From positions 32,001-96,000 of IMG/VR virus record IMGVR_UViG_3300045125_000085: DNA of 64,000 nucleotides; one strand, written 5' to 3'. The notes below the pieces were generated by a model. The model had not been told where the DNA came from, made no database searches, and saw only the letters and a list, made by a program, of their open reading frames with translations. The position numbers and the translations under genes were made by a program. How positions within the stretch are numbered: position 1 is the first letter of the stretch; each line of letters starts with the position of its first letter. This DNA comes from a virus. Shown here piece by piece: positions 1 to 64,000 of this stretch.

Positions 1-210
1 TTTGCCGAGCTCCTCGGCTATTTCAAGAATTTTTTCTACACTGCTCATAAACCACCTCCATCGGTGCACTTTCTACCGACCGAGCAGATCAGTAGAGGTT
101 GATTGAAAAATCGATCATTCGCTTTTAGCAGAAACCTCCAGCGATGGATCACTCTTAGTATATGGGTTTATAAAAATCTGCACTTCACTAAAGCTAAAAA
201 ATAAAAGTCG

Positions 211-252
211 GCATATCGCCCTATGAGCTCATAGGCTCATAGGGCGATATGC
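211..252. terminator. Long hairpin terminator with TATGC flanks
   Basis: GCATATCGCCCTATGAGC-TCATAG-GCTCATAGGGCGATATGC perfect inverted repeat directly after the stop at 255; minus strand continues CGACTTTTATTTTT. Confidence 0.85.
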
Positions 253-254
253 AG

Positions 255-665
255 TCAGCTCGTAGTCACACTACTGGTCTTGATAGTAAAGCCACTATAC
301 CCCATCAGAGTCAGAGCATCACGTATCTTAGTCGTATCATCCATAGTGCCTATTGGTATCGTCACAGTCAGCGTCAGTACATCTGCAGTAGTGACAGTAC
401 CGACGTCTATCCATTCATACGCTAATACCTCTACACCTTTGTCTATAGACTCTAGTAGTAAATAAGTGTAGTGCGTAGGATCCTCATTAGTACCTGCTGG
501 TAAATAAGGATACACTGCTCTAGCTTTCTGAGTGATAGTATCGTACTTGACTGCCATCGAGTAATCGAGTACGGCTTTGACTTTGACTGCGGTACGCGAG
601 CCACCTATGACTGAGGGAGCTCGTGTCATGAAGTTATAGCGGCGATTAGGTAAGAAGTTATACAT
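255..665 (-). CDS. Conserved phiKZ-like hypothetical protein
   Basis: Start re-assigned to MYNFLPNRRYNF (GAGG RBS upstream); last gene of the minus-strand block downstream of PhuZ. Confidence 0.7.
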   Translation of the reverse strand: MYNFLPNRRYNFMTRAPSVIGGSRTAVKVKAVLDYSMAVKYDTITQKARAVYPYLPAGTNEDPTHYTYLLLESIDKGVEVLAYEWIDVGTVTTADVLTLTVTIPIGTMDDTTKIRDALTLMGYSGFTIKTSSVTTS

Positions 666-672
666 GTAGACC

Positions 673-1038
673 TCATGCTTGGGGGATATGGTAAGGCGTC
701 TGACCTCTATAGAGCATGAGGCCATCTAGCGCCGGATGATGGAGTACGTATTCTACTTGACTCAGTATATCGAAAAAGCCTTGCTCACGTATGAGGAAGT
801 ATATGGCTAATGCATATTTACTCACATGGTCTTGGAGTTCTCTTAACAGAACAGTGTTGTAATACAGGCCGTCTATGAATAGCAGATTCGATACGTTAGG
901 CAGGACCTTTAGTTGCTCTGTGTACTGTAGAAAGTCAGTAGTGAATATACCGAATATTTGGTAGTTGAGTTCTTCAAACCATTGCTTACTGATCCAGCCT
1001 ACAGTGATGTGGGGATGGCTATTAGCTGATACTACCAC
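673..1038 (-). CDS. Hypothetical protein, C-terminal fragment (N-terminus probably near 1255, frameshifted)
   Basis: ORF track; packed operon context; coding-like sequence continues upstream in other frames. Confidence 0.5.
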   Translation of the reverse strand: MVVSANSHPHITVGWISKQWFEELNYQIFGIFTTDFLQYTEQLKVLPNVSNLLFIDGLYYNTVLLRELQDHVSKYALAIYFLIREQGFFDILSQVEYVLHHPALDGLMLYRGQTPYHIPQA

Positions 1039-1260
1039 CTACTCGGTACTATCTGACCATTAGCATTTTGCTGCTGTATAGCAGCTATTGCTGGAGGATA
1101 CCGGCCATCCTGACGGCGGTAGTGTGATGACAGATAGTTAGGATCAGCTATCTCCGCATATCTGGATATAGCAGCTTAATGATCTCAGTCAGCGACTGCA
1201 TAAACGGCATCGCGGTACTATACGAGTCTATTACTAAGTACTCAGGGTAGTAAGGAGTCG

Positions 1261-1743
1261 CTAGGATTCGGTAATGCTGAAAAAACGGGTAGCATGGTCG
1301 GTCTCCAGTACGTCTAAGAGTGGGTCTCGACGTAAGCGGTCGTGGCTACGTGTAGCGAATCCTACTGTGTCAGGTAGGTCTAACCACAGGTAGTGGTACA
1401 GCAGGATACCCTCAGGGGCATAGGCACCATGCTGTATCAGTAAATGATAGACACTATCTAGCAGTAGACCTGAACTATCTAACAGTATCTCTAAGCTAGT
1501 AGGTCGTATCGTAGTAGGTACGGTAATCCTCTCTACCGTCTCCATGAAGCAATGCCTCAGTACCGGATAGTCTTCTTCTACTTTAAATATAGCGTACAGA
1601 CTCTCACAAAAGTCATCGACTAAATCACGGTAAGGCGTAGATGATGCTACTGAGGTATTAGCTCTATACAGGCTCAGTAATGGTAGCTCACGCAGATCCA
1701 TAGGAGTCGGTAGGAGTAGGAGTGATCGGGATGGCATGTACAC
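1261..1743 (-). CDS. Hypothetical protein
   Basis: 160-aa ORF with AGGAG RBS, abutting neighbours. Confidence 0.7.
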   Translation of the reverse strand: MYMPSRSLLLLPTPMDLRELPLLSLYRANTSVASSTPYRDLVDDFCESLYAIFKVEEDYPVLRHCFMETVERITVPTTIRPTSLEILLDSSGLLLDSVYHLLIQHGAYAPEGILLYHYLWLDLPDTVGFATRSHDRLRRDPLLDVLETDHATRFFSITES

Positions 1744-1746
1744 CTC

Positions 1747-2154
1747 CTAAGGGTAATGACGTATTAAGTCCTCACGTACTAAAGTGAGGCTATATAGATC
1801 ATGCCATTGATGGAAAATATACCCTGACATATCGGGCAGTACGAGAGCGATATGATCGTAGAGTTCTTTTTGCAGTATCTCTATCAGGAGTTCAAACTGT
1901 AGCTCTAGGTGATCGTAAGTCCAGGAGCGATAGTGGTCAGGATCGTTATAGTCGATGACGGCATTGAGCTGCGAGTAAAAGATTTCGTTTAAGCGATCTT
2001 CGATATTTAAGTACCTAGGGTAGTTTAAGATCGTCTCGACTATATCGCGGAGTGGGTAAAGATCGTAGAGCTCATGGGAGATAGTCTCATACTCACGGAT
2101 CCAGCTCATGTCTAGCATGATGTACCCGAAAGGTCTACGAGTAGGACGGTACAT
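1747..2154 (-). CDS. Hypothetical protein
   Basis: 135-aa ORF, GAGGT RBS. Confidence 0.7.
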   Translation of the reverse strand: MYRPTRRPFGYIMLDMSWIREYETISHELYDLYPLRDIVETILNYPRYLNIEDRLNEIFYSQLNAVIDYNDPDHYRSWTYDHLELQFELLIEILQKELYDHIALVLPDMSGYIFHQWHDLYSLTLVREDLIRHYP

Positions 2155-2245
2155 AGTGCACCTCTTTAATGACAGCGAAGACGACTCGCTCTATGGGAGT
2201 ACTCGAAGCTAGCCGGGTCGAGTAGTTCTAATGAGTAGTCGTCAC

Positions 2246-2914
2246 CTAGGGCGTGCTTAAATTCACGTCTGCGTTCTTTTCAGCTAAAGCTTCTTGTTGC
2301 TTAAGACGAGTCCAGTCTATGATGCGAAAATCCTCAGCTCTATCTATAGTCAGATCTGTCGCATTATTAGTGACGAAGTAGACGTGCCATACTCTATCGG
2401 CGATAAAGTCATCGACTACAGCGATGAGATCTTGGCAGAGGTTTTCTATTTCGTCATAGTCTACTTTAGCTTTACATTCTGGTTTAAATGGAGCGAGGAT
2501 AGAGTGCTTACGGATAGGACTCCACTCATGTCGTACTAGCTCTTGGATACGTATCTTTACGAGTAAGCTAGCAGTCTGTAGAGCACGTACGGGTACTCTA
2601 GGCACAGCACTCAGAAAGCGCTTCTTATTTTGCATCACATACTGCGGTATGATGATACTACTAGTACTATCTAAGATAGACTCTTTAATGTCATCTAGCT
2701 TAGTGATAGGTGTCTGACTAGCATAGCTACTCGGTGTATAGTAGTAGCCTTTCTTAAGTAAAGGCTCAGTACCGTTGAGCATGTAGATGCCAGGCTCTGG
2801 GTCTAGGAACATCGCCTGGTAACGATCTTGCAGTCGTGGGATAAAATCCATGAGCTGGATAATGATCGTCGCTTGAGGTTCTAGCAAAGGTGTGATGTCG
2901 TACAGGTCTTTCAT
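2246..2914 (-). CDS. Hypothetical protein
   Basis: 222-aa ORF, ATGA overlap with upstream gene. Confidence 0.75.
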   Translation of the reverse strand: MKDLYDITPLLEPQATIIIQLMDFIPRLQDRYQAMFLDPEPGIYMLNGTEPLLKKGYYYTPSSYASQTPITKLDDIKESILDSTSSIIIPQYVMQNKKRFLSAVPRVPVRALQTASLLVKIRIQELVRHEWSPIRKHSILAPFKPECKAKVDYDEIENLCQDLIAVVDDFIADRVWHVYFVTNNATDLTIDRAEDFRIIDWTRLKQQEALAEKNADVNLSTP

Positions 2915-3288
2915 ATTCTGCGAACCAAGATGAGTTGCTGATACGTCACGAGTAACTTAACGCGCGTACCATTACTGAACGTGAGCCTATGGCTATCCAG
3001 CCAGGCCGCCATGTGGAGTGTGATCTTATCACGTATAGGTGGAGTGTGATAGATACACTTATAGATGTCGTGGGTAAAGTGGTGAGTGATCTCGATGTAC
3101 TGACCACGCTGCCGGAGTACTTCTATTAAAGCTTCAGTGACTATCCAGTCGAAAGCGAGTTCTATTTGCTCTTCTGATACGGGAGCTGGTAGATGCTGCC
3201 AGAAGCAGTCCTGTATAGTAGGTAGCAATATGGAGCTGATAATAGTGAGATCAGCGATGAAAATCGAGTCAGTGCGGTGAGTGACCAT
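2911..3288 (-). CDS. Hypothetical protein
   Basis: 125-aa ORF, GAGGT RBS. Confidence 0.7.
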   Translation of the reverse strand: MVTHRTDSIFIADLTIISSILLPTIQDCFWQHLPAPVSEEQIELAFDWIVTEALIEVLRQRGQYIEITHHFTHDIYKCIYHTPPIRDKITLHMAAWLDSHRLTFSNGTRVKLLVTYQQLILVRRI

Positions 3289-3372
3289 ACAGTATACCTC
3301 TTAAATCTATCTCATAGGGCGTATGCTTGATTTTTCTGTACAGCCGTGCTAGATAGCGGGTCTAAAAAATAG

Positions 3373-3413
3373 CGGCATAAAACGGTTTAGAGAGGCTTTC
3401 ACCCCTCTAAACC
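3373..3413 (-). terminator. Terminator of phuZ
   Basis: CGGTTTAGAG..CTCTAAACCG stem; minus strand followed by TTTTATGCCGCTATTTTTT. Confidence 0.8.
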
Positions 3414-3426
3414 GCATTTTGCTATA

Positions 3427-4404
3427 TTACAAGATTAGGCCGTGCTCATTCAGCTCTTCATCGAGCTGGATGCGTTTGGTCACAGCACTGGTGACGTGCT
3501 CATCTATATCCTTGATGACCTTGGTCAAGCGTTCCAGTACGGATGGGAAGTATCCTGCTACTGTCACGATGTGGAGTGGCAGATCGACAGTGATAGCATC
3601 CTTGAGCTTATCATCGATATAACCAGTAGCTCTGTAACCGACTGGGATGCCGATGGATGCATCAGTTTGAGCGTCTGAGATCGACACAGCGGAGACTACG
3701 CTATGACCACGTGCTAACTCTACCGTCTTGGAGTAAAACTCCAGGTGGGTCAGCTGAGGATCTACAGCCGTCACTTTCTGATAGTTCAGGAAGTTAGACA
3801 GATCTGCACTATCCAACTCGTGATTCTGACCACTAAAGATAGCAGCCAGCAGTACGATGATGGTCTGGACCTTCTGGTCTACAGACCCTCTAGGAGTAGA
3901 GCTACTATTTTCATAGTAGACCATATTCACCGGCTTTTCGATCTTACGGGCAGTAGCCTCATAGCCCTTCAACGTCTTCGAGGTATTCTCTACCTCGATA
4001 CGACTATCAGTACTACCGATCGTAATGACGATAGTCTGCACATCCTTCTTCAGCAACTCACCTGCTATGATCGGTCCGATGACTGAGCCTGAGCCACCTG
4101 ATGCTGAATGTACAATTACATTCAAGTCACCAGGCTTATAGCGGTGTAAGATTTCCTTAGAGCGTTCAGCGATCGCACCTGCATTGCTGTCACGCTTCTT
4201 ACCACTACCGTCTCTATCTTCGATGAGGTATACTCGCTCATCGTTGATATCCAAGTTAGCCCGCTTAAAGTTACTAGCGGATGTATCTATAAAGACGGGT
4301 CTAAATGTAGCAAACCCGTCCGACGGTTTATCCGCATGCCGCATGAGCTGGCTGACGATGTTGATGCCTGCACCACCGGCTGCGTAAATATTCATTTGGT
4401 TCAT
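3427..4404 (-). CDS. phuZ: Phage tubulin PhuZ (tubulin/FtsZ GTPase)
   Basis: N-terminal AGGAGINI, FIDTS, DGSGKKR, tubulin signature SASGGSGS, acidic C-terminal tail ending GLIL; 325 aa. Confidence 0.93.
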   Translation of the reverse strand: MNQMNIYAAGGAGINIVSQLMRHADKPSDGFATFRPVFIDTSASNFKRANLDINDERVYLIEDRDGSGKKRDSNAGAIAERSKEILHRYKPGDLNVIVHSASGGSGSVIGPIIAGELLKKDVQTIVITIGSTDSRIEVENTSKTLKGYEATARKIEKPVNMVYYENSSSTPRGSVDQKVQTIIVLLAAIFSGQNHELDSADLSNFLNYQKVTAVDPQLTHLEFYSKTVELARGHSVVSAVSISDAQTDASIGIPVGYRATGYIDDKLKDAITVDLPLHIVTVAGYFPSVLERLTKVIKDIDEHVTSAVTKRIQLDEELNEHGLIL

Positions 4405-4421
4405 TAGTACTACCTCTTGTG

Positions 4422-4931
4422 TTAATCATTCAAAGTAAGCGGGCCTGATATAAACTCTTTGTAGCCCGAGATGTGAGATTCGACACGCTGTGCGTAGCGT
4501 GTCAGTTTGCGGCTGCGATAGCCTGTGTAACACTTCAATGTGTCTATACGCCTTACGGCTTTCTTCCTGCACTCAGTCAGCACTGTCGTACCGACCTGCA
4601 CTGCGGTATTGATGTTAAACAGATTACACTGTTTAACTTTACGGCAATGCAATCGTGGCATCACCTGCATTAAACCTAAAGCACCTTGTTTACTACGTGC
4701 ATTCGGTTTAAAGCTAGATTCCTCCTGCATGATACCTACGAGTAAGCTGACAGGAAGATGTTGTTCCTGGGCTTGCTCATGGATCACGTGAGCGATACGG
4801 CGTGCCTGAACGACAGACGCCTTCGAGTGTTGCATGATCCATCGCTCTGTCTTGACTGGACTAGCTGATGTAGTGCTAGCAAATAAAGTCATCGCGATGG
4901 CTAGTAGACCTTTCTTTGAGAAGATCGGCAT
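4422..4931 (-). CDS. Soluble lytic transglycosylase (SLT) with N-terminal signal peptide
   Basis: IMQEESSFKPNARS..GALGLMQV motifs; start at MPIFSKK (GGAGG RBS) followed by a hydrophobic segment and ASA site. Confidence 0.88.
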   Translation of the reverse strand: MPIFSKKGLLAIAMTLFASTTSASPVKTERWIMQHSKASVVQARRIAHVIHEQAQEQHLPVSLLVGIMQEESSFKPNARSKQGALGLMQVMPRLHCRKVKQCNLFNINTAVQVGTTVLTECRKKAVRRIDTLKCYTGYRSRKLTRYAQRVESHISGYKEFISGPLTLND

Positions 4932-5174
4932 ACTTTTCCTCCATAGGTAATTGAACACATTTAAGCTGCACAGGCAGCTTATAGGATTTTCAATCCTAGT
5001 AATAGGATCTTTGATCCTCAAAGAGCACTAGTGGCGTACGGGTCGGCTAAGCTCATGTTTAGTATATACGGCTAAAATACGCTCGACTCGTAGTCATTGA
5101 GATATAAACCGTACAGCAAAAAGAAAGAGCGCATAGAGGGAGTGGTATAGACCACTCCCTCTAGCTGTTAGCTG

Positions 5175-5438
5175 TTAATCACCATAAAAAATTTTATTCT
5201 TAACAACATGTCTATTTAGCAGACCGTATTTAAACAACGTCTCTTCAATCAGCTTTTCTAAAACTCTATATGCTAGAGTACCTTCTTTACTATTATCAAC
5301 AATAGTAAAGACAAAATCAACAACCATGTCAGCCTTTCTCTCTAAAGAAATTTCATCATTTGTTGGATCTAAAACAGCCATTGCAGCTTCTTTAGTAAGA
5401 CTAATTCTATCCATATAGGCCATTATCATCGCTTCCAT
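5175..5438 (-). CDS. Hypothetical protein
   Basis: 87-aa ORF followed by hairpin terminator 5136-5163. Confidence 0.55.
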   Translation of the reverse strand: MEAMIMAYMDRISLTKEAAMAVLDPTNDEISLERKADMVVDFVFTIVDNSKEGTLAYRVLEKLIEETLFKYGLLNRHVVKNKIFYGD

Positions 5439-5490
5439 GCCGCTAGAAGATACCTGCTCCTCTATTACTTCCTCTACGTTTCTTCCTCCA

Positions 5491-5667
5491 TCACCGCCTC
5501 TTTGCGGCGGTACTTCTATAGTAGGCTAATATAGTCTCTACCATCGACGGCTTGATAGCCTGATTAGCAGGCGTATTCACTACGCTTGCTGTACCGAGGT
5601 TAAGTCCATCATTAGACTCATCCAGTTGCACTACACGTTGCACTACACCGTTGTTCTTAACAGCCAT
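5491..5667 (-). CDS. Small hypothetical protein (putative early gene)
   Basis: GAGGTGG RBS; preceded by GATCTTAGCCTAC motif at 5738-5750. Confidence 0.5.
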   Translation of the reverse strand: MAVKNNGVVQRVVQLDESNDGLNLGTASVVNTPANQAIKPSMVETILAYYRSTAAKRR

Positions 5668-5759
5668 TTTATCCACCTCTATTAGTGATTATTACAAAGT
5701 TACTATCGGCTACATTAGCTTCGTATTGAAAGAGTACGTAGGCTAAGATCACCACTAGT

Positions 5760-6310
5760 ATTTATAACTATAATTAACTCCACTATAAGCTCTATCTAAT
5801 CTTTGCCTAGCACTCGCACTATCGTGCTCATGCACTGCGGCGATAGCTCTCTAGCTTTATTTAATCTCTATTGCACTCGACTACGTCTCATGCGCTGCGT
5901 TAATTGCTAATTTAACATTATCTACTAGCTTGTGTAAAAAATACTGGCACTACATATATTTTGACTGACTTAAATAGCAGGAGGGCGATGGAGTGACTGA
6001 ATAGGAACGAAGGAGACCGACACATACCTGGAAGCAATAGAGCTGCGTGCATATAGCTGACTGCCTACCTATACTAAAAGAAAAGAATAGATAAGCAATC
6101 TAGCCTCATACATACTAGCACTATCCACTACCAAACTAACAATAGATTAGGTACTATAGCTATCTGTTATACTACTCTATCTAGCACTACAGATGCGAAG
6201 CAGTATAAGTATTGGGGGCGTAGCCCCCACTAGTAGTACGATAAAAAAATAGATAAACTATATATCTTTATTAATAAAGATATATTCCTTTAAAGTAAAA
6301 ATAGCTAAGG
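5760..6310. other. AT-rich non-coding divergence region with mini-hairpins (candidate replication origin)
   Basis: No ORF of 60 aa or more; genes diverge; repeated GCACTCG..CTCATGC hairpins, TGCGAAGCA, GGGGGCGTAGCCCCC. Confidence 0.4.
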
Positions 6311-6320
6311 AGCTAGAGAG

Positions 6321-6884
6321 ATGACTACTATCTTAGATTTACAGCCTGAGAGTGAGCAGATTGTAGAGAATAAAGCAGATAGCAAAGAGACAGTATCTCA
6401 GAATACTGTCTCTACTAGTGCTGATGATGATGAGAAAAGTAATAGTGCTAATAAGAGTAAAGATACCATAGTGCTAGATGGACCTTTATCCACTATTTAT
6501 ACTCAAGCGTTACAGATCGCTTATAGTAAAAAAGCTATAGACGCAGAGCATGAGTCAGATATGACGAGTGCAGTCGAAAAGATGGCTATAGATGCGAGTA
6601 TGATGGGCGTGATGGAGGTGATCGATGAGACTGAGAGAGGTAGTGCTAAGCCTTTGTATGTCTATGTGACTGATGATGAGCACTTGGGTGATGGGGCTAC
6701 TGGGGAGGTGTTTGATACTTTGCGGGTGAGTGCTGAGAGTGGGAGGTATAGTGGGGTGTGGTTTTGTACTGAGGATGGGTATAAGTTGGGGCGGAGTCAG
6801 GTGCTGTTGAGTGATTTTGTGTTGGGGTGTGGGGGTAGGGTCTACTATAGCAAAGAGAGCCTGTGGCGGGCTCTAGGAGTCTGA
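6321..6884 (+). CDS. Hypothetical protein, possibly virion head-associated
   Basis: 187-aa acidic ORF, AAGGAG RBS, IVLDGPLSTIYTQAL segment. Confidence 0.7.
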   Translation: MTTILDLQPESEQIVENKADSKETVSQNTVSTSADDDEKSNSANKSKDTIVLDGPLSTIYTQALQIAYSKKAIDAEHESDMTSAVEKMAIDASMMGVMEVIDETERGSAKPLYVYVTDDEHLGDGATGEVFDTLRVSAESGRYSGVWFCTEDGYKLGRSQVLLSDFVLGCGGRVYYSKESLWRALGV

Positions 6885-6885
6885 T

Positions 6886-8112
6886 ATGGCTGGGTTAAAA
6901 GAGGTATTTGATCCTATCTTTGCTAAAGTGAAGTTTAATAGGAGCTTGAGTCATCAGCAGTATTTGTTTCATACTAGCTTTATGAATAAGAATGAGGAGC
7001 ACTTATTGTTTTTGAGTGGGAAGTTGACGGGAGTGCACTTTATTCGGTTTACGCCTAAGGAGTTTGATATCTTTTATAACGATATGCTGGATATCGATGT
7101 AGGTGTGATAAAAGCTGCGGTGAGTACTGTGGAGGCTATCGATCCTCGGTGGGTGGTAGCGAGTGATAGTTTTAATTTAGTCTGTATGTACATGGTGCAT
7201 AGGTGGCTGACTACTCCGGCTTTAGATAATAAAGCTAGGGAGCAGGCAGCTATTAGTGCAGCTTTGATCTTTTTTTATAGATCTGCTGCGGCTATGTTAA
7301 ATGAGTGGTTTAGATATCCGGTCGATGTAGCTTTGGCTGAGGCTACTTATGCTAATTTGAGTAATCGTTATTTGATACGGAAGTTAGAGAGTTGGCAGGA
7401 GGTGCTGATGTATCGAGCTGTGGAGCTGGTGAAGGGCGATAGTGTGCATAGGCGTACCTTTGAGACGTTTAATGACGATTACGCTGTGGTGCAGCTCGTG
7501 AACGATGCTAGAGGGCGTATGGCGGATATCATCAAGAACATCTATGCGGAGATGATGCGTACTCATCAGCGAGGAGAGCGATTACAGACTAGTAAAGATA
7601 CTACGTTGAACATGGATGGAGCTGAAATTTTAAAGGATAAAGTACATGGTCTGACGGATTATACGCAGTACGTGCTGGGGATAATGCATGATGAGGCTAG
7701 TTTCATCAAGAGTGAGTTGATCGATATAGTGAGTAAGATCATGAGCACTATGCAGGTGAGGGGATTTAAGACTAGTCTGGAATGGATGAGTGAGTACTGT
7801 GGGCATCAGCAGTATGGCGTGATCGAGGAGTTTATTAAGTTAGTGTTGATACATAGCTATCATTACTTCTTGACGCATGATAGTGCGGTGATGAATAGTC
7901 GGGATATATCTGGATTGCTAGGACGGTTGAAGAACATTTATGTCAGTAGTCGCAGTAGTGATGCTGATTTGATGAAGCTGAGAGAGCTAGGGAGTGAGAT
8001 AGTAGGTCATGCTACAGGTAAGACTAATGAGCAGACTATGGCGGCTATACGTACTGGATTGATGTTATACATCGTAGTACGGGCTTATACTAAACATCAT
8101 TACAGTGGGTAA
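6886..8112 (+). CDS. Conserved phiKZ-like protein (probably virion-associated)
   Basis: Intact 408-aa ORF, AGGAG RBS; LTGVHFIRF and C-terminal IRTGLMLYIVVRA resemble a conserved phiKZ-like family (from recollection). Confidence 0.7.
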   Translation: MAGLKEVFDPIFAKVKFNRSLSHQQYLFHTSFMNKNEEHLLFLSGKLTGVHFIRFTPKEFDIFYNDMLDIDVGVIKAAVSTVEAIDPRWVVASDSFNLVCMYMVHRWLTTPALDNKAREQAAISAALIFFYRSAAAMLNEWFRYPVDVALAEATYANLSNRYLIRKLESWQEVLMYRAVELVKGDSVHRRTFETFNDDYAVVQLVNDARGRMADIIKNIYAEMMRTHQRGERLQTSKDTTLNMDGAEILKDKVHGLTDYTQYVLGIMHDEASFIKSELIDIVSKIMSTMQVRGFKTSLEWMSEYCGHQQYGVIEEFIKLVLIHSYHYFLTHDSAVMNSRDISGLLGRLKNIYVSSRSSDADLMKLRELGSEIVGHATGKTNEQTMAAIRTGLMLYIVVRAYTKHHYSG

Positions 8113-8115
8113 GAG

Positions 8116-8550
8116 ATGAAGACGGCGATAGAGTTGAGTGAGTTGAATTATGAGTCTTGGTGTGGTACTAGATGGTTATGCTTGAAAGAGTGTAAGAGCT
8201 TGAGTACGGAGCGGTTGTTGTGGTTGTTGGGATTGATGAAGGATGGCGATGTGGAGATCGTGATACCTAGTCATTGCGTATGGGGTACACAGATAGAGAT
8301 AAGACGATGGTTAAGGAGAGAATACTACCTGATGGCTAAGCGGCATAGCGTAGTAGAATTAGTACATTTACACCATACTACCGAGACTGCTATGGGGGAT
8401 GGGATACCTGTGCTGATGGGAGAGACTCATGATGAGTGGGATGAGGTGCTGATGGCGTGGGCGAGTCATATCGCTCGTAAGGTGAAGTTTATAATCATGG
8501 TGAGGCGTGTATGTCGAGAGTCTACCGGATGCGAGTGCCAGATAGGGTGA
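8116..8550 (+). CDS. Hypothetical protein
   Basis: 144-aa ORF starting 3 nt after the previous stop. Confidence 0.6.
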   Translation: MKTAIELSELNYESWCGTRWLCLKECKSLSTERLLWLLGLMKDGDVEIVIPSHCVWGTQIEIRRWLRREYYLMAKRHSVVELVHLHHTTETAMGDGIPVLMGETHDEWDEVLMAWASHIARKVKFIIMVRRVCRESTGCECQIG

Positions 8551-9233
8551 TACCTCTTGTAGATGAGGTAGAGGTCGCATTAGAGGCCGATCAGTACGGG
8601 TTAAAGGATAATTACCTCTACCACTACAGCTTAGAGAAATACGAGTGTCTATTGACCTTAGAGGAGCAATGGAATCGAAAGATCAAAGTGCCTACTAAGG
8701 AAGACTTAGATTACAATACACAGCGTAAAGTCTTTCGGTATGATGAATTTCCGTATAGTCAGCACTTGAGTTTTCTATTAGATCCATTACCAGTAGACAT
8801 TATTGCTAAATTTAAAGGTGGTAATAATAAGCTGTATAATGCTAAGTCGTGTTGGGAGTACAAAATAGATATAGCTGCTTTTAAGGATAATATCAACTAC
8901 TACATGCTAGCTGAGAATGATGTAAATAATTTCTTTGCTTATAATCTTTGGTTAGATGTAGAGTTTCCTGGTAAGCACTTTATGTACTTTAAGACTAGAG
9001 ACTTAATTAATAAGCTAGCTGGTAATATCGGCTACGATTACTTGAGTCTTAGGAGTGCAGTGTTTAAATATAAAGGTAGGACACGTGAGGCTTTTAAGGA
9101 GCTGACTGAGAGCGATGAGTTTGAGTGGGTGAAGACGAAAGGCATGTATGCACCGACGGTACCGCATCTAATGGCGTATCCTAAGATCGGTGTGATCGAG
9201 TATGCTGATGTGAAAAAAATAAAGCTACTGTGA
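8511..9233 (+). CDS. Hypothetical protein
   Basis: 240-aa ORF ending at hairpin 9247-9283. Confidence 0.7.
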   Translation: MSRVYRMRVPDRVIPLVDEVEVALEADQYGLKDNYLYHYSLEKYECLLTLEEQWNRKIKVPTKEDLDYNTQRKVFRYDEFPYSQHLSFLLDPLPVDIIAKFKGGNNKLYNAKSCWEYKIDIAAFKDNINYYMLAENDVNNFFAYNLWLDVEFPGKHFMYFKTRDLINKLAGNIGYDYLSLRSAVFKYKGRTREAFKELTESDEFEWVKTKGMYAPTVPHLMAYPKIGVIEYADVKKIKLL

Positions 9234-9246
9234 AAAGGAAAGGGAG

Positions 9247-9283
9247 ATATAGCCCTGAGAGCACTAAGGCTCTCAGGGCTATA
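9247..9283. terminator. Bidirectional terminator between convergent genes
   Basis: ATATAGCCCTGAGAGC..GCTCTCAGGGCTATAT. Confidence 0.85.
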
Positions 9284-9293
9284 TGACGGCTAT

Positions 9294-9674
9294 TCAAACC
9301 ACATGTCTATTTCTGTTACTGGTGTCAGCTACTTCATTATCTTCACCGAGATCTTCTATCTGGCAAGCTAAGATCCAGAAGCTCGTCAGATCCTCAGGTA
9401 GTCTAGGATCGTTAGGTACAGCATAACTGTAGAGATTATTGCTAGTCATCCCTACTGTGAACTGAAAGTCATCAGCGACCTCTATGCAGTCGTGGCTGTC
9501 GATGAGCTTGACGAGCACATCAGGACGAGCCTTGATGTGAGCTTTATGGACGCGCTTAATAGCATCCTCACTGTTACAGATCATCGCCTTTTTGCTTTGG
9601 TTTTGCTTGATGTGATAATCAGCATTAACATTGAAGCTAAGACCCAGAATGATAAAAGCGAATAAAGTGCGCAT
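9294..9674 (-). CDS. Putative secreted/periplasmic protein
   Basis: MRTLFAFIILGLSFNVNA signal peptide, three Cys, AGGAG RBS. Confidence 0.7.
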   Translation of the reverse strand: MRTLFAFIILGLSFNVNADYHIKQNQSKKAMICNSEDAIKRVHKAHIKARPDVLVKLIDSHDCIEVADDFQFTVGMTSNNLYSYAVPNDPRLPEDLTSFWILACQIEDLGEDNEVADTSNRNRHVV

Positions 9675-9775
9675 ATGTGTTTCTCCTAATTAGAGAGTTG
9701 TTGATAAAGGTACTAGACGGCTAGGTCCAAACACAATATATAGGCTTCTATTATCCTATGGATTTAAGCAGTAGA

Positions 9776-9805
9776 GAAAAAAGAGCACCGGTGAGGGTGC
9801 TCTTT
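9776..9805 (-). terminator. Canonical intrinsic terminator after the ring nuclease gene
   Basis: Minus strand AAGAGCACC-CTCACC-GGTGCTCTT followed by a T-tract. Confidence 0.8.
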
Positions 9806-9847
9806 GAAGGGAGCTTCATGCTCCAGCGAAGGTAACGCTATGAAAAA

Positions 9848-10195
9848 CTATTTACTGGTTGTTACCAGGATGAAGCGGAACTCTGCGCCTTCCGGCAGTA
9901 CTGTGGTGCCCTCAGGAAGACGTGGCCCATTGTACTGGGCCACCAGGAGGATATCGTCATGTTCCAGCTTGATGTTGACCCGATTGCTCGGGATATTTGC
10001 ACCAAGCAGATTGCTCAAGATGACCGCAGTGTCGGGATGACCGACACCGCTAACGAAGCGACCATCTGCGATCTCTGCACCAACGATGCTAGCTGCATCG
10101 CTAGCATCGATGTCGCGGTACGACAGTGTACCGCCATCAAAGCTAGCAGAGATCATGGAGAAGGAAAATGCGTTGGCGATGTAGAACTTGCTCAT
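9848..10195 (-). CDS. acrIII-1: AcrIII-1 family viral ring nuclease (DUF1874, STIV B116-like)
   Basis: YIANAFSFSMI, FVSGVGHPDTA (GH), NRVNIKL (NR), RLPEG (R,E); 115 aa; GGAGG RBS. Confidence 0.85.
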   Translation of the reverse strand: MSKFYIANAFSFSMISASFDGGTLSYRDIDASDAASIVGAEIADGRFVSGVGHPDTAVILSNLLGANIPSNRVNIKLEHDDILLVAQYNGPRLPEGTTVLPEGAEFRFILVTTSK

Positions 10196-10310
10196 AGTTA
10201 CCTCCAAAGGGTAAAAGCTAAGCTATGTAGATAGAGCATATCCACATAGCTGGAAAGGGTGTAGTGATCTCAGCAGTAGGCTAAGATCATAAGTAATATG
10301 TATAGCTATA
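10196..10310 (-). promoter_or_regulatory. Early-type promoter plus structured 5' leader (copy A)
   Basis: TACATATTAC (cf. phiKZ early TATATTAC), then ATGATCTTAGCCTACTG hairpin, CACCCTTTCCAG linker, second hairpin, SD hairpin; second copy at 49467-49575. Confidence 0.7.
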
Positions 10311-10374
10311 TTTCTTTTCAATCCAAGTTTAAAGCTATACGGCATATCGGGCAGAATGATCTGCCCGATAGTAG

Positions 10375-10641
10375 TTAATCACCTGAGTTTTCTTCATCCT
10401 GCTTTTTCAGCTCTGCATCTGTCAGTCGCTTATAGGCAGGTAGAGGTGCTCTGTACAGGAGCGCTATTGCGGTCAAGGTAACCGCCGTGGTAGGAGTAAG
10501 GTCGACCATGCTGTACGTCATGACCCAAAAGTTATGCCCAGGTACATCTCTACCATTGACAGTCTGGATCGCATAAGCATATTCGCTTATTAGCAGCCAG
10601 TACTCTGAAGGTACCTTTATTGCTAGTCTGTCCACAGACAC
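10375..10641 (-). CDS. Hypothetical protein
   Basis: 88-aa ORF followed by hairpin 10346-10371. Confidence 0.45.
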   Translation of the reverse strand: MSVDRLAIKVPSEYWLLISEYAYAIQTVNGRDVPGHNFWVMTYSMVDLTPTTAVTLTAIALLYRAPLPAYKRLTDAELKKQDEENSGD

Positions 10642-10949
10642 CTGAATCTATCAGTCGTTTAATACGCTAGTACATCTACCTTTTAGCATAGTAGACGAGT
10701 TGTGATACTGATTGCTCAGTACTACAGACTGTGGTGGTTTTTGTTTCCGTATCGTTACGGCGTCTGAAGCCATAATCAGCATCAGCAGTAGAGTCAATGT
10801 GTGACGAGTAGAAAAGAGTATCATTGCGCGCATAAGAGTACCTCTAAAAGTAAAATGAGTAAAACGAAAGCTATCTTACCATTACTTCACTTTGTGAAAA
10901 AATATAGAAGACATGCTATAGCCGATTACTAAATCACAGAGAGACTGTT

Positions 10950-13173
10950 ATGACGATACTGTTTTTAAACGACTGGAAAAACTACCCAAACGCTATCGTA
11001 GATACTGAGACGAAGAACTCTAGCTTTATACGGTATAGTGCACTACCCGCGAGATGGGCGTCAAGAACCATGCTTTTCCTTTGCAGCTACATAACCCTAG
11101 CTTACAAGGTATAGATCCATTTAGCCTACAGTTGACGATACAGCAGATGGCTGATATAGCCATAGAGTGTAAACGTAACTTCTTCTACTACGCTAGAGAG
11201 ATCATTCGAGTACCACCACCTTCAGGACCAGGCGTGACGTACCTAGCTGCTAATCGTGGTAATATCGCTTTATTCTGGTTGTTCTTAAACCATGTGACGA
11301 CTATACTCATACAGCCACGACAGACTGGGTAAGTCTGTATCTACAGATGCGCTACAAGTCTATCTACTGAACCTACGCTGTCAAAACACTACGATCAATT
11401 TGCTGACTAAAGATGATGATCTACGTAGCCGTAACTTTGACGCGTATTAAGGATATCTCTAGTGAGCTACCATGGTATCTACAGCTACGCTCTAAGAAAG
11501 ATATCGCTAATACGGAAGAGATCACTATTAAGACTTTGAATAACCGCTATAAAGGACACTCTACCGCATCAGTCACCTAAACAAGCCTTAAACGTAGTGT
11601 AGAGGTCTGACGAGTCCTGTCTTCCACATAGACGAGTTTGCTTTTCTGTACAATATCGAAATCATGCTACCTGCTGCATTAGCAGGTGGTGGTGCTGCTA
11701 GAGACGTAGCAGCTGAGCGAGGTGAGCCGTATGGTACTATCTATACGACGACTGCAGGTAAGAAGAACGATAGAGATGGTAAGTATGCGTATCAGATCAC
11801 TACCTGCTCAGCTGTCTGGAGTGAGAGATTCTTAGACGTAGCGGATCCTACTGACTTTAGAGCATGTGAATACGAAGATCAGCACCTAAAGGCGAGTATC
11901 GTGTCAACTGTACTTTCAGTCATAGACAACTAGGCTATAGTGATCATTGGCTCAAACGTAAGCTAGAAGATACTAATGCTACTGGTGATGATGCTAATCG
12001 TGACTTCTTCAACGTATGGACGTCAGGTACGCAGTCTATGCCCTTACCGACTTACCTCATGGAGCGTATCCATCAGTCACGTCAGTTAGATAATCATGCT
12101 GAGATCACTAGACCATACGGCTACATTACGCGCTGGTATATACCTGAAGCTACTATTAAAACGACTATGCAGGAATACAGTACGCTGATGGGGCTAGATA
12201 CTAGTGACGCCGTAGGTAGAGATGACATAGGTATGGTCATAAGGCATGTAGTCACCGGTGAGATACTCGCTGCTGGTAATTACAATGAGACTAACCTCAT
12301 CACCTTTGCTGAATGGATAGCACTGATGTTAGAGCAGTATCCGAAGATGACATTGATCATAGAGCGTAGATCATCCGGTGCAGCTATCTTAGACTACGTG
12401 ATACTCATGCTAGTCAATAAAGGCATAGATCCATTTAAACGTATCTACAATAAAGCCGTACAGGATGCCGATGAAGTACCGGAACGCTTTAAAGAACTCC
12501 AGCGTCCGTTTCATATACGTCATCAGGAAGTATATGTCAAGTATCGTAAGCTGTTTGGCTTCGCTACCTCAGGTACAGGGACTACGAGTCGTACTGAGCT
12601 CTATACGACGACATTACTAGCAGCTGCTAAGAATACAGGCGATAGAGTCAAAGATCCAGTGCTAGTCGATCAGAATACTAGGACTCACTACCAAGAACGG
12701 TAGGATAGACCATGCCGATGGTGAGCATGACGATGTCTGTATCGCATGGCTGTTGACGTACTGGTTATTGAGCAATGGCAAGCACATGGACTTCTATGGC
12801 ATCAATAGCCGTGAGATCTTAAGAGAGATCAAGCAACAAGATCCTGATCAGAAACCAGAGTATGTCTATCAGCGTAGATTACAACTACAGATACGTCAGC
12901 GTATAGAACAACTCACTGAGCAGATCAAGAATGAGCATGATGAGTATGTGGTGCATAAGCTAGAACGTGAACTAATGGGCTTAGGACATACAGATCGTAC
13001 TGGATGACGGTGAGACCTTTAGTATCGATACTCTGCTGAATGAGCTAAGGCTTACAGAAACAATCTAAGAGTCAGCAGCAGCGCAGCATGGCGTTAGGTA
13101 GACAGAACCCATATGGCGGTGGCACTGGATACTTCATAAGCAGCCTATGCAGCAAGGCAATCGTTACTGGTAA
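10950..13173 (+). CDS. terL: Terminase large subunit (phiKZ gp25-like), broken by several indels
   Basis: MTILFLNDWKNYPNA start; Walker A QPRQTG(KS) across an indel near 11329; HIDEFAF Walker B; YTTTAG; RNase H-fold nuclease with MGLDTS, LIIERRS and DGEHDD. Confidence 0.88.
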
Positions 13174-13185
13174 AAAAGTAAAGAG

Positions 13186-13223
13186 CATATAGCCAGGAGA
13201 GCATGATGCTCTCCTGGCTATGC
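13186..13223. terminator. Bidirectional terminator
   Basis: ATAGCCAGGAGAGCAT-G-ATGCTCTCCTGGCTAT with GCATA/TATGC flanks. Confidence 0.85.
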
Positions 13224-13231
13224 TGATTAGT

Positions 13232-13690
13232 TTAAGATGCTACTCGATCCCTTAGAGTGGCTACCTCAAATACTCTTTAGAGTAATAGCCATCCGATCTA
13301 CCACACCACCGGATAGTCACCCCGCCTTTCACAGTGTCGAACTTGTAATAAGCCCCACATTTCATCACCGGCGCTATAACTACAGTCCTCTCCGTCCTCA
13401 CTAGTATAAGTAGCAGAACGCTCTGTAATCTCTCCCTTCGACAGCCTCAGCTACTACCAAGGGTGTGCCTATCAGGTCTTGTAAATCGCCCACGATATCC
13501 TCTATCCAGACTGACTCACAACAGTCTTGAGGATGGTAGAAACGCACGCTCAGAATGTCTGAGGTAGATAGACTCCTCAAACACTGCTAGCATTTCATTC
13601 TTTTCTTCCTCCTCAGTCGGGATAAAGGCTTATGCTCTCTATGGTCAGATCCTACCAATACAGACAGATCGCCCATAGTCCCTTTCAGAT
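13232..13690 (-). CDS. Small phage protein with YHxQDCCESVxIEDIxGDL motif (frameshifted)
   Basis: Manual translation of 13450-13550 gives RFYHPQDCCESVWIEDIVGDLQDLIGTPLVVAE; ends approximate. Confidence 0.6.
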
Positions 13691-14186
13691 CGTTTGAATT
13701 TTAGTCACCCCGCACCTCTTTTACTGCTCGATGATAGGGTAATGGTAGCTTGCTTGAAACATCGCTTTATCTTCTAGCAACTGATAGAAAAAGTCTACGT
13801 GCAGTAACATACTCTTCAGGTAAGCTAGTAACGCACGATCCCCATTCGTCAATGCGTAATTACCATCTCGATACGTATCTTCGATGTCGTCGATCTTGCG
13901 AGTGATGTAGCTGCTTAAACTCTTCAGTCGTCAATGGAGTCGGATGCCTAGTACGATACTCAGCTAATAACTGACGAATAAACTCACTACCACGTAAGAG
14001 CCGATATACTTCAGCGATGATATCAGCTGCATCTTTACTTTCTTCTAAAACTGACAAGGGCCTTTATCCACGATTGCTCTCCTCCGACTCACACTGTTAG
14101 CTTCGCGACATTGCTCAGTTTCTTCACACTGCTCTATAGCTAATTGGTAAAACTTCCAGAAGATGTTTTTCAGCATAGGAGTGATT

Positions 14187-14504
14187 TTAGTCGCTGCCTC
14201 TAAGGTAAACACGATAGTATCCGTGACAGCACCGTTTATTGTTAATGTAACTGTACTCAGTCTCTTGCTCGATATTGACTTTCACTCTCTGCTTAGCTAC
14301 ATAGAAAGCTTCGATATCCACGCGCATGCCGATTGACGATATGCTCGTATATCTCGAATAGATCCACCCACGATAACTTACAGCTATTATTCTCCTGATA
14401 GAACTGCACAGATTTTCACTGGCGTTAACGCTGATGTCGGCTTTACGATCACCAGTGATTTTGATTTGTAAGAAGGTATTGCTTTCGATATTTATCATGA
14501 TCAT
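14187..14504 (-). CDS. Hypothetical protein
   Basis: 105-aa ORF behind an AT-rich promoter-like segment. Confidence 0.5.
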   Translation of the reverse strand: MIMINIESNTFLQIKITGDRKADISVNASENLCSSIRRIIAVSYRGWIYSRYTSISSIGMRVDIEAFYVAKQRVKVNIEQETEYSYINNKRCCHGYYRVYLRGSD

Positions 14505-14607
14505 GCTCTCAGTTAAAATAGACTCATATTAAGTATACTTTGCTGTAAAACTTTTCAAATGGATAGAGCCTCTCGTGCACTAATCGGCACGAGAGGCTCT
14601 ATGAGGC

Positions 14608-16310
14608 TCATACGGTCACGAGTACTGCAGCCGTCATGGCTAACTGTATATCACCCGCTGGTGACTCCTTGAACCAGCGTATCTTAAAGGTAGACTCATC
14701 CGTAGCCACCCAGGTCAACGTGATAGGCTTATTCCACTCATCGATAGACACGATCATGCGATTCAGTCCATCGATCAGCTCGAAGTGAGTAGGCTCTGGT
14801 GCCTTCAGTTCTACTTCAGGATTAAATAGCGGATACATGCGATAGTACACGCGCTCTAACCATAAGCTAAAGATAGTCTCGTTCGGACACAGCTTTCACG
14901 ATAGTAGGCGATCCAGGCGGACCAGGATTAAACTGCCTGACTAAGAAAGTCTGATCACCGTAATGCGGTAATCCCGTACCAGGCTCCGTCAGTACTGTCC
15001 ATGGCGTACTCAGTCCATTAGGCGGATGCTTTAAGACGATGTCGACCGACTGTACATGTACGAATGGTTTAAATGCACTCGATACATCACGCAGATTGAT
15101 ACTCACTGTCTTATGCTGGATATAGCCATATCCTGCTGGATCAAATACACCCGTCGCTTCAGATAGCTGGACTAGCTCAGTCACATCGAACATGACATTG
15201 CGGTCTAACGTGTACAGATACCACTGCAGTCTATAACCTACATAGTTACTGATATACACTGGGAAGACTAAGAGCTTTACGGTATATGAGTGGTTAGGGT
15301 TGATAGTCTGGATCTGGTAGGGCTCGGTCAGATACTTATTATCACCACTAGTAGCATGATAAGTGACTTCATTCGCACTGAGTCTATAGGCTAAAACGAG
15401 ATCATACTTTTGCCCAATGATAGTCGAGAGGTACTGATCTAAACCGTACAGTGAGAACTTACTACCATCTACAGGTAATCTAGCTGTATCACCATTGCTA
15501 TAATGCACGACCCCGATAGGATTCAGAGCACTGACTGGTACGTTGAGCGGGAAGCTGATGACACGATCTTCAGTAGCCGATAAGAATGGACACTCCAGAC
15601 TGATATGACTGATATAGCGCTGCGGTGCACTCAATGACCGAATGAAGCTAGTATTCTCTACCAATAACTGACGCTTACTGATGACATGGCCTTCGTCATT
15701 ATAACAGACTACCATCGCTAACTCACCATTCAGTAAGCTAGTATTAGTGTGACACACTGCTACTGTCTTGATAGCATAGTTCACCACACTGTCGATAGCG
15801 ACTAACTCTAAAGGTACGATATCAGTAATGAAAGCACCTGATGCGTCGTATAACCTAGAGATGATGTTAGCTGGATCTTTAGCATCTACACCACGAAAGA
15901 TCTTAGCATATTTAGCCATAGTCCCAGCTATCTTCAGTCTAGCATCTACCGCTAATACATGTGGTACTACTGTAGTATCGACATACAGTCTATACGTATC
16001 ACTAGGCGTACCTGGCCCTACTCCGAACAATACATCAGTAGGTGTCAAGCTATCATCGACTCTAGTCGGTCTTAATTCTTCTAAGCTAGGTAGCAATGTG
16101 ACTGGATCGATGCTATTCACTACAGAGACACTGTAGTAAGGTCTAGTGATATCGACGACTAAGTCGTTGACTTTAGGTACATACTTACACGACACCGATA
16201 CCACCTTGCCATATCTCATCTATATTCCATACTGTCCATCTGGTCTGACGGACGATAATAGGTACGATGCCGTCAGTCCCGACGACACCTAAGACTGTAG
16301 GATCAGTCAT
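14608..16310 (-). CDS. Virion structural protein (phiKZ gp26-like), frameshifted
   Basis: Start MTDPTVLGVVGTDGIVP at 16310; 450-aa core ORF plus C-terminal ORF 14608-14850; position next to terminase. Confidence 0.7.
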
Positions 16311-18919
16311 GGGAGACTCCGATGCGGATCTAAAGTAATGAAAGGTGCCAGATCGACTTTATTCGGACAGTAGATCCGCACGACCTGATGGATAAAGCGA
16401 TACTGATAGAGATTCAGAGCGATAGTGCGATTGATGTTGATTGGATGGATCTCACGAAACGACTATCTGGCGGATGATCTACTTTAATAGGATCGAACCG
16501 TAACCAATCAGCATAGCGTTGACAGATAGCGATGACTTCCATATCAGTCATCTCACCTGAAAGCTCTATCGTCGGTAACTCTTCGCTATATAACTGAAAG
16601 ATCAGCTTGCATAGAAACGGACTGACGATAGCATAACGCTCAGGTATAGCCGCTAATCCTAAATCAGCTTGCGGATACTTGATACGTTAAGTACTGACTG
16701 ATAGCTCTATCTATACTCAGTGCCTGCTCATGCAGCTGGTAAGTATCATGAGCAGTGATAGGATCCATAGGCACGATGATCTCTTCTGATCACATACGGC
16801 TTACCATTAGTGACTGCTAAAGGATCTCTAGTCTTGAGCTCTTCAGCGAACCTGACTTGCTCAGCTAACTTGACTCTACCATCTACCACGATACGTTGTA
16901 CTGCATCATCTCTAAGATCATAGCGACGATTATACGACAGAGCACCATGCATGACATAACTGATATCAGCCGGATCAGCTACTTTGACATCTCTAGTCGT
17001 AAACCCAGTACAGCGTATATGGATCTGCTGCTCCGTCGTATTCGGATCAGCAGTCAGATAAGCTTTATTAGTAATGACGACTTCAGGAAAGTCTATAAAG
17101 TAGTCTAAGCCTTGGATCAAGCTCTTACCATTTAAGAAGATATCGATATTACCGTACGGTACGAGCAGGATATGGTTCTTAATACCATCGCCTCTATCTT
17201 CCATCGCTGATAATGGAAAGCGCATAGTGCCATCTATAGGTACGAATGCTAAGTCATACATCAGAAATGACTGATCCGAGCGTATGCATAGCAATTGATT
17301 CGGGGTACCGCTCTTGCCAAATCGCTTTACCATCTGCTACGTAGTAATCGTCACTATCTGTGATATCCTGCCAAGGCCCTCCCCAGTGAGCTACCCCATC
17401 ACTATCTCTACTGCGTACACCTAAGTATACTCGGTAATGACCACTCGTAGGTAATACAGCCTCATCTTTACCATAACTAGTAAAGGGCTGATAGCTACCT
17501 ACACCGTAAATACCTTCAATAAAGCGAGCAGTGAGATTATTTGCAGTATAAGCCCAACCACTATCATGCACATAAGCTCCAAGATAAAGTCCGTCTGCGT
17601 CGTATTCATAAATCGTGCCGCCGTAATGTAAACCTAAGGGTAATTCTACCGTGCCGGTAAGTACTGTCCATGTTTAAGACTAAAGGAGTACGTCCTATGA
17701 GCTGACTCAAAGCTCGATATCCATAAGCATCTTCGACTAAATCAGGAGTAATCTGATTAGCTAAATCTTGCATGATAGCCGTATAGCTACTTTGCTCTAA
17801 GTGATCAGCTTGCCAATTGACTACACCGCCATCCGTACCTAATAAAGCCGTGACGATCTCATTATCAGTCAGCTTGTACAGCTCATGGATACGATTCGTC
17901 TCATAGACTAAAGGTCTAGCATAACCACTATGACGTACATGCAGTCGTATCGCTAGATCTTCTAACCGTATCCCAGTCGTACCGTAGCGCTGCTGCATAG
18001 CCCGTACAAAGTACTGGACATTATTGACTGAGACGCTATAGTCCTGATGCGTCAGCATCCGTACTGCAGTAGGCTGATTACGATGATAGTACAGACCTTT
18101 CTTAGCATGGCTGCTACTATCGTCTACTATGTAGAAGTCTATGTCGTCATGATAGCGGATATAAGGACTACTAGTCTTAGGCGTATGTAACAGATACTTA
18201 CGCTGATTATCTAAGGTACTATCGAAGCTAGCGATATCACTCAGCTTAAAACTAATCGTCTCATAGACACTACTATCGTAGACATATTCGACACAGCTAC
18301 CTAGCGTCATAGTAGGTAAAGTCAAAGCTGGTACCCACTGACCATTGATATACGCAGTCGTCAGTCCAGGCTCTAATACCCATCTATCATACTCATGCTG
18401 AAAAGCTAGCATGTCGCCAGGATGCTTACAGATCAAGGTATTCGTGTGCAGTGCAGTCGGTCTATCATTTCTATCACTACTGAAGTAAGCATTCTGATAG
18501 ACTCTGAAGTATAAGTCACCTGCATAGCAGTCACTCATAGTAGCTACTACTCGTATCGCTAGTATCAGGTTATCATTTTCAGTCCAGCGATAATAGACAC
18601 TATCTTTAGGTAGCTGACGGCCATCTTCCGTATAGCACTCTAAATAAGTCGTACCACTATTAATAGAGTCTTTAATAGTAGTCCAGCTATCATTACCTAC
18701 ATGCAGTATGTCGACGATCTCATCAGGGCAATAGCCTATTTGAAATAAGTGATAGTTGTCGACTATACTCGGTAAAGCTATCCATTGCTTATGGATGGGA
18801 TACCTGACTCGTGCACCCACTGCAGGTGATAATCGAGCAGGCTTAAAGATATATTGGCGATCTTGCTCAGGATTACACCACACATGACGTATGGCGTGTT
18901 GGACGAGCCAGTGTGACAT
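16307..18919 (-). CDS. Virion structural protein (phiKZ gp27-like), frameshifted
   Basis: MSHWLVQHAIRHVWCNPEQDRQYIF start; consecutive fragments 17606-18919, 17254-17571, 16746-17333. Confidence 0.7.
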
Positions 18920-18930
18920 GAGGATACCTA

Positions 18931-19965
18931 TTATAATTCGACGGCAGCTAATGCCTCTAGGGCAGAGGCGATACCACTTCTACGATCTCGATCTGCTTCT
19001 AAGTAGTTGTCTTGAAACAGAGCCATCGCGTTGATGAAATCAGTACGACTACTACCTTTAATATAGCGTTCAGCTAACTTAGCTATGACTGAATTCCTAT
19101 ACGTACGCTCTTGTAAAGCATGGTAAACTATAGTAGTCCAAGTAGGTGGATGCTCTAAAGCCATCGCTAAGATCTCTTTAGCATTCAGCCCAAACCAACT
19201 CTGTCCAGTCAGCGTGATTAAAATGCCTGCATTAAACTTCTCTAAACGAATGTTCTGCAGCAAGTTTTTCACCGCTTCGCAGTATAAATCCAAAGTACCC
19301 AGAGGCATACTTTTGATCTCAGAAACTAGCGAATTTACTAAGGTCCCAGGGGCAGGGGTCGCTTTAATGATATGAATTACGGCTGCCTGCGCAGTATCGT
19401 CATCCAGTTGGGGTGACTCTTGGAACAATGATTGGTAGTGCATATAACTCAAGCAGAACAATGCGACTTGATCTCTAGGATCTAATGCGTATTGTCTGCT
19501 GATGAGTTCACTGAGCCATCCGGCATAGACCGTAGCAGCACCTGTAAATTGGTTCTGCATCGGTCTAGCTCCGCCAGTCAGCCAGGCTAAGTTTAATACT
19601 AGACGAGTCTTCGCTAAAGAAAACTCCGTCATATTACGTATCGCTGGTGTCGGCGACCACGCATCGTCGAGACGATCTTTGCGGACAAAGGGCCTAATGT
19701 CCGCACAAAGAAAATCATACCCTCGCGTCCCAGTGACTAGCAGTGGGTGTGCAAATAAAGGAATGTTCGACTCGGAGGTCAGTGCGCCGGTCACCACCAG
19801 CGGGCGTATATCTAACGTGGTGATGATATCTAGGTGCTGGTTGTACAGCATATCTTTGATACAGGCTTCTTTTATAGCCCTCTCGACAGGCTTCACGACC
19901 AAACTAGATCCGATTGTGGTTTCGTAACTGGTTCGAAAAAACATACGGTATGCCTCTTTTTGCAT
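18931..19965 (-). CDS. Virion structural protein (phiKZ gp28-like)
   Basis: Intact 344-aa ORF with ALEHPPTW motif; divergent from sheath gene as in phiKZ-like synteny. Confidence 0.72.
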   Translation of the reverse strand: MQKEAYRMFFRTSYETTIGSSLVVKPVERAIKEACIKDMLYNQHLDIITTLDIRPLVVTGALTSESNIPLFAHPLLVTGTRGYDFLCADIRPFVRKDRLDDAWSPTPAIRNMTEFSLAKTRLVLNLAWLTGGARPMQNQFTGAATVYAGWLSELISRQYALDPRDQVALFCLSYMHYQSLFQESPQLDDDTAQAAVIHIIKATPAPGTLVNSLVSEIKSMPLGTLDLYCEAVKNLLQNIRLEKFNAGILITLTGQSWFGLNAKEILAMALEHPPTWTTIVYHALQERTYRNSVIAKLAERYIKGSSRTDFINAMALFQDNYLEADRDRRSGIASALEALAAVEL

Positions 19966-20139
19966 GTATAATGCATGACTATATTAAAACGCTATAGGTG
20001 CTTTTGCTAGCACCGATACCCACTCAAAGCATTAGCCGTGCGGTATTCCAGCTATTTTTTTATGTCGTCTTGGTAAAAAGTAGCACACCGACGAGACGCT
20101 TTCGGCCTGATTGTTTTTCTTATCCCCCTTGAGGTCAAC

Positions 20140-22221
20140 ATGGCATCTATATATCTCATCAATGCCGCACCCATGGTGCAGCAACTGGGTACTCGGGATT
20201 TGAGTACCGTCCAGGTCCCACGTGAGCCCGAACAATATGCGCAGCATTTACCGAAATGCTTTCTGTTTGCCCAATCAGGACCGTTGACGCCTCAACTCGT
20301 ATCCGGTGCTGAAGCAGAACGCATGTACGGTACCAAGACGTTTGATCTGCGTAGCAAATTCGCTACTCATCAAACCGTCTTTACCAAGCTCATGTTTGCA
20401 GAAGATAACAACGTCATGGTCCAACGTGTCATCTCTGATGATGCGGGTCCTGAAGCGAATGTTTTGCTGTCCTTAGACGTACTGCCGACTAAAGTCGATT
20501 TGTACGAACGTGATCCGTCTGGCTTGATCAAGCTGGATGCGATGGGTGCACCGATTAAGAAAGGGACTGCAGATGGCTTTAAAGTCATGTGGGTCACTAG
20601 CCATATCAGCAATAAAGCTAATATCGGTAACTTCGGTCAAGCCGCAGTAGTCGCTGGCTCACAGACTGATCCAGTCTCAGGTGCTCAGTCACAGCGCTAT
20701 CCTATCTTTGAATTTAAAGCTTCATTCTTAGGTGAATCTGGCAATGACGGTGGTCTGCGTATCTGGGCTCCTACGCTCGATACTGAAGCCAATATGCCGA
20801 CTGCCATGATGGCTAAGGAACGTGCTTATCCTTATTATGTCAGTATGATCCGTAGGCCGGATTCGTCCAGCTCACCGAAAGTCGTGCAGACCCAGATGGG
20901 TGATCAGTACGTCTCAGTAGTGCTGAAAGAAGGCGTGATCGATCCGATTACTGATCGTGAAATGTTCATGGGCGATATCCTGCTGAACAACTATCAGAAC
21001 GTCACTGATCCTGCTTATCCGAAAGTATTCGGTGACTTCAGCACGATGGCGATCTATGAAGAAAACCTGGCTGAGCTTGCTGGAACAGTTCCATGCGGCT
21101 GAAACGCCGTATATCGATCTGTTCTCAGACTTCACTAGCGATATTGGCAGACATCCATCTGTTCAACATCATTTCAGGCGTATCTAGCCAGAACGTACCT
21201 TACCATACTTTCCAGTTGGTAGATGGTGCTGGTAGCATTCGTCCGACTCAGTTCTCTAACATCTTTGCAGCTGGTGGCAGCGATGGCACCATCAGCAATG
21301 CCGTGTTAGGTGACTTAGTCAAGAACTACATGCTGGGCTACTTAGATCCGAATAGCGAACTGCAAGAACTGGCTCTGAACATCGAATCCATTATCTACGA
21401 TACTGGCTTCCCGTTACAGACTAAGTATGCCCTGGCTAATATCATCGGTCTGCGTAAAGATACCTTCGTAGTATTGGGTACTTACGATGTCGATGGTCCG
21501 GTCATGACGCAGTCAGAAGAACATTCTGTCGCTGTAGCGCTGCGTACTCGTCTGCAGATGTTCCCTGAATCTGATTACTTCGGTACGCCGGTCATGCGTG
21601 GCATGATCGTAGGTCGCAGTGGTACTTTACGGAATAGCCAGTATAAAGGCAGACTGCCGTTGACGTTTGAAGTAGGTATCAAAGCTGCACGCTACATGGG
21701 TGCTGGTGATGGTCGCTGGAAGAACGGTCGTAACTTTGATGGTGCGCCTGGATCAGTCGTAGAAAACATGACTGATATCTCGATCACTTGGGTGCCGACG
21801 ACTGTACGTAACAAGAATTGGAGCGTAGGTCTGAACTGGGTACAAGCGTTTGATCGTCGTAGCTTCTTCTTCCCTGCGTTGAAGACTGTATACAACGATG
21901 ATATGTCTGTACTGAACAGCTTCATTACGGCTATGGCTATCTGTACTTTGAACAAGGTCACTGCAGCCGCATGGCGTCAGTTCTCTGGCGTATCTGGTAT
22001 CAGCAATGGCTTGTTGATTGATCGCACTAATGCTTTCATTAAGTCACAGACCCAGGGTCGTTTTGATGAGTCGCTTTGTGATTGAACCGGCTGCCTTCTT
22101 CACCGATACCGATGTACTGAATGGCTTTAGCTGGACAGTCCCAGTCAAGATCTATGCTAACAACATGAAGACTGTAATGACTTCTTATGTTGAAGCTTAT
22201 CGTGCCGGTGGTACGGCTTAA
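20140..22221 (+). CDS. Tail sheath protein (phiKZ gp29-like), two indels
   Basis: INAAP..GTRDLS start, SIIYDTGFPLQTK, FPESDYFGTP, KIYANNMKT C-terminus; about 690 codons. Confidence 0.88.
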
Positions 22222-22241
22222 CCCTTACCGGAGTATAAATT

Positions 22242-23299
22242 ATGTCACGTATAACTAATGCCATTATTGGCCAATACATCGAGCATGGGCTCAATGGCAC
22301 GACCGCACCCATGTTGGACTTCTCCTACGGCGGTCAGCATGGCTATTCACCTAATCTAGTCGAATGGGTTTCTAACCAAGCCTATATTCGTCGTAACCTG
22401 ATTTGCATTCTGTTAGAAGCACCAGGTTTCTTTCAATTAATGCAGGATCCTACTGTCTGGGTACGTTCTTTGAAATCATTTGGTAGAGTTACATGCTCGT
22501 ACTATCGAAGGTTTTAATGCAGCTCTGACATGTAGAATTCGCCGAACATCCGGTCGGTGGCGCCGGTGAACTCCAGCAAGAAGTCACTGATGTCAAGCGG
22601 GCTCGTACTGAACCAGTATTTGGCTTTGTCGAAAAATACGGTCGCCCTATTCAGACTTTCTTAGAAATGTGGATACGCTACGGCATGATGGATCCGGATG
22701 CTAAGATCGCACTGGCTGGTACTTTAACAGGTACTGGTACTACTGCTACCAGAGGCACTTATACAGGGCAAAACGGCAGGTACTTTATCTGCAGTTAATG
22801 GACGCCCCAGCTGATATTCTGGCAGATTGGTCTACTATGACTTGTTTGTTTATTGAGCCTGATAACTTACATCGTCGCGTAGTGAAGGCTTGGGTCACGA
22901 CGAACATGATGCCTAAGGAAACAGGACCAATCGAAGGCAAACGTGATTTGACCTCAGCTTCTGAATTGCTAGAACTGTCTATTCCGTTTACCGGTATCAG
23001 TCAGTATGGCTTAGGTGTAAACAAATTAGCCCAAGCTATTTTAAATAACATCAACGTCACTAATGCGGTACCGTTCCTGCACAAGGCATTTATTAACACC
23101 GCTGATAGTAACGTAGCTAGTTTGAGCTACAACTTACGCTGCTGATAATTATACTGCCACGTATACTGCAGTAGATAATCGCGGTTACTTCAACAATGCT
23201 GAAAATAATGCCGGTGTGAGAGTCAGTGGTGAGAAGTCAGTTGATGCCACTACACCCGATGCCACTACACCTGACGCCACTACACTCCTCCTAACTTAA
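22242..23299 (+). CDS. Tail tube protein (phiKZ gp30-like), frameshifted
   Basis: GGQHG..EWVSNQAYIRRNLICILLEAP and FIEPD..AWVTTNMMP motifs; directly after sheath; end approximate. Confidence 0.82.
23243..23287 (+). repeat. 3x15-bp repeat (DATTP)
   Basis: GATGCCACTACACCC / GATGCCACTACACCT / GACGCCACTACACTC. Confidence 0.85.
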
Positions 23300-23458
23300 T
23301 AATATCTAATATTTTCTAAAGCCCTGGCCGGTAAAGCCAGGGCTTTATGCCGCGTAGCTGAAAAAAGAAAGACGGCATAAAGGGTGCAGCTTTCGCCACA
23401 CCCTAGTGAGCTAGAGGATTATCTTAAGGAAAACGCCAAGTGTAACATTGCATTCATG

Positions 23459-23758
23459 TTATCCATCCTTACTTTGTCTATAGACCGATAGACGCATAAG
23501 AGCTTCTCCCAGTCGATTTGTTTGAGCGGGCTGTCTGTCAAAGATGATATTGCCGTTGTCTCTTACCTCGATGACGACTTCGCCATCTTCACGTTTCTCC
23601 ACGATGATCTCCATGCCGTCCTTAGCATAGACGACGAGATTCTGAATCTCATCGTCACCGGTCGCCAGCCGAGCTAACTCAGCGATTGTAGTTTCTGGGA
23701 CATCCATCACGTTCCAGTCGTCCAAAACCAAATCGGTAGTGAGCGTAACTTTGCTCAT
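23459..23758 (-). CDS. Hypothetical acidic protein
   Basis: 99-aa ORF, GAGGT RBS, flanked by hairpins. Confidence 0.65.
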   Translation of the reverse strand: MSKVTLTTDLVLDDWNVMDVPETTIAELARLATGDDEIQNLVVYAKDGMEIIVEKREDGEVVIEVRDNGNIIFDRQPAQTNRLGEALMRLSVYRQSKDG

Positions 23759-23834
23759 TTATATTTACCTCGTTAGTATTGTAGAGCATATAGCCTACTG
23801 CACTAGATGTACAGTAGGCTATGCATGATTAGCT

Positions 23835-24307
23835 TTAAGCTTTTGCCAGTTCTTCCATCTGGCTAGAAATCAGATCACGTACTGACTTCAGTTGACCTGC
23901 GTTCTTACCGGCTCTAGTTTCAAACGTGGTGCTGATCACACCGTGCTTGGTGACTTCAGCACCGTCACCAGCCAGTCTATTCGGGTAAGTGCGGCTACGA
24001 TCCCAAGTATGAGAGATCGTGTCCTTATGGCCGCCACGCAGGCTCAGGCTCGCATTAGCGAACCCAGCTATCCGACTGTGCTGCCTGATTAGCCATCTGA
24101 CCAAAGAGCATGTGCTGACGCTGCTACGAAGTCAGCATCGTAGTTCTTGATCACTTCTACCGTTTCAGGCTTTACACCTTCCGGTAAGTTAGCGTCGTAC
24201 AGACTAGTCTCACTCTTTTCCTTAGCTACTCCAGTCTTGGTATCCAAATCCAAGCCTTCCATAATCTTGGTGCTCAAAGAAAGTACGCTGTCAGTAATCT
24301 TGCTCAT
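23835..24307 (-). CDS. Conserved phiKZ-like hypothetical protein, one indel
   Basis: MSKITDSVL start with GAGGAG RBS; YDANLPEGV motif; continues in ORF 23835-24104. Confidence 0.7.
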
Positions 24308-24507
24308 GGTTTTATCTCCTCTTACGGGATTAGCGGTGGTGTAGTTAAGATCCATACAGTGTCCACCGATCACACTGCTAGATTCAAAGCATACGGTGCA
24401 AACCTTATTTTTACACCGAGCAGGTAAGCTCATTAGTACTATATGAGCCTGAAAACATTTGCAAACGGCATAGACGCTAGACGGATAGTCCGTCTAGCGT
24501 CTTATGC

Positions 24508-25299
24508 TCACCAGCTTTTATACTTCGGTGCTTTCTTGCTATCCATAGCTTGGACTATTTGCCGTAAGTCCGCATACACATCCTGGTGCTCCATAGCCCA
24601 CTGACCCGTAGGACGTGAGATCAGTTGTTCTAACTGATGCCTAGTAATGACCTGATCGTAGAGCGGATCTAGTATCGGTACTTCAGTCGGTTGTTTAGCT
24701 TCTAATGCAGGAGCATCCCACTGATTAGCGATACTGATACCGGGCTCATTGACCCAATCAAACGTCTGGATAAAGACTAGCGTACGATGATTGACTCTAC
24801 CGACTCTAGTATCTCTAGTCAAAGCTCTGATAGAGAAGCAGACGTTCTCATTCGGATTACTTAAAGCAGCTTCTAAGGCAGGGCCTTTAGCTCCAGATGG
24901 CTTTAATTTAGCCATGATAGGTACGATGCCAGGATTAGTACTCGTACCTACACCAGGCTTATAGTCAGGATCGAGCCAGATCTCTTTAAAATGTACACAG
25001 ACATTAGGCTCGTCTATGCTACAGACTCTATCCATAAAGGCAGTAGCTGACATACCTGGAGTAGGTTTAGGATGCCCTACCTCACCTTTCAGACAGCCAT
25101 TCTGGATCCTACGCATAAAGCTACTAGACGATTCAAACAACTGTTTAGCGCCATCTAAGACGTAGAACTCCCCAGCTGAGTTAAATGCATTTAACCCACC
25201 GACTATCATCGTCCTATAGCCATCGGCATCAGGGACGATCACACCCTGCTTGCCCTTACTGCTTAACTTAGTAGCAGTGAATTTAATTAAGCTCGCCAT
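24508..25299 (-). CDS. Prohead maturation serine protease (phiKZ gp175-like)
   Basis: GGLNAFNSAGEFY, LKGEVGHP (His), CFSIRA (Ser), TFDWVNEPGI; 263 aa; synteny. Confidence 0.88.
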   Translation of the reverse strand: MASLIKFTATKLSSKGKQGVIVPDADGYRTMIVGGLNAFNSAGEFYVLDGAKQLFESSSSFMRRIQNGCLKGEVGHPKPTPGMSATAFMDRVCSIDEPNVCVHFKEIWLDPDYKPGVGTSTNPGIVPIMAKLKPSGAKGPALEAALSNPNENVCFSIRALTRDTRVGRVNHRTLVFIQTFDWVNEPGISIANQWDAPALEAKQPTEVPILDPLYDQVITRHQLEQLISRPTGQWAMEHQDVYADLRQIVQAMDSKKAPKYKSW

Positions 25300-25329
25300 G
25301 ATTCGACTCCACTAGGCTCTGATGAGCTG

Positions 25330-26045
25330 TTAAGCTCGTATGAGCTGTTCTAAATGCTGGACTTCATCTGTAGGAGTGACCAGCGCCGAGACCACCCCGT
25401 GTTGAAAATAGTTTCCTGCGAGTTTATTCAGCGTATTAGTCGCTGCATAAAACACACTTTTAAACGGTATATAGGCCGGTGGCTTGACAGGCGCTTTAGG
25501 ATCGTCTGGTAAGCTATTACGATAATACTGGATCCTGTCAGCACTATTACGTGCGATCATAGAGGCTAAGAGTTCGATCGTCTCTAAAGAACTACTGACA
25601 TCACTGCCAGCAAATGTCTTAGCCGTATCGAACAAATAGCCTACATCCGGATAGTCCATAAACCAAGGTATCTTGCCTTGAAACATCAGCTCATCAATTA
25701 CATCGAAGATATGCGTATTGCTCTTAATCACATCAGTAGATTGGATCACTACGCTATTAGCTGCAAAATGAAACTCAATATAAGGCACTTCGCCTATCTT
25801 TATTTTCAGCAGCTTAAACGGATTGATCTTCAGCATAGAGTGACAGTTCGATACAGCATACGTATCGTCTTCGAGTAAGATCGCATAGATCGCGTAGATA
25901 TACGTATCGATGCCTACCTCGGCTAATCCTCTTCCACATAGCGCTCAGGGATTTGGATCCGGCACGGTACCGTCGTGGTGACTGCACCGGACGGCATCGT
26001 CTTAAGACAGGCTTTGACCGCTTCGGGATCACGACGACGGGCCAT
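25330..26045 (-). CDS. phiKZ gp176-like protein, frameshifted
   Basis: MARRRDPEAV start at 26045 joins ORF 25330-25836 (GKIPWFMDY, NTLNKLAGNYF). Confidence 0.65.
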
Positions 26046-26048
26046 GGC

Positions 26049-27538
26049 TTACCCTTAGTCAAAGTCAGCTGATCGGCTACGTAGTCCGTGACGTAGTTGA
26101 TCGTGGCGAGTAGAGCAGCTTCACGTACATCGATCTCTGGATTGACAGCAGCAGCTTGCTGGATATCCATCAGGATCGCTTCAGCTTGAGTATAGTAGAA
26201 ACGACTACGACAGATTAGCTTAAGCGCAGCTGTATCCAGACATTGCATGCTATCGGCTTTCAACGCTTTCAGTTCGTTTTCAAACTTACTGCGAATGATG
26301 TCGAAGTAATGCGGAGTCTTGTCGATGAAGCTCTTTTCACCTTCCATGATGCCACCTAAACCAGCTTCAAACTGCACTCTCAGTATGTCTTTAAACATAT
26401 CGAAGCTACGATTGTTTTCAGCAGCATTATGGAACAAGACGTAAGTATGCCATCTTTGCTTGAGTTCATTGACTTCTTCATCTATAGCTATTTTGTTAAA
26501 CAGCCGCTTACCTGAGAGCAATAAACCAAACAAGATTTCAGGACTACCACCAGCTTCTAACCAATTGCGATACGGCGTGCCGTAGACTCTGATCAGCTTA
26601 CGTGACGACAGAGGTGTCGACTACTATAGTCTGGTTTTGGTCATAAAGACCTATACGCCGGATAGACTCATCGAGCAGACCACCACCGAAGTCACGCCAT
26701 TCGGCGCAGCGTGATTGGTAACCCGCTAAGTTTAGGCCACTGCTAGTCGCATCGACTTCGTCATACAGGCGACGTGACCACAGATAAATCGCCATACCCA
26801 TATCAGCTCTATCGAACGGATTCATGCCAAGGACTTCATCCGCAGTAAAGAAGCCACATGGGTAGGTGCGACTATATCTCTACTGCGAAAGAAACTAGCC
26901 CATACTTTCTGAAACCACTCATTGCCTTTACGGCTATGCCATCCAGTAATCAATCCATCCAGATCAGCTTCACCTAACTGTAATAAAGCTAATAGCTCGT
27001 CATCTGACTTTTCACCTAAAGGCAAATTATCAGAAGGTTTAATAGCCGCTTTACCTTTATAAGGTTTCAAGCTTTCAGTAAAGCTCATCTCCTGGAGCAT
27101 CTCCGGGATATCGACTACTTCTACTGTAAACTGACTAGCAGCACTCGGCGGTACGGCAGCCTGCAGTCTTTCTCTTACGCCTTGAGCATATTCGACGACT
27201 ATAGGTTTGACGACATTCTTAGCGAAACCGATATGCTTCTGTACGGCTTTAATGATAGTATCCAGCACATTGTCCTGGAACTGATCATGCAAGGTAGCGC
27301 TATCTAAGCTACCGCCACTCATAGCTTCTATATCTTCAGCAAAGCTCGCATACTGCTGATTTTCTTCTTGCAGATCTATAGGTGTAGCAAAGTCTAAAGC
27401 ATTCGCCTGTAAGCTACCGTATGCCAAGCGATCTAGTTCACTTAAGACCGTACCAGGTAAAGCACTGACGATCAGCCCTTTGTCCGCATACGCTTCTGCG
27501 ATACCGACGCCAGCTAATAAGTTGTTTGAATGTATCAT
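26049..27538 (-). CDS. phiKZ gp177-like protein, frameshifted
   Basis: Consecutive fragments 26822-27538, 26598-26825 and part of 25814-26533; synteny; end approximate. Confidence 0.6.
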
Positions 27539-27553
27539 GCGCTATACCTTAAA

Positions 27554-27793
27554 TTAACGATAGTGGACGGTTTGCTGCTGCTGGGCATATTTGGCTTCTA
27601 ATGCCTGACGGATCCTAGCCATAGCTAAGGTCTGTAAGGTATCGGTCGTCAGCCGTGAGCCGTTGATGCTATTAGCGATATCATTACCAGCGATCGCTTT
27701 GATGACGTGGACGACGATCTCACCGGCATTGCCTAATGTGACCATGGATTTACGAATGCGCCGGATACGTACCGGTGTGACGGATATACTCAT
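27554..27793 (-). CDS. Small hypothetical protein
   Basis: 79-aa ORF, GAGGT RBS. Confidence 0.6.
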   Translation of the reverse strand: MSISVTPVRIRRIRKSMVTLGNAGEIVVHVIKAIAGNDIANSINGSRLTTDTLQTLAMARIRQALEAKYAQQQQTVHYR

Positions 27794-27816
27794 AAAGACC
27801 TCTATGTAAAAAGTGC

Positions 27817-30800
27817 CTACTGGCCCCTGTATAAAGCGACGGCTTTTTGGCTGATGACTTTTAATAAGGTCGCTGTACTTCCTATTATTAAAGGAGAGGT
27901 AGCGACACGTGCTGTGATCGAGCGATAGCTGAAGATGGCATCGATGGTAGTACCGGACTCTGTCGTGACTGGATAAGCCATGACTTCACCGAAAGTGGTT
28001 TTCATCTGATTGGCAAAGACGCCCTTGTCGCCTACGCCTGCACCATTCACTACGGTGATGTAGATTTGGATCTCAGCTTTATTAAGAGCCAAGGGCGTAC
28101 CTTCGACTCTATACTCGCTATTGACCCGTCCAGTGACTACTGGTTGGTTTAAAGCTTTACAGCGTTCTGCTAAGCGTTTATCACTCGCATCAGCTATAGA
28201 CTTTAAGCTAGCGGACATATCCGCTTTATCCCCGTGGTAATAGACTTCGATACGATCTATACTGCCTTGGACTTTAGCTCTAGGTGCATGATTAGACAGC
28301 TTCTGTAGCGTCTGTAGAGTCTCTTCATCAAACAGACCGGCTTCATTCGTGACGGCATCTTCGATGATGAGCAGTGTATCCATAGGCCCGACTTAGCGCT
28401 ATCTAGCTTGACCATATTCCTGAATCGCCTGGTCAAACTCGACTATGTAGCTTTTCACTTTAGTCGTCTTAGATTGCAGCTTGTCAGATAAGGCTTTACT
28501 GATACTGATGAGTCTTCAAAGGTCTGACTGACTTCCATCAAAGCAGTCGTCACGGTGAGTCCTGACTTCCAAGTAATCGTGCTAGGATCCAAGTAATCAG
28601 GTTCAAAGAAGCCTTCATTATACGCTAAGACTTCGACTCTTCTTAAACGTATCACCGGGCTTCAGTCTGACTGACCATGTCGTGCGGATACGTAGTGCCT
28701 TCTGAACTGACCGTACTGGCGACCTAACTGCAACATGGACTTTCTGTCCCGACTTCAGCTCTGAGTACTAAAGCTTTCTCATCCTTACTGATGACCTTAC
28801 CATCATCAGTCGCTACATAACCAAACATCCCACCCATGCGTTTCGCTAATACGGGCTCATAGCCAGTGCGCACATAAGGCTGATGATAGCCATTACACGA
28901 GACAGTATGACCATGCTGGATACCTACCATCATCAGACGCGTAGAGCTATCTCTGATCTGACCCAGGTGCTAACAATATTCTGTGAACTAAATAGGCTCG
29001 GTCACTCCATCGTTCTTAGGTTGATACGTCGTATCGACCATACCGCGTAGATTAGTCATCCTAGGATTAGCTGATAAGTAAGTATTTAGACCTACATCAC
29101 CACTATCGCTAGTCGCTTCAGAGGTAGTGCCGACTTCAGAGGCATGATACGCACGAGCTTTCTTACCTACGGCATCTTTACTCTGTCCACCAAAGCCACT
29201 CACGGTGATAGCTTCCTTCTCTTTTAGGATACATCAGCGGATTGATATCAGCTGGTGGTTTTACTGCGCGTATCGTTTTGTGAGCTGACATTCTTCCATA
29301 CGGCATATGGATTCATTTCTAGCTGTGGTCTACTACGTAAGTTACGGTTCTTATACTCTCACGTACTGACATCGCTAACTCTTTATAAATAGCACCTGCC
29401 ACACGCTCATAACTACGGATCCGCTTTTTTAAGCTCATGTCCTGTAAGTCTGGATGATAATCGACTAGCAATAACTCAGCCGCTCGATATAACAAGCCTT
29501 GGAATGTCACTGGCTCTTTCATCTCTTTCAAGACTTCTAGCGTAATCGGATCTACGAATAACTGATCTAGCAAAGGTAACTCACGGACATAACGCGCACC
29601 TACACCAGCATACTCGAATACGTTTAAGTAGACATTACGCTGGTTAAAGCTTCTCTAAAGTAAGTCTTGATGCTCTTTTCATAGACCTGAAAGCCACTAC
29701 AGTACTAAAGTCGCTAAAGCATGCTTACGTGAGAAGATCAGGCTTTGATCCTTAAATACTAAAGCCCATTCATCGGGTGCTAATAGTACTCGCTTATTCG
29801 CTTCTATGACTTTAGGCTTGACGTTCAGTAAAGCCATCAAGCGATCTAGTCCTAAGAAGTAACCTAACACTAAGCCTAAAGGTATACTTCTTAGTAAACA
29901 GCTTAAACTCAATGTAGTCTAAAGGTGCTTTCAATGGGTTAAGCTGAAACACTGTAAATAAGTCACCGAGTAACTGAGCACCTCACCATGGTGGTGATAG
30001 ACCATGAGCTCATTATCCTTAGTCATGACGATAGGCTCTTCTTTACTCGTCATACCGACTAAGCGTCTACCATCTTGCTCTACGCTAGCGATTAAAGCAG
30101 GGTCGAATAAAGTTTCACGCTGCTTATGGTCGAAGGTAAAGTAATCGCCGTTGACTCTGACGCTCTTGATATATCTAGCCATCCCGCTATAGGCTCTCGG
30201 TGCTTCAAACAAGTTATCAAACACATCAGCCGGACCGATATCTTTAATAATGCCGTCAGGATTCGTCATACCCTTGAGTGATGAGCTGACGAGCTATCCA
30301 GTCGTAAAGATCATACGCCTTCTTCTCACTGCGCTGTATGAACAACTTACCATAATAGCTCGACAACACTATAGTCCTATCGTCGATTTTTCTAATTGGT
30401 AAATCGACTTTCTGCCTACGAGCTCTATACTTGATACCACCTGACGTAAACTCGCCTTCTTCGTTAATGACCGGTATCCTGAAGTTGAGTACGCTGACAT
30501 TACCGTCTATAGGCTTGATCTTGACACGATGCTGCTCATAAGCACCCATGGCATCACTGACTACTTCTATATCGTGGTTTTGTATCACGACCCCAGCTTT
30601 CTGAATATGGCTGACTGCATTGACGATATCCTTTTGCAGAAACTTACCGCCTATGTACTTTTTATCTAAGACCTGTACAGTAGATTGCAGCATGGTCTTA
30701 TCGACTACACCTGCGTATCAGGCAGCGTGATCTCTTCTGGCTTGATCTTTAAAGCTTCAGTATCAATGACGGTAAAGTCATTGATTTTACTACCGCTCCC

Positions 30801-32086
30801 ATAGGGCTCTTCAGATTCACCATACGCCATCGCAGTACGCATCAAAGAGCGATAATCTGCAGCACTCATTAACCCATACTCAGCCTGCTCTTCTATCTGT
30901 GCTTTTAATTGCTCCAGTACCGGAAACTCTTGATGGATTTCCTCTAATAGCTTCTTGTGGTTCTCTGCTAAGGTAGTCTCATCATCGCCTTTAGCTAATT
31001 CCTTATGTCCGGTACCGCTAGATAGCTTTTGTTCGATCGCTCGTTTCTCAATCGTCTCTAGTACGGATAAGTCTTTATCTACGGCTTCTTCATCATTGAC
31101 GACAGTCTCCTCATGGATCACGCCAGTAGCTGCTTCCAGCCTGGATACTCGCGTCGACGTTACCCGTACGGATCTCATCGGTATCAGCTACGACTGCTTG
31201 ACCCTGTACCTGCATCAGCATGCGCACCATGTACTTCTGCAACTGCATAGGTTTAAAATGCAGATCAGCCGTATTCCAGTTACTATGGTCTTCAGCTTTA
31301 GCATTCTCAAAGAAGCTATGCCAATAGCCCATGTTGATCACAAACCACTTACCACTATGTTGAAAGATCAAATTGACTTTATTCAGATCTTTAGCTTTCC
31401 AGTCTTGCCACCAGTTAGTACCATTTAGCTGTCCTACCCATTTCCATAACTCTAAGATAAACCACTTCTCAGGCTGATCTAGTATCTTTAAAGTACTACT
31501 CGTGACTGCTTTAGCGTGAGTATTTAAAGTAGACACACTCGGCAATACATCCGGTACGGTTAAAATACGATACTGCTGACGTTCACTACTTTCAGCAACT
31601 ATCTTAGCTTCATCCCACAGCGTCTGCTCTAAGTCAGCCCACCTTTGATATTCGGCTAAAGGGACATCGCTATACTGGTACTGATCGATAGGAAAGTTAT
31701 AGTTCAGCAACAATAAGTGCTGAGGGTTTTCATCCTTTAGTCCATGGCTCTCTCAGGTATTTGAACTCTTTATGCGCATGCTGGTAGTCTTGTACTTGTG
31801 CGATATTGAAACGCTCCATCCGACGACTCATGACGCCTTTCGTCATATGCAACTGACTAGTATGCAACTGCTCCGCATGGTCGATGACGATGCTGCCTTT
31901 AGGTCTACTTTTTAAATAAGGTAAAGAAGCATCAGGTCCTTTTACACTAGTATTATAGTCTAAGAAGTGGAATAAGCTATTCATCGGAAAGTTAAGCTTA
32001 TCCATAGGGAACACACGAGGAAACACGATCTGGTTAGACCGCATGACACCGTACTGTTTATAGAAGGCATTGTAGGTAAGCAACAT
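27817..32086 (-). CDS. Virion RNA polymerase beta-like subunit (phiKZ gp178-like), many indels
   Basis: QKVDLPIRKI, SEATSDSGDVG, GIQHGH..PYVRTGYE, GVGDKGVFANQMKT, IDAIF; about 1420 codons. Confidence 0.88.
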
Positions 32087-32092
32087 AATGGT

Positions 32093-32259
32093 TTATCCGG
32101 TAATGCTGGCTAAGACATATTAATCACATCGGTCTCATGCTTAAAGCTAAAAGTACCATCAGACGCGATGTAGTAATGTCGGCTATTAAGAAAATCTTTG
32201 ACTTCTTGTTGGGCATCAGTAGTGAAACACATAGTCCAACTCAAAGTATCGCCATCGAA
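32093..32259 (-). CDS. Exon 2 of virion RNAP beta'-like subunit
   Basis: Reads FDGDTLSWTMCFTTDAQQEVKDFLNSRHYY...; supplies the FDGD missing from exon 1; one probable indel near the end. Confidence 0.85.
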
Positions 32260-32668
32260 CCCAATGTCCACGTCTATCCTAGACGCCGGTGCGCAATGAC
32301 ACCCGCCCTGAGTTTCTTCAGGGGGCAGACTATCTCATTACCCTCGCCTCTTCTTGTGGAATAGCGGTCGGGTACTTCCCATTTCGACGCACACTCCTAG
32401 TGCTGTCTACGCCTTGCTGAAGGGCTAGTCGTTGAGCCTACCTCATGCCCTTTTGGGGTTTAGAGGCTTCGCTGCGTGGTTGCCCAATCCTAACCATGCC
32501 GTAATACGACAGGGACTTTTTGACCCGTCACGCTCGCCTTTCAGGCCACGTTGTGGGGGGTTAGGCTCTAAGGGTATTCCCGCAATTAGGAAGGCACTCA
32601 TCTCAGTTTACACCGAGAGAGGGACAATAGTAAGAAAATATGCTACATCATATTAAGCTTACTCTAGT
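32260..32668 (-). ncRNA. Group I self-splicing intron (IA-like), 409 nt, no ORF
   Basis: 5' exon ends in U, intron ends in G; P AATTGCGGGAA, Q-like GGCAACCACGCAGC, R GGCTCAACGACTA, S GAGATAGTC; P9 hairpin; splicing restores DCDFDGD. Confidence 0.9.
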
Positions 32669-34114
32669 ATCGCAGTCAAGACGGCTTAAATGAGGGAGAG
32701 CAGGTGACATAGCGTTTACCCCACCTTCACCCCGTATAGGAAACTCAGGAGCTACTACCTCAGTCTTTTCCCAGCTACTGTCTAATAAGTAGCGTACCTC
32801 AGTCCTCGCTGTCGCTTTGACATGTGGGTAACTCGGGTAGATGCTACCAAACCCAGTAACAGGATAACGCGTCACGTAGCCTGGTAAAGTCGGTGCTCGT
32901 TGAAAGACCGAGATATACAGTAACTCACAAAAGCTCACAGGACGTACATCAGCTCGATTACGCTCAGGTGGTAGTTCATCTATATCTTGGAATAACCTAA
33001 ACGTACCATCTGGCCCAGTATATAAAAGACCAAAATAGCCTTCAGGTAATTCGAGCACATTATGTCTAAGCTCTTCCTCACCAAAGCGATTCAAGACTTT
33101 CTGTAAGCCTTCGTTAGTCATCCACTCATCGTAGACATAACTAGCGACATCTACCCATTTCGGCTTTAAGGTCTTTTTATCGACTAAGACAGCCGGTGAG
33201 TTAGGTCCTTGAAACACTTGACTTAGAAAGCCATTCCTGATATCAAAGAAGACTATAGGTAAAGCACTCTTAAGAAACTGATAGAGTCCTATCACTGACT
33301 GATTAGGATCTAGCAATCTAGGTGAGTCTAAGCTATCGACTTTCTGGATCAGTGCGGTAGCTACATTACGCGTACTGTTAAAGATCTTGCGTGAAGCCCA
33401 CTTACCTAAGATCATTTTACCTTTGCCTTCCATCATCCCTCTAAAGTAATCGTAGATTTCTATAAAGGTCTCTTGCATCTGGTAGCGTACGACATCCATA
33501 GACTCAGGATTATTCTTCAAAGCAGCCGGATCTATCATACCGGCTAAGGAGATCATGCGTTTATATGGCTTATTGATCTCACCTTCTGAAGGTTTACCAT
33601 CTTCATCATACTCGTAGTCTCTTAAACCTGCCGGCAAGATGATTAGCTTATCGATCAGAGGTTGTTCCCTATACTTCTCCACTAGCTTAATGTTAAACTG
33701 TCTAAGTGGACTAGCTCTAGTCTCGAACACGAGCTCACCAAAATGCTCTAAGAAGAAAGTATAGCCTGTACGACCCTCCATAGGCGTAGACTTAATAAAG
33801 TCTCTATTCGTAGCATCCCAGAGAGCATAGCCTTTACCTGAAATAATATCTGCATACAGCTGCTTTAATTCCTTAATGGCTTTAAACAGTACGGGATGCA
33901 GTAGTCCTATATTTAAGCGTACGTAGGAGAAAGTACGGTTACGGCGCTCATCGCCGACTTTACCAAAGATCTCAGTGCTGAATAAGCCGTTAGCTCTATA
34001 GGTACGAGTAGACGGCTCGAAAGTATCGATCGTGGTGACTGGCGGGATACTGCGCACCATCTCCTCAGTCGGTATGAGGATATTGATATTAAAAGGTAGC
34101 ATGTTTACTGACAT
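32669..34114 (-). CDS. Virion RNA polymerase beta'-like subunit (phiKZ gp180-like), exon 1
   Basis: GLFSTEIFG, ILPAGLRD, KWASRKIFNSTRNV, TRYPV; ends ..HLSRLDCD at the intron. Confidence 0.9.
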
Positions 34115-34155
34115 AGTAGCCCTCAAATCGTTTGAATTATTTAGGAGTTTGTATC

Positions 34156-37100
34156 ATGGCAAAATCTAAAGAAGCTGAACTCGATGATTTCGATTTCGAC
34201 GACGAGCTAGACTTCGACTTTGACGGTCCTAGTGAACCCGGTGAAGATGTAGAGGAAGACTCTCGTAAGCCTATACAGAAGGCTTTTAAAGGTATCCCTC
34301 AGTGGGGCTAAGGACAGAATAGTCTCGACCGAATTTCTCGGTGAGGTGGTCAAAGGCGCTTTGCCGAAAGAATACAGTGAGTCCACTTTATGGGCTCGAC
34401 GGATCAGCCGTAGACCAAGTAGCTAAATTAGCCGGCACTACGACAGAGCTATACCATGACGCGGTCGCTAAGGTCAAGCCTGAGGCTAATCGCGTCTTTA
34501 ACCAGATGTATAAACTGGTACCTACCAGCCAAGTACGTGCACGTGGGTTCTTAGATAAAGTCCGGGGTGCAGTCGGTTTCGACGAAGAACAACAAAGACG
34601 TGCTGAAGTATCTGCCGAAGATCAAGAAATCAGCGATACCTTAGGCAAAATCTTTACTGCGCAAGCAGAGCAAGACTCACAAGAACGTGCTGAAGATCAA
34701 GCAGAAGGACTGATCCAAACAACGATCGAACAGCAACTGCTTTGAATCTGATTCACAGCGATTAGATGCTATCAATGGTAGCTTAGGTCGCTTAGTCGGT
34801 TACAACGATAGAATCAATGCGGCTTATCAAAAGAAGTCTTTAGAATTACAATACCGCTCGTACTTTGTACAAGCTGGTATGGCAAAAAAGATAGCCGAGT
34901 ATTTTGAAGTCTTTAAAGTCCAAGGCGATAGTATCGTCAAGAATACGGCTTTACCGGATTTCGTTAAGCAAAGGGAAAGTGAACGCTTTAAAGAGTTATC
35001 GCGCACTAAGTTTTACGATAAGATCCAGACAGGCTTATTCGGCAGTGGGAGCGGGATAGAACGTGGGATCGCTAAGATTAAAGGACTAATGAAGGAAAAC
35101 ATCGCTGACTTTGTATCAGGGATGAGTGATGCACGAGATGCCATGGGTGACATCTATGATGCCCAGGATATGCTAGGCAGTATGGACATGGGTGATGGTA
35201 AGAAGACCTCGGCGATGGATATGGCCATGGACATGGGTGTGGATATGGGCGCCGGCATGGTCGGTAAAGCTGGTGTCAATTCCTTAGGCCGCAAAGTCGC
35301 TGAAAAGATCCGTAACAAAATGACCGGCAATAATCCGCTATTAACGGATTTTGCTAAGAAGAGCATGAAGTACGGGACGGATATCCCGGCCAGCTTACGT
35401 GAACTAGCGCGTTCAGATGCCTTGAAAGTTTCTAGTGAGGAACTTAATGAAGGCGGTATCATGAACGCCATGAGACGGAATGGTAAGTATGGTCTTAAAA
35501 ACATCATTAGCTTATTTACCGATACCACTGATACAACTATCGATCAAGGCGAGGGCTTCACCGATCTGACTAAGCCAGCTATCTTTGATGTAGTCACTAA
35601 GCGCAGTATCGATAATATCATACCTGGCTACTTAGCACGTATTTTAAGAGAAGTCCAAGTATTCCGTACTGGTGATGAGACGATTTCTTTAACGGAGTTC
35701 GATCATGGCTCTAATCAGTTCATGGATCGTAAGAAGATAGTGCGCTCTATTAAGAAGCTCATGCAGCGTACGATAGCTGGTGATGATGTCAAGCGTCGCT
35801 TTACTGAGTTAGAGCAACAAATAGGTTTAGAGTCATTTTCACCAGAAGCACAAAAAGCTTTACGCACGATCATGTCGAATACGATTTCAGATCGTAATGC
35901 CGGCATCATCGATAGTAAGACTTTTATGGATGAAAAGCATTATCGCGATTTAGATCCTAATGTCGCTGAAGAGATACAGAGCTAAGTTAAAGCAACGCTA
36001 TGACTTAGGTGCAGAAGGCTATGAGGATGAAAACTACAAGCTCAATCAGAAAGCGACCTTAGCTCGTAAAGCATCTGCGTGGACCGCAAGGACATATGGA
36101 GCAGCTAGTCCGTCTCGGACGTAGAGACATATTAAAGGAGATGGGCTTACTGACTGAAGGCGGTGGCGGTTATGCTGCTGTCGTAGGTGAGTTAGAGAAA
36201 GTACCGCGTAAGTTTCGTAAGGAGTTTACGGAAGCAGCTAAGAAGATGCAGTCAGGCGATAGCATCTATGACTTAATCTCAGAGAAGACTAAGACCAAGA
36301 TACAGGAAGACCCTGGTAAGCTGTTTGAGATCATGCGAGATATCGACGCTAAGTTTGAAGGTAGCGGTAGACAGCTAGTAATGGATTATGAAGGTTATCA
36401 GCGCTTCTTAGCCAACCAGCTCTCCGGTGCTGAAGAAGATGACGGCAATGACACTGGCGTAGAAGCCTCTTCAGCCTCTGAAGTCATAGCTAGACGACCT
36501 ACTGCGATACCTACGCGTCGTCGTGTCGCACGTACACCAGGTGTACCGCGTACTGCTAGACGTACTGGACCGCGCACTGTCGCTCAGACTTCTGCACCCT
36601 TACCGACTGTCGCTGAGATATTACCGACCGATACCAGCCACACCTACGACCTTAGCATCGACAGCACCACCACCAGTAGTCATGGCAGAGGACGCGAGTG
36701 ATAAAATCGTCACTGCCTTAGACCCTATAGCTGGTAGCTTAGTAGAGATTAGAGACTTATTAAAAGCCCGACCTATGACATCGATAGGTGTCACAGGTGG
36801 GTGGACTATGCCGATCTATAGATGCATCTAACTTCAGCATAGGTAATCTGCAAAACGTAGCTAAACAACGCATGGATGAAGGTGTACAATATGCCAGCAA
36901 CTAGCAGAGCAACATGTACCTGAAGCAGTCAGATCGCAAGTCAGTGCTGGTATAGATCGCGTCCGCGATACTAACCTAGATAGCATCATGGAGGATTTAC
37001 AAGGCGTCATCGACCTGGTAGGAGAGATGACAGCTGGGGAGATGAAGCAGAACGCTAGTAACGCATATGAAAATGCTCGGTTTACATTAGTCGATAATGC

Positions 37101-40100
37101 TAGTAAGTCATACGAGCGCTTACCGGAAAATGTGCGTACTCGTTTAAACAATGTGTCGCAGACGGTAACGCAAACAGCGACTGACTTAGGTCAAAGAACA
37201 GTCGCTCAAGTCGAAGCCCATTTACCAGAGAATGTCAAAAAGCAGTTAGAGTCTTTACCAAGTGAAGTCAGGGCTCAGGTAGAATCTGCCTATAAACGAC
37301 TCAAGGAAGGTGAAAAGCTACAGAACTTAATTCCAGAAGAGACGAAGAAGCGGATCGAAGCACTGCCTACCGATATTCGTACTAAAGCCAATGAGATTAT
37401 TGGTAAGATACAGTCGACAGAGTCGGTCCATGACTGGGTAGCTCCGGAGACAATAGAGGAATGGAAAAATCTGCCCGGTCATTTACAAGAGCAGTTTTCA
37501 AAAATACCAGATGTGGTCAGTGCTAGATTAAGCTCTAATGCTGCAGAGCAGACCTGATCTTTTTGCCGACGGAAGCACTCCTGTCGGAGCGACAAGGCTG
37601 CCATCTATCAATCTGCCTAGAATACTCGCACCTACGGCTAGCTGGGTAGAATCGATACAGCAGCAAGTCGGCAATAAAATCCCTACAGCTATTAGGAAGT
37701 CTAACACCAAGCTCCAATGCTGCAGAGCAGACCGATCTTTTTGCCGACGGAAGCACTCCTGTCGGAGCGACAAGGCTGCCATCTATCAATCTGCCTAGAA
37801 TACTCGCACCTACGGCTAGCTGGGTAGAATCGATACAGCAGCAAGTCGGCAATAAAATCCCTACAGCTATTAGAAGTCTAACACTAAGCTTCTAATGCTG
37901 CAGAGCAGACCGATCTTTTTGCCGACGGAAGCACTCCTGTCGGAGCGACAAGGCTGCCATCTATCAATCTGCCTAGAATACTTCGCACCTACGGCTAGCT
38001 GGGTAGAATCGATACAGCAGCAAGTCGGCAATAAAATCCCTACAGCTATTAGAAGTCTAACACCAAGCTCTAATGCTGCAGAGCAGACCGATCTTTTGCC
38101 GACGGAAGCACTCCTGTCGGAGCGACAAGGCTGCCATCTATCAATCTGCCTAGAATACTCGCACCTACGGCTAGCTGGGTAGAATCGATACAGCAGCAAG
38201 TCGGCAATAAAATCCCTACAGCTATTAGAAGTCTAACACCAAGCTCTAATGCTGCAGAGCAGACCGATCTTTTTGCTGACGGAAGCACTCCTGTCGGAGC
38301 GACAAGGCTGCCATCTATCAATCTGCCTAGAATACTTCGCACCTACGGCTAGCTGGGTAGAATCGATACAGCAGCAAGTCGGCAACAAAATCCCTACAGC
38401 TATTAGAAGTCTAACACCAAGCTCTAATGCTGCAGAGCAGACCGATCTTTTGCCGACGGAAGCACTCCCTGTCGGAGCGACAAGGCTGCCATCTATCAAT
38501 CTGCCTAGAATACTCGCACCTACGGCTAGCTGGGTAGAATCGATACAGCAGCAAGTCGGCAATAAAATCCCTACAGCTATTAGAAGTCTAACACCAAGCT
38601 CTAATGCTGCAGAGCAGACCGATCTTTTTGCCGACGGAAGCACTCCTGTCGGAGCGACAAGGCTGCCATCTATCAATCTGCCTAGAATACTCGCACCTAC
38701 GGCTAGCTGGGTAGAATCGATACAGCAGCAAGTCGGCAATAAAATCCCTACAGCTATTAGAAGTCTAACACCAAGCTCTAATGCTGCAGAGCAGACCGAT
38801 CTTTTTGCCGAATCCTCTTCTGAAACACAGATACCACCAACTAGTTTAATAAACCGACTTAAGTCTATTAAGCTTAACGGATTGATCTGTGCCTTTATTG
38901 AGCACTATGGCTACAGGTGCAAGTGCAGTTTCAGGCATACCTATCGGTTTAATGTCTCAACTGTTAGGTTCTTTTAAGAACCTTCAGTCTCATCGACCAC
39001 CTCCTCTTCTGAGCACAGTCATCTGCCGCATCGCCAGAGATTAGCGGTACTGAGCAAGGTTTGTTTAAAGCATGGCGTGATAAATTAGCGTTTGATAAAT
39101 TAAAAGAACTCAAGCCTAATATTGTGCTACATCTAAAATAAATTGGTCCAAAGGTGTCGGACAGGGTGATGCTGGTGCCGACGACGCCAGTGAAGACCAA
39201 TTGGCTGATCCACTCCATGCAACCTACACCGGCTCCACCGGTCCAAGAGAGAGAAGCCAAGAGCGATTAAGCGTGTATTAAAGACTACGCGAGGTATTGA
39301 TAGAGGTTATCGAAACTTAGCTGGTAAAGCGATCATGGGTGCTCCTGGTTTTGCACTCAAAACTTTAGGTAATACGTATAAGTACGGAGGTAAAGCTTTA
39401 CTAGGACTCGGTGAATTTGGCGCTATGTTCGCTAGTGAAGCGATTAAAGGCCATTTAGGTATACCGGATAGTCCAGCACTTATGATGACTACGATGCCTA
39501 GACGAGGCTGGATCGCCAAATACTCAACCACAGGAAGCTACCGAAGGTCAAGCTACCGAAACTACTAATAAGCCTAAGGATGGTATCTGGAACCGTGCTG
39601 TAAAGAAGATGGCGGATACTGTAGGTAAAGGTAAGGAGATACCTACTGCTACTGTTACCGATGTATTGAAACGCTTAACTGCTGAAAGAGCACTCAATGA
39701 AGATAATCAAGATCCTGCTCAGACTCAACGCCATTTATCGCAGTTGCAGACTTTAGAGTTTGTTAACACTGCTTTCAGCAAAGAAAAAGAGGCGATAGTG
39801 AAGGTCAAGCTACCGAAGGTCAAGCTACCGAAGGTGAGGAAAAGAAGACAGCTTACAATGATACAGATCATAGCGGGGAGCGAGATGGTAGCTGGAAGGA
39901 TAGGATCAAAGACTCGATGCGCGTGGCTTTAAAGGTGAGATGCCTAAAGAAGCTGAGGTCAAATATAAGCCTGATAAGAACGTCATTGACTTAATGGCTA
40001 AGAAAGCAAAAGAGGTAATGGATAAACTCAAAGGTAATGCCGATAGCGTCAAGGAAGGATTAGAAGATGCTGCTGAAGATCTGCTCGATAGCGATAATGA

Positions 40101-43100
40101 AGGGCGAGACGGTAAGAAACAGGGTAAGGGGTAAGAGCAATAAACCGATGACGAAAAAGGAGCGATTACGTCGAGGTATTAGAAGCGTCTTAGATAAGAC
40201 TAGAGCTGTAGATCGTGGTTATCGTCGCGTGGTCGGCGGCGCTATTCGTAAAGGGTGCTAAGCTTGGAGCAAAGAAGCTTACTGGAGTGTACACAAAATG
40301 GGTGGAAAGGCGATATGGAACATAGGTAAAACAGCTGTACTGGGAGGGTTAAGCAGTCTAGGAGGATTAGCTATGAAAGGCATCGGTGCTGCTGGAAATA
40401 TCGCAAGAGCAGGATCAGCTATTTATGCCGCAGGCGGTATGAGTGGATTACTGGCAGCAGCAGGCAGCATGATGCTTACACCGGTAGGATTAATTGCCGG
40501 AGTAGGTGCTTTAGGTTACGGTCTTTACAAAGCGTATAAATGGTGGAACTGTAATAAAGCTTCCGTTTACACCAATTTACGTTTACGTCAATATGGCTTA
40601 ACTGAAGCCGATAGTGATAAGAACCATTTCATCTTTGAGCTAGAAGAATACCTGATGAAAGAAGCCGTAGGCTATCACACGAAGGTATTCCTTACTTAAT
40701 GGAAAGAAAGCTCGAACCTGAGAAAGTACTCGAAATCTTCGATATCGACCCAGAAGACGAAGAGCGCATGAATGGTTTCATGACGTGGTTTAACGGACGC
40801 TTTAAGCCTATATTCTTATCTCACTTAGCGGCCTTGTTTAAAGTCGACCGTAAAGCTAACTTGCACGAAATCGACGATATCAAGACAGAAGCCTTAGTCC
40901 AGTATATCAATGCTGTCGCTACGCCTAACGGACCTTATGATATTATTGCTTCACCGTTTGAAGATCCTGAAGAATTAACAGCAGGTGTTCAAGATGTAGA
41001 AGCAGCTATTGATCTAGCTAAGTTAGAGTTAAGTAAAGCCAATAAGAACGCTAAAGGTAAAAGTGATGCATTACCAGGCATCGCTGCTGTCAGTCAGACT
41101 ACGCAGTCTTTAGAAAAGAAAGCCGAAGCAGAACATACTGCTAGACCTTCTACGAGTATTGGTAGAGCAGTAGATGCTGCTAAGCCAGAAAGCAAAGGCA
41201 TCGTGCAGAATATCCTAGGCAAGATCCCGTCACTATTATTAGAGGCAGGTACCGCTATCAGCGATTATGCTCGATCCTGTTAAAAAACTCATGACTAAGT
41301 TCAGCACGAACTTAATCCATAAGTTTGCAGGATTTGCTACTGCTTTGAAGCAGGCGGTTTTAAACCTACGGTTTAGTTACTGTAGATATTCATAAAGCCG
41401 GTATCTTGCGTAAGCTAGAGAAAGGTTTATATAAGTATCTAACGGTCGATAAGGATGTAAGAGCTACATTTGAAGGCGATGTATCTGAGATTCTAAAGGA
41501 GTACGGCAGTGATTTTAGGTGTCAGTTGGAGGTCGAAAGTGAACAAGCCCCGATTTGGATACGCTGGTTTAGATTACGGTTCTTACCGGCATATTTAGAG
41601 TATGTAGGACTTAGCGACCGCAGGCGGTAGGTAAGACGTGAACCTGATGAGTTAGAAGATAACCTCAAGGAGAATGCGTAAGTACAATATCGCCTCAAGC
41701 TATCGTAGGCTTAGCCGGATGTCTGGAAAGTAGAAGAAGCCCCATGGCCTGAATACTAAAGTCCGGCCTCGATCCTAAAGCTCTGTGATGAGAATCTTAA
41801 CTTCTTGCAAGATACGCGTTAAGGAAGAGCAAATCAAGGAAGAGAAAGCCAAGAAGCCTAAAGATGAGCAGATCAACGCAGGCATTAAACCACCGGAAAA
41901 TAAGCAAGCCGAGTTTACGCCTGGTTTAGGTAGACCTAATGATCCAGCCAGACCAGGTGAGCAGCTGAATCTTGATAGTGAGGCTGAGACGTCTAAAGGT
42001 TTGAATATAAAACAGATGGAGGGACAACAGGAGTCACAGGCACGTAGCAGCGCTAGTCCTTCTGGCATCGTTATGGATCAATCACCGTTAGCATCAGGAC
42101 AAGGTGGAGATGCCTTTATCAGCTTAGATGGTAACAGCTATATCGACGGTATGCATCCTTCATTCATGTCTAACTTTAGACGGATGGCTGAGGAGTACGG
42201 CAGTAAGACTGGTAAGAAGATCCATGTGACATCGGCCTTTAGATCAAAGGCCCATCAGAGATGTTGCACCGTAAGGATCCAGCAAAAACCGCTAGGCCCG
42301 GTAGATCTCTGCATGAGAAAGGATTAGCCATGGATATCTCGCCTAAGGATGCGAATGAGTTAGAGTCTTTAGGCTTGATGCGTAAATATGGTTTTACTCG
42401 TCCTGTAGGTAGTGAGGATTGGCATATCGAACCCGCAGGGATACAGGTAAATATCGAACGTGCTAAAGCAGATCCTAACTTTGCTGGTAAGATGATCGAT
42501 GCCTCTATAGGTGAGAGGGTGGTGGACTAGGTACAGATAAGAGCGTCAAGAAAGTCACGCGTGATTCTAAGCTAGCCTTAGCCTTACTCGGTGATATTTC
42601 AGTCAAGGATCCTAAGCCAGCTCTAGCATTAGCGCCACCGACACCTAACATGCCTACTGGTCAAGCTGGTGCTGATAGTCAGGGTGGTGGTGCAGGTGGT
42701 CAGGGAGGTTATGCCGGTAGCATAGGTGGTGGAATGACACCTGTCGGCTATAGTCCTGGAGGAGATGGAAATCAAGGCGGTTATGCAGGAGGCGGTGGAC
42801 TTACCTTACAGACACGGAGTTTTGGTGCCTTAGGTGGTGGTGGGTACGGCGGTAGTCTCGCCAGCAGCGCAGCAGGAGGTGTAGCGCCTAGTAGTACAGG
42901 AGGCCCTACCGGAGGTCCTACCGGAGGTCAAGGCTGGATGAACCAAACTGCCACTGGAGCCGACGGTGAAAAGCCTACATTGCCATCCAGCAACATTCCG
43001 AAGATGCTCACAGACTGACACGCGTCAGACTTAGGCAAGCATGCGAAATCCTTAAGATCATTGAGGACCTATGGCGTCAAAGGCAAGTAGGTGTAGCATC

Positions 43101-45470
43101 TCTAAATGCAGACTGCTGGAATAGATCTATCGCATCTGCATCCAGGACTACTGCTAGACTTGAATCCTAATGGCAGGAGCACTGCGGTACGTCAGACAGT
43201 AAAGGCTTGTTCCATATTACGTTGACAGGTACTTGGCGTGAACAGCTGAATAAGTTTGCATCGCAAGTATCCGATGAGCTTACAGCCTGGGTCATCTCCT
43301 TACGATCCTAAAGCTAGCACGATCTTAGCTGGTGGATGCATCTGAACGCAAAACTTCAACATGAGTTAAGAACTTAGTACCTAAGCTTGGTCCGGTTGAA
43401 GCTTACATGACTCACTTACTCGGTGGCGGCAGGTGCTAAACGATTCTTTAGCGCCCCACCAAGTGACACCAGCTGCAGCAGTATTGCCAAACGCAGCGGC
43501 TGCAAAGCTAAGGACGACTTTATTTCGCCGGAAATATGATACAATCCTCTGATCGGGCATGCTGGCAGTGGATACGGTACTGTTAAGGACGTATCAAAAA
43601 CATGCTGGCTAAGAAAGCCAGCTAGTTTTGGTCATTACCTAGGCCATAGTACCACGAATGTTGGTCAAGATATGGTCACAACCGCTGAAAGGATGAAGGA
43701 TCTAACGGAGCTGATCCGACGAAGGCAGCTGGTGCTACAGGTAGTGAGTCAAGTGGTCAGGGATGGTATGGCTGCTACTAGTAGTGGCCAAGGTGGTGGG
43801 GTCTGAACCAGGTACGATGCCTAGTAGGTTGTCAGCACTGGTAGCGGATGCGGGAGTCGAAGTGGGTATGGTGGCGGAGTAGCGAGTAGTTCTGACTAGT
43901 GCAGTAAGTACTAGGCTCAGGTAGTGGTATGGATCGTAGCGTCGCAGGCAGTGCCGGTGGTGATCCCGGAGTTCCTACGCGGAGGTCCTAGCCGGAGGTC
44001 AAGGCTGGATGAACCAAACTGCCGCTGGAGCCGACGGTGAGAAGCCTGTAGCTACACCACACGTATCCGTTCGAAACCTATACCTCCTGGCAAGCAAGGT
44101 ATATTTGAAGGCCATCGAGGAAGGCCTCTAAAGAAGTCGGAGTCGATCCTAGACATGATGAGAAGTGATTGGCTAGCATCAGGAATCTAGTCTGAGAGCG
44201 GATGCAGGTGCTCACGATAGCAATGCACAAGGTTTATTTCAGTTTATGCCTAAAACTTGGAGGTATCAGATCAATAAACTGTTGGAAAAGGGCAAGTATG
44301 AAGAAATCACATCCGGAGCATCTCCATTTGATCCTAAAGCATCCACTATCATGGCTGCCGAATATCTTAAGGAAAACTTTACAGCCGGTATTAAAAATCT
44401 AGTGCCTAAAATAGGTTTGGTAGATAGCTATCTGATCGCACTTCTTAGGCCCATGGAGATTTAGAAGATTTCTTAGAGCAAATCCAAATCAGTCACTGTA
44501 GCTACTGTGGGTATTTCTAGTGGCGTAATTCAGAATAGGACAAATAAGCCATTATTTGCTCCAAATGGTGTACCGACTACGGTAGCAGGTGTTTACGAGA
44601 ATGTAAAGAATAAGTTGACGAAGACTGCAGCTGCCTTTGGTTTGAAAATGCCCGATGAGAATAAATCACCGGATGCAATGGCTAGTGCCGATGATCCGTC
44701 AAAAGGACTGAGCATGATGGTAGAGAAAAAGCCATCGGATCAGATCGCAGGCTATATCAATGGTAAAGCGATACCGTCACAGGAAGCAGGTTCGGCCGCG
44801 ACACCGTCTACACCGCTGACTAGTCCTACAGCTAGTACAGCTACAGCGACTAATGAGTCTAGTCTTGGCTCTGCTCAAGGGACGCAAACCAAGAACGACG
44901 GTATGACTAAGGTAGACTTTCCTAGAAGGCTATCGGATAGTCCGCCTGAACCTTCCACACCACCACCGACACCGCTAGCACCAGCTGCCTCTTCACCGAC
45001 CCAGCAATTGGGTCAGGCACCTGCCGGTTATTCGGAAAGTGTCAGCACGCCTACGCAGCAATATGCTGCTCAAGCTACTGCACTCAATCCGAATGCGACA
45101 GCTAATGCAGCATTACCTGGTCTAGTACCGATGCAGGATAAACGCGATCTAATCGCTCCTGCCGCTATGGTGATGCAGGCTAATGCTCCATTAGTGCCTA
45201 GCTTTAATATGGCGACCCTAGGAGAAGGCATACATAGCGTCGACGATACTTTAAAGTCCTCACTGAAGATCCAGCAAGAGACTTTAGATGTATTGAAGAC
45301 ATTAGCTGCTAGTCTGAGTCCTGAGCAATTACAAATGTTGCTTAAAGGCTTAGCACCGACACCATGCTCCAGACACGACCCCTGCTCCGAGTACTAATAC
45401 TCCGAGCACCACGGCAGCTAAACGCGACATTCCAGCCAGTGCTATTAATCTTAATCGCACTATGGCATAA
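34156..45470 (+). CDS. Giant tail / tape-measure-like protein with peptidoglycan hydrolase domains (phiKZ gp181-like), many indels
   Basis: MAKSKEAELDDFDF start; IVKNTALPDFVK, IIPGYLARIL, LRLRQYG, WFRLRFLPAYL; C-terminal M15 and SLT domains; divergent from gp180-like gene. Confidence 0.75.
37530..38810 (+). repeat. Tandem array of 7 full plus 1 partial 177-bp units (59 aa)
   Basis: Units start near 37530, 37709, 37887, 38065, 38241, 38419, 38596, 38773; unit encodes SSNAAEQTDLFADGSTPVGATRLPSINLPRILAPTASWVESIQQQVGNKIPTAIRSLTP. Confidence 0.95.
42130..42440 (+). other. Peptidase M15-type zinc domain within the tail protein
   Basis: VTSAFRS...ARPGRSLHEKGLAMDIS...EDWHIE (SxHxxGxAxD and WH). Confidence 0.85.
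42900..44640 (+). repeat. Internal duplication giving two linker+SLT modules
   Basis: GGAGGTCAAGGCTGGATGAACCAAACTGCC(A/G)CTGGAGCCGACGGTGA near 42923 and 43994; each followed by GLF..TW, SP(Y/F)DPKASTI, LVPK(L/I)G..Y..H. Confidence 0.75.
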
Positions 45471-45474
45471 AAGG

Positions 45475-45513
45475 TGGCTGAGAGAGCCCTTCTAAGGCTC
45501 TCTCAGCCTTTTT
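45475..45513. terminator. Hairpin terminator
   Basis: GGCTGAGAGAGCC..GGCTCTCTCAGCC followed by TTTTT. Confidence 0.85.
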
Positions 45514-45540
45514 ATACTCATACCCACTACAGTGATAGCC

Positions 45541-47640
45541 ATGGCTGAAAACGACACACCACCCCCGTCTAGCTTACTGAATAATGATAATGTATCATTC
45601 TTGCTAGATAATGACTGGGCCCGCCAAGCCTTCCTTATTAGCGATGAAGGATTTAGGTGGCGCTGGCACTTACGATACCATCAATCGCTATTGGTCGACT
45701 AGCGCATAACAAGTTCACCGATACGTCGCTCAGGCGGTAATCTCGGTATTAACCCTAGACCGCAATTTACACCGTATGCTGATATCCCAGTTAAAGGTAG
45801 AATGAAAGATCGCAGTGATGTCACTGTCGATGATCAGAAACGGACTATTTCGGAATGGGTCGCTACTATAGTGAATCTATAGACGATAACGCCCAGACCA
45901 TCTACATGCGCTTCGGAGTACCGCAGTTTAACTCTTTAGTCGACTTCTTTCAACTAAAGCGTTCGATGCCGAATATGACGGCTAGTCGCCCGTACTGGTC
46001 GTGGCCCGAGCTGCTTGGTACGACGTCGCTAAAATAGCCGGTGCGATAGGTACTGGTTTACATGCCTTTCCAGCGATTAGTATCGATCGATCTTATCTGG
46101 TCAGGCTTATGCATGACTTGCATTTCAGTCAGCCGACGAGTCGTTCTACTACACTGAAGCCGACTATGCATACGTTATTGGTCAGCTGTCACTACCCTGA
46201 CTAACAGCTATCGCTGTCAACCGTGGCATACATGCCGCAAATCGTAGACGGCGGACAAGACCAGGTAGCAAGGTAATCCTCATAAGCTTAGATGCAGCAA
46301 TGATTGCAGAACCATGCACTCGATGGCGATGCCGGACATCTTTGATGAAGATGGCGGGATCGACGTCTATGCTGTCGCTAATAAAGCACAACGTCATGCT
46401 AATAAGCAGTTCATTAGATGACTGTAGTAACTCAATGTTGCAGTGATACGGATTTTGCTGGGTTTCGTGCAGAAGAGCAGATCAGGATAAGTTGATCGTA
46501 ACCGGGTAAGAGTCTCGTCGATCATAGCTTCATGCGCTGCATTTAAGGCATGGTAACGTATTACGACCATGAAGGATCAACCGACAGCCAGCTTAGAGCT
46601 ATTCGCCTAAAATCGACCCTGAGACATCGCTGGACTCTAGAAGGCGGCTGAGTCAGTCATCATCCTTAAGCTTCTTCGACTCTGAGTTTAGCAGATGGTA
46701 GTCAGTTTGCAGTATTTAAAGTAGACCACACAGGCTCTGCATCTGAAGTCTTTTAGCAACTCAGCAGTAGAGTCCGATCTGTCGAACAAGTATAACTAGC
46801 AAGCTCCTACAGACACGTAGAGGCTAAACTTAGTTTTGCTGACGGCAATATAGTAGGTGAGCTCGATCGGTGAGCATCCTAGGCGGTAGTCAGCCGATGC
46901 TGTCGTTGGTACAGTGAGCGGTATGACGCTAGGTATTTCTGACGTATTGCAATACCTAGGCAATACGTATCGTCGATATCCCGAAACACTGGCAGAGTTC
47001 TTCAGCGTCGCTACCGCGCACATCGTACACGATCCAGCTGATCAGCCCGTATGAAATCCCATATCGCAGATGACAAAACATCTATATACCGATCGCTATG
47101 CTGTTAGCCGCTGTACCTTACCCTCATCTACTGGTAAGCAATCTTACACTAGTCCGTTATTCTAGTCCAGCTGTTTGATGAGGCAGATGTCAGATCCAGC
47201 TCGGACTCATGGAATCTCTAAGTATTACTAGAGGTACCGCTAACTTACCATTTACTAACAGAGGTAGAGGTGATGGCGATAGATGTGAGCTTCTCCGTAA
47301 TGGATTTATCGAGCATCATGCATATGCCTATTTCCACTGGAGCTTTGTTTGGTGCGAATATGAGCGATGGATGAGGATAATATCCTCATGGATTATCTAG
47401 CGGTATTAGCAGGCCAAGATATCTACAGTCAAATGTACTCCTATTGCCTAAAGCTAAACTGAATGCAGTTAAGTATGCCGCACCAACTGGTTTGCTAAAG
47501 CATCTTCACCAGCCTACTGGGCTAGCTTTGATTCATGAAGAAACTACTACTGGGATGTTGGGCTACTTGTTCCCACTATCACCGATTATTAAGCTGTCTC
47601 ACCGACGTCAGATTTATTTCAAGAGCAATAAGTCAGCATA
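45541..47640 (+). CDS. Virion structural protein (phiKZ gp182-like), heavily fragmented
   Basis: [55 protein letters not shown] fragments; end approximate. Confidence 0.65.
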
Positions 47641-47682
47641 TAGCGAGAGAGCTATCTAGCTCTCCGCTATGCCGTCTTCATC

Positions 47683-48911
47683 TTAAGATCGCACCATATC
47701 CTGGGTTTTGACACGCATAGCGGCAAATGGATCACCGCTTTGACCAGACTGAGCATATGCTTGTTTCGCTTGTTGGCCTGCTAGCATCAATGCCGCGTCA
47801 CTAGGCACAGTCACACCACCATCCGTAACAGGACCTACTTGTAAGCACTGGGTCTGTAACAGTCCAGTCCACGGTGTCTGCGTGATCGTGATTTTCTCTA
47901 CCGATTTGATAGTGTGGCTCTGATACGTACTACTAGACCAATTCGGATCGACTTTATTTAAAGTCTGTACTGACTCTTCGTAGAGTTGTTCTCTTTGTAC
48001 GCTGGTGGTCCAGGCGGTATTTGAAAGTTACCAATAAACTGCTGGCTGACATTCGGTGCATTACTACTGACATAAGGGTGACCAGCATCACTATTCGCTA
48101 TTTCCATCATGCCGTTGACACTACCGTTCCTAGAGGCAGCATTAGCTAAAGCTCCACCGAGCTGATAGCGCTGACCAGGATTCTCTACCTGACTACTGAC
48201 GGACTGATAGACATTAGGTAAATTAGCTCGCATGCCTAGATTACCCATAGAGTATAAGGCTCGTTGTTGATTAGCAGGACTGTAGACTTTCCTAGGACTA
48301 TCGCTATTATCGCCGCCTGTGAAACTATCGAGCAGACTAGAGACATCACTGCCGCCCATCATACTACCAGCTACACTAGCTAGCTCTTTACCTTGGCTGA
48401 TGAGGTTACTGATACCTTCTTTACCACCGAAGCTATCGAGTAATCCGCCACCACCAGCACCTTCTAAGAAGTCGAGCTTGACAGCGCCGGAGAGTTCTTT
48501 AAAAGCACCTATGTCGAAGTTCCCACTCATTAAGCTAGAGCCGATCTTATCTAAGTTGAGATCAGACAGCTTATCGAAATCAATCACACTAGAGAGCTGA
48601 TCCTTAGCGCCACGGATCATCTCACCGACACTGCCTAAGCTATCTAAGCTAAAGCCGCCTTCACCGCCCAACATGCCTTTGACGCTATCCATGATCCCAG
48701 TAGACTCAGCGAGACTCACTGAGGCTACCCATGATATCGCCGCCATTCATTATAGATGAGACGGCTTCACCTAGACCACCTAAAGCACCGGAGTGCGCCA
48801 CCACCCATGGCTTGGCTAAACACACCGGAGTCAGCGGCGGCTCAGAAAGTCCATACTCGGTATATTAGTCTCTTTGTCTAAAAACTCAAAACGATTCGCT
48901 GCTATAGCCAT
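47683..48911 (-). CDS. Gly/Ser-rich putative virion protein, frameshifted
   Basis: ATG at 48911 with GAGGT RBS; 262-aa central ORF; flanked by hairpins. Confidence 0.55.
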
Positions 48912-49056
48912 AGCTACCTCGATAAAAAAAAACATCACAGCATTAAGCAAAAAATAATCCACATCCTAGAGGAGCCCGTAAGCCCCTCCAAGATGCAGAC
49001 TATTTAGAGCTTACTTATCAGCGAGATCGCCGTAAAAGCTCTAGTTGTCTCGGCCG

Positions 49057-49466
49057 TCAAGGCCGTAAAATCCTCCACATATTTCTCGTCAAATATGTGG
49101 TAACGTCTTCCTTACGACTTAAGCCATCCTTGGCCATACGGCGATCCAGCTTCCATGCCAGACGGAAGATTTTCATCCATGAGGTCAAACCGCTCTGCAG
49201 TTTGCTAAAGAAACGGTAGCAAGATTCATGGTGCCAAACCATGAATTTGATATACCGATTCACCGCATGTACTACAGATGACTTGATGCTGTCTGCTGCG
49301 GCATCTATCTCACGGCATTTTGCCAGTACTTTCATACCTTCTACGGTACTGGTCAAGCTGTCCTTTTTGCCGGTTTTCCATCCAAGCATGAATGCATCCC
49401 GCATTGCTTTACAACCATGATTACGAAAATGAAGACCTTGCGAACGAAAGCGAAGAAACTGTTCAT
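49057..49466 (-). CDS. Hypothetical basic protein behind leader copy B
   Basis: Start probably MNSFFAFVRKVFIFVIMVV (AGGAGG RBS), one indel joining ORF 49057-49473; end uncertain. Confidence 0.6.
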
Positions 49467-49575
49467 AGCACACCTCCTAAGGTATGGTAATAAGTCCATA
49501 CAGCTGAACGACCGTATAGACTGGAAAGGGTGAATGATCTAGCCACCAGTAGGCTAAGATCATCTTTAATATATG
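49467..49575 (-). promoter_or_regulatory. Early-type promoter plus structured 5' leader (copy B)
   Basis: CATATATTAAAG then ATGATCTTAGCCTACTG hairpin, CACCCTTTCCAG, second hairpin, SD hairpin. Confidence 0.7.
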
Positions 49576-49617
49576 GGATTATGTTTTTCTGCACTTTAAA
49601 CTAGAGCTTTAGCTAGT

Positions 49618-49977
49618 TTACTCCACATAAATGCCTTTACCGATATCGATAAACTGCAGCAACTCTCGCATCTGGTCATACGTAGCAGTCAGGTTAAATA
49701 GCGTCTCATCCATAGTCTCGTCTAGGACTAGTACGCGTATCCACATAGATCATCCATGCTGATGCGGTATAAGTCTTTACTATCAGGAAACCGAAATAGC
49801 TTAAAGCCATGATACTGCTTAGCGACACATTCTTTTAAACAACTACTTAAAGCCGCCATGATCGTCCACGGCAATGACCAGACTGCATACTGCGTACCAG
49901 TCTGTTTTACTTTAAACTCTACGCCATGACTGATCTATACGTAGAGTATGCTGACGGTGCTTAATAATCGTTTTCAT
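49618..49977 (-). CDS. Hypothetical protein (frameshifted)
   Basis: GGAG RBS + MKTIIKH; coding-like fragments to ..GKGIYVE stop. Confidence 0.45.
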
Positions 49978-50136
49978 AGGTAAAGGCTCCGGATGGTCTA
50001 TAAATAAAAAAGTGGCATAGCAGAGAGTGCTATCACAGCACTCTCTGCATCTCATTTTAAGGTGCTACTTCAGCACCGTGATCTCAACTCATCCTGATAA
50101 CGCATCCTAGCAGAGCTCGATCAGCTCTGCTCCTCA

Positions 50137-50808
50137 TTATCCTGCAGACTGACAGCCTAGCTTAGGTTTAGGAAACTTTAAGCAATCAAGTATGCTCAGA
50201 TTCAGCCTATTCTTGAGGAACTCAAAACTAGGTAAGCGATCCTCACGTAATGCTTTCCTGATTTCATCAAAGCCTAGTATTAACCAAGGCCCGCAGTCTG
50301 GACGTATCCGTACGCCATCTTCACGCTTATAGATGTAGTAACATTCTAGCTTTGAGCTCACAGTCCTTAAGAGCCTCAGCCCATTGCGGATACTGCTGGA
50401 GCTTTTGCCAGTTTGCATCCATGATGATTTCTCTGAAGTTAAATACTTCAGCTCTAGTCAGCTTACGTTCAAAGTTACGTAAGCGTCTGCCCACTAGACA
50501 GACTCCTTATCTCATCACAGCGTTCTGCTGATAAGACGTATTTCCAAAAGGTCTCGATAGAGCAGAATCTACCTAAGACATTATGGACAAACGGAGCTTG
50601 TGTACGCTGATCCAGAAACTGGCCGAGATCAGTACTACCGCGGTTCCAAATATTCAAGTGATCGACGCCGTCTTCACCCAAGGTCATCGGTGACGGCATC
50701 GGTGTCCTTATAAGGGTTATGGCGTCGAGTACGACGCTGTCCAGACCCTCTAAAGTCTGCTATTTGCCCCAGACCCTTGAAGTCTGGAGTATAAAGTTCA
50801 TTTCGCAT
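50137..50808 (-). CDS. Conserved phiKZ-like hypothetical protein, frameshifted
   Basis: GEDGVDHLNI..TDLG..LGRFCSIETFWKY; fragments 50475-50699 and 50137-50418. Confidence 0.6.
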
Positions 50809-50845
50809 AATTAAGCTCCAGGTAAGTCACACGATATCCCTTATG

Positions 50846-51385
50846 GCTCAGGCATTTCTTGCTGGTAAGTATATGCGTCAGAGAGGTGAAAGAACAGATA
50901 GATCATTACCAATACTAGCAACCAGTGATTTTGTTTCAGCAAGGCGTCGCAGTATTCGTACTCTACTCGTAATTGCTCCTGGATAGGCTGAGGTATCAAG
51001 CAGGTGTCGGTGTCCTTATTGTCCTCGGGTTCAAAATACAGCCCGCCGGGCTAATACGCCACGTAACTGTATCATCATGCCATTCCAATTAGGACAGATT
51101 GATCTGTACCTGCTTAGTGAGATTCAGCACAAAGTCTCTCAATATCTCATCTTGGAAGATCTGCTCAGTCGTCCTTAATAAACTATCCGGCATGAGCAGC
51201 TGGTATAGTCTATTACCGTAATACCACTGATAGAGAAAATCCATGACGTGTTCTTTATCATCTCTACCGCTAGGGAGTACACGCATGAGCTCTCTATCTA
51301 GTAACGCGATGATCAACTCACCGGCTTCAGCGAAACTAGGAGCCTGGGTAGTGACGCTATAGATGTAATTATTTTTCTCAGTCAT
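50846..51385 (-). CDS. Hypothetical protein, frameshifted
   Basis: ORF 51089-51385 continues in other frames; end approximate. Confidence 0.5.
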
Positions 51386-51920
51386 GATGGTGCTCCCTCA
51401 TCGGTCGTATCAGTGGTGTCGGGTGTAGAGCATCTCTTCATCGCTCATGATGTCTAAAGCGACGACGATATCATGCTCCGTGATAGTCTTTGTTATGGTG
51501 GTGGAGTCGTATCACCAGCTCGAACTTAGGGATATTCAGAAAGCGCATCGCTTTAATAAATACCCGCCAAGTCTATAGTGCTCTTAAACAGTTCCTTCTT
51601 TAAATTCCCTCTAGCTCGTGACCTATCCTTGACATCGCCGATTCTGGCGTTGCGAGGATTCATCAGAAAAGACTCCATCAGCCTATGAAACTGATTTTCT
51701 TCTTATTCGCAGATCAAACAAGATCTTCTGGAATAAAGCTGCTAAGACACTATCGACACCGCCACTCTGAGGTACGGTACCGATTTGATGTGCCTTATCG
51801 CCGTAAGGTATGTTTATGAAATGACATACTTAACTCCTAGGTCGAAGACTACTCTTAAGGTAGTCGGGTCGTGATATGTGCTCTTTAAATAAAGAGCACG
51901 GCCAGTGATAGGTCGTTATA

Positions 51921-52419
51921 TTAGACTGCTTCAAACAGCGCTAATAATGAGACCGTGTTGTTTAATAAGACATCGAGGACTTGCAGCGTATGGGCTTGAC
52001 GACTACCGACGACTGCTTCACAACTACGATACTGCACGATAAAGGCAGTAGCGGCAGTCTGCCATTCTTCTATAGCTCGGACAGGATCGATATACTGACC
52101 ATATGCATCTAAGAAGAACTCCCACAACGCTATAGATTGCAGAGAGTTATTATAGACATGCGGCATGAGTCCGATATCGTCACTGAGCGCCGTCGTCGCT
52201 ATTTCTAAATGGAACGTATATGCTTCTATAGTAGTGAATAATACACTTGCATCGCCAGAGCCTATACTCAGGATCATAGATCCGGCTGAAATGATCAGCA
52301 CGGATACTTTCTACACTGTACAGACCTTGATCGGTCAGGTGCGGTAAAGCGAGTAGTGGTGGAGTGGATTTACCCACCCACTGCAGACATCGCTTTAAGA
52401 GTCGATGAGCCATGCACAT
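51921..52419 (-). CDS. Hypothetical protein, frameshifted
   Basis: Overlapping ORFs 52180-52419 and 51921-52301. Confidence 0.45.
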
Positions 52420-52473
52420 GGCTATATCCTCAAGATTACTATATAAGTTTGATTTTTTTAGGAGCTGTCTTTT

Positions 52474-52870
52474 TATGACTACTGATACACTCTACGCAGA
52501 CGATGATGCGCTCATCCTGCAGCACACCAAAAACATACGCTTTAAAGATCGTCGATCACTTTACTAGCGAAAATGGCTCATTGCCGCGTAATCAAGGTGA
52601 ATGGGCTGCACTGCATCCAAGCCCTAGATGGCTTAGATCGTACTGTGTTTACTAAAGCTAAACTCAAGTCAGACGAACAAAACCAACAACAACGCCAGCA
52701 AGTACTCGACGTAGTCTGCTGTAGCTCCAGCGTACGGAAGTACAGGCATCGTTGCCACCTGTCCGTACGCAGGATTTACCCGATCTACCTACTGACTATA
52801 CAGTAGTACCTGTACCGGGTGAGACCGATATCGGCTTACATGACTTAAACTACATGAGCAGTTCATGAGT
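52474..52870 (+). CDS. Hypothetical protein, frameshifted
   Basis: AGGAG RBS + ATG near 52475; ALDGLDRTVFTKAKLKSDEQ; ends approximate. Confidence 0.5.
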
Positions 52871-52903
52871 GCTCAAGAATAAATCTTAGCAGAGGTAGAC
52901 TCC

Positions 52904-53682
52904 TTAAGTGGAGTCTCCCTTAGGCGTAGACTCAGGCTGTGGAAAACCATCGGCTTTTTCCATGACCGCCATCGTCTCTTCAAACGCTATTGAGAAATAG
53001 CGCACGGGTAATAATGTCAGCTGAATTAGCGGTCCTGCTATTTGCTCCATCGCTTCAAACGGTGACATCTTTAAAGCCTGTGACTCAGCTACCGCCGTAT
53101 CACTAGGGCGGTCCATTAAAGTACAGAGCAGGACCCATCAAAGTCACTTCAGGGCAAGTCGTCTTTTTCCACTGACCATTTAAGCTGTGGTGTTCTAACC
53201 ACTCTGGATAACGGTACAGGACTAAGACGCTACATTCTTTTGACCCAAGCGGGATTCAGCTGATCGTAGTCATAGCGAACGATCTGTATATCACAGACTT
53301 GCTTGACCGCACTAGCGACTGCACGCACTATGATTTCTTGCTCAGTATCCGTCAGCTCGTACGGATACATATTGATCATGATCTTAGGCGTGTATTGATA
53401 AGGTCCTTGTACGCCTTGCTTTAAGGTCTCGTGTACAAACTCTTTACATAACCGTACCATCGGTGTCAGTACACTATTCTTTAAAGTCTGTCTATCCCTA
53501 GAGCGATAAACTTTCTCAAAGAGCTCTTGATTGACAGGAAACTCATCGGTCCAGCGATCTAAGTAACCTTTGCGTAAGACAGTCTCAGCGGTTTCTGAAT
53601 CTATCAGAAATAAAGTCGCTAAACGTGTATCGAGCAGACAATCTAGCTCGATGCATAGTAAAGAAGTAAAGGTGTCAGACAT
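52904..53682 (-). CDS. Conserved phiKZ-like protein with ELDCLLDTR motif, frameshifted
   Basis: ORF 53230-53715 (start re-assigned to MSDTF) plus 52904-53116; INMYPYEL. Confidence 0.6.
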
Positions 53683-53760
53683 ATCAGCCTCATGGTAATG
53701 ACAGTGACCCCACACATCACAGGCCCCTGAGCAGTATCGACTGCTCAGGGGCCTTATGCG

Positions 53761-54447
53761 CTACAGGGTGTTAGAGAGATGCATTGCCTTTAAAAAGGTA
53801 CTGGACCGTCCGGGTGGATTCGACTCCTCCGGCATAATGACTTAAAAGTCTTCTAGGTTAGCGCTACCGTGCCGATTGATCATGGCATTGAGCGCACGTC
53901 GCCCTTTTCGTATCACCGCCTCTATACTTAAATAGCTCAGTGACCGATTTGTCCAGACCCATAGCCGTCATTACTTGTAGCTCTGGGAAAGAGATCTTAG
54001 CACCACGTCTGGCTTCACCTGTGGGTTGGCCTGAGAGTATGTCTGAAGTCTTATCGGACTCTTGTACTGATAACTTCTTGACTAGCATCTGAGAGGCACG
54101 TCGTAACGGCATGTCGATCACCATGTACTTGACAGGTGTCAGATGGGTAGGGATGCCATCATGCTCACCTATCCATAGCCTCTGAAAGAAATCATGACCT
54201 AACTTTTTAGCGACTGCTATATTCCTCTCTAAAGTCGGTGAAGCTCCGAAGTTAGGCATCGTTAAAGTCAGGCACTTTTACCAGTCGCTAGATCATCGAT
54301 GAACTGTTTAAACTCAGCTTCACTGATTTTATCAAAGTAAGCTTTATACAACTCAGTCGTAGGTCCTTTCGGTACCATAGCTTCTAAGCATTGCAGGATA
54401 AACTGTTCAGTCTTTTGTCTAGCAGGAGATTTAGCTATGGTGCTCAT
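53761..54447 (-). CDS. Virion RNA polymerase beta C-terminal subunit (phiKZ gp149-like), frameshifted
   Basis: LPRR-like PLRRASQMLVKK, GQPTG, AKISFPELQV, ELFKYRGGD, C-terminal AMHLSNTL. Confidence 0.82.
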
Positions 54448-54613
54448 GGCCTAAAGCCTTCGGTAAACGATGCAAAGCAGCGAATGGCAGTACCGTATCG
54501 CCTACTAACTTTTGCCAGTCATTGATTTCACCTTGGTAGATCAAGCAATAACGCTCATTGATAGATACAGCAGGACACGCCATCAGTTGCAGGTTCCAAA
54601 ACTGATTCAGCAT
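54431..54613 (-). CDS. Small hypothetical protein (may join 54555-54809 by frameshift)
   Basis: ORF track; operon packing. Confidence 0.45.
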   Translation of the reverse strand: MLNQFWNLQLMACPAVSINERYCLIYQGEINDWQKLVGDTVLPFAALHRLPKALGHEHHS

Positions 54614-54809
54614 ATGCCAGCTGCACCCGACTGTTCTTATCTCTGGCCTCGATGATGTAATGGCTAGTATCGTAGTTATTGACGACCTCGTCAGCTAGAC
54701 CTGCCTCTAGCAATCGGTCTCGCATCCAGCTCACCAGATCGACCTCCTCAGGGGTACGTGGAGCATGGTAGTCCTGTACTCCTTGAATATACTGCGCATT
54801 AGAAAGCAT
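54555..54809 (-). CDS. Small hypothetical protein
   Basis: GAGGA RBS; ORF track. Confidence 0.5.
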   Translation of the reverse strand: MLSNAQYIQGVQDYHAPRTPEEVDLVSWMRDRLLEAGLADEVVNNYDTSHYIIEARDKNSRVQLAYAESVLEPATDGVSCCIYQ

Positions 54810-54852
54810 AAAGCTAAATCCTCACACTTAAAGAAACATAGAAAGAGCACGC

Positions 54853-56290
54853 CTAGCGCGCTCTCGGTAATTTATCATCGCCAGCCCAGTACGGTGAGTA
54901 CAGGCCCTTACGCATACGGAGTAAATCCATAGTGCTTAAAAATGGCACAGGGTGCTGATCATTATTGACAGTCCACCAGCCTCTAGTACTCAAGAGTACG
55001 TCCCAGTCCCAGCCGAGCTTAATCAAATCCTCAAATAATTGCTGAGGTGTGCACAGTATGTCTTCATCTTTTAAGTAGCGCCAGTAGTGATGCATCTGAG
55101 CCAGCTCTGCCGTGATATTCATGGCACGCCTTAATTTAGCATCTTGATTAAGCTTACTGCGGACACTCGGACGTGAGAGCTTGAGTGACGGATAGAGATC
55201 CAAACTATAATTGGAGTTACTGCCACTGATACCCGAAGCGATCGCACTGATCTTTCAGGTAATGAAACTCACTCAAGCTAGGTAATACGCCTTCAGTCTG
55301 ACTAACGATGAGGTTAAGTACAAAGCCCGTCATACCGGATTTACCACGCAGCTGCCGTAAGCTGACTTGATTTAAATCTAAGTCACCCGGCATCTGGTCG
55401 TCAGCAGTCGAGAGGATACTCAGGGCCTTTAGTGCTTTGATTCAGTAAAGGTGAGGCATTATACGCATGCCAGCAATTACTCATCAAAAAGAAAAACTGA
55501 TCAGTGACGCCTTTGATCTTATCACCATTCTTTAAATGCTGTAACTTCTTAACTGGTGCTTGTGGGATAGGACCGGTAGCGATATTCAGGTCTTTACCCA
55601 TATGAGCTGTCAGCAGCACATAATGCTGCGCTCTCGCAGCGTGTAGCAGGGATCTCCATCATGAACCTAGTCTTAGCTAAGCCTTGACGCATGTGGATCA
55701 CATTGCCACCACTATCACCTAACAGATTATCTTCTTGGATCTTAGCGATATTCTCAGTTTCAAACAAAGTAAAACTGTCAATGCTAGTATAGGTAGGTAC
55801 GAGTATTTCAAACAGCTTACCATTCTTAGCAAGAAACGGAGTAGGGACTGTGAGCTTCTTAGCGTTATCGCGCTTATCCCTAAGAAATTGTTTTAAGATC
55901 TCGTACCAAGGATCAGCATAGTATTGCGTCTTATCGCTCAGTAGCCAGGTACCTTCTTCGACTATGTCTTTATCTTTAAAGCTCTCGAACTTCTGTGAGA
56001 TACGCAGCCATGCGTGACGGCTGACGATTTAACTCTGTATCGTACGTCGTCCCTGAGGTCTCAGTGCTACAGGCGATCCTATCCATAGCTGATAGCATCA
56101 TGTAATCCATCACAGTAGATTTGAAGTTATTGCCGATACCGACGACTCCCGTCAGTAAGCTGAGTCCGCCATTGATGATGCTTTCACCGTGGATACCGAG
56201 GACACTGTGGCCGGTCGGGATATCGAGTCCTGCGCCGACATTGATCATGACTTTGTATTCAGGGGCGGGATCGAATTTTGGTCGTAACAT
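54853..56290 (-). CDS. uvsX: UvsX/RecA-like recombinase (phiKZ gp152-like), frameshifted
   Basis: INVGAGLDIPTG, P-loop GIGNNFKS, YDTE, IDSF, LTAH, LRGKSG; about 480 codons. Confidence 0.82.
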
Positions 56291-56435
56291 AAATATGCTC
56301 CGTCGAGTGAGTATGGGGGTCACACTATCAGTCTCCACCCAGACTATTTTATATGTGTATGCCTGAGGCGGCGTTTAATGCTATGATTACTCTGGCCGCT
56401 TAGGTCATCGTCTTTACACGGCACACGAGGTCCGT

Positions 56436-57448
56436 ATGAAACCTACTTTATTTTCGGCCGATTCGGTGTCGGTGTCGCTGGAAACCCAGATGGCACAGCT
56501 CGCCTTAGAGGCACAGTTTATGCAGAATGTGACGGATCTGTTCCGGAACATAGTCCCGTCTTTTAAAGCTAGATTGCAGCAGCTGCATCAGCAGCTCACT
56601 GGTTTTACTCAGAAAGATGCAGCGCAAGATCTCATAGCTAACTATGACAATAAGATGGCTTATGCCCATCGCTTCGATAAACGTACTCAGACGGCTTTAG
56701 ATAATGCCAAGCACTTAGATCTACTGATCTTTGGCGAACACATCATCACTATCCCTGAGAACTTCAAAGGCAGCCTGCCCGTATACACGACTACCTCTGA
56801 GACAGACTGTTAGAGACTGGCTTACGGCATCAGTCTTTACTCGATACTTTCAATCAGCAACTCTCAGCTTTCATTAACAACCCAGAGCAACGCAGCTCCG
56901 TCACTGGTAATGTGAGCTTCGCTGAATCGAGTAATCAAAGCGCCGTCTTAAAGGAATACCGTGAGCAGTCTACTAAGACTTTAAAGACTTTCTTCGGTAA
57001 GGATACTGGCATCTCTAAAGCACCTTTGAAAAATGTCCTAGAGCGTTTCGCTGATTTAGAAGCACTCATCGTGCAGATGCAGATGATGGCTCACTTCTTA
57101 GATGTGAAAATACTCCACAGCTATCAAGAAAAGATCCAGCAGATGATCCAGCTACTCGACATCATCATGGATCAGTACCGTAAAGGTACGGTCACTACTG
57201 TCTCGCCTAAAGTCGCTATGACTCTTTCGCAAAATGTCTACGATGTCGCTCAGTATGTAGAGTTCGTAGCACTACTCCAGTATGACGGTAGAGTCTGCTT
57301 AAACGTCGTCGATAGGATCATAGAAGGTCTAGCTAAACCCGATGAATGGAAAGCAGCTAATCCACGACAAGGCTTTGATGAACCTAAGCAATCTAAATGG
57401 TTCGTAGGCTTACAGAATCTCTGGCAGTACGTCCACCAGGGCGCATGA
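56436..57448 (+). CDS. Virion structural protein (phiKZ gp153-like), frameshifted
   Basis: GAGG RBS; ITIPENFKG; divergent from uvsX as in phiKZ-like synteny. Confidence 0.6.
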
Positions 57449-57536
57449 TCGTATACTTAGTCGGCATAAAGACACTGTGAGTCTACTCTAGCTTTTGAGC
57501 AGACTCACAGTGTGATAGGGGCATGTATGCTATCGT

Positions 57537-57976
57537 CTTATCCAGCTAGCGGACTAGCTGTTTTTTGATCTAAGATACTACGATAGAGTACTTGTAGATC
57601 ACCGGCTACTTCATCAGTAGATCCATAGACCATGTAGTCAGGCGCGCTCTTAATCAGGTTCCTCGCTAAATTATAAAAGTCAGGCGGACCATCAGTCTGG
57701 CTGACAGTAACAGGCAACCTGCCGCCACATCCATTGGTACTTGACTAAAGGAAACTCAATAGCTGCAGGATCGTGAGCTAAATTGAGTACTTCGTTGACT
57801 TGCTCTAAAGCAGTTTTATCAGGCTCTTTCATCCAATCCAAGACACCTAACGTCGAAGCAATAAAGATCAACCTCTTAAAGCGTTTAGGTAAGTAACTGT
57901 GTAAAGCTTGGCTTAACCATTGCTTCCAACGTGGTAGCGGTTGATTATAATCAATGGGCTCGACTAAGACATTCAT
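57537..57976 (-). CDS. Hypothetical protein, frameshifted
   Basis: GAGGT RBS; ORF 57692-57976 continues in another frame. Confidence 0.55.
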
Positions 57977-58114
57977 GACTGAGACCTCAGGTAGAAGAAA
58001 GACAGCGATATCGCATAAAGGCTGTAACAGCGACGATACCGGCGTAGGATGAAAGACTGTAGGAGTCCTTTTTTGCTAAGAAAGTATCCGCATAGTCATA
58101 AGACACTACAGTCT

Positions 58115-59614
58115 TTAAGACTCTTCGGTCGGTAGTATATTACGGTTTGCAAAAAAGTTCGACCAGATGCCGACCCCTGACAGGGTTTCGATAACGCAAG
58201 CGTACCGAAGGCTGTAGGGTGATTCAAACCACGTCAACAGCGTGACCTTCGGTTCGAGCGTTTCCAAGTTCTTAAGATGATTACGCGATGGTAGATCCGC
58301 ACCTAGTAATAGAGGGATCTGGATCGAGAGTGACTTTATAGCTGTCTGGATAGCTATGGTCACAGAGACATCACGATGACCGACTGCATAGTCTGATTTT
58401 AAAGTCATCGTGGCCGGTTTCGATTTCGTCGCAGGGACAGGTGTGTAAAACACCTCAGTCAGATCATGGCATTGTAAGCCGGTCGCAGTCACTGCATCCT
58501 GTAGCTCAGGGTTAGCAGCTATAGCCAAATAACGATCTAACAATTCGTCTAAAGAGCCGAAGTTTTCGATCGCACGCAAGGACAGACCGCCGAGCCTTAG
58601 CTCGATGGTGAGTGGTTCGTCATCAACGAGTTGATACCGAGAGATCCGCGATTATTATTCAGTAAGGCATATTTGCCATGCTCTTCAATATAGTGATGGA
58701 CATCGCGGTTATAGAGTTTATCCAGCCGCATGAGCATGACTGTATTGACGCTTTGCGATACATCGTACTGATACTGGCGTACAGCCTCGATCACGGGATC
58801 GAGTACTTTCAGTCTTACTATAGAGTAAGCTGCTTCCGGACTCTTACTACCTATGTACTGATCATCTACCTTAACACCGGGTTCAGCTATATAGTAGTGG
58901 CCTAAAGTGTTATGGTTAGGGTTAGAGTTGAAGTAGAGACGCTTGAAGGCTATCATGGGATGACGCGGGATTTCATGCTTTCCAGTAACTCTTCTCAGCT
59001 CTGACTTTACACTTGGAGACATAGTAGGCATCTCTAAGCATAGAGTACGCCTATCACCGAGAGTTTATGTGCGAGCTCGTTACCTAGTATCCCTGCATGC
59101 CCTCGTATCCATTCTACGTGTAAATGGACTCCATTGTCCTTTAAGGTCGTCATAGCCGCCAAGATAGCTAACCAAGTCTCTTGATTAGAGACAGGACTGC
59201 CATCTTGCTTACGCCAATTAGATCGTATCCAGATCGGCAACCAATCCATTACGCCACGGCGTAAGTACTCGCTGTCGGTATAGACTTTGACGTTGCGGAC
59301 ATTATCGAAGTTGATATGAGTGAGGGCGTAAAGTAATGCATCGATCTCAGCGGCATTATTAGTGACACTGTGCTCATCGGCACCATAGAGATCGTAGTAC
59401 CTCTTAAAGTCTTGACTGGTTTATGGACTTGAGTCAACTTATCCGTAGCGATATATCCGGACTCAGTCGTCACATAGCGTCCTGACAATACTTTACTGCC
59501 GTCGTAGTGAGTCGTATAGCGATATCCATGAGCACCCCAGCCAGTCTTACCTGGATTCGGACGTGCAGCACCATCGGTATAGAGGACTATCCCCTCATAT
59601 TGCGTCGTAGACAT
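58115..59614 (-). CDS. rnh: Ribonuclease HI with C-terminal extension (phiKZ gp155-like), frameshifted
   Basis: VLYTDGAARPNPGKTGWG, TNNAAE, DSEY, NWRKQDG.PVSN, EWIRGHAGILGNELA. Confidence 0.9.
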
Positions 59615-59882
59615 TCTATTCCCCATTCTTGTTGTTACGGCTAGTATCGTGTAATGATCTTTTTTACATGAGCCTATCAGCACAGCATCCGCTCCGTCAA
59701 TCCAGCTTGCATCTCTGTAATCTGATAGCAAAAAAAGAATGTTCCCTGTGCACTCCAATTTGCACAACATAATATAAAGCCAAGAACAAATATAGGCCGT
59801 GTGAGCATAGGTTCATTTAACCGATTCTGAAGTAGCTGGTTCGTTGCTGCAGCGATTGACTGTAGTCTCTAACTCGTATATC

Positions 59883-60128
59883 TTACTTTTGCTGTAAGAC
59901 TGACTGGTTTTGTAACAGCTCGTAGTTTTGCTGCAGTTGTACGTACTTATAACTGACATGCAGTAAAGCACGTCCAGTCATGACGAGCACTAGTACTAAG
60001 ACTACCGTAATGAAGACCTGGATCCAACGTATAGCGTTAAACTGTGGGCTATAGAAATCGAGCTCTGCCTTTTTATTGATGATCAGCTCGGTGATAAAAG
60101 GTATGATTAGTTTGATTAACTTAAGCAC
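59883..60128 (-). CDS. Small membrane protein with coiled-coil tail
   Basis: Hydrophobic VFITVVLVLVLVMTG segment; true end may be near 59800. Confidence 0.6.
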   Translation of the reverse strand: MLKLIKLIIPFITELIINKKAELDFYSPQFNAIRWIQVFITVVLVLVLVMTGRALLHVSYKYVQLQQNYELLQNQSVLQQK

Positions 60129-60176
60129 GACACCTCACTAATAGTATCCTACACGATTTCGTAAAAGAGAGCTCTT

Positions 60177-61477
60177 ATGTATATTTTAAAAGGATTCGTG
60201 ACGATCCAGGACTTTATCAGCAATGATCCAGGAGTCGTATCCTCAGTAGGCGAGATCAGTACCTGGTCTTTGACTTACACTAAATCGCCTAGTGAGATAT
60301 ATACTCCCAGGCATACCTGGCTATAGGCTAGTCAGTATGCTCAGTAAGGATACGAGCACTGGTGCTATCCCAGTACCTACTAATATAGTCAATGATGTCT
60401 TATCTGTAGTGCGTAGTATCGTCACCTATGCTCAGACTCACTTTATGCCGTATACGCTGAGTGATTTTAGAGATACGATCATGGCTAACTATAGGACGCA
60501 GATATCTCTCAGTTTAAGATGGGGCCTTTAGTCGATCATGGCGAGATCGCTCTACCTGAGTACATCGAGTGGATCAGCTCTACTGTAGCAGGAGCTAAGA
60601 TACGGATATGGTTAGCGGATACAGCTTTCTACAGCAGTATGATGAGTGCTGAGATAGAAGTCATAGCACCTGTGACTAATTTAGACGATCTGTTCGCTAA
60701 TCCAGCTACTGCGTATAAAGCCTTAGCTGAATGGCCTATAGATGCACTGATTAAGAAAGCTCAAGTCGTCAAAGCGAGTCATCCAGAGACATTGACGCGT
60801 ATACTCTCCTCATCCGTACATCTTTACGGATATAGATACGCCGCTCTATGACTATCCACTGGCCGTTATTGATTTACGGTCAGGCGGGTGATACTATCGA
60901 CGCTATGAAAGAAGCCGTCAATCAGTATGCATTAAATCACTCCACTCATACTCACGATCAGCGGGCACTACGCTCGCCTGAGCTATTTAAGCGGACTGAG
61001 TTCATGATTTTGCCTAGATGGGATAAGTACAGTATCCCTGATCTAGCCGTAGAGACGGGACTCCATAGCAGCTTAGCTGATCCTTTTGAAGCCGTCAACT
61101 TCGCTCAGCGTGAACTGACCTTCTATCCTAGAGAGTGGATACCTCAGCATCTGACATTTGCACCGCACTTCTATAAGTCATTGATGCTAGTAATAGTCGA
61201 TGGTCCTGATAACTTAGCCACTAAAGAACGCTTTAGTGCTTTGTTTCCGACTATCTGCCTATCGCTACTACATCTTTAGACTTTAATCGCATGCAGAAAA
61301 ATACTAGGGACTGGTCATTAAAGCTACACGAGATGATCCTCATCTGTAGAAACTATAGACGAGTATACCGTAGTGCCTGAGCAGTATCGTAAACTCCATC
61401 GTGATAATAAACTTTACCTGGCTTACCTCTATCAGGGTGTCAACTACCTGGTCGCTGCGAAGTCGAACTACCGATAA
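60177..61477 (+). CDS. Virion structural protein (phiKZ gp157-like), frameshifted
   Basis: MYILKGF..VGEISTWSLTY start; IRIWLAD, LFKRTEFMILPRW fragments. Confidence 0.65.
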
Positions 61478-61487
61478 GAGGGCGTCA

Positions 61488-62232
61488 GTGGCCGAGTACA
61501 TCATCCCCACGATCGGGAGTCAAGGGTATTACCAGATCGCTACTCCATTCGATCGTCTCGTAGCACCTAGTATCAGGTATACCTGTCAAGCAGTACGTAC
61601 ACTCAAGCATTATCTAGCTGAAGGTCAAGATCCGTTTACCTTGTTCTATAGCCCTAATGGCTTAACCCGAGCTGATTTCGATGCTGACTTCTTAGAGAAC
61701 ATGAGCATCGTCGGCTTACAAGCAGAGACGGGTCCTCTGATCTACGTACCGGCACGCTACATCCTGACGTATCCATTACTGGATGGAGTAGCCTATAGGG
61801 AGATGATGCTCGGTGTCGCATTAGGCAGCGTCCCTGAGGCTTTAGATCTATCTGCTATCAGTACCCGTATCAGTAATGTAGTCCAAGAGAGTCTAGGCAT
61901 AGCTCCAGTCATCACGCCAGTACAGATATCAGCTACGGCTATCGTCAGTACTGAGACCGATGCTAGATTAGTAGCTGCTAGACAGGCTCTGATCAGTATG
62001 CAGATGTCAGATAGCACTAGGAGTGACATGTCTACAGTCTATCATCGATCAGCAAGCCCAAGTCATAGCTGAGTTAGAAAAGTACATCATCAGGCACTAT
62101 GTGAGAGATACTACCTTTAATGCGGAAGGTGGTTATTACTATGGTAGTAAACCTAAGAGCCGGTATATGAAACAAATGCCTGAAGCTTTACCACCTGAAG
62201 TCATGTTTAAGCTCAGACTTAAACACTCTTAA
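61488..62232 (+). CDS. Putative virion structural protein, one indel
   Basis: GTG start with GAGGG RBS; IPTIGSQG..YTCQAVR..IYVPARYILTYP; continues in 62023-62232. Confidence 0.65.
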
Positions 62233-62256
62233 TAACGCCATCACTAATAGAGAGAT

Positions 62257-62610
62257 ATGGTAATGATCGCTGATGAGTTTATCGCTAAAATGGCCCATGA
62301 GGTCAATCGTACGTATTGTGCGATGCTAGGAGACGATAGCCAAGTCAGCTGGGAAGATGCACCTGAATGGCAGAGGACTAGTGCTATCAACGGTGTGACT
62401 TTTCATAGAGCGAATCCAGATGCTAGAGCTGAAGATAGCCATGCGAATTGGTTGAAAGAGAAGTTAGCGGATGGCTGGCAGTACGGGCCTGTCAAGGACG
62501 TAGAGAAGAAAGAACATCCGTGCTGTGTAGAGTATCATGAGTTACCTGTTGAACAGCAGATCAAGGATAGTCTGTTTAAATCAGTCGTCACGGCTTTGCT
62601 AACGCACTGA
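62257..62610 (+). CDS. Stand-alone RyR-repeat domain protein
   Basis: SHANWLKEKLADGWQYGPVKDVEKKEHPCCVEYHELP..QIKD matches the RyR domain pattern. Confidence 0.85.
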   Translation: MVMIADEFIAKMAHEVNRTYCAMLGDDSQVSWEDAPEWQRTSAINGVTFHRANPDARAEDSHANWLKEKLADGWQYGPVKDVEKKEHPCCVEYHELPVEQQIKDSLFKSVVTALLTH

Positions 62611-62614
62611 GCGT

Positions 62615-62655
62615 CATAGTGCCCTGAGAGCTCTATAGCTCTCAGGGCACTATGC
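62615..62655. terminator. Bidirectional terminator
   Basis: CATAGTGCCCTGAGAGCT..AGCTCTCAGGGCACTATG. Confidence 0.85.
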
Positions 62656-63322
62656 TGGGTAAAAAAAAAGGGCACGTACCTGTGCCCAAGAGAGGAGATT
62701 ACACACTAACAAAATCAGTGGAGTTGCTTAGATCTAGCGATCGTTAGAGCATTCCATCTTCTCTAAGCAGCTTGAGGTAATAGCAGACCGAACTAGGTGA
62801 TAAGTTCATCTGCTTAAGCTATCTCAGGCGGTGAAACCGCGCTGGTACAGAGAGTACACCTGCTGACGCTTACTTTGAAAGTAAGCAGTCGGATTATCTA
62901 CGATGCCATCCAGCTCATCCCAACCAGCAGTAATGTCAATAGGGGCAGTCTCTATGTCACCCTACCTTTATAGCCAAGGATGATACGATCACCTATCTGA
63001 CGGCTATACTCAGCACGCTTCTGATGTGCTTCGAATACTCTGTAGAGATCTCTTCGCGCAGGTTTTCGGTCTAGGGTGAAGATGACGTCTTCACCTTTCT
63101 GCACAATTATCGTACCATCAGGCCAGTTGACGATGTAATGACCGTCACCGCATTCTCAAACGACCGGCTCATTAGAGATAATATCAGCATCGAGATCGAG
63201 CCTTAGTCCAGCTTTTCCTGAAGGACTTGCTTGAGCTTAGGGCACTATGTCGGTGATCTCTAAGCGTGTATCGTCATCGGCTATCCAAACTTTGCCATGC
63301 TAACAGTAGATGCATTACTGCT

Positions 63323-63700
63323 CTAACTGACAAAATACCTCCTGAGATGAATAGGCGAAATAGACTCGACATAGCTGAGTACTTTATGGACTTCCTTGTA
63401 GCTCAGCATGAAGCGTCCACCATTCGGTGGCAGGATGTCTATACCTATAGGCTTTACAATAAGTAAGCCATTGTTTTCTTCCATCATAGGCGCAGAGATC
63501 TTTTTGTTGAATAGTTCTTGCTGTTTGCTATGGTTCATCAGCCTTTCCTTCTTAAGATAATAAGTGATAGTAGGCCCAGTGACGCCGAGCCTCTTGGCGA
63601 TCTCAGTCATGCTGTATCCAGAGTTATAAAGCTGGACTATGACTTTGCTGCGAGATTCAGCATAGTTGTTAGCATCAAACTTATTGGTATTGTGGCTCAT
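63323..63700 (-). CDS. Helix-turn-helix DNA-binding protein (may extend to about 62745)
   Basis: QLYNSGYSMTEIAKRLGVTGPTITYYL. Confidence 0.7.
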   Translation of the reverse strand: MSHNTNKFDANNYAESRSKVIVQLYNSGYSMTEIAKRLGVTGPTITYYLKKERLMNHSKQQELFNKKISAPMMEENNGLLIVKPIGIDILPPNGGRFMLSYKEVHKVLSYVESISPIHLRRYFVS

Positions 63701-64000
63701 GAGGTATCCCCTATTATTGATTGAAAATAGTGAGTAGTACGGTATACTCAGTGTAAGTATATATCGCTCTATTCACTTTGAATCTATACTGCTGTTAGAC
63801 TCAAGCAGCTGTTGACCTTAAACAGGTTTCAGCTTCAAGCAGCTGTTAAAACTAGCTCCAGGTGCTAACTCCACATTAGCACTACAAAGTATGGTAATAT
63901 CGCTATGTTTCATACTGCCATAAGTCTCGTAGTGATGGCTAACTATGAAGATCTGTGAGAACTGGCTATCGTCGATTAGCTCCTGAATGACTTGATAAGC

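Follow-up and report, generated by a model that had tools for sequence, protein, structure and literature searches.

The divergent intergenic region

The 64,000-nt stretch of DNA analysed here (the window) belongs to a contig of 144 kb, probably incomplete, from an uncultured Chimalliviridae-like (phiKZ-like, nucleus-forming) jumbo phage, which encodes a PhuZ tubulin (3427-4404, minus strand), a transglycosylase and the beta subunit of a multisubunit RNA polymerase (32648-34126). Among cultured phages, Burkholderia phage FLC9 matches it best (38% amino-acid identity). Within the window, a non-coding gap (5677-6320; 37% G+C, nearly the most AT-rich ORF-free gap of the contig) lies between a gene on the minus strand (5491-5676) and one on the plus strand (6321-6884), in agreement with an earlier sequence-only reading that placed it at a gene divergence. 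The same reading took it for the longest ORF-free stretch, which needs correction: the gap ranks third in the contig and second in the window. To its left are two small leftward genes (87 and 61 aa; 5175-5676, minus strand) without Pfam or PHROG match, in a unit closed by a terminator-like hairpin at 5134-5163, and to its right is an operon encoding proteins of 187, 408, 144 and 240 aa (6321-9233, plus strand) that ends at a terminator hairpin (9247-9284). The 408-aa protein (6886-8112, plus strand) corresponds to phrog_2921 and is conserved in 290 phiKZ-like phage records, and the predicted structure of the 187-aa protein, with a pLDDT of 36, is too poor to be used. Neither a Pfam or PHROG function for the flanking proteins nor an initiator or primase gene nearby was found.

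The standard genetic code holds for the contig. An alternative code filling the gap was rejected, since ORF coverage rises about equally whichever of the three stop codons is recoded, and a hidden small gene was rejected because no credible or conserved small ORF is present: the gap holds no ORF of at least 20 codons with a ribosome-binding site and no peptide that is conserved in relatives. No tRNA was found in the window, and the best Rfam 15 matches, both in the window and in L020 (one of the distant relatives described below), scored far under the gathering scores. No nucleotide match was found in the phage collection, and the exact extended hairpin motif described below had none among the viral contigs searched.

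Two promoter-like boxes stand back to back in the gap. The leftward, early-type box, P_L (5738-5792, minus strand), carries the invariant GATCTTAGCCTAC tag of a family with about ten copies in the genome; an HMM of this early promoter plus leader, built from eight strong copies in the genome, matches P_L at E=5e-9, and the box occurs at the same place in three related metagenomic phages (L208, L212 and L211). The rightward box, P_nc (5949-5965, plus strand; ACTACATATATTTTGAC), is conserved in the window, L212, L208, L211 and a fourth relative, L001. Its sequence is similar to CATATAC-TTAGAATGA, the core of the early promoters, but the family HMM gives it no score. Immediately to its left is an AT-rich spacer (5900-5948) that separates the minus- and plus-strand halves of the region and has A/T-run-rich equivalents in all four relatives. 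Downstream of P_nc, a Shine-Dalgarno sequence and ATG (AGCAGGAGGGCGATG; 5976-5996, plus strand) open a mini-ORF of two codons (ATG GAG TGA). This 15-mer is identical in the window, L212 (1214-1230) and L208 (1881-1897), where it opens ORFs of 2, 26 and 4 codons, respectively; a strong ribosome-binding site with its ATG is conserved as a start signal and the peptide is not.

Further to the right, the 13-mer AAgAATAGATAAg occurs four times on the plus strand (6083-6309; starts at 6083, 6138, 6245 and 6297), with spacings of 55, 107 and 52 nt that correspond to about 5 and 10 helical turns. Four copies were reached in 3 of 200 dinucleotide shuffles, and the arrangement suggests a possible protein-binding array. 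A perfect 26-bp palindrome of A and T only (6260-6285) lies in the presumed promoter region of the gene at 6321-6884; L208 has a partly similar sequence at about 2009-2032.

The usual terminator type of the contig is a long GCATAG...CTATGC hairpin followed by TATGC. At least 12 such hairpins share the form GCATAG[T/C]GCCCTGAGAGC ... GCTCTCAGGGC..CTATGC followed by TATGC(C/T)G, for example at 211-252, 9247-9284, 13189-13221 and 62615-62654 of the window. Judged by its sequence, this family is the phage's version of the phiKZ terminator motif, a hairpin followed by TTAT (PMC10914365).

A covarying family of GA hairpins

All five hairpins listed in the sequence-only reading are present at the coordinates and on the strands it gave. 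Two are on the minus strand, between P_L and P_nc: unit c1 (5810-5848) consists of GCAT-GA-GCAC[GATA]GTGC-GA-GTGC (5810-5833) with the 5' flank AGCTATCGCCGCAGT and starts 18 nt upstream of the P_L box, and unit c2 (5873-5899) consists of GCAT-GA-GAC[GTA]GTC-GA-GTGC (5873-5893) with the 5' flank CGCAGC. The other three are on the plus strand and comprise the short hairpin c4, GT-GA-CT[GAAT]AG-GA-AC (5993-6008), the mini-hairpin TGC[GAA]GCA (6194-6202) and the GC clamp hairpin TGGGGGC[GTA]GCCCCCA (6213-6229). That list had left out a third full copy, c3 (6530-6571, plus strand), with the hairpin GCAT-GA-GTCA[GATA]TGAC-GA-GTGC (6548-6571) and a 5' flank ending in CGCAGA, which lies inside the ORF at 6321-6884, within the part of the 187-aa gene that encodes a variable linker (aa 70-86).

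Read on their own strand, c1 and c2 both have the form CGCAG-N-GCATGAG-[stem-loop]-CGAGTGC. Unit c3 has the same flanks and an inner stem that is different yet complementary, sharing 32 of 41 nt with c1. The family motif can be written as CGCAG-N-[4 bp ending in U.G]-GA-[G-C stem, GNA/GNNA loop]-GA-[4 bp]; among its C-GNA-G closed loops GTA occurs in seven copies, with GAA and GCA also represented, and GATA loops occur too. On its own, the generic stem-GA-stem design is barely enriched genome-wide, with 17 occurrences among the matches listed (13 distinct sites) versus about 5.7 in shuffles. The GCATGA...GAGTGC frame occurs five times in the contig versus about 0.3 expected by our own estimate; three of the five have perfect inner stems, and all three lie within 760 bp. 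GA hairpins in the gap number three versus 0.23 expected. When folded with RNA parameters, the GA strands of the three full units give -12.8, -7.9 and -11.0 kcal/mol (z -2.2 to -4.0), about 5 kcal/mol better than the complementary strands (-7.8, -3.6 and -5.4); the energies obtained with DNA parameters are small (-5.5, -2.0 and -4.3). No larger common fold was found around the units.

The closer relatives came from a search with the 187-aa neighbour rather than with the 408-aa protein. All four (L208, L212, L211 and L001) keep the order of one to four minus-strand units, AT-rich spacer and plus-strand hairpins, so that the mirror arrangement around the spacer described in the earlier reading is maintained, as are the stem-GA-stem design and its strandedness, with compensatory changes. 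L208, whose 187-aa protein is about 80% identical, has four minus-strand units with GTAT...GTAC flanks, a short hairpin AC-GA-CT[GGTA]AG-GA-GT and the clamp GGGGGGGC[GTA]GCCCCCCC. L212 (62% identity) has two minus-strand units, GCAT-GA-GTC[GTA]GAC-GA-GTGC, a short hairpin GT-GA-CT[GGA]AG-GA-AC and a clamp with a GCA loop. L001 and L211 (about 60% identity) each have one minus-strand unit with new stems, a long plus-strand GCATGAG...CGAGTGC element and a GAA-loop clamp followed by a T-run. The intragenic copy c3 is identical and at the same offset in L208, L209 and L210; the homologous place in L211 is occupied by a different GA hairpin, and L001 and L212 have no hairpin at this place in the 187-aa gene. 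In the window and in L208, L212, L211 and L001, every copy is in the sense orientation of flanking-gene transcription.

In an alignment of eight distinct full units from five phages, 61 of 61 scorable base-pair positions are paired. Six of the eight pairs changed on both sides and none on one side only, amounting to 18 compensatory changes without a single G-U intermediate. The U.G pair, the tandem GA/AG and the adjoining G-C core are invariant across the eight copies, and none of 500 shuffles matched these pairing and covariation values. Because related phages keep the hairpins through matching base changes, we conclude that, as judged from comparative data, they are real and functional. In addition, the flanks are kept and the inner stems differ at every position, which points to sequence-specific recognition of the folded element. 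Neither an Rfam family nor a paper in the literature searched describes such an element, and the hairpins form a real, conserved and apparently undescribed family of cis-elements with a mirror layout.

A CRISPR mini-array, REP/BIME elements, IS200-type ends, an invertible segment and a MITE were considered and rejected, since the copies differ by compensatory changes, one copy lies in frame in a conserved gene and no matching enzyme is present nearby.

Alternatively, the units could be ordinary terminators or insulators, or remnants of duplication that have no function themselves. Early promoter boxes in this genome as a rule have a hairpin directly upstream, and one reading frame of c1, c2 and c3 gives similar peptides (AI.A.HE), a possible hint of a duplicated gene fragment. 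However, the sequence 3' of the GA units on their own strand is A-rich and lacks the TATGC or TTAT tail typical of the terminators of this phage and of phiKZ (PMC10914365), and the minus-strand frames contain stop codons. Moreover, a decaying duplicate would not yield complete pairing, six covarying pairs and an invariant mismatch core in five phages. We therefore regard this explanation as very improbable.

Plus-strand hairpins and the distant module

The short hairpin c4 has almost no stability when folded alone (-1.3 as RNA and 0 as DNA). It has homologues with covarying stems in L212, L208 and a more distant relative, L037, in which it reads GT-GA-GC[TTCA]GC-GA-AC. The mini-hairpin ends 10 nt before the clamp, and a GCGAAGC core is found at the equivalent place in L208 and FLC9. 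The clamp itself is strong (z about -3 to -3.7), conserved and of a type that is unique in the contig, differing from the usual GCATAG...CTATGC terminator. In its relatives it is terminator-like, being followed by a T-run in L001, L211, L037 and FLC9; the window clamp has none. Since the clamp 15-mer occurs in more than 120 unrelated contigs, it is too common to serve as a probe.

In distant relatives, a GA hairpin and, 16-30 nt beyond it, a GC-rich GAA-triloop hairpin recur on one strand near phuZ and the 408-aa gene. This module was found by a descriptor scan, a covariance model having been dropped since MAFFT misaligned the short hairpins, and its carriers are L037, L072, L122/L059, the FLC9 group and a clade that includes Pseudomonas phage pPa_SNUABM_DT01. 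In FLC9 itself, which infects Burkholderia glumae, the region concerned is at about 13.75-14.47 kb of LC667451. The chance of a GA hairpin in the 68 nt preceding a GAA hairpin is 0.027, and one was seen in five of nine lineages (p about 2e-6). Since the lineages are related, this argues that the module has been conserved, not that it arose independently. The L037 (203 kb) and L072 (165 kb) records each contain a single copy of the GAA clamp. No GA hairpin plus clamp was found at the syntenic place in RSL2, Noxifer, PS119XW or the phiKZ-like KTN4; the GAA clamp is absent from a phiKZ-type genome, and phiKZ lacks the module. One distant clade has the module between co-directional genes.

In the DT01 clade, the module closes a purine-rich, conserved non-coding unit of about 200 nt that has a TGTATAGTATG box at its start, containing TATG, the phiKZ late-promoter core, and a further covarying stem. 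This element, which combines an 8-bp stem of the AGACTAAT/ATTAGTCT type with the GA hairpin and the GAA-triloop hairpin, is located at 3440-3700 in L020, 3462-3720 in L025, 3125-3400 in L017 and 119605-119830 in MW735835, the record of pPa_SNUABM_DT01, in which it is unannotated.

Two further features of these relatives were observed. A G-run, AGA and a second G-run directly precede or form the 5' arm of the GAA clamp in L037 (4222-4252), L072 (4212-4240) and L001 (5322-5350). This order recalls, as a resemblance only, the G-rich conserved sequence block II of mitochondrial DNA, at which transcription terminates and the transcripts serve as replication primers. The phuZ homologue of L072 is split (1211-3885), with residues 116-326 encoded at 1211-1846, residues 1-94 at 3622-3885 and a 411-aa ORF (1972-3207) in between, which looks like an intron or a mobile insertion.

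Taken with the sequences upstream of them, the plus-strand hairpins of the window fall inside a predicted short transcript. The plus-strand half probably exists as RNA, since it lies downstream of a conserved promoter-like box and a Shine-Dalgarno sequence with ATG and has a terminator-like end in relatives.

Possible action on transcripts, at promoters or in replication

The reading that we prefer, tentatively and by analogy with the lambda N system, is that the hairpins are cis-acting RNA sites on diverging transcripts, read by one phage factor. The gap would be a conserved control hub between the back-to-back early-type boxes, P_L leftward and P_nc rightward, and the working part of each site would comprise the single-stranded CG-N-AG word, the 4-bp stem with its invariant U.G end, the tandem sheared G.A pairs, the invariant G-C pair, the free stem and the GNA/GNNA loop. 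P_nc would direct synthesis of a short leader RNA that carries the ribosome-binding site, the mini-ORF and the short GA hairpin and ends at the GC clamp, which would serve as a terminator or attenuator ahead of the 187/408-aa operon. Unit c3 may act within the mRNA of that operon, and the left array may act on a leftward transcript (its promoter was not found).

Several observations favor such an RNA-level role. All eight copies pair, with most pairs covarying around an invariant core, and their RNA fold energies are good. The plus-strand hairpins follow the P_nc box in five phages and the identical Shine-Dalgarno/ATG 15-mer in three; L001 and L211 carry a full-flank GCATGAG...CGAGTGC hairpin inside the same plus-strand unit; c3 is on the sense strand of an mRNA; and in distant clades the GA hairpin and GAA hairpin close a discrete unit. 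From the observed hairpin family, its covariation, strandedness and layout and the promoter-like boxes we infer transcription, a binding factor and a regulatory outcome.

Lambda nut sites are composed of boxA and boxB, and the HK022 put RNAs are comparable. Like these, the elements described here combine a short linear word with a small hairpin that has a purine-rich loop closed by a sheared G.A pair, and they are found in mirror-placed copies on two diverging early units, one of them after the start of the first rightward gene. The sequences, however, are unrelated, and boxB lacks a tandem G.A internal loop. The plus-strand copies are downstream of P_nc, as nut function requires, whereas the left copies are upstream of the sole leftward promoter box found. 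Neither an N-like factor nor another RNA-binding protein was identified.

The published RNAs of cultured relatives provide a second comparison. In phiKZ and 201phi2-1, many short RNAs arise by termination at promoter-proximal sites (PMC10914365, PMC11512511); these phages are of the same family, their short non-coding units likewise run from a promoter to a GC-rich hairpin, and a TTAT-like tail comes after the hairpin in several relatives. In contrast, the published conserved sRNA is upstream of the tail gene gp182, phiKZ is without the module, and the clamp described here is single-copy with a conserved GAA/GTA triloop rather than a genome-wide terminator motif.

Other observations weigh against action in RNA. 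The minus-strand units are upstream of P_L, between the boxes, and a promoter from which they could be transcribed was not found with the family HMM; a further leftward promoter right of c2, suggested by a resemblance seen by eye, was rejected because the family HMM does not support it, and a minus-strand TATG-type promoter was rejected since it is not conserved in L208 or L212. The window clamp has no T-run, and G-U intermediates are missing among the compensatory changes. C-GNA-G loops are a hallmark of very stable DNA mini-hairpins, and to our knowledge they are not especially stable in RNA. Finally, the first minus-strand unit starts 15-18 nt upstream of the P_L box in the window, L208 and L212, and a spacing fixed in this way looks like coupling at the level of DNA.

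One form that such coupling could take is that of the promoters of the N4 virion RNA polymerase, in which DNA hairpins extruded by supercoiling control or start transcription. By this analogy, the units, which belong to the strand that serves as template when transcription runs rightward and which sit just upstream of P_L, would be extruded by negative supercoiling between the divergent promoters, and a polymerase or factor bound to them would switch both promoters on or off or start RNA at CGCAG. The hairpins of N4 promoters have 5-7 bp and a 3-nt loop containing a sheared G:A pair; their contact bases are conserved, the other stem bases are free as long as they pair, and transcription starts on the template strand 5' of the hairpin (PMC4496689). 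The hairpins described here are alike in being small and strand-specific, with short GTA, GATA, GAA or GCA loops (a purine triloop closed by sheared G:A in the GNA forms), few invariant contacts and stem positions that only pair, so that the same logic is seen in the covariation around an invariant core; negative supercoiling at the site and a start region that lies, on the folded strand, 5' of the hairpin would also be shared. The fixed distance to P_L and the location between back-to-back boxes fit as well. They differ from N4 in their tandem G.A and U.G pairs within the stem and in their arrays of one to four units with mirror copies, and they are known here from sequence. In addition, this phage encodes a multisubunit RNA polymerase, whereas the N4 mechanism is known for a single-subunit enzyme only, and c3 is inside a gene. 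Since the other boxes of the P_L family have ordinary terminator hairpins at the upstream place, the position of the units may simply be where a hairpin sits. We consider an N4-like mechanism distinctly unlikely.

A role in replication was the proposal of the sequence-only reading, which took the gap for a candidate bidirectional origin. The first check that it proposed, a comparison with the syntenic region of related phages, was clearly positive, in that design, strandedness and mirror layout are conserved, but the plus-strand half is probably RNA, an outcome that the proposal itself had named as counting against it. The proposal is thus partly supported and is not the only good reading. It had also spoken of priming, replication initiation or packaging; the geometry fits priming signals, and evidence for packaging is lacking. 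Each hairpin is on the strand that would serve as lagging-strand template if a bubble opened in the spacer, and each full unit has CGCAG on its 5' side, the conserved single-stranded sequence at which synthesis on the folded template would begin. In an origin of this kind, the AT-rich spacer would open, the GA/GNA hairpins would fold on the exposed lagging-strand templates, minus strand to the left and plus strand to the right, and would guide a primase or initiator to the adjacent CGCAG as its start point, with the primed strands running through the center. Alternatively, a purine-rich P_nc transcript might be kept as an R-loop that primes DNA synthesis, as at T4 oriF or in ColE1.

The single-strand initiation signals ssiA and ssiB of RSF1010 and the complementary-strand origins of phages G4 and phiX174 are the closest comparison for such an origin. 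They resemble the present arrangement in having opposite-strand hairpins beside an AT-rich region, each folding on one strand only, and in their GCGAAGC-type mini-hairpins; they differ in that here one copy is in a coding gene and the plus-strand set is in a probable transcript. The mirror layout around an A/T-run-rich spacer in five phages, the iteron-like variation in unit copy number from one to four, the spacing of the four 13-mers at about 5 and 10 helical turns and the clamp that is single-copy in two relatives' records are all consistent with an origin. So are the location of the units between divergent promoters, where the twin-domain model predicts underwound DNA, the apparently untranscribed left array, and the C-GNA-G loops and sheared G.A pairs, which suit DNA, in stems without G-T intermediates.

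Strand composition also bears on this question. At third codon positions, G exceeds C and T exceeds C (skew +0.3 to +0.6), and on either side this excess is directed away from the gap. The coding-sense GC skew at these positions is +0.59, +0.57, +0.62 and +0.31 in the four rightward genes (T/(T+C) 0.70-0.82) and +0.60 and +0.29 in the two small leftward genes, whereas the mean over the genome is 0.025 (sd 0.19), so that the flanking genes are three-sd outliers; T is preferred to C at 0.66-0.91 in the six. L001 has the same G/T skew, stronger on the left side, and distant relatives do not. Beyond the operon, two minus-strand genes retain the plus-strand G excess. Deamination of single-stranded lagging-strand templates at an origin would produce such a pattern. 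Very heavy divergent transcription would explain it equally well, because the skewed zones stop at transcription-unit boundaries (the hairpins at 5134-5163 and 9247-9284). The genome-wide cumulative GC skew, a check proposed in the earlier reading, does not single out the gap: it has a local minimum here, one of many local extremes that track gene orientation, and its lowest point falls at the end of the contig, which is incomplete.

Further points speak against an origin. The plus-strand half seems to be transcribed and includes a ribosome-binding site, the energies of folding with DNA parameters are small, no initiator or primase was found nearby among flanking proteins that lack a family match, the module is between co-directional genes in one distant clade and phiKZ is without it. 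The literature searched contains no defined origin for phiKZ-like phages. On balance, we view an origin, the R-loop variant included, as possible though rather questionable. A more specific form, in which the gap is the origin of a lineage of nucleus-forming jumbo phages, with mirror-arranged template-strand GA/GNA hairpins between divergent early promoters, and the GA hairpin plus GAA clamp near phuZ is the ancestral Chimalliviridae origin core, is doubtful.

Whether the hairpins act as RNA sites, as we tentatively prefer, or in DNA, few cis-acting elements of nucleus-forming jumbo phages are understood. The result is a compact hairpin motif backed by covariation, with a fixed layout and a single-copy module common to distant members of the family, and the module has cultured carriers in Burkholderia phage FLC9 and Pseudomonas phage pPa_SNUABM_DT01. 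The extreme local G/T skew may record how long the DNA of this region spends single-stranded. If the element acts in RNA, it would be a new structured phage RNA motif; if the origin reading were true, it would be the first sequence-defined origin for Chimalliviridae.

Follow-up and report, generated by a model that had tools for sequence, protein, structure and literature searches.

The phage nucleus is seen as protecting almost universally against defences that target DNA, and RNA-guided type III CRISPR represents its documented weak point. It has been shown that a type III CRISPR system protects Serratia against a nucleus-forming phage, whereby exported mRNA is sensed and abortive infection follows through NucC activated by cA3, and that the same system is also protective when it is coupled to the cA4-activated effector TtCsm6 (10.1101/2022.06.20.496707). 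Its authors also expect ring nucleases of viruses to promote the swapping of effectors (10.1101/2022.06.20.496707). This literature, including the result obtained with a cA4-activated effector, agrees with a preliminary description of the DNA analysed here, in which RNA-targeting type III systems had been stated to stay effective against the nucleus.

The closest described relatives of the present gene belong to the AcrIII-1 (DUF1874) family. In SIRV1 gp29, His47 is an absolutely conserved general acid whose replacement (H47A) causes a more than 2500-fold loss of catalytic power, R85 is a lid residue, and the side chains of N8, S11, N13, S49, T50, R66 and Q81 contact cA4 (10.1101/778746). With the DUF1874 protein of Thermoanaerobacterium phage THSA-485A, type III immunity has been demonstrated to be lost when it depends on cA4, but not when it depends on cA6 (Athukoralage et al., bioRxiv 10.1101/778746 / Nature 2020). 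A study of SIRV2 gp37, an AcrIII-1 homologue, in its native system reported no anti-CRISPR effect, with the gene expressed in the middle to late phase, and a second role has been described for this protein, namely inhibition of a host lysine methyltransferase, a partner that is restricted to Crenarchaeota. For nucleus-forming jumbo phages, the other counter-measures are the chimallin shell and Tad1 in phiKZ, the latter being the only system that AntiDefenseFinder finds on phiKZ. The literature searched reports neither a type III CRISPR nor a cyclic-oligoadenylate counter-measure for nucleus-forming jumbo phages, and none of its papers joins DUF1874, AcrIII-1 or a ring nuclease with a jumbo, nucleus-forming or Chimalliviridae carrier.

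The DUF1874 gene considered here lies in a stretch of 64,000 nucleotides, called the window below, which corresponds to bases 32001-96000 of a linear IMG/VR record of 144,006 bp (G000) with an estimated completeness of 49%. The assignment of this record to the phiKZ-like phages, already made in the preliminary description, is borne out by a PhuZ tubulin at window 3427-4404 (E 9e-86), the beta subunit of a virion-type RNA polymerase (E 7e-162), split RNA polymerase genes, a tail sheath and virion proteins, and by a chimallin (phrog_4795) that is encoded outside the window by two adjacent ORFs (E 1e-38 and 1e-31). One virion protein is common to 289 phiKZ-like GenBank records, the best match being that of Burkholderia phage FLC9 with 45% identity. 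These genes support a phiKZ-like, nucleus-forming carrier, and its genome is likely to be of jumbo size (>200 kb), the 144,006 bp of the record representing about half a genome. The DUF1874 gene is surrounded by phage genes and has no cas gene as a neighbour, in line with viral encoding of its product. The record contains numerous frame breaks: the terminase gene (window 10950-13050) shows at least six frame switches in 2.1 kb when compared to the intact 767-aa orthologue of a related IMG/VR contig (L086), and the tail sheath (window 20140-22085) and chimallin (G000 23217-24966) genes are each split into two ORFs. As these are essential genes, the breaks look like assembly indel errors rather than biology, and ORF calls in this record therefore need caution. 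The DUF1874 ORF is itself unbroken, although single-residue errors within it are possible in a record so riddled with frame breaks.

The gene and the features around it are, in window coordinates:

8103-10908, between the phrog_2921 gene and the terminase gene: variable region holding the cassette (blastn against L086)
9780-9805, minus strand: intrinsic terminator with a 10-bp stem (5 GC pairs), a 6-nt loop and a U-run (terminator scan; fold z -3.81)
9848-10195, minus strand: gene of the DUF1874/AcrIII-1 family, product P0001 (ORF, Pfam, AF2, Foldseek)
10201-10205, minus strand: Shine-Dalgarno sequence GGAGG, 5 nt spacer to the ATG (direct sequence reading)
10196-10290, minus strand: structured 5' leader with hairpin 1 at 10289-10265, hairpin 2 at 10251-10221 and a small stem proximal to the Shine-Dalgarno sequence (folding)
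10291-10355, minus strand: AT-rich promoter-like part of a repeated element, core CATATTAC at 10300-10293 (nhmmer profile)
10346-10369, minus strand: 10-bp hairpin lacking a U-run, between the upstream small ORF and the promoter element (direct sequence reading)

The protein P0001 is encoded by an intact ORF of 115 aa that runs on the minus strand from an ATG at 10195 to a TAG stop at 9850-9848; a longer version of the frame starting with TTG at 10207 is possible, but this start has no ribosome-binding site. All four motifs by which the family had been recognized from the letters alone are present, i.e. NAFS (residues 8-11), GH (52-53), NR (71-72) and RLPEG (92-96). The profile search that had been proposed as a check yielded a clear match, contrary to the refuting outcome of no DUF1874 hit, to PF08960 (STIV_B116-like, formerly DUF1874), which is the single Pfam-A match of P0001 (E 9.2e-12, 45.4 bits against a gathering cut-off of 26 bits, spanning profile positions 2-88 of 101) and which was also recovered by a genome-wide search, while in PHROGs the protein matches phrog_5063 (E 8.4e-19). 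A sequence search against all PDB entries returned only AFV3-109, STIV B116 and SIRV1 ORF114/AcrIII-1 (2X4I, and 6SCF with cA4). The AlphaFold2 monomer model, built on 43 homologues, has a mean pLDDT of 95.4 and a pTM of 0.87, and in a Foldseek comparison with the PDB it matches 6SCF, 2J85, 2X4I, 2J6B and Csx1-Crn2 (8Y7F) with TM values of 0.73-0.83 and a probability of 1.00, with no fold outside DUF1874 below E 0.2; the structural comparison that had been suggested as a check thus gave matches to 6SCF, 2X4I and 2J85. Because sequence, fold and active site all agree, membership of P0001 in the AcrIII-1/DUF1874 family is established. Neither the protein family nor its chemistry is new; the novelty concerns context and ecology, not mechanism.

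The agreement of the active site was assessed by transferring the residues of SIRV1 gp29 to P0001 through the HMMER alignment. The catalytic H47 corresponds to H53 and is kept, and the same holds for N8 (N8), S11 (S11), T50 (T56), R66 (R72), Q81 (Q87), R85 (R92) and E88 (E95), the P0001 residue being given in brackets, whereas N13 is changed to S13 and S49 to D55. Besides the catalytic histidine, seven of the nine cA4-contact residues are consequently retained (six of eight if E88 is left out). The retained active-site and contact residues of P0001 are invariant or nearly so in an alignment of 43 homologues, where N8, S49, G52, R72, Q87, R92, L93 and G96 show no variation and the conservation of H53 and E95 reaches at least 90%. 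The two contact changes count against the ring-nuclease interpretation preferred below, although D55 is the bacterial-type residue and forms part of the GHxDTA consensus of the bacterial branch. The in silico counterpart of the histidine-mutant experiment suggested earlier hence finds H53 and most cA4 contacts conserved, and on these sequence grounds P0001 is predicted to be enzymatically active on cA4.

Comparison with the characterized proteins shows where the present gene stands. Its nearest homologue in a cultured phage is the DUF1874 protein of THSA-485A (45.5% identity over 96% of the query, E 6e-19), which likewise stands alone, measures about 100-115 aa and belongs to a tailed bacteriophage, with the same bacterial-type motifs NAFS, GHxDTA, NR and RLPEG and a TxLPxG extension. 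However, THSA-485A, with 42 kb, is temperate or a prophage, has a Firmicute host and forms no nucleus, whereas the carrier of P0001 is phiKZ-like, encodes chimallin and its own RNA polymerases, and has the DUF1874 gene wired to an early-type promoter-leader of its own. SIRV1 gp29 (2X4I; 6SCF with cA4), STIV B116 (2J85) and AFV3-109 (2J6B) share the fold with P0001 (TM 0.73-0.83), which keeps the catalytic histidine and the Asn, Ser, Thr, Arg, Gln and Arg contacts to cA4; these are, on the other hand, proteins of archaeal viruses that are only 25-31% identical to P0001, and they lack its additional C-terminal LPEGAEF strand, a trait typical of the bacterial branch. Crn2, as represented by the Csx1-Crn2 fusion of Marinitoga (8Y7F/8Y7G), has the same domain (Foldseek E 1e-6, TM 0.80) and presumably the same chemistry, but it is encoded in type III CRISPR loci, is often fused to Csx1 and serves as a self-limiting off-switch, unlike P0001, which is a stand-alone ORF of 115 aa in a variable region of a phage with no cas genes nearby. 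With the chimallin shell and the Tad1 of phiKZ, finally, the gene would have in common an accessory anti-defence function in a phiKZ-like carrier.

The organization of the locus as a single-gene cassette with a leader, as originally proposed, is confirmed by the intact ORF, the promoter-leader element on its 5' side and the intrinsic terminator on its 3' side. The terminator does lie on the strand of the gene, while the epithet host-style that had been attached to it is merely descriptive. In a similar way, the gene has a promoter of its own in the sense of a phage-specific repeated motif, but not in the sense of a sigma-70 site, as no sigma-70-like site is found upstream on the strand of the gene. 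The leader of about 95 nt folds with a minimum free energy of -35.9 kcal/mol (z -5.67), and Rfam reveals no known RNA family in the window between 9000 and 11000. K-mer counting, by which long words common to the leader and to other sites of the record were detected, first traced an element of approximately 140 nt, to which the DUF1874 locus contributes the interval 10355-10219 (nhmmer, E 1e-27). There are 10 strong copies of this element in the 144-kb record, with E values of 1e-9 to 1e-31 and all on the same strand, in addition to weaker, partial copies. The strong copies are:

window 10219-10355, 5685-5818, 49490-49629 and 72-221, minus strand
record G000 143753-143889, 137028-137166, 133077-133210, 117501-117640, 5439-5579 and 1902-2044, minus strand

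Each element combines an AT-rich motif that resembles CATATTAC with two hairpins, of which the first is a conserved GATCTTAGCC hairpin and the second covaries; the layout of the leader is common to 8-10 copies, and the pairing of hairpin 2 is maintained by compensatory changes in 8 copies. On the 3' side of every strong copy, a Shine-Dalgarno sequence follows within 10-30 nt and precedes a small ORF. Apart from the DUF1874 gene, the ORFs behind the element have no Pfam or PHROG match, with one weak exception to Peptidase_M48 that concerns a 171-aa ORF behind the copy at 72-221 (G000 31554-32069, minus strand, ending at window position 69; E 8e-5, 23 bits against a cut-off of 20.3).

It has been described that all jumbo phages which encode RNA polymerases carry a conserved, bioinformatically recognizable AT-rich motif of about 10 nt upstream of early operons, and that this motif, where tested, is the promoter of the virion RNA polymerase in early infection (PMC7598289). 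In phiKZ the early promoter motif is TATATTAC, with close variants in 201phi2-1, OBP and EL (PMC7058600, table 2). The CATATTAC core resembles these phiKZ-type early promoters, and since comparable motifs precede early operons in jumbo phages with RNA polymerases, the repeated element is probably the early-promoter cassette of the carrier, comprising a promoter and a structured leader. By the same motif resemblance, the DUF1874 gene would be a monocistronic early gene. This context matters because SIRV2 gp37, expressed too late, gives no native anti-CRISPR effect; an early-type promoter would, by inference from the motif, answer the published caveat about the timing of expression.

With respect to its surroundings, the cassette belongs to the variable portion of the genome. 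When aligned by blastn to L086, the flanks at 6462-8102 and 10909-12832 are conserved with about 70% nucleotide identity, and the phrog_2921 protein of the two phages shows 78% amino-acid identity, while the interval 8103-10908 measures 2.8 kb here versus 1.1 kb in L086, i.e. it is 1.7 kb longer in the present record. No PF08960 match is present at the syntenic site of L086 or anywhere on its 50-kb contig. The DUF1874 gene is consequently an accessory gene: it occupies a variable region, and the closest relative lacks it at the syntenic site. In addition to the cassette, the interval contains a paralogue of a secreted protein (9294-9674), two further ORFs and what appears to be a broken secreted-protein gene (10375-10833). 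In L086, a gene for a secreted protein of 130 aa abuts the terminase gene, with about 110 bp between the two. The segment at 10375-10833 (minus strand) carries a 60-aa ORF with a signal-peptide-like N-terminus and an 88-aa ORF that resembles residues 80-105 of the 130-aa protein, and together these two ORFs look like a broken copy of that terminase-adjacent gene. The intact 126-aa gene at 9294-9674 (minus strand) encodes a paralogue with 42% identity to the 130-aa protein.

The DUF1874 gene had also been described as more GC-rich than its neighbours. This enrichment is real (53.2% versus 45.7% for the record, and 60% versus 47% at third codon positions), but it makes the gene only a mild outlier (z about 2): with z values of 2.1-2.4 it falls within the top 2.5% of 348-bp windows, and 26 other regions reach at least 52%. 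A strong compositional anomaly is excluded by these values, and the elevated GC content is compatible with horizontal gain without being strong evidence for it. Near-identical DNA of the locus was not found in cultured phages. Interpretation of the locus as an anti-defence island is likewise not supported, given that the neighbours and the leader-driven genes have no Pfam or PHROG match other than the weak one to Peptidase_M48.

The distribution of the gene was surveyed in cultured and uncultured phages. A tblastn search of P0001 against 50,697 records of cultured phages, sensitive to homologues at 27-34% identity, gave 40 matching records, which represent archaeal viruses, THSA-485A, Hydrogenobaculum and Aquificae viruses and a Methanobacteriales virus; none of these 40 is a phiKZ-like phage. 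Within IMG/VR, 270 contigs encode a relative of P0001, and of the best 80 among them 14 exceed 100 kb, including two that encode chimallin as well, namely G005 (223,650 bp with terminal repeats) and G006 (261,198 bp). The phage type was surveyed separately in 50 sampled phiKZ-like IMG/VR records, which were found with a virion-protein alignment used in place of a three-sequence chimallin alignment, the latter giving only two loci as a seed. PF08960 is present in two of these 50 records, G019 with two copies and G022, which also encodes chimallin, and both are among the closest relatives of the phage in the window (54-55% marker identity); it is present in none of the 15 sampled records that are at least 90% complete. 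The survey that had been called for therefore depicts DUF1874 as rare but recurrent in phiKZ-like phages, with four other uncultured carriers and no cultured one.

All six DUF1874 proteins of jumbo phages keep N8, GH(A/P)DTA, R72, Q87 and RLxEG, and their identity between lineages is 38-47%, no higher than the 46% to THSA-485A. The genomic position of the gene differs between phiKZ-like carriers. The DUF1874 tree is poorly resolved, and a single clade of the six jumbo-phage copies is not rejected (p-AU 0.60), for which reason multiple acquisitions are not claimed and independent acquisition cannot be read from the tree. The cellular homologues, found at 55 loci, provide no signal of host or donor: their identity does not exceed 46%, and they are spread widely across phyla, including Clostridia, Patescibacteria, Proteobacteria and others, a scatter that counts against the interpretation preferred here.

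According to that interpretation, the DNA of the carrier would be shielded from DNA-targeting defences inside the chimallin shell, and its cytoplasmic mRNAs would still trigger type III CRISPR, with Cas10 making cA4 and thereby switching on abortive-infection effectors. The DUF1874 gene would be transcribed alone from the early-type phage promoter with its structured leader, so that the ring nuclease would be made in the cytoplasm soon after injection and would drain cA4 before the effectors fire. Most likely, as in characterized relatives, a P0001 homodimer would bury one cA4 molecule at the dimer interface and cut it into linear di-adenylates, His53 acting as the general acid and Arg92 closing the lid. 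We consider it likely that P0001 is a functional cA4 ring nuclease of early, cytoplasmic action which removes the type III messenger that the shell cannot guard against. The earlier proposal that this gene covers the gap left by the nucleus gains support from the family, the active site, the carrier with chimallin and PhuZ, the type III literature and, by inference, the early-type promoter, and it is reasonable to suppose that the host uses cA4 signalling.

The alternative that survives best, although we regard it as unlikely, is that P0001 is an active ring nuclease with no native anti-CRISPR role, either because timing or dose is wrong or because the host signals through cA3 or cA6, and that its benefit derives from another activity such as binding of a host protein. 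SIRV2 gp37, which natively has no anti-CRISPR effect, provides a precedent that also counts against the preferred interpretation, the timing proposed here being deduced from motif resemblance only; yet the methyltransferase partner of gp37 is limited to Crenarchaeota, and the present gene is placed behind an early-type promoter motif. Furthermore, the Serratia defence against jumbo phages runs on cA3 and NucC, and a cA4-specific AcrIII-1 is not expected to remove cA3. No cultured phiKZ-like phage carries DUF1874 either, nor does any of the 15 near-complete uncultured ones that were sampled, which shows that it is clearly dispensable for the nucleus-forming lifestyle. Against this, the cA4-contact residues and the catalytic histidine are kept in all six jumbo-phage copies in spite of identities of just 38-47%, indicating selection on the ring-nuclease site itself.

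It is more improbable still that P0001 degrades a cyclic oligonucleotide unrelated to CRISPR, such as a CBASS-type or other cA4-like signal, and would be an anti-CBASS or anti-signalling enzyme. Nucleus-forming phages should face any cytoplasmic signalling or abortive-infection defence, and some ring nucleases are reported to bridge CRISPR and CBASS signals (10.64898/2026.10.26.761840); however, the characterized DUF1874 enzymes are specific for cA4 and leave cA6 immunity unaffected, and the residues of the cA4 pocket are conserved in P0001. It seems very improbable that P0001 is carried along without function, or that it binds nucleic acids and plays no part in defence. Several database homologues still bear the old family label of DNA binding protein, and frame breaks are numerous in the record, but the ORF is intact and of full length, with a Shine-Dalgarno sequence, a promoter-leader of its own and a terminator; its catalytic residues are conserved, and the breaks, hitting essential genes, look like assembly indels.

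If P0001 does act as an early cA4 ring nuclease, it would represent the first known means of countering the one CRISPR type that gets past the nucleus strategy, closing the documented type III gap, and it would offer direct genomic evidence that cA4-based type III immunity shapes nucleus-forming phages in nature; hosts with cA4-activated effectors are predicted by the same interpretation. The locus would also illustrate how foreign anti-defence genes are plugged into the early promoter-leader cassettes of the phage itself. The novelty lies in the setting, i.e. a carrier that encodes chimallin, an early-type expression cassette belonging to that carrier, and recurrence in a few uncultured relatives, a combination that is biologically logical. 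On balance, the evidence leans towards a lineage of chimallin phages in which early-expressed cA4 ring nucleases are maintained specifically to counter type III CRISPR, with at least five uncultured members, sometimes two copies, and two copies at a fixed site after nrdB.

At this last site, the DUF1874 gene is located directly downstream of nrdB (ribonucleotide reductase beta) in both the second copy of G019 (L181 1489-1827) and the copy of G006 (L055 9869-10207). A conserved 153-aa protein with a GSNLAGRHGKGAA motif and no Pfam match adjoins the gene in the first copy of G019 (L179 1933-2394) and in G022 (L180 825-1286), and in both of these cases the DUF1874 gene lies between a secreted protein of 243 aa and this 153-aa protein. 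The other copy of G019 is on L179, and each copy follows a terminator hairpin and an AT-rich motif of its own with a shared leader.

Follow-up and report, generated by a model that had tools for sequence, protein, structure and literature searches.

A very probable group I intron without an endonuclease gene inside the DFDGD motif of a virion RNA polymerase gene from an uncultured phiKZ-like jumbo phage

DFDGD is the Mg-binding motif of the beta-prime subunit of multisubunit RNA polymerases (RNAP). In the window (the whole 64,000-nt stretch of viral DNA analysed here, part of a 144-kb contig), a minus-strand reading frame reaches ...HLSRLDCD and then runs through six read-through codons (TRVSLI) into a stop, and the codons for FDGD are found beyond 409 nt of intervening DNA. 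This arrangement raises the question of how a catalytic loop could be produced from the gene and what the DNA separating its two parts is. The answer proposed here, with high confidence, is that a genuine IA-type group I intron lacking a homing endonuclease gene lies in the virion RNAP beta-prime N gene of a phiKZ-like phage, and that its excision restores DFDGD.

On sequence comparison, the interrupted gene is of the gp180 type and encodes an N-terminal beta-prime-like subunit of the virion RNAP. This assignment, already made in the earlier note, agrees with both the PHROG 2986 match and the gp181/gp180/gp178 gene order. The exon 1 product matches positions 1-481 of the 539-position PHROG 2986 profile (E 2.7e-161), and the 49 codons located 3′ of the insert match positions 485-532, collinear with the exon 1 match. 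A gp181-like gene is located divergently upstream and a gp178-like beta gene (PHROG 3148) directly downstream, as in phiKZ. Genes of the gp180 type were found by tblastn in 309 jumbo-phage records, RP12 being the best (45%), and the exon 1 product is 35% identical to PHIKZ180 in alignment. The source is an uncultured phiKZ-like (nucleus-forming) jumbo phage. The probable start codon is the ATG at 34114 (MSVNMLPFN...), favoured because it matches the start of the closest homologue (MSANMLPFN); an upstream in-frame TTG at 34126 is an alternative and would give 486 codons versus 482 from the ATG.

The insert between the two RNAP exons is 409 nt long (window 32668-32260, minus strand) and its last base is the G at 32260. 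The last codon of exon 1 is GAT (32671-32669, minus strand), so that the last exon base is U(-1) of the 5′ splice site; exon 2 starts at 32259 on the same strand with TTC GAT GGC GAT ACT. On re-reading, the coordinates and strings first reported for this DFDGD-splitting insert proved exact. When the exons are joined in silico, the frame reads ...RLDCDFDGDTLSW... (RLDCD followed by FDGDTLSW), and no gap is needed to align this product with its uninterrupted counterparts in Ralstonia phage RP12 and Burkholderia phage FLC9 (...LGAD/FDGDT..., where the slash here and below marks the insertion point). The junction is supported to the base by the collinearity of the joined frame with intron-less RP12, FLC9 and the closest homologue. 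At the 3′ splice site the terminal G (omega-G, intron position 409, window 32260) lies immediately 5′ of TTCGATGG. U(-1) is the last exon base, and a terminal G directly precedes TTY GAY GG, in all seven D/FDGD introns whose junction nucleotides were read: the window intron and those of RTH11, LucasX, phiKZ, Goslar, Yong MS31 and contig L017, described below.

The group I identity suggested in the earlier note is upheld by a covariance-model search. The Rfam family RF00028 (Intron_gpI) matches 32306-32641 on the minus strand with 59.8 bits, above the gathering score of 50, over model positions 1-253 of 253 (E 1.2e-12, computed over the whole window). No second Rfam hit above threshold was obtained in the window or in the whole 144-kb contig. 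The features of the locus are as follows; intron position n corresponds to window coordinate 32669-n.

32669..34114, minus strand: exon 1, phiKZ gp180 homologue (PHROG 2986, tblastn and start match)
32260..32668, minus strand: very probable group I intron without an endonuclease ORF (Rfam full model, base-by-base helix check)
32629..32663, minus strand: P1 extension hairpin, intron 6-40, AGUAAG/CUUACU and AAUAUG/CAUAUU; pairs 6-11/35-40 and 15-20/27-32 (fold and pair check)
32623..32628, minus strand: internal guide sequence AUUGUC, intron 41-46, 3′ strand of P1; predicted P1 pairs G-3:C46, A-2:U45, U-1.G44, A1:U43 and U3:A41 (RNAfold and pair check)
32601..32618, minus strand: P2 hairpin, intron 51-68; pairs 51-56/63-68 (pair check; compensatory changes across nine introns)
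32436..32593, minus strand: P3 5′ strand (76-82) and P4-P5-P6 domain (84-233); pairs of P3 76-82/288-294 (CUUCCUA/UGGGAAG), P4 85-90/190-196, P5 95-97/184-186 and P5a, the extended P5 arm, 104-110/174-180; P6, P6a and P6b within 197-233 (Rfam alignment and pair check)
32375..32430, minus strand: P7 5′ strand (239-243), P7.1 (245-259), P7.2 (262-283) and P3 3′ strand (288-294); pairs of P7 239-243/337-341 (GACUA/UAGUC), P7.1 245-249/254-259 and P7.2 262-269/277-283
32306..32374, minus strand: P8 (295-330), J8/7 (331-336), P7 3′ strand (337-341, UAGUC) and P9 (346-363); pairs of P8 295-305/322-330 and P9 346-351/358-363
32260..32305, minus strand: P9.1 (366-381), P9.2 (383-399) and 3′ tail with terminal G (409); pairs of P9.1 366-370/377-381 and P9.2 383-389/393-399
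32110..32259, minus strand: exon 2, FDGDTLSW...DVINMS and stop (PHROG 2986 485-532, alignment with RP12 and FLC9)

Checked base by base, the helices from P1 to P9.2 are fully paired, except for a non-pairing C2/U42 inside P1. The conserved core helices P3-P9, including the P3/P7 pseudoknot, are all present, and the P3, P7, additional stems between P7 and P3, and P9 described previously were all recovered as fully paired elements. Two hairpins, P7.1 and P7.2, between P7 and the 3′ strand of P3 are a mark of subgroup IA; both are present and paired here, and the intron has an IA-type architecture.

In the minimum-energy RNAfold structure of the 5′ end, the splice site carries a U.G wobble between U(-1) and G44 (32625), flanked by G-3:C46, A-2:U45 and A1:U43, the exon part of P1 being only 3 bp. 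The earlier note had seen no clear U.G pair in P1 and had given U-A as the best pairing; this must be revised, since U(-1) pairs with G44 and not with an A. The fold z-score of the intron 5′ end is unremarkable by itself (-0.87), and support for the predicted P1 comes instead from its fit to the P1 rule and from conservation of the guide: the GUCC motif is found just 5′ of P2 in nine of nine aligned introns. No convincing complement of UUCGAU in the 3′ exon, which would form P10, was found next to the guide. P10 is weak in many natural group I introns. The guide segment UGUCC (intron 43-47, 32622-32626) can alternatively pair with GGACA (400-404, 32265-32269), five to nine bases before the terminal G, and both strands are kept in the L017 sibling. 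This pairing may be fortuitous, or it could substitute for P10 by keeping the 3′ splice site close to the guide.

The sibling intron is located on a MAG contig (L017, JBPCSC010000301.1), in a gene whose protein is 78% identical to that of the window; it is 402 nt long, ORF-less, inserted at the same nucleotide position and scores 65.8 bits with the Rfam model. The two introns share the guide region, P3, P7.1, P8 and J8/7, which reads GAGAUAGUC in the window and UAUAGUC in the eight other introns of a nine-intron alignment. Because L017 has the same J8/7 change, this is a lineage trait and not an error. P1ext, P2, P6, P7.2, P8, P9 and P9.2 differ between the two introns yet stay paired, and both bases of 20 of the 86 predicted pairs have changed without loss of pairing, among them three in the P1 extension and four in P9, with others in P7.2. 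Identity between the two is about 59% in the intron and 71% in exon 1, so that nothing suggests a recent transfer between the two lineages. The nine aligned introns of this gene region have their core blocks in common. From them RNAalifold recovered P2 through P6, and compensatory changes fall in P2, P3, P5 and P6; P4 and P7 are invariant and hence uninformative on covariation. The MAFFT alignment of the nine introns is out of register in P8-P9, and covariation was taken from RNAalifold and from base-by-base checks. Pair counts from two sequences are modest evidence, yet they agree with the nine-intron set. L017 itself is a 10-kb contig that was binned as part of a Methylococcaceae MAG; it encodes jumbo-phage virion RNAP genes and is therefore phage DNA, and its binning may point to methanotrophs as hosts of this phage lineage.

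Intron-less alleles are found among the relatives. The closest homologue in a large protein collection (P0001, 537 aa, 92% identical) is uninterrupted and reads straight through ...HLSRLDCDFDGDTLSW..., which includes the unusual DCD and equals the predicted ligation product. A JGI contig (L016, 80% identity) provides an intron-less allele at the DNA level, ...GAAGGGGAT/TTTGACGGCGAT... (GGGGAT/TTTGAC). The intron is absent in relatives of 92%, 80% and 79% identity and present in the window and in the 78% relative, a patchy distribution that would reflect past mobility or loss. IMG/VR yielded one relative only (49% identity), and blastn of the gene region against phage records gave no near relatives by DNA.

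The longest sense ORF within the intron is of 52 aa and overlaps P3-P6. Neither this ORF nor an antisense one of 74 aa has a Pfam match, in agreement with the view put forward earlier that the insert carries no homing endonuclease ORF. No HNH_3 match was obtained in the 144-kb contig, which CheckV rates as about 49% complete, or about half a genome. The window intron either lost an endonuclease or never had one.

The surroundings of the intron contain a number of frame breaks. The gp178-like beta gene (window 27823-32086, minus strand) is broken up; its pieces are collinear, the frame switches at least seven times and some in-frame stops occur. The gp181-like gene (34300-34800, plus strand) passes from frame 2 to 3 to 1 relative to RP12 ORF043, so the breaks are not confined to RNAP genes. 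Exon 2 ends with ...DVINMS and a stop where P0001 reads ...DVIKYVLASITG, with a stop just before the ATG of the beta gene (32086); the 3′ end of exon 2 was probably cut short by the loss of 1 nt from an A run near 32119-32121. At this exactly placed break (about 32120) the A run is AA, against a lysine codon in the 92% relative. The contig has few homopolymer runs, and in L016 and L017 (78-80% identity) the beta gene is open over the stretch examined. The frame breaks look like assembly indel errors rather than decay. Their number in the neighbouring genes implies that single-base errors inside the intron are possible. Two other explanations of the breaks were rejected: an alternative genetic code, as freeing TAG, TGA or TAA raises long-ORF coverage about equally and none is favoured, and further introns in the beta gene, as its pieces are collinear along PHROG 3148, no DNA is inserted between them and Rfam gave no second intron.

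The same frame switches in the beta and gp181-like genes and the 1-nt shift in exon 2, together with a J8/7 that departs from the family consensus at a single conserved base, could be taken to mean that the ribozyme is a decayed, non-splicing remnant and that this copy of the RNAP gene, or the contig as a whole, is dead or defective. This is improbable. None of the core or peripheral helices is disrupted, exon 1 stays open over 482 codons, the J8/7 variant recurs in the independent L017 sibling, where the flanking genes are open over the stretch examined, and the compensatory changes between the two introns argue for selection on the fold. Moreover, the placed break in an A run and the scarcity of homopolymers look like indel sequencing error, and the beta gene of the relatives is open. 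Mis-assembly of foreign intron DNA into the contig could be invoked in view of an error-prone metagenomic assembly that is about 49% complete. It is hardly credible, however, given that a sibling intron occupies the identical nucleotide position in L017, which was assembled independently, that introns are found there in at least six public phage genomes and that the insertion respects the reading frame to the base.

A gene that is truly split and unspliced, with the downstream piece translated from a GTG at 32271 and joining the enzyme as a separate peptide, is very unlikely for other reasons. An ORF of 53 aa does start at this GTG (32110-32271), preceded by AGGA five bases upstream; the equivalent piece is annotated as a CDS of its own in the records of RTH11, LucasX, VP4B, PDCC-1 and Yong MS31; and RNAP subunits of jumbo phages are split elsewhere (PMC7598289). 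However, the two pieces are separated exactly by a conserved, covarying ribozyme whose splice-site bases are correct, and about 68 of the best 120 homologues have both parts fused with no extra residues. To our knowledge, there is no precedent for a catalytic metal-binding loop divided between two chains.

With a group I intron as the preferred reading, self-splicing would follow the standard two-step, guanosine-initiated pathway. The exon end GAU of the pre-mRNA would pair with the GUC guide of the intron, with the U.G wobble at the splice site. An external guanosine would attack at the 5′ splice site, after which the terminal G would dock and the exons would join into the single frame described above. 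From the exon ends as read, the ligated junction predicted in the mRNA is TGCGAT/TTCGATGGC. Only the spliced mRNA would give a subunit with an intact Mg-binding loop, and we infer on sound grounds that splicing would be required for an active virion RNAP, since without it the Mg-binding motif stays split, and the gene is uninterrupted in the nearest relative. The empty intron possibly shields the site from homing nucleases, as suggested in the earlier note, which is consistent with the heavy occupation of the site in other phages:

phiKZ: D/FDGD; 92.2 bits; ORF gp179, HNH_3
Goslar (Goslar_00229/00230): D/FDGD; 67.7 bits; HNH ORF; record has an Intron_gpI ncRNA feature
Vibrio phage Yong MS31: D/FDGD; 69.9 bits; HNH ORF
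Xanthomonas phage RTH11: D/FDGD; 68.9 bits; no ORF
Xanthomonas phage LucasX: D/FDGD; 56.8 bits; no ORF
Contig L020: D/FDGD, site read from translation only; 44.6 bits (below cut-off); no ORF seen
Contig L019: DYD/GD; 70.8 bits; ORF-less
VP4B: DxDGD/, junction not placed to the base; 51.2 bits; ORF-less
FishSpeaker: DxDGD/; 53.9 bits; HNH ORF
Aeromonas phage ZPAH34 (about 4950-5260 in its stretch): FDG/D; insert of about 300 nt, no Rfam hit

The statement in the earlier note that introns with endonucleases occur in RNAP genes of phiKZ-like phages holds in an even stronger sense: the HNH intron with gp179 of phiKZ is located at exactly D/FDGD. This site is thus not new, being occupied in phiKZ itself, and is less novel than was first implied; as judged from its sequence, the window intron is related to the gp179 intron, shares its site and lacks an ORF. 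When insertion sites and ORF content are mapped across gp180 homologues, D/FDGD indeed proves common, but it is not the only site, since DFD/GD, DFDG/D and DFDGD/ are used as well. About 52 of the best 120 homologues are cut within the motif and about 68 read through it without extra residues; the stops in this set fall after the first D (about 28), after DFD (17), after DFDG (2) and after DFDGD (2). In an even sample of 60 of 313 phage records, about 10 stop at the motif. The interruption of about 52 of the 120 closest homologues within the motif identifies it as an intron hotspot.

In ZPAH34, exon 1 ends with ...GGDFDG and homology resumes at DQLSANS..., with U(-1) and a G before exon 2. The insert gave no Rfam hit even at E 0.01, and it may be a very reduced or divergent intron. 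In Photobacterium phage PDCC-1 (4926-6640), exon 1 ends with ...RLGGD on a GAC codon, which places a C at -1. Beyond it lie an HNH ORF and a group I hit of 38.7 bits, below the threshold; the CDS resembling exon 2 begins ...VVDNKQLNS, and no FDG codons were found in between. This may represent two introns with a tiny exon, or an error. RTH11 (5063-6364), LucasX (5559-6899) and Yong MS31 (6558-7946) have an extra ORF of 430-460 aa between exon 2 and the beta gene. The RTH11 copy, the only one scanned, has no Pfam match, and the window has no such gene.

The three insertion points checked on DNA each follow a GAU codon with which the shared GUC guide could pair. It may tentatively be proposed, with somewhat less than even weight, that the DFDGD stretch of about 12 nt in the chimallivirus virion RNAP beta-prime gene is a contested hotspot where related group I introns have at least three, probably four, adjacent insertion points, and in which ORF-less copies are maintained across long divergence by selection for splicing and possibly act as immunity alleles against the HNH endonucleases of ORF-bearing copies. 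No paper describing DFDGD as a multi-position intron hotspot was found in the literature. This wider pattern is a more interesting lead than the single intron, which by itself is an element of an expected kind, the type phage already having an intron at this site. Occupation of several sites by introns with and without HNH genes would provide a natural system for the study of intron-endonuclease competition between co-infecting jumbo phages.

Infection cannot start without the virion RNA polymerase. With an intron in the metal-binding motif of this enzyme, early expression in the next cycle would depend on splicing inside the phage nucleus. The intron also affects annotation. Exon 2 of phiKZ (AF399011, 6399-6590, FDGDTVSF...PKQRD and stop) is unannotated, and in RTH11, LucasX, VP4B, PDCC-1 and Yong MS31 it is annotated as a separate small hypothetical protein. 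As a result, the public beta-prime N proteins of these phages lack the catalytic motif. For this phage, phiKZ and these five others, beta-prime N would be mis-annotated, the spliced product being the real gene.

Among known systems, the classical phage introns of T4 td, T4 nrdB, Twort nrdE, Twort orf142 and the SPO1 DNA polymerase gene resemble the window intron in having P7.1/P7.2 and in interrupting the conserved catalytic region of an essential gene. These classical IA introns are in other host genes and have no wider sequence similarity to the window intron; the blastn matches to the Twort nrdE and SPO1-like introns are short and lie in the core. Closer in kind are the introns of RTH11, LucasX and L017, which are at the same site, ORF-less and of similar size (about 400 nt). 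None of the three records annotates the intron, and their P1 extension, P5 arm and P9-P9.2 sequences differ from those of the window.

The introns of phiKZ, Goslar and Yong MS31 share with the window the host gene, the GAT/TTY GAY GG junction, U(-1) and the terminal G, as well as the GUCC guide, P7.1/P7.2 and the blocks AAUUGCxGG, CAGCAGC, UCAACGACUA and AUAGUCU. Unlike the window, which has a 35-nt hairpin there, they carry an ORF of 315-490 aa with HNH_3, with or without NUMOD1, between the 5′ splice site and the guide, and their host proteins are only about 35% identical to that of the window. In the literature, gp179 of phiKZ is treated as an intron-encoded endonuclease in the virion RNAP operon and gp180 as intron-bearing (PMC11512511; bioRxiv 10.1101/2025.11.23.690004); ONT-cappable-seq detected no splicing at the gp179 locus under the conditions used (PMC10914365). 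A related case is the gp210 intron of PhiPA3. Like the window intron, it is of group I, interrupts a virion RNAP gene of a chimallivirus and is inserted beside conserved catalytic aspartates; unlike it, it lies in the beta subunit gene (a gp178 homologue), carries an endonuclease and has experimental support. During co-infection, the HNH endonuclease of the gp210 intron attacks the allele of the other phage, which has no intron (Birkholz et al. 2024, PMC11620839). The pattern observed at DFDGD extends this single beta-subunit case.
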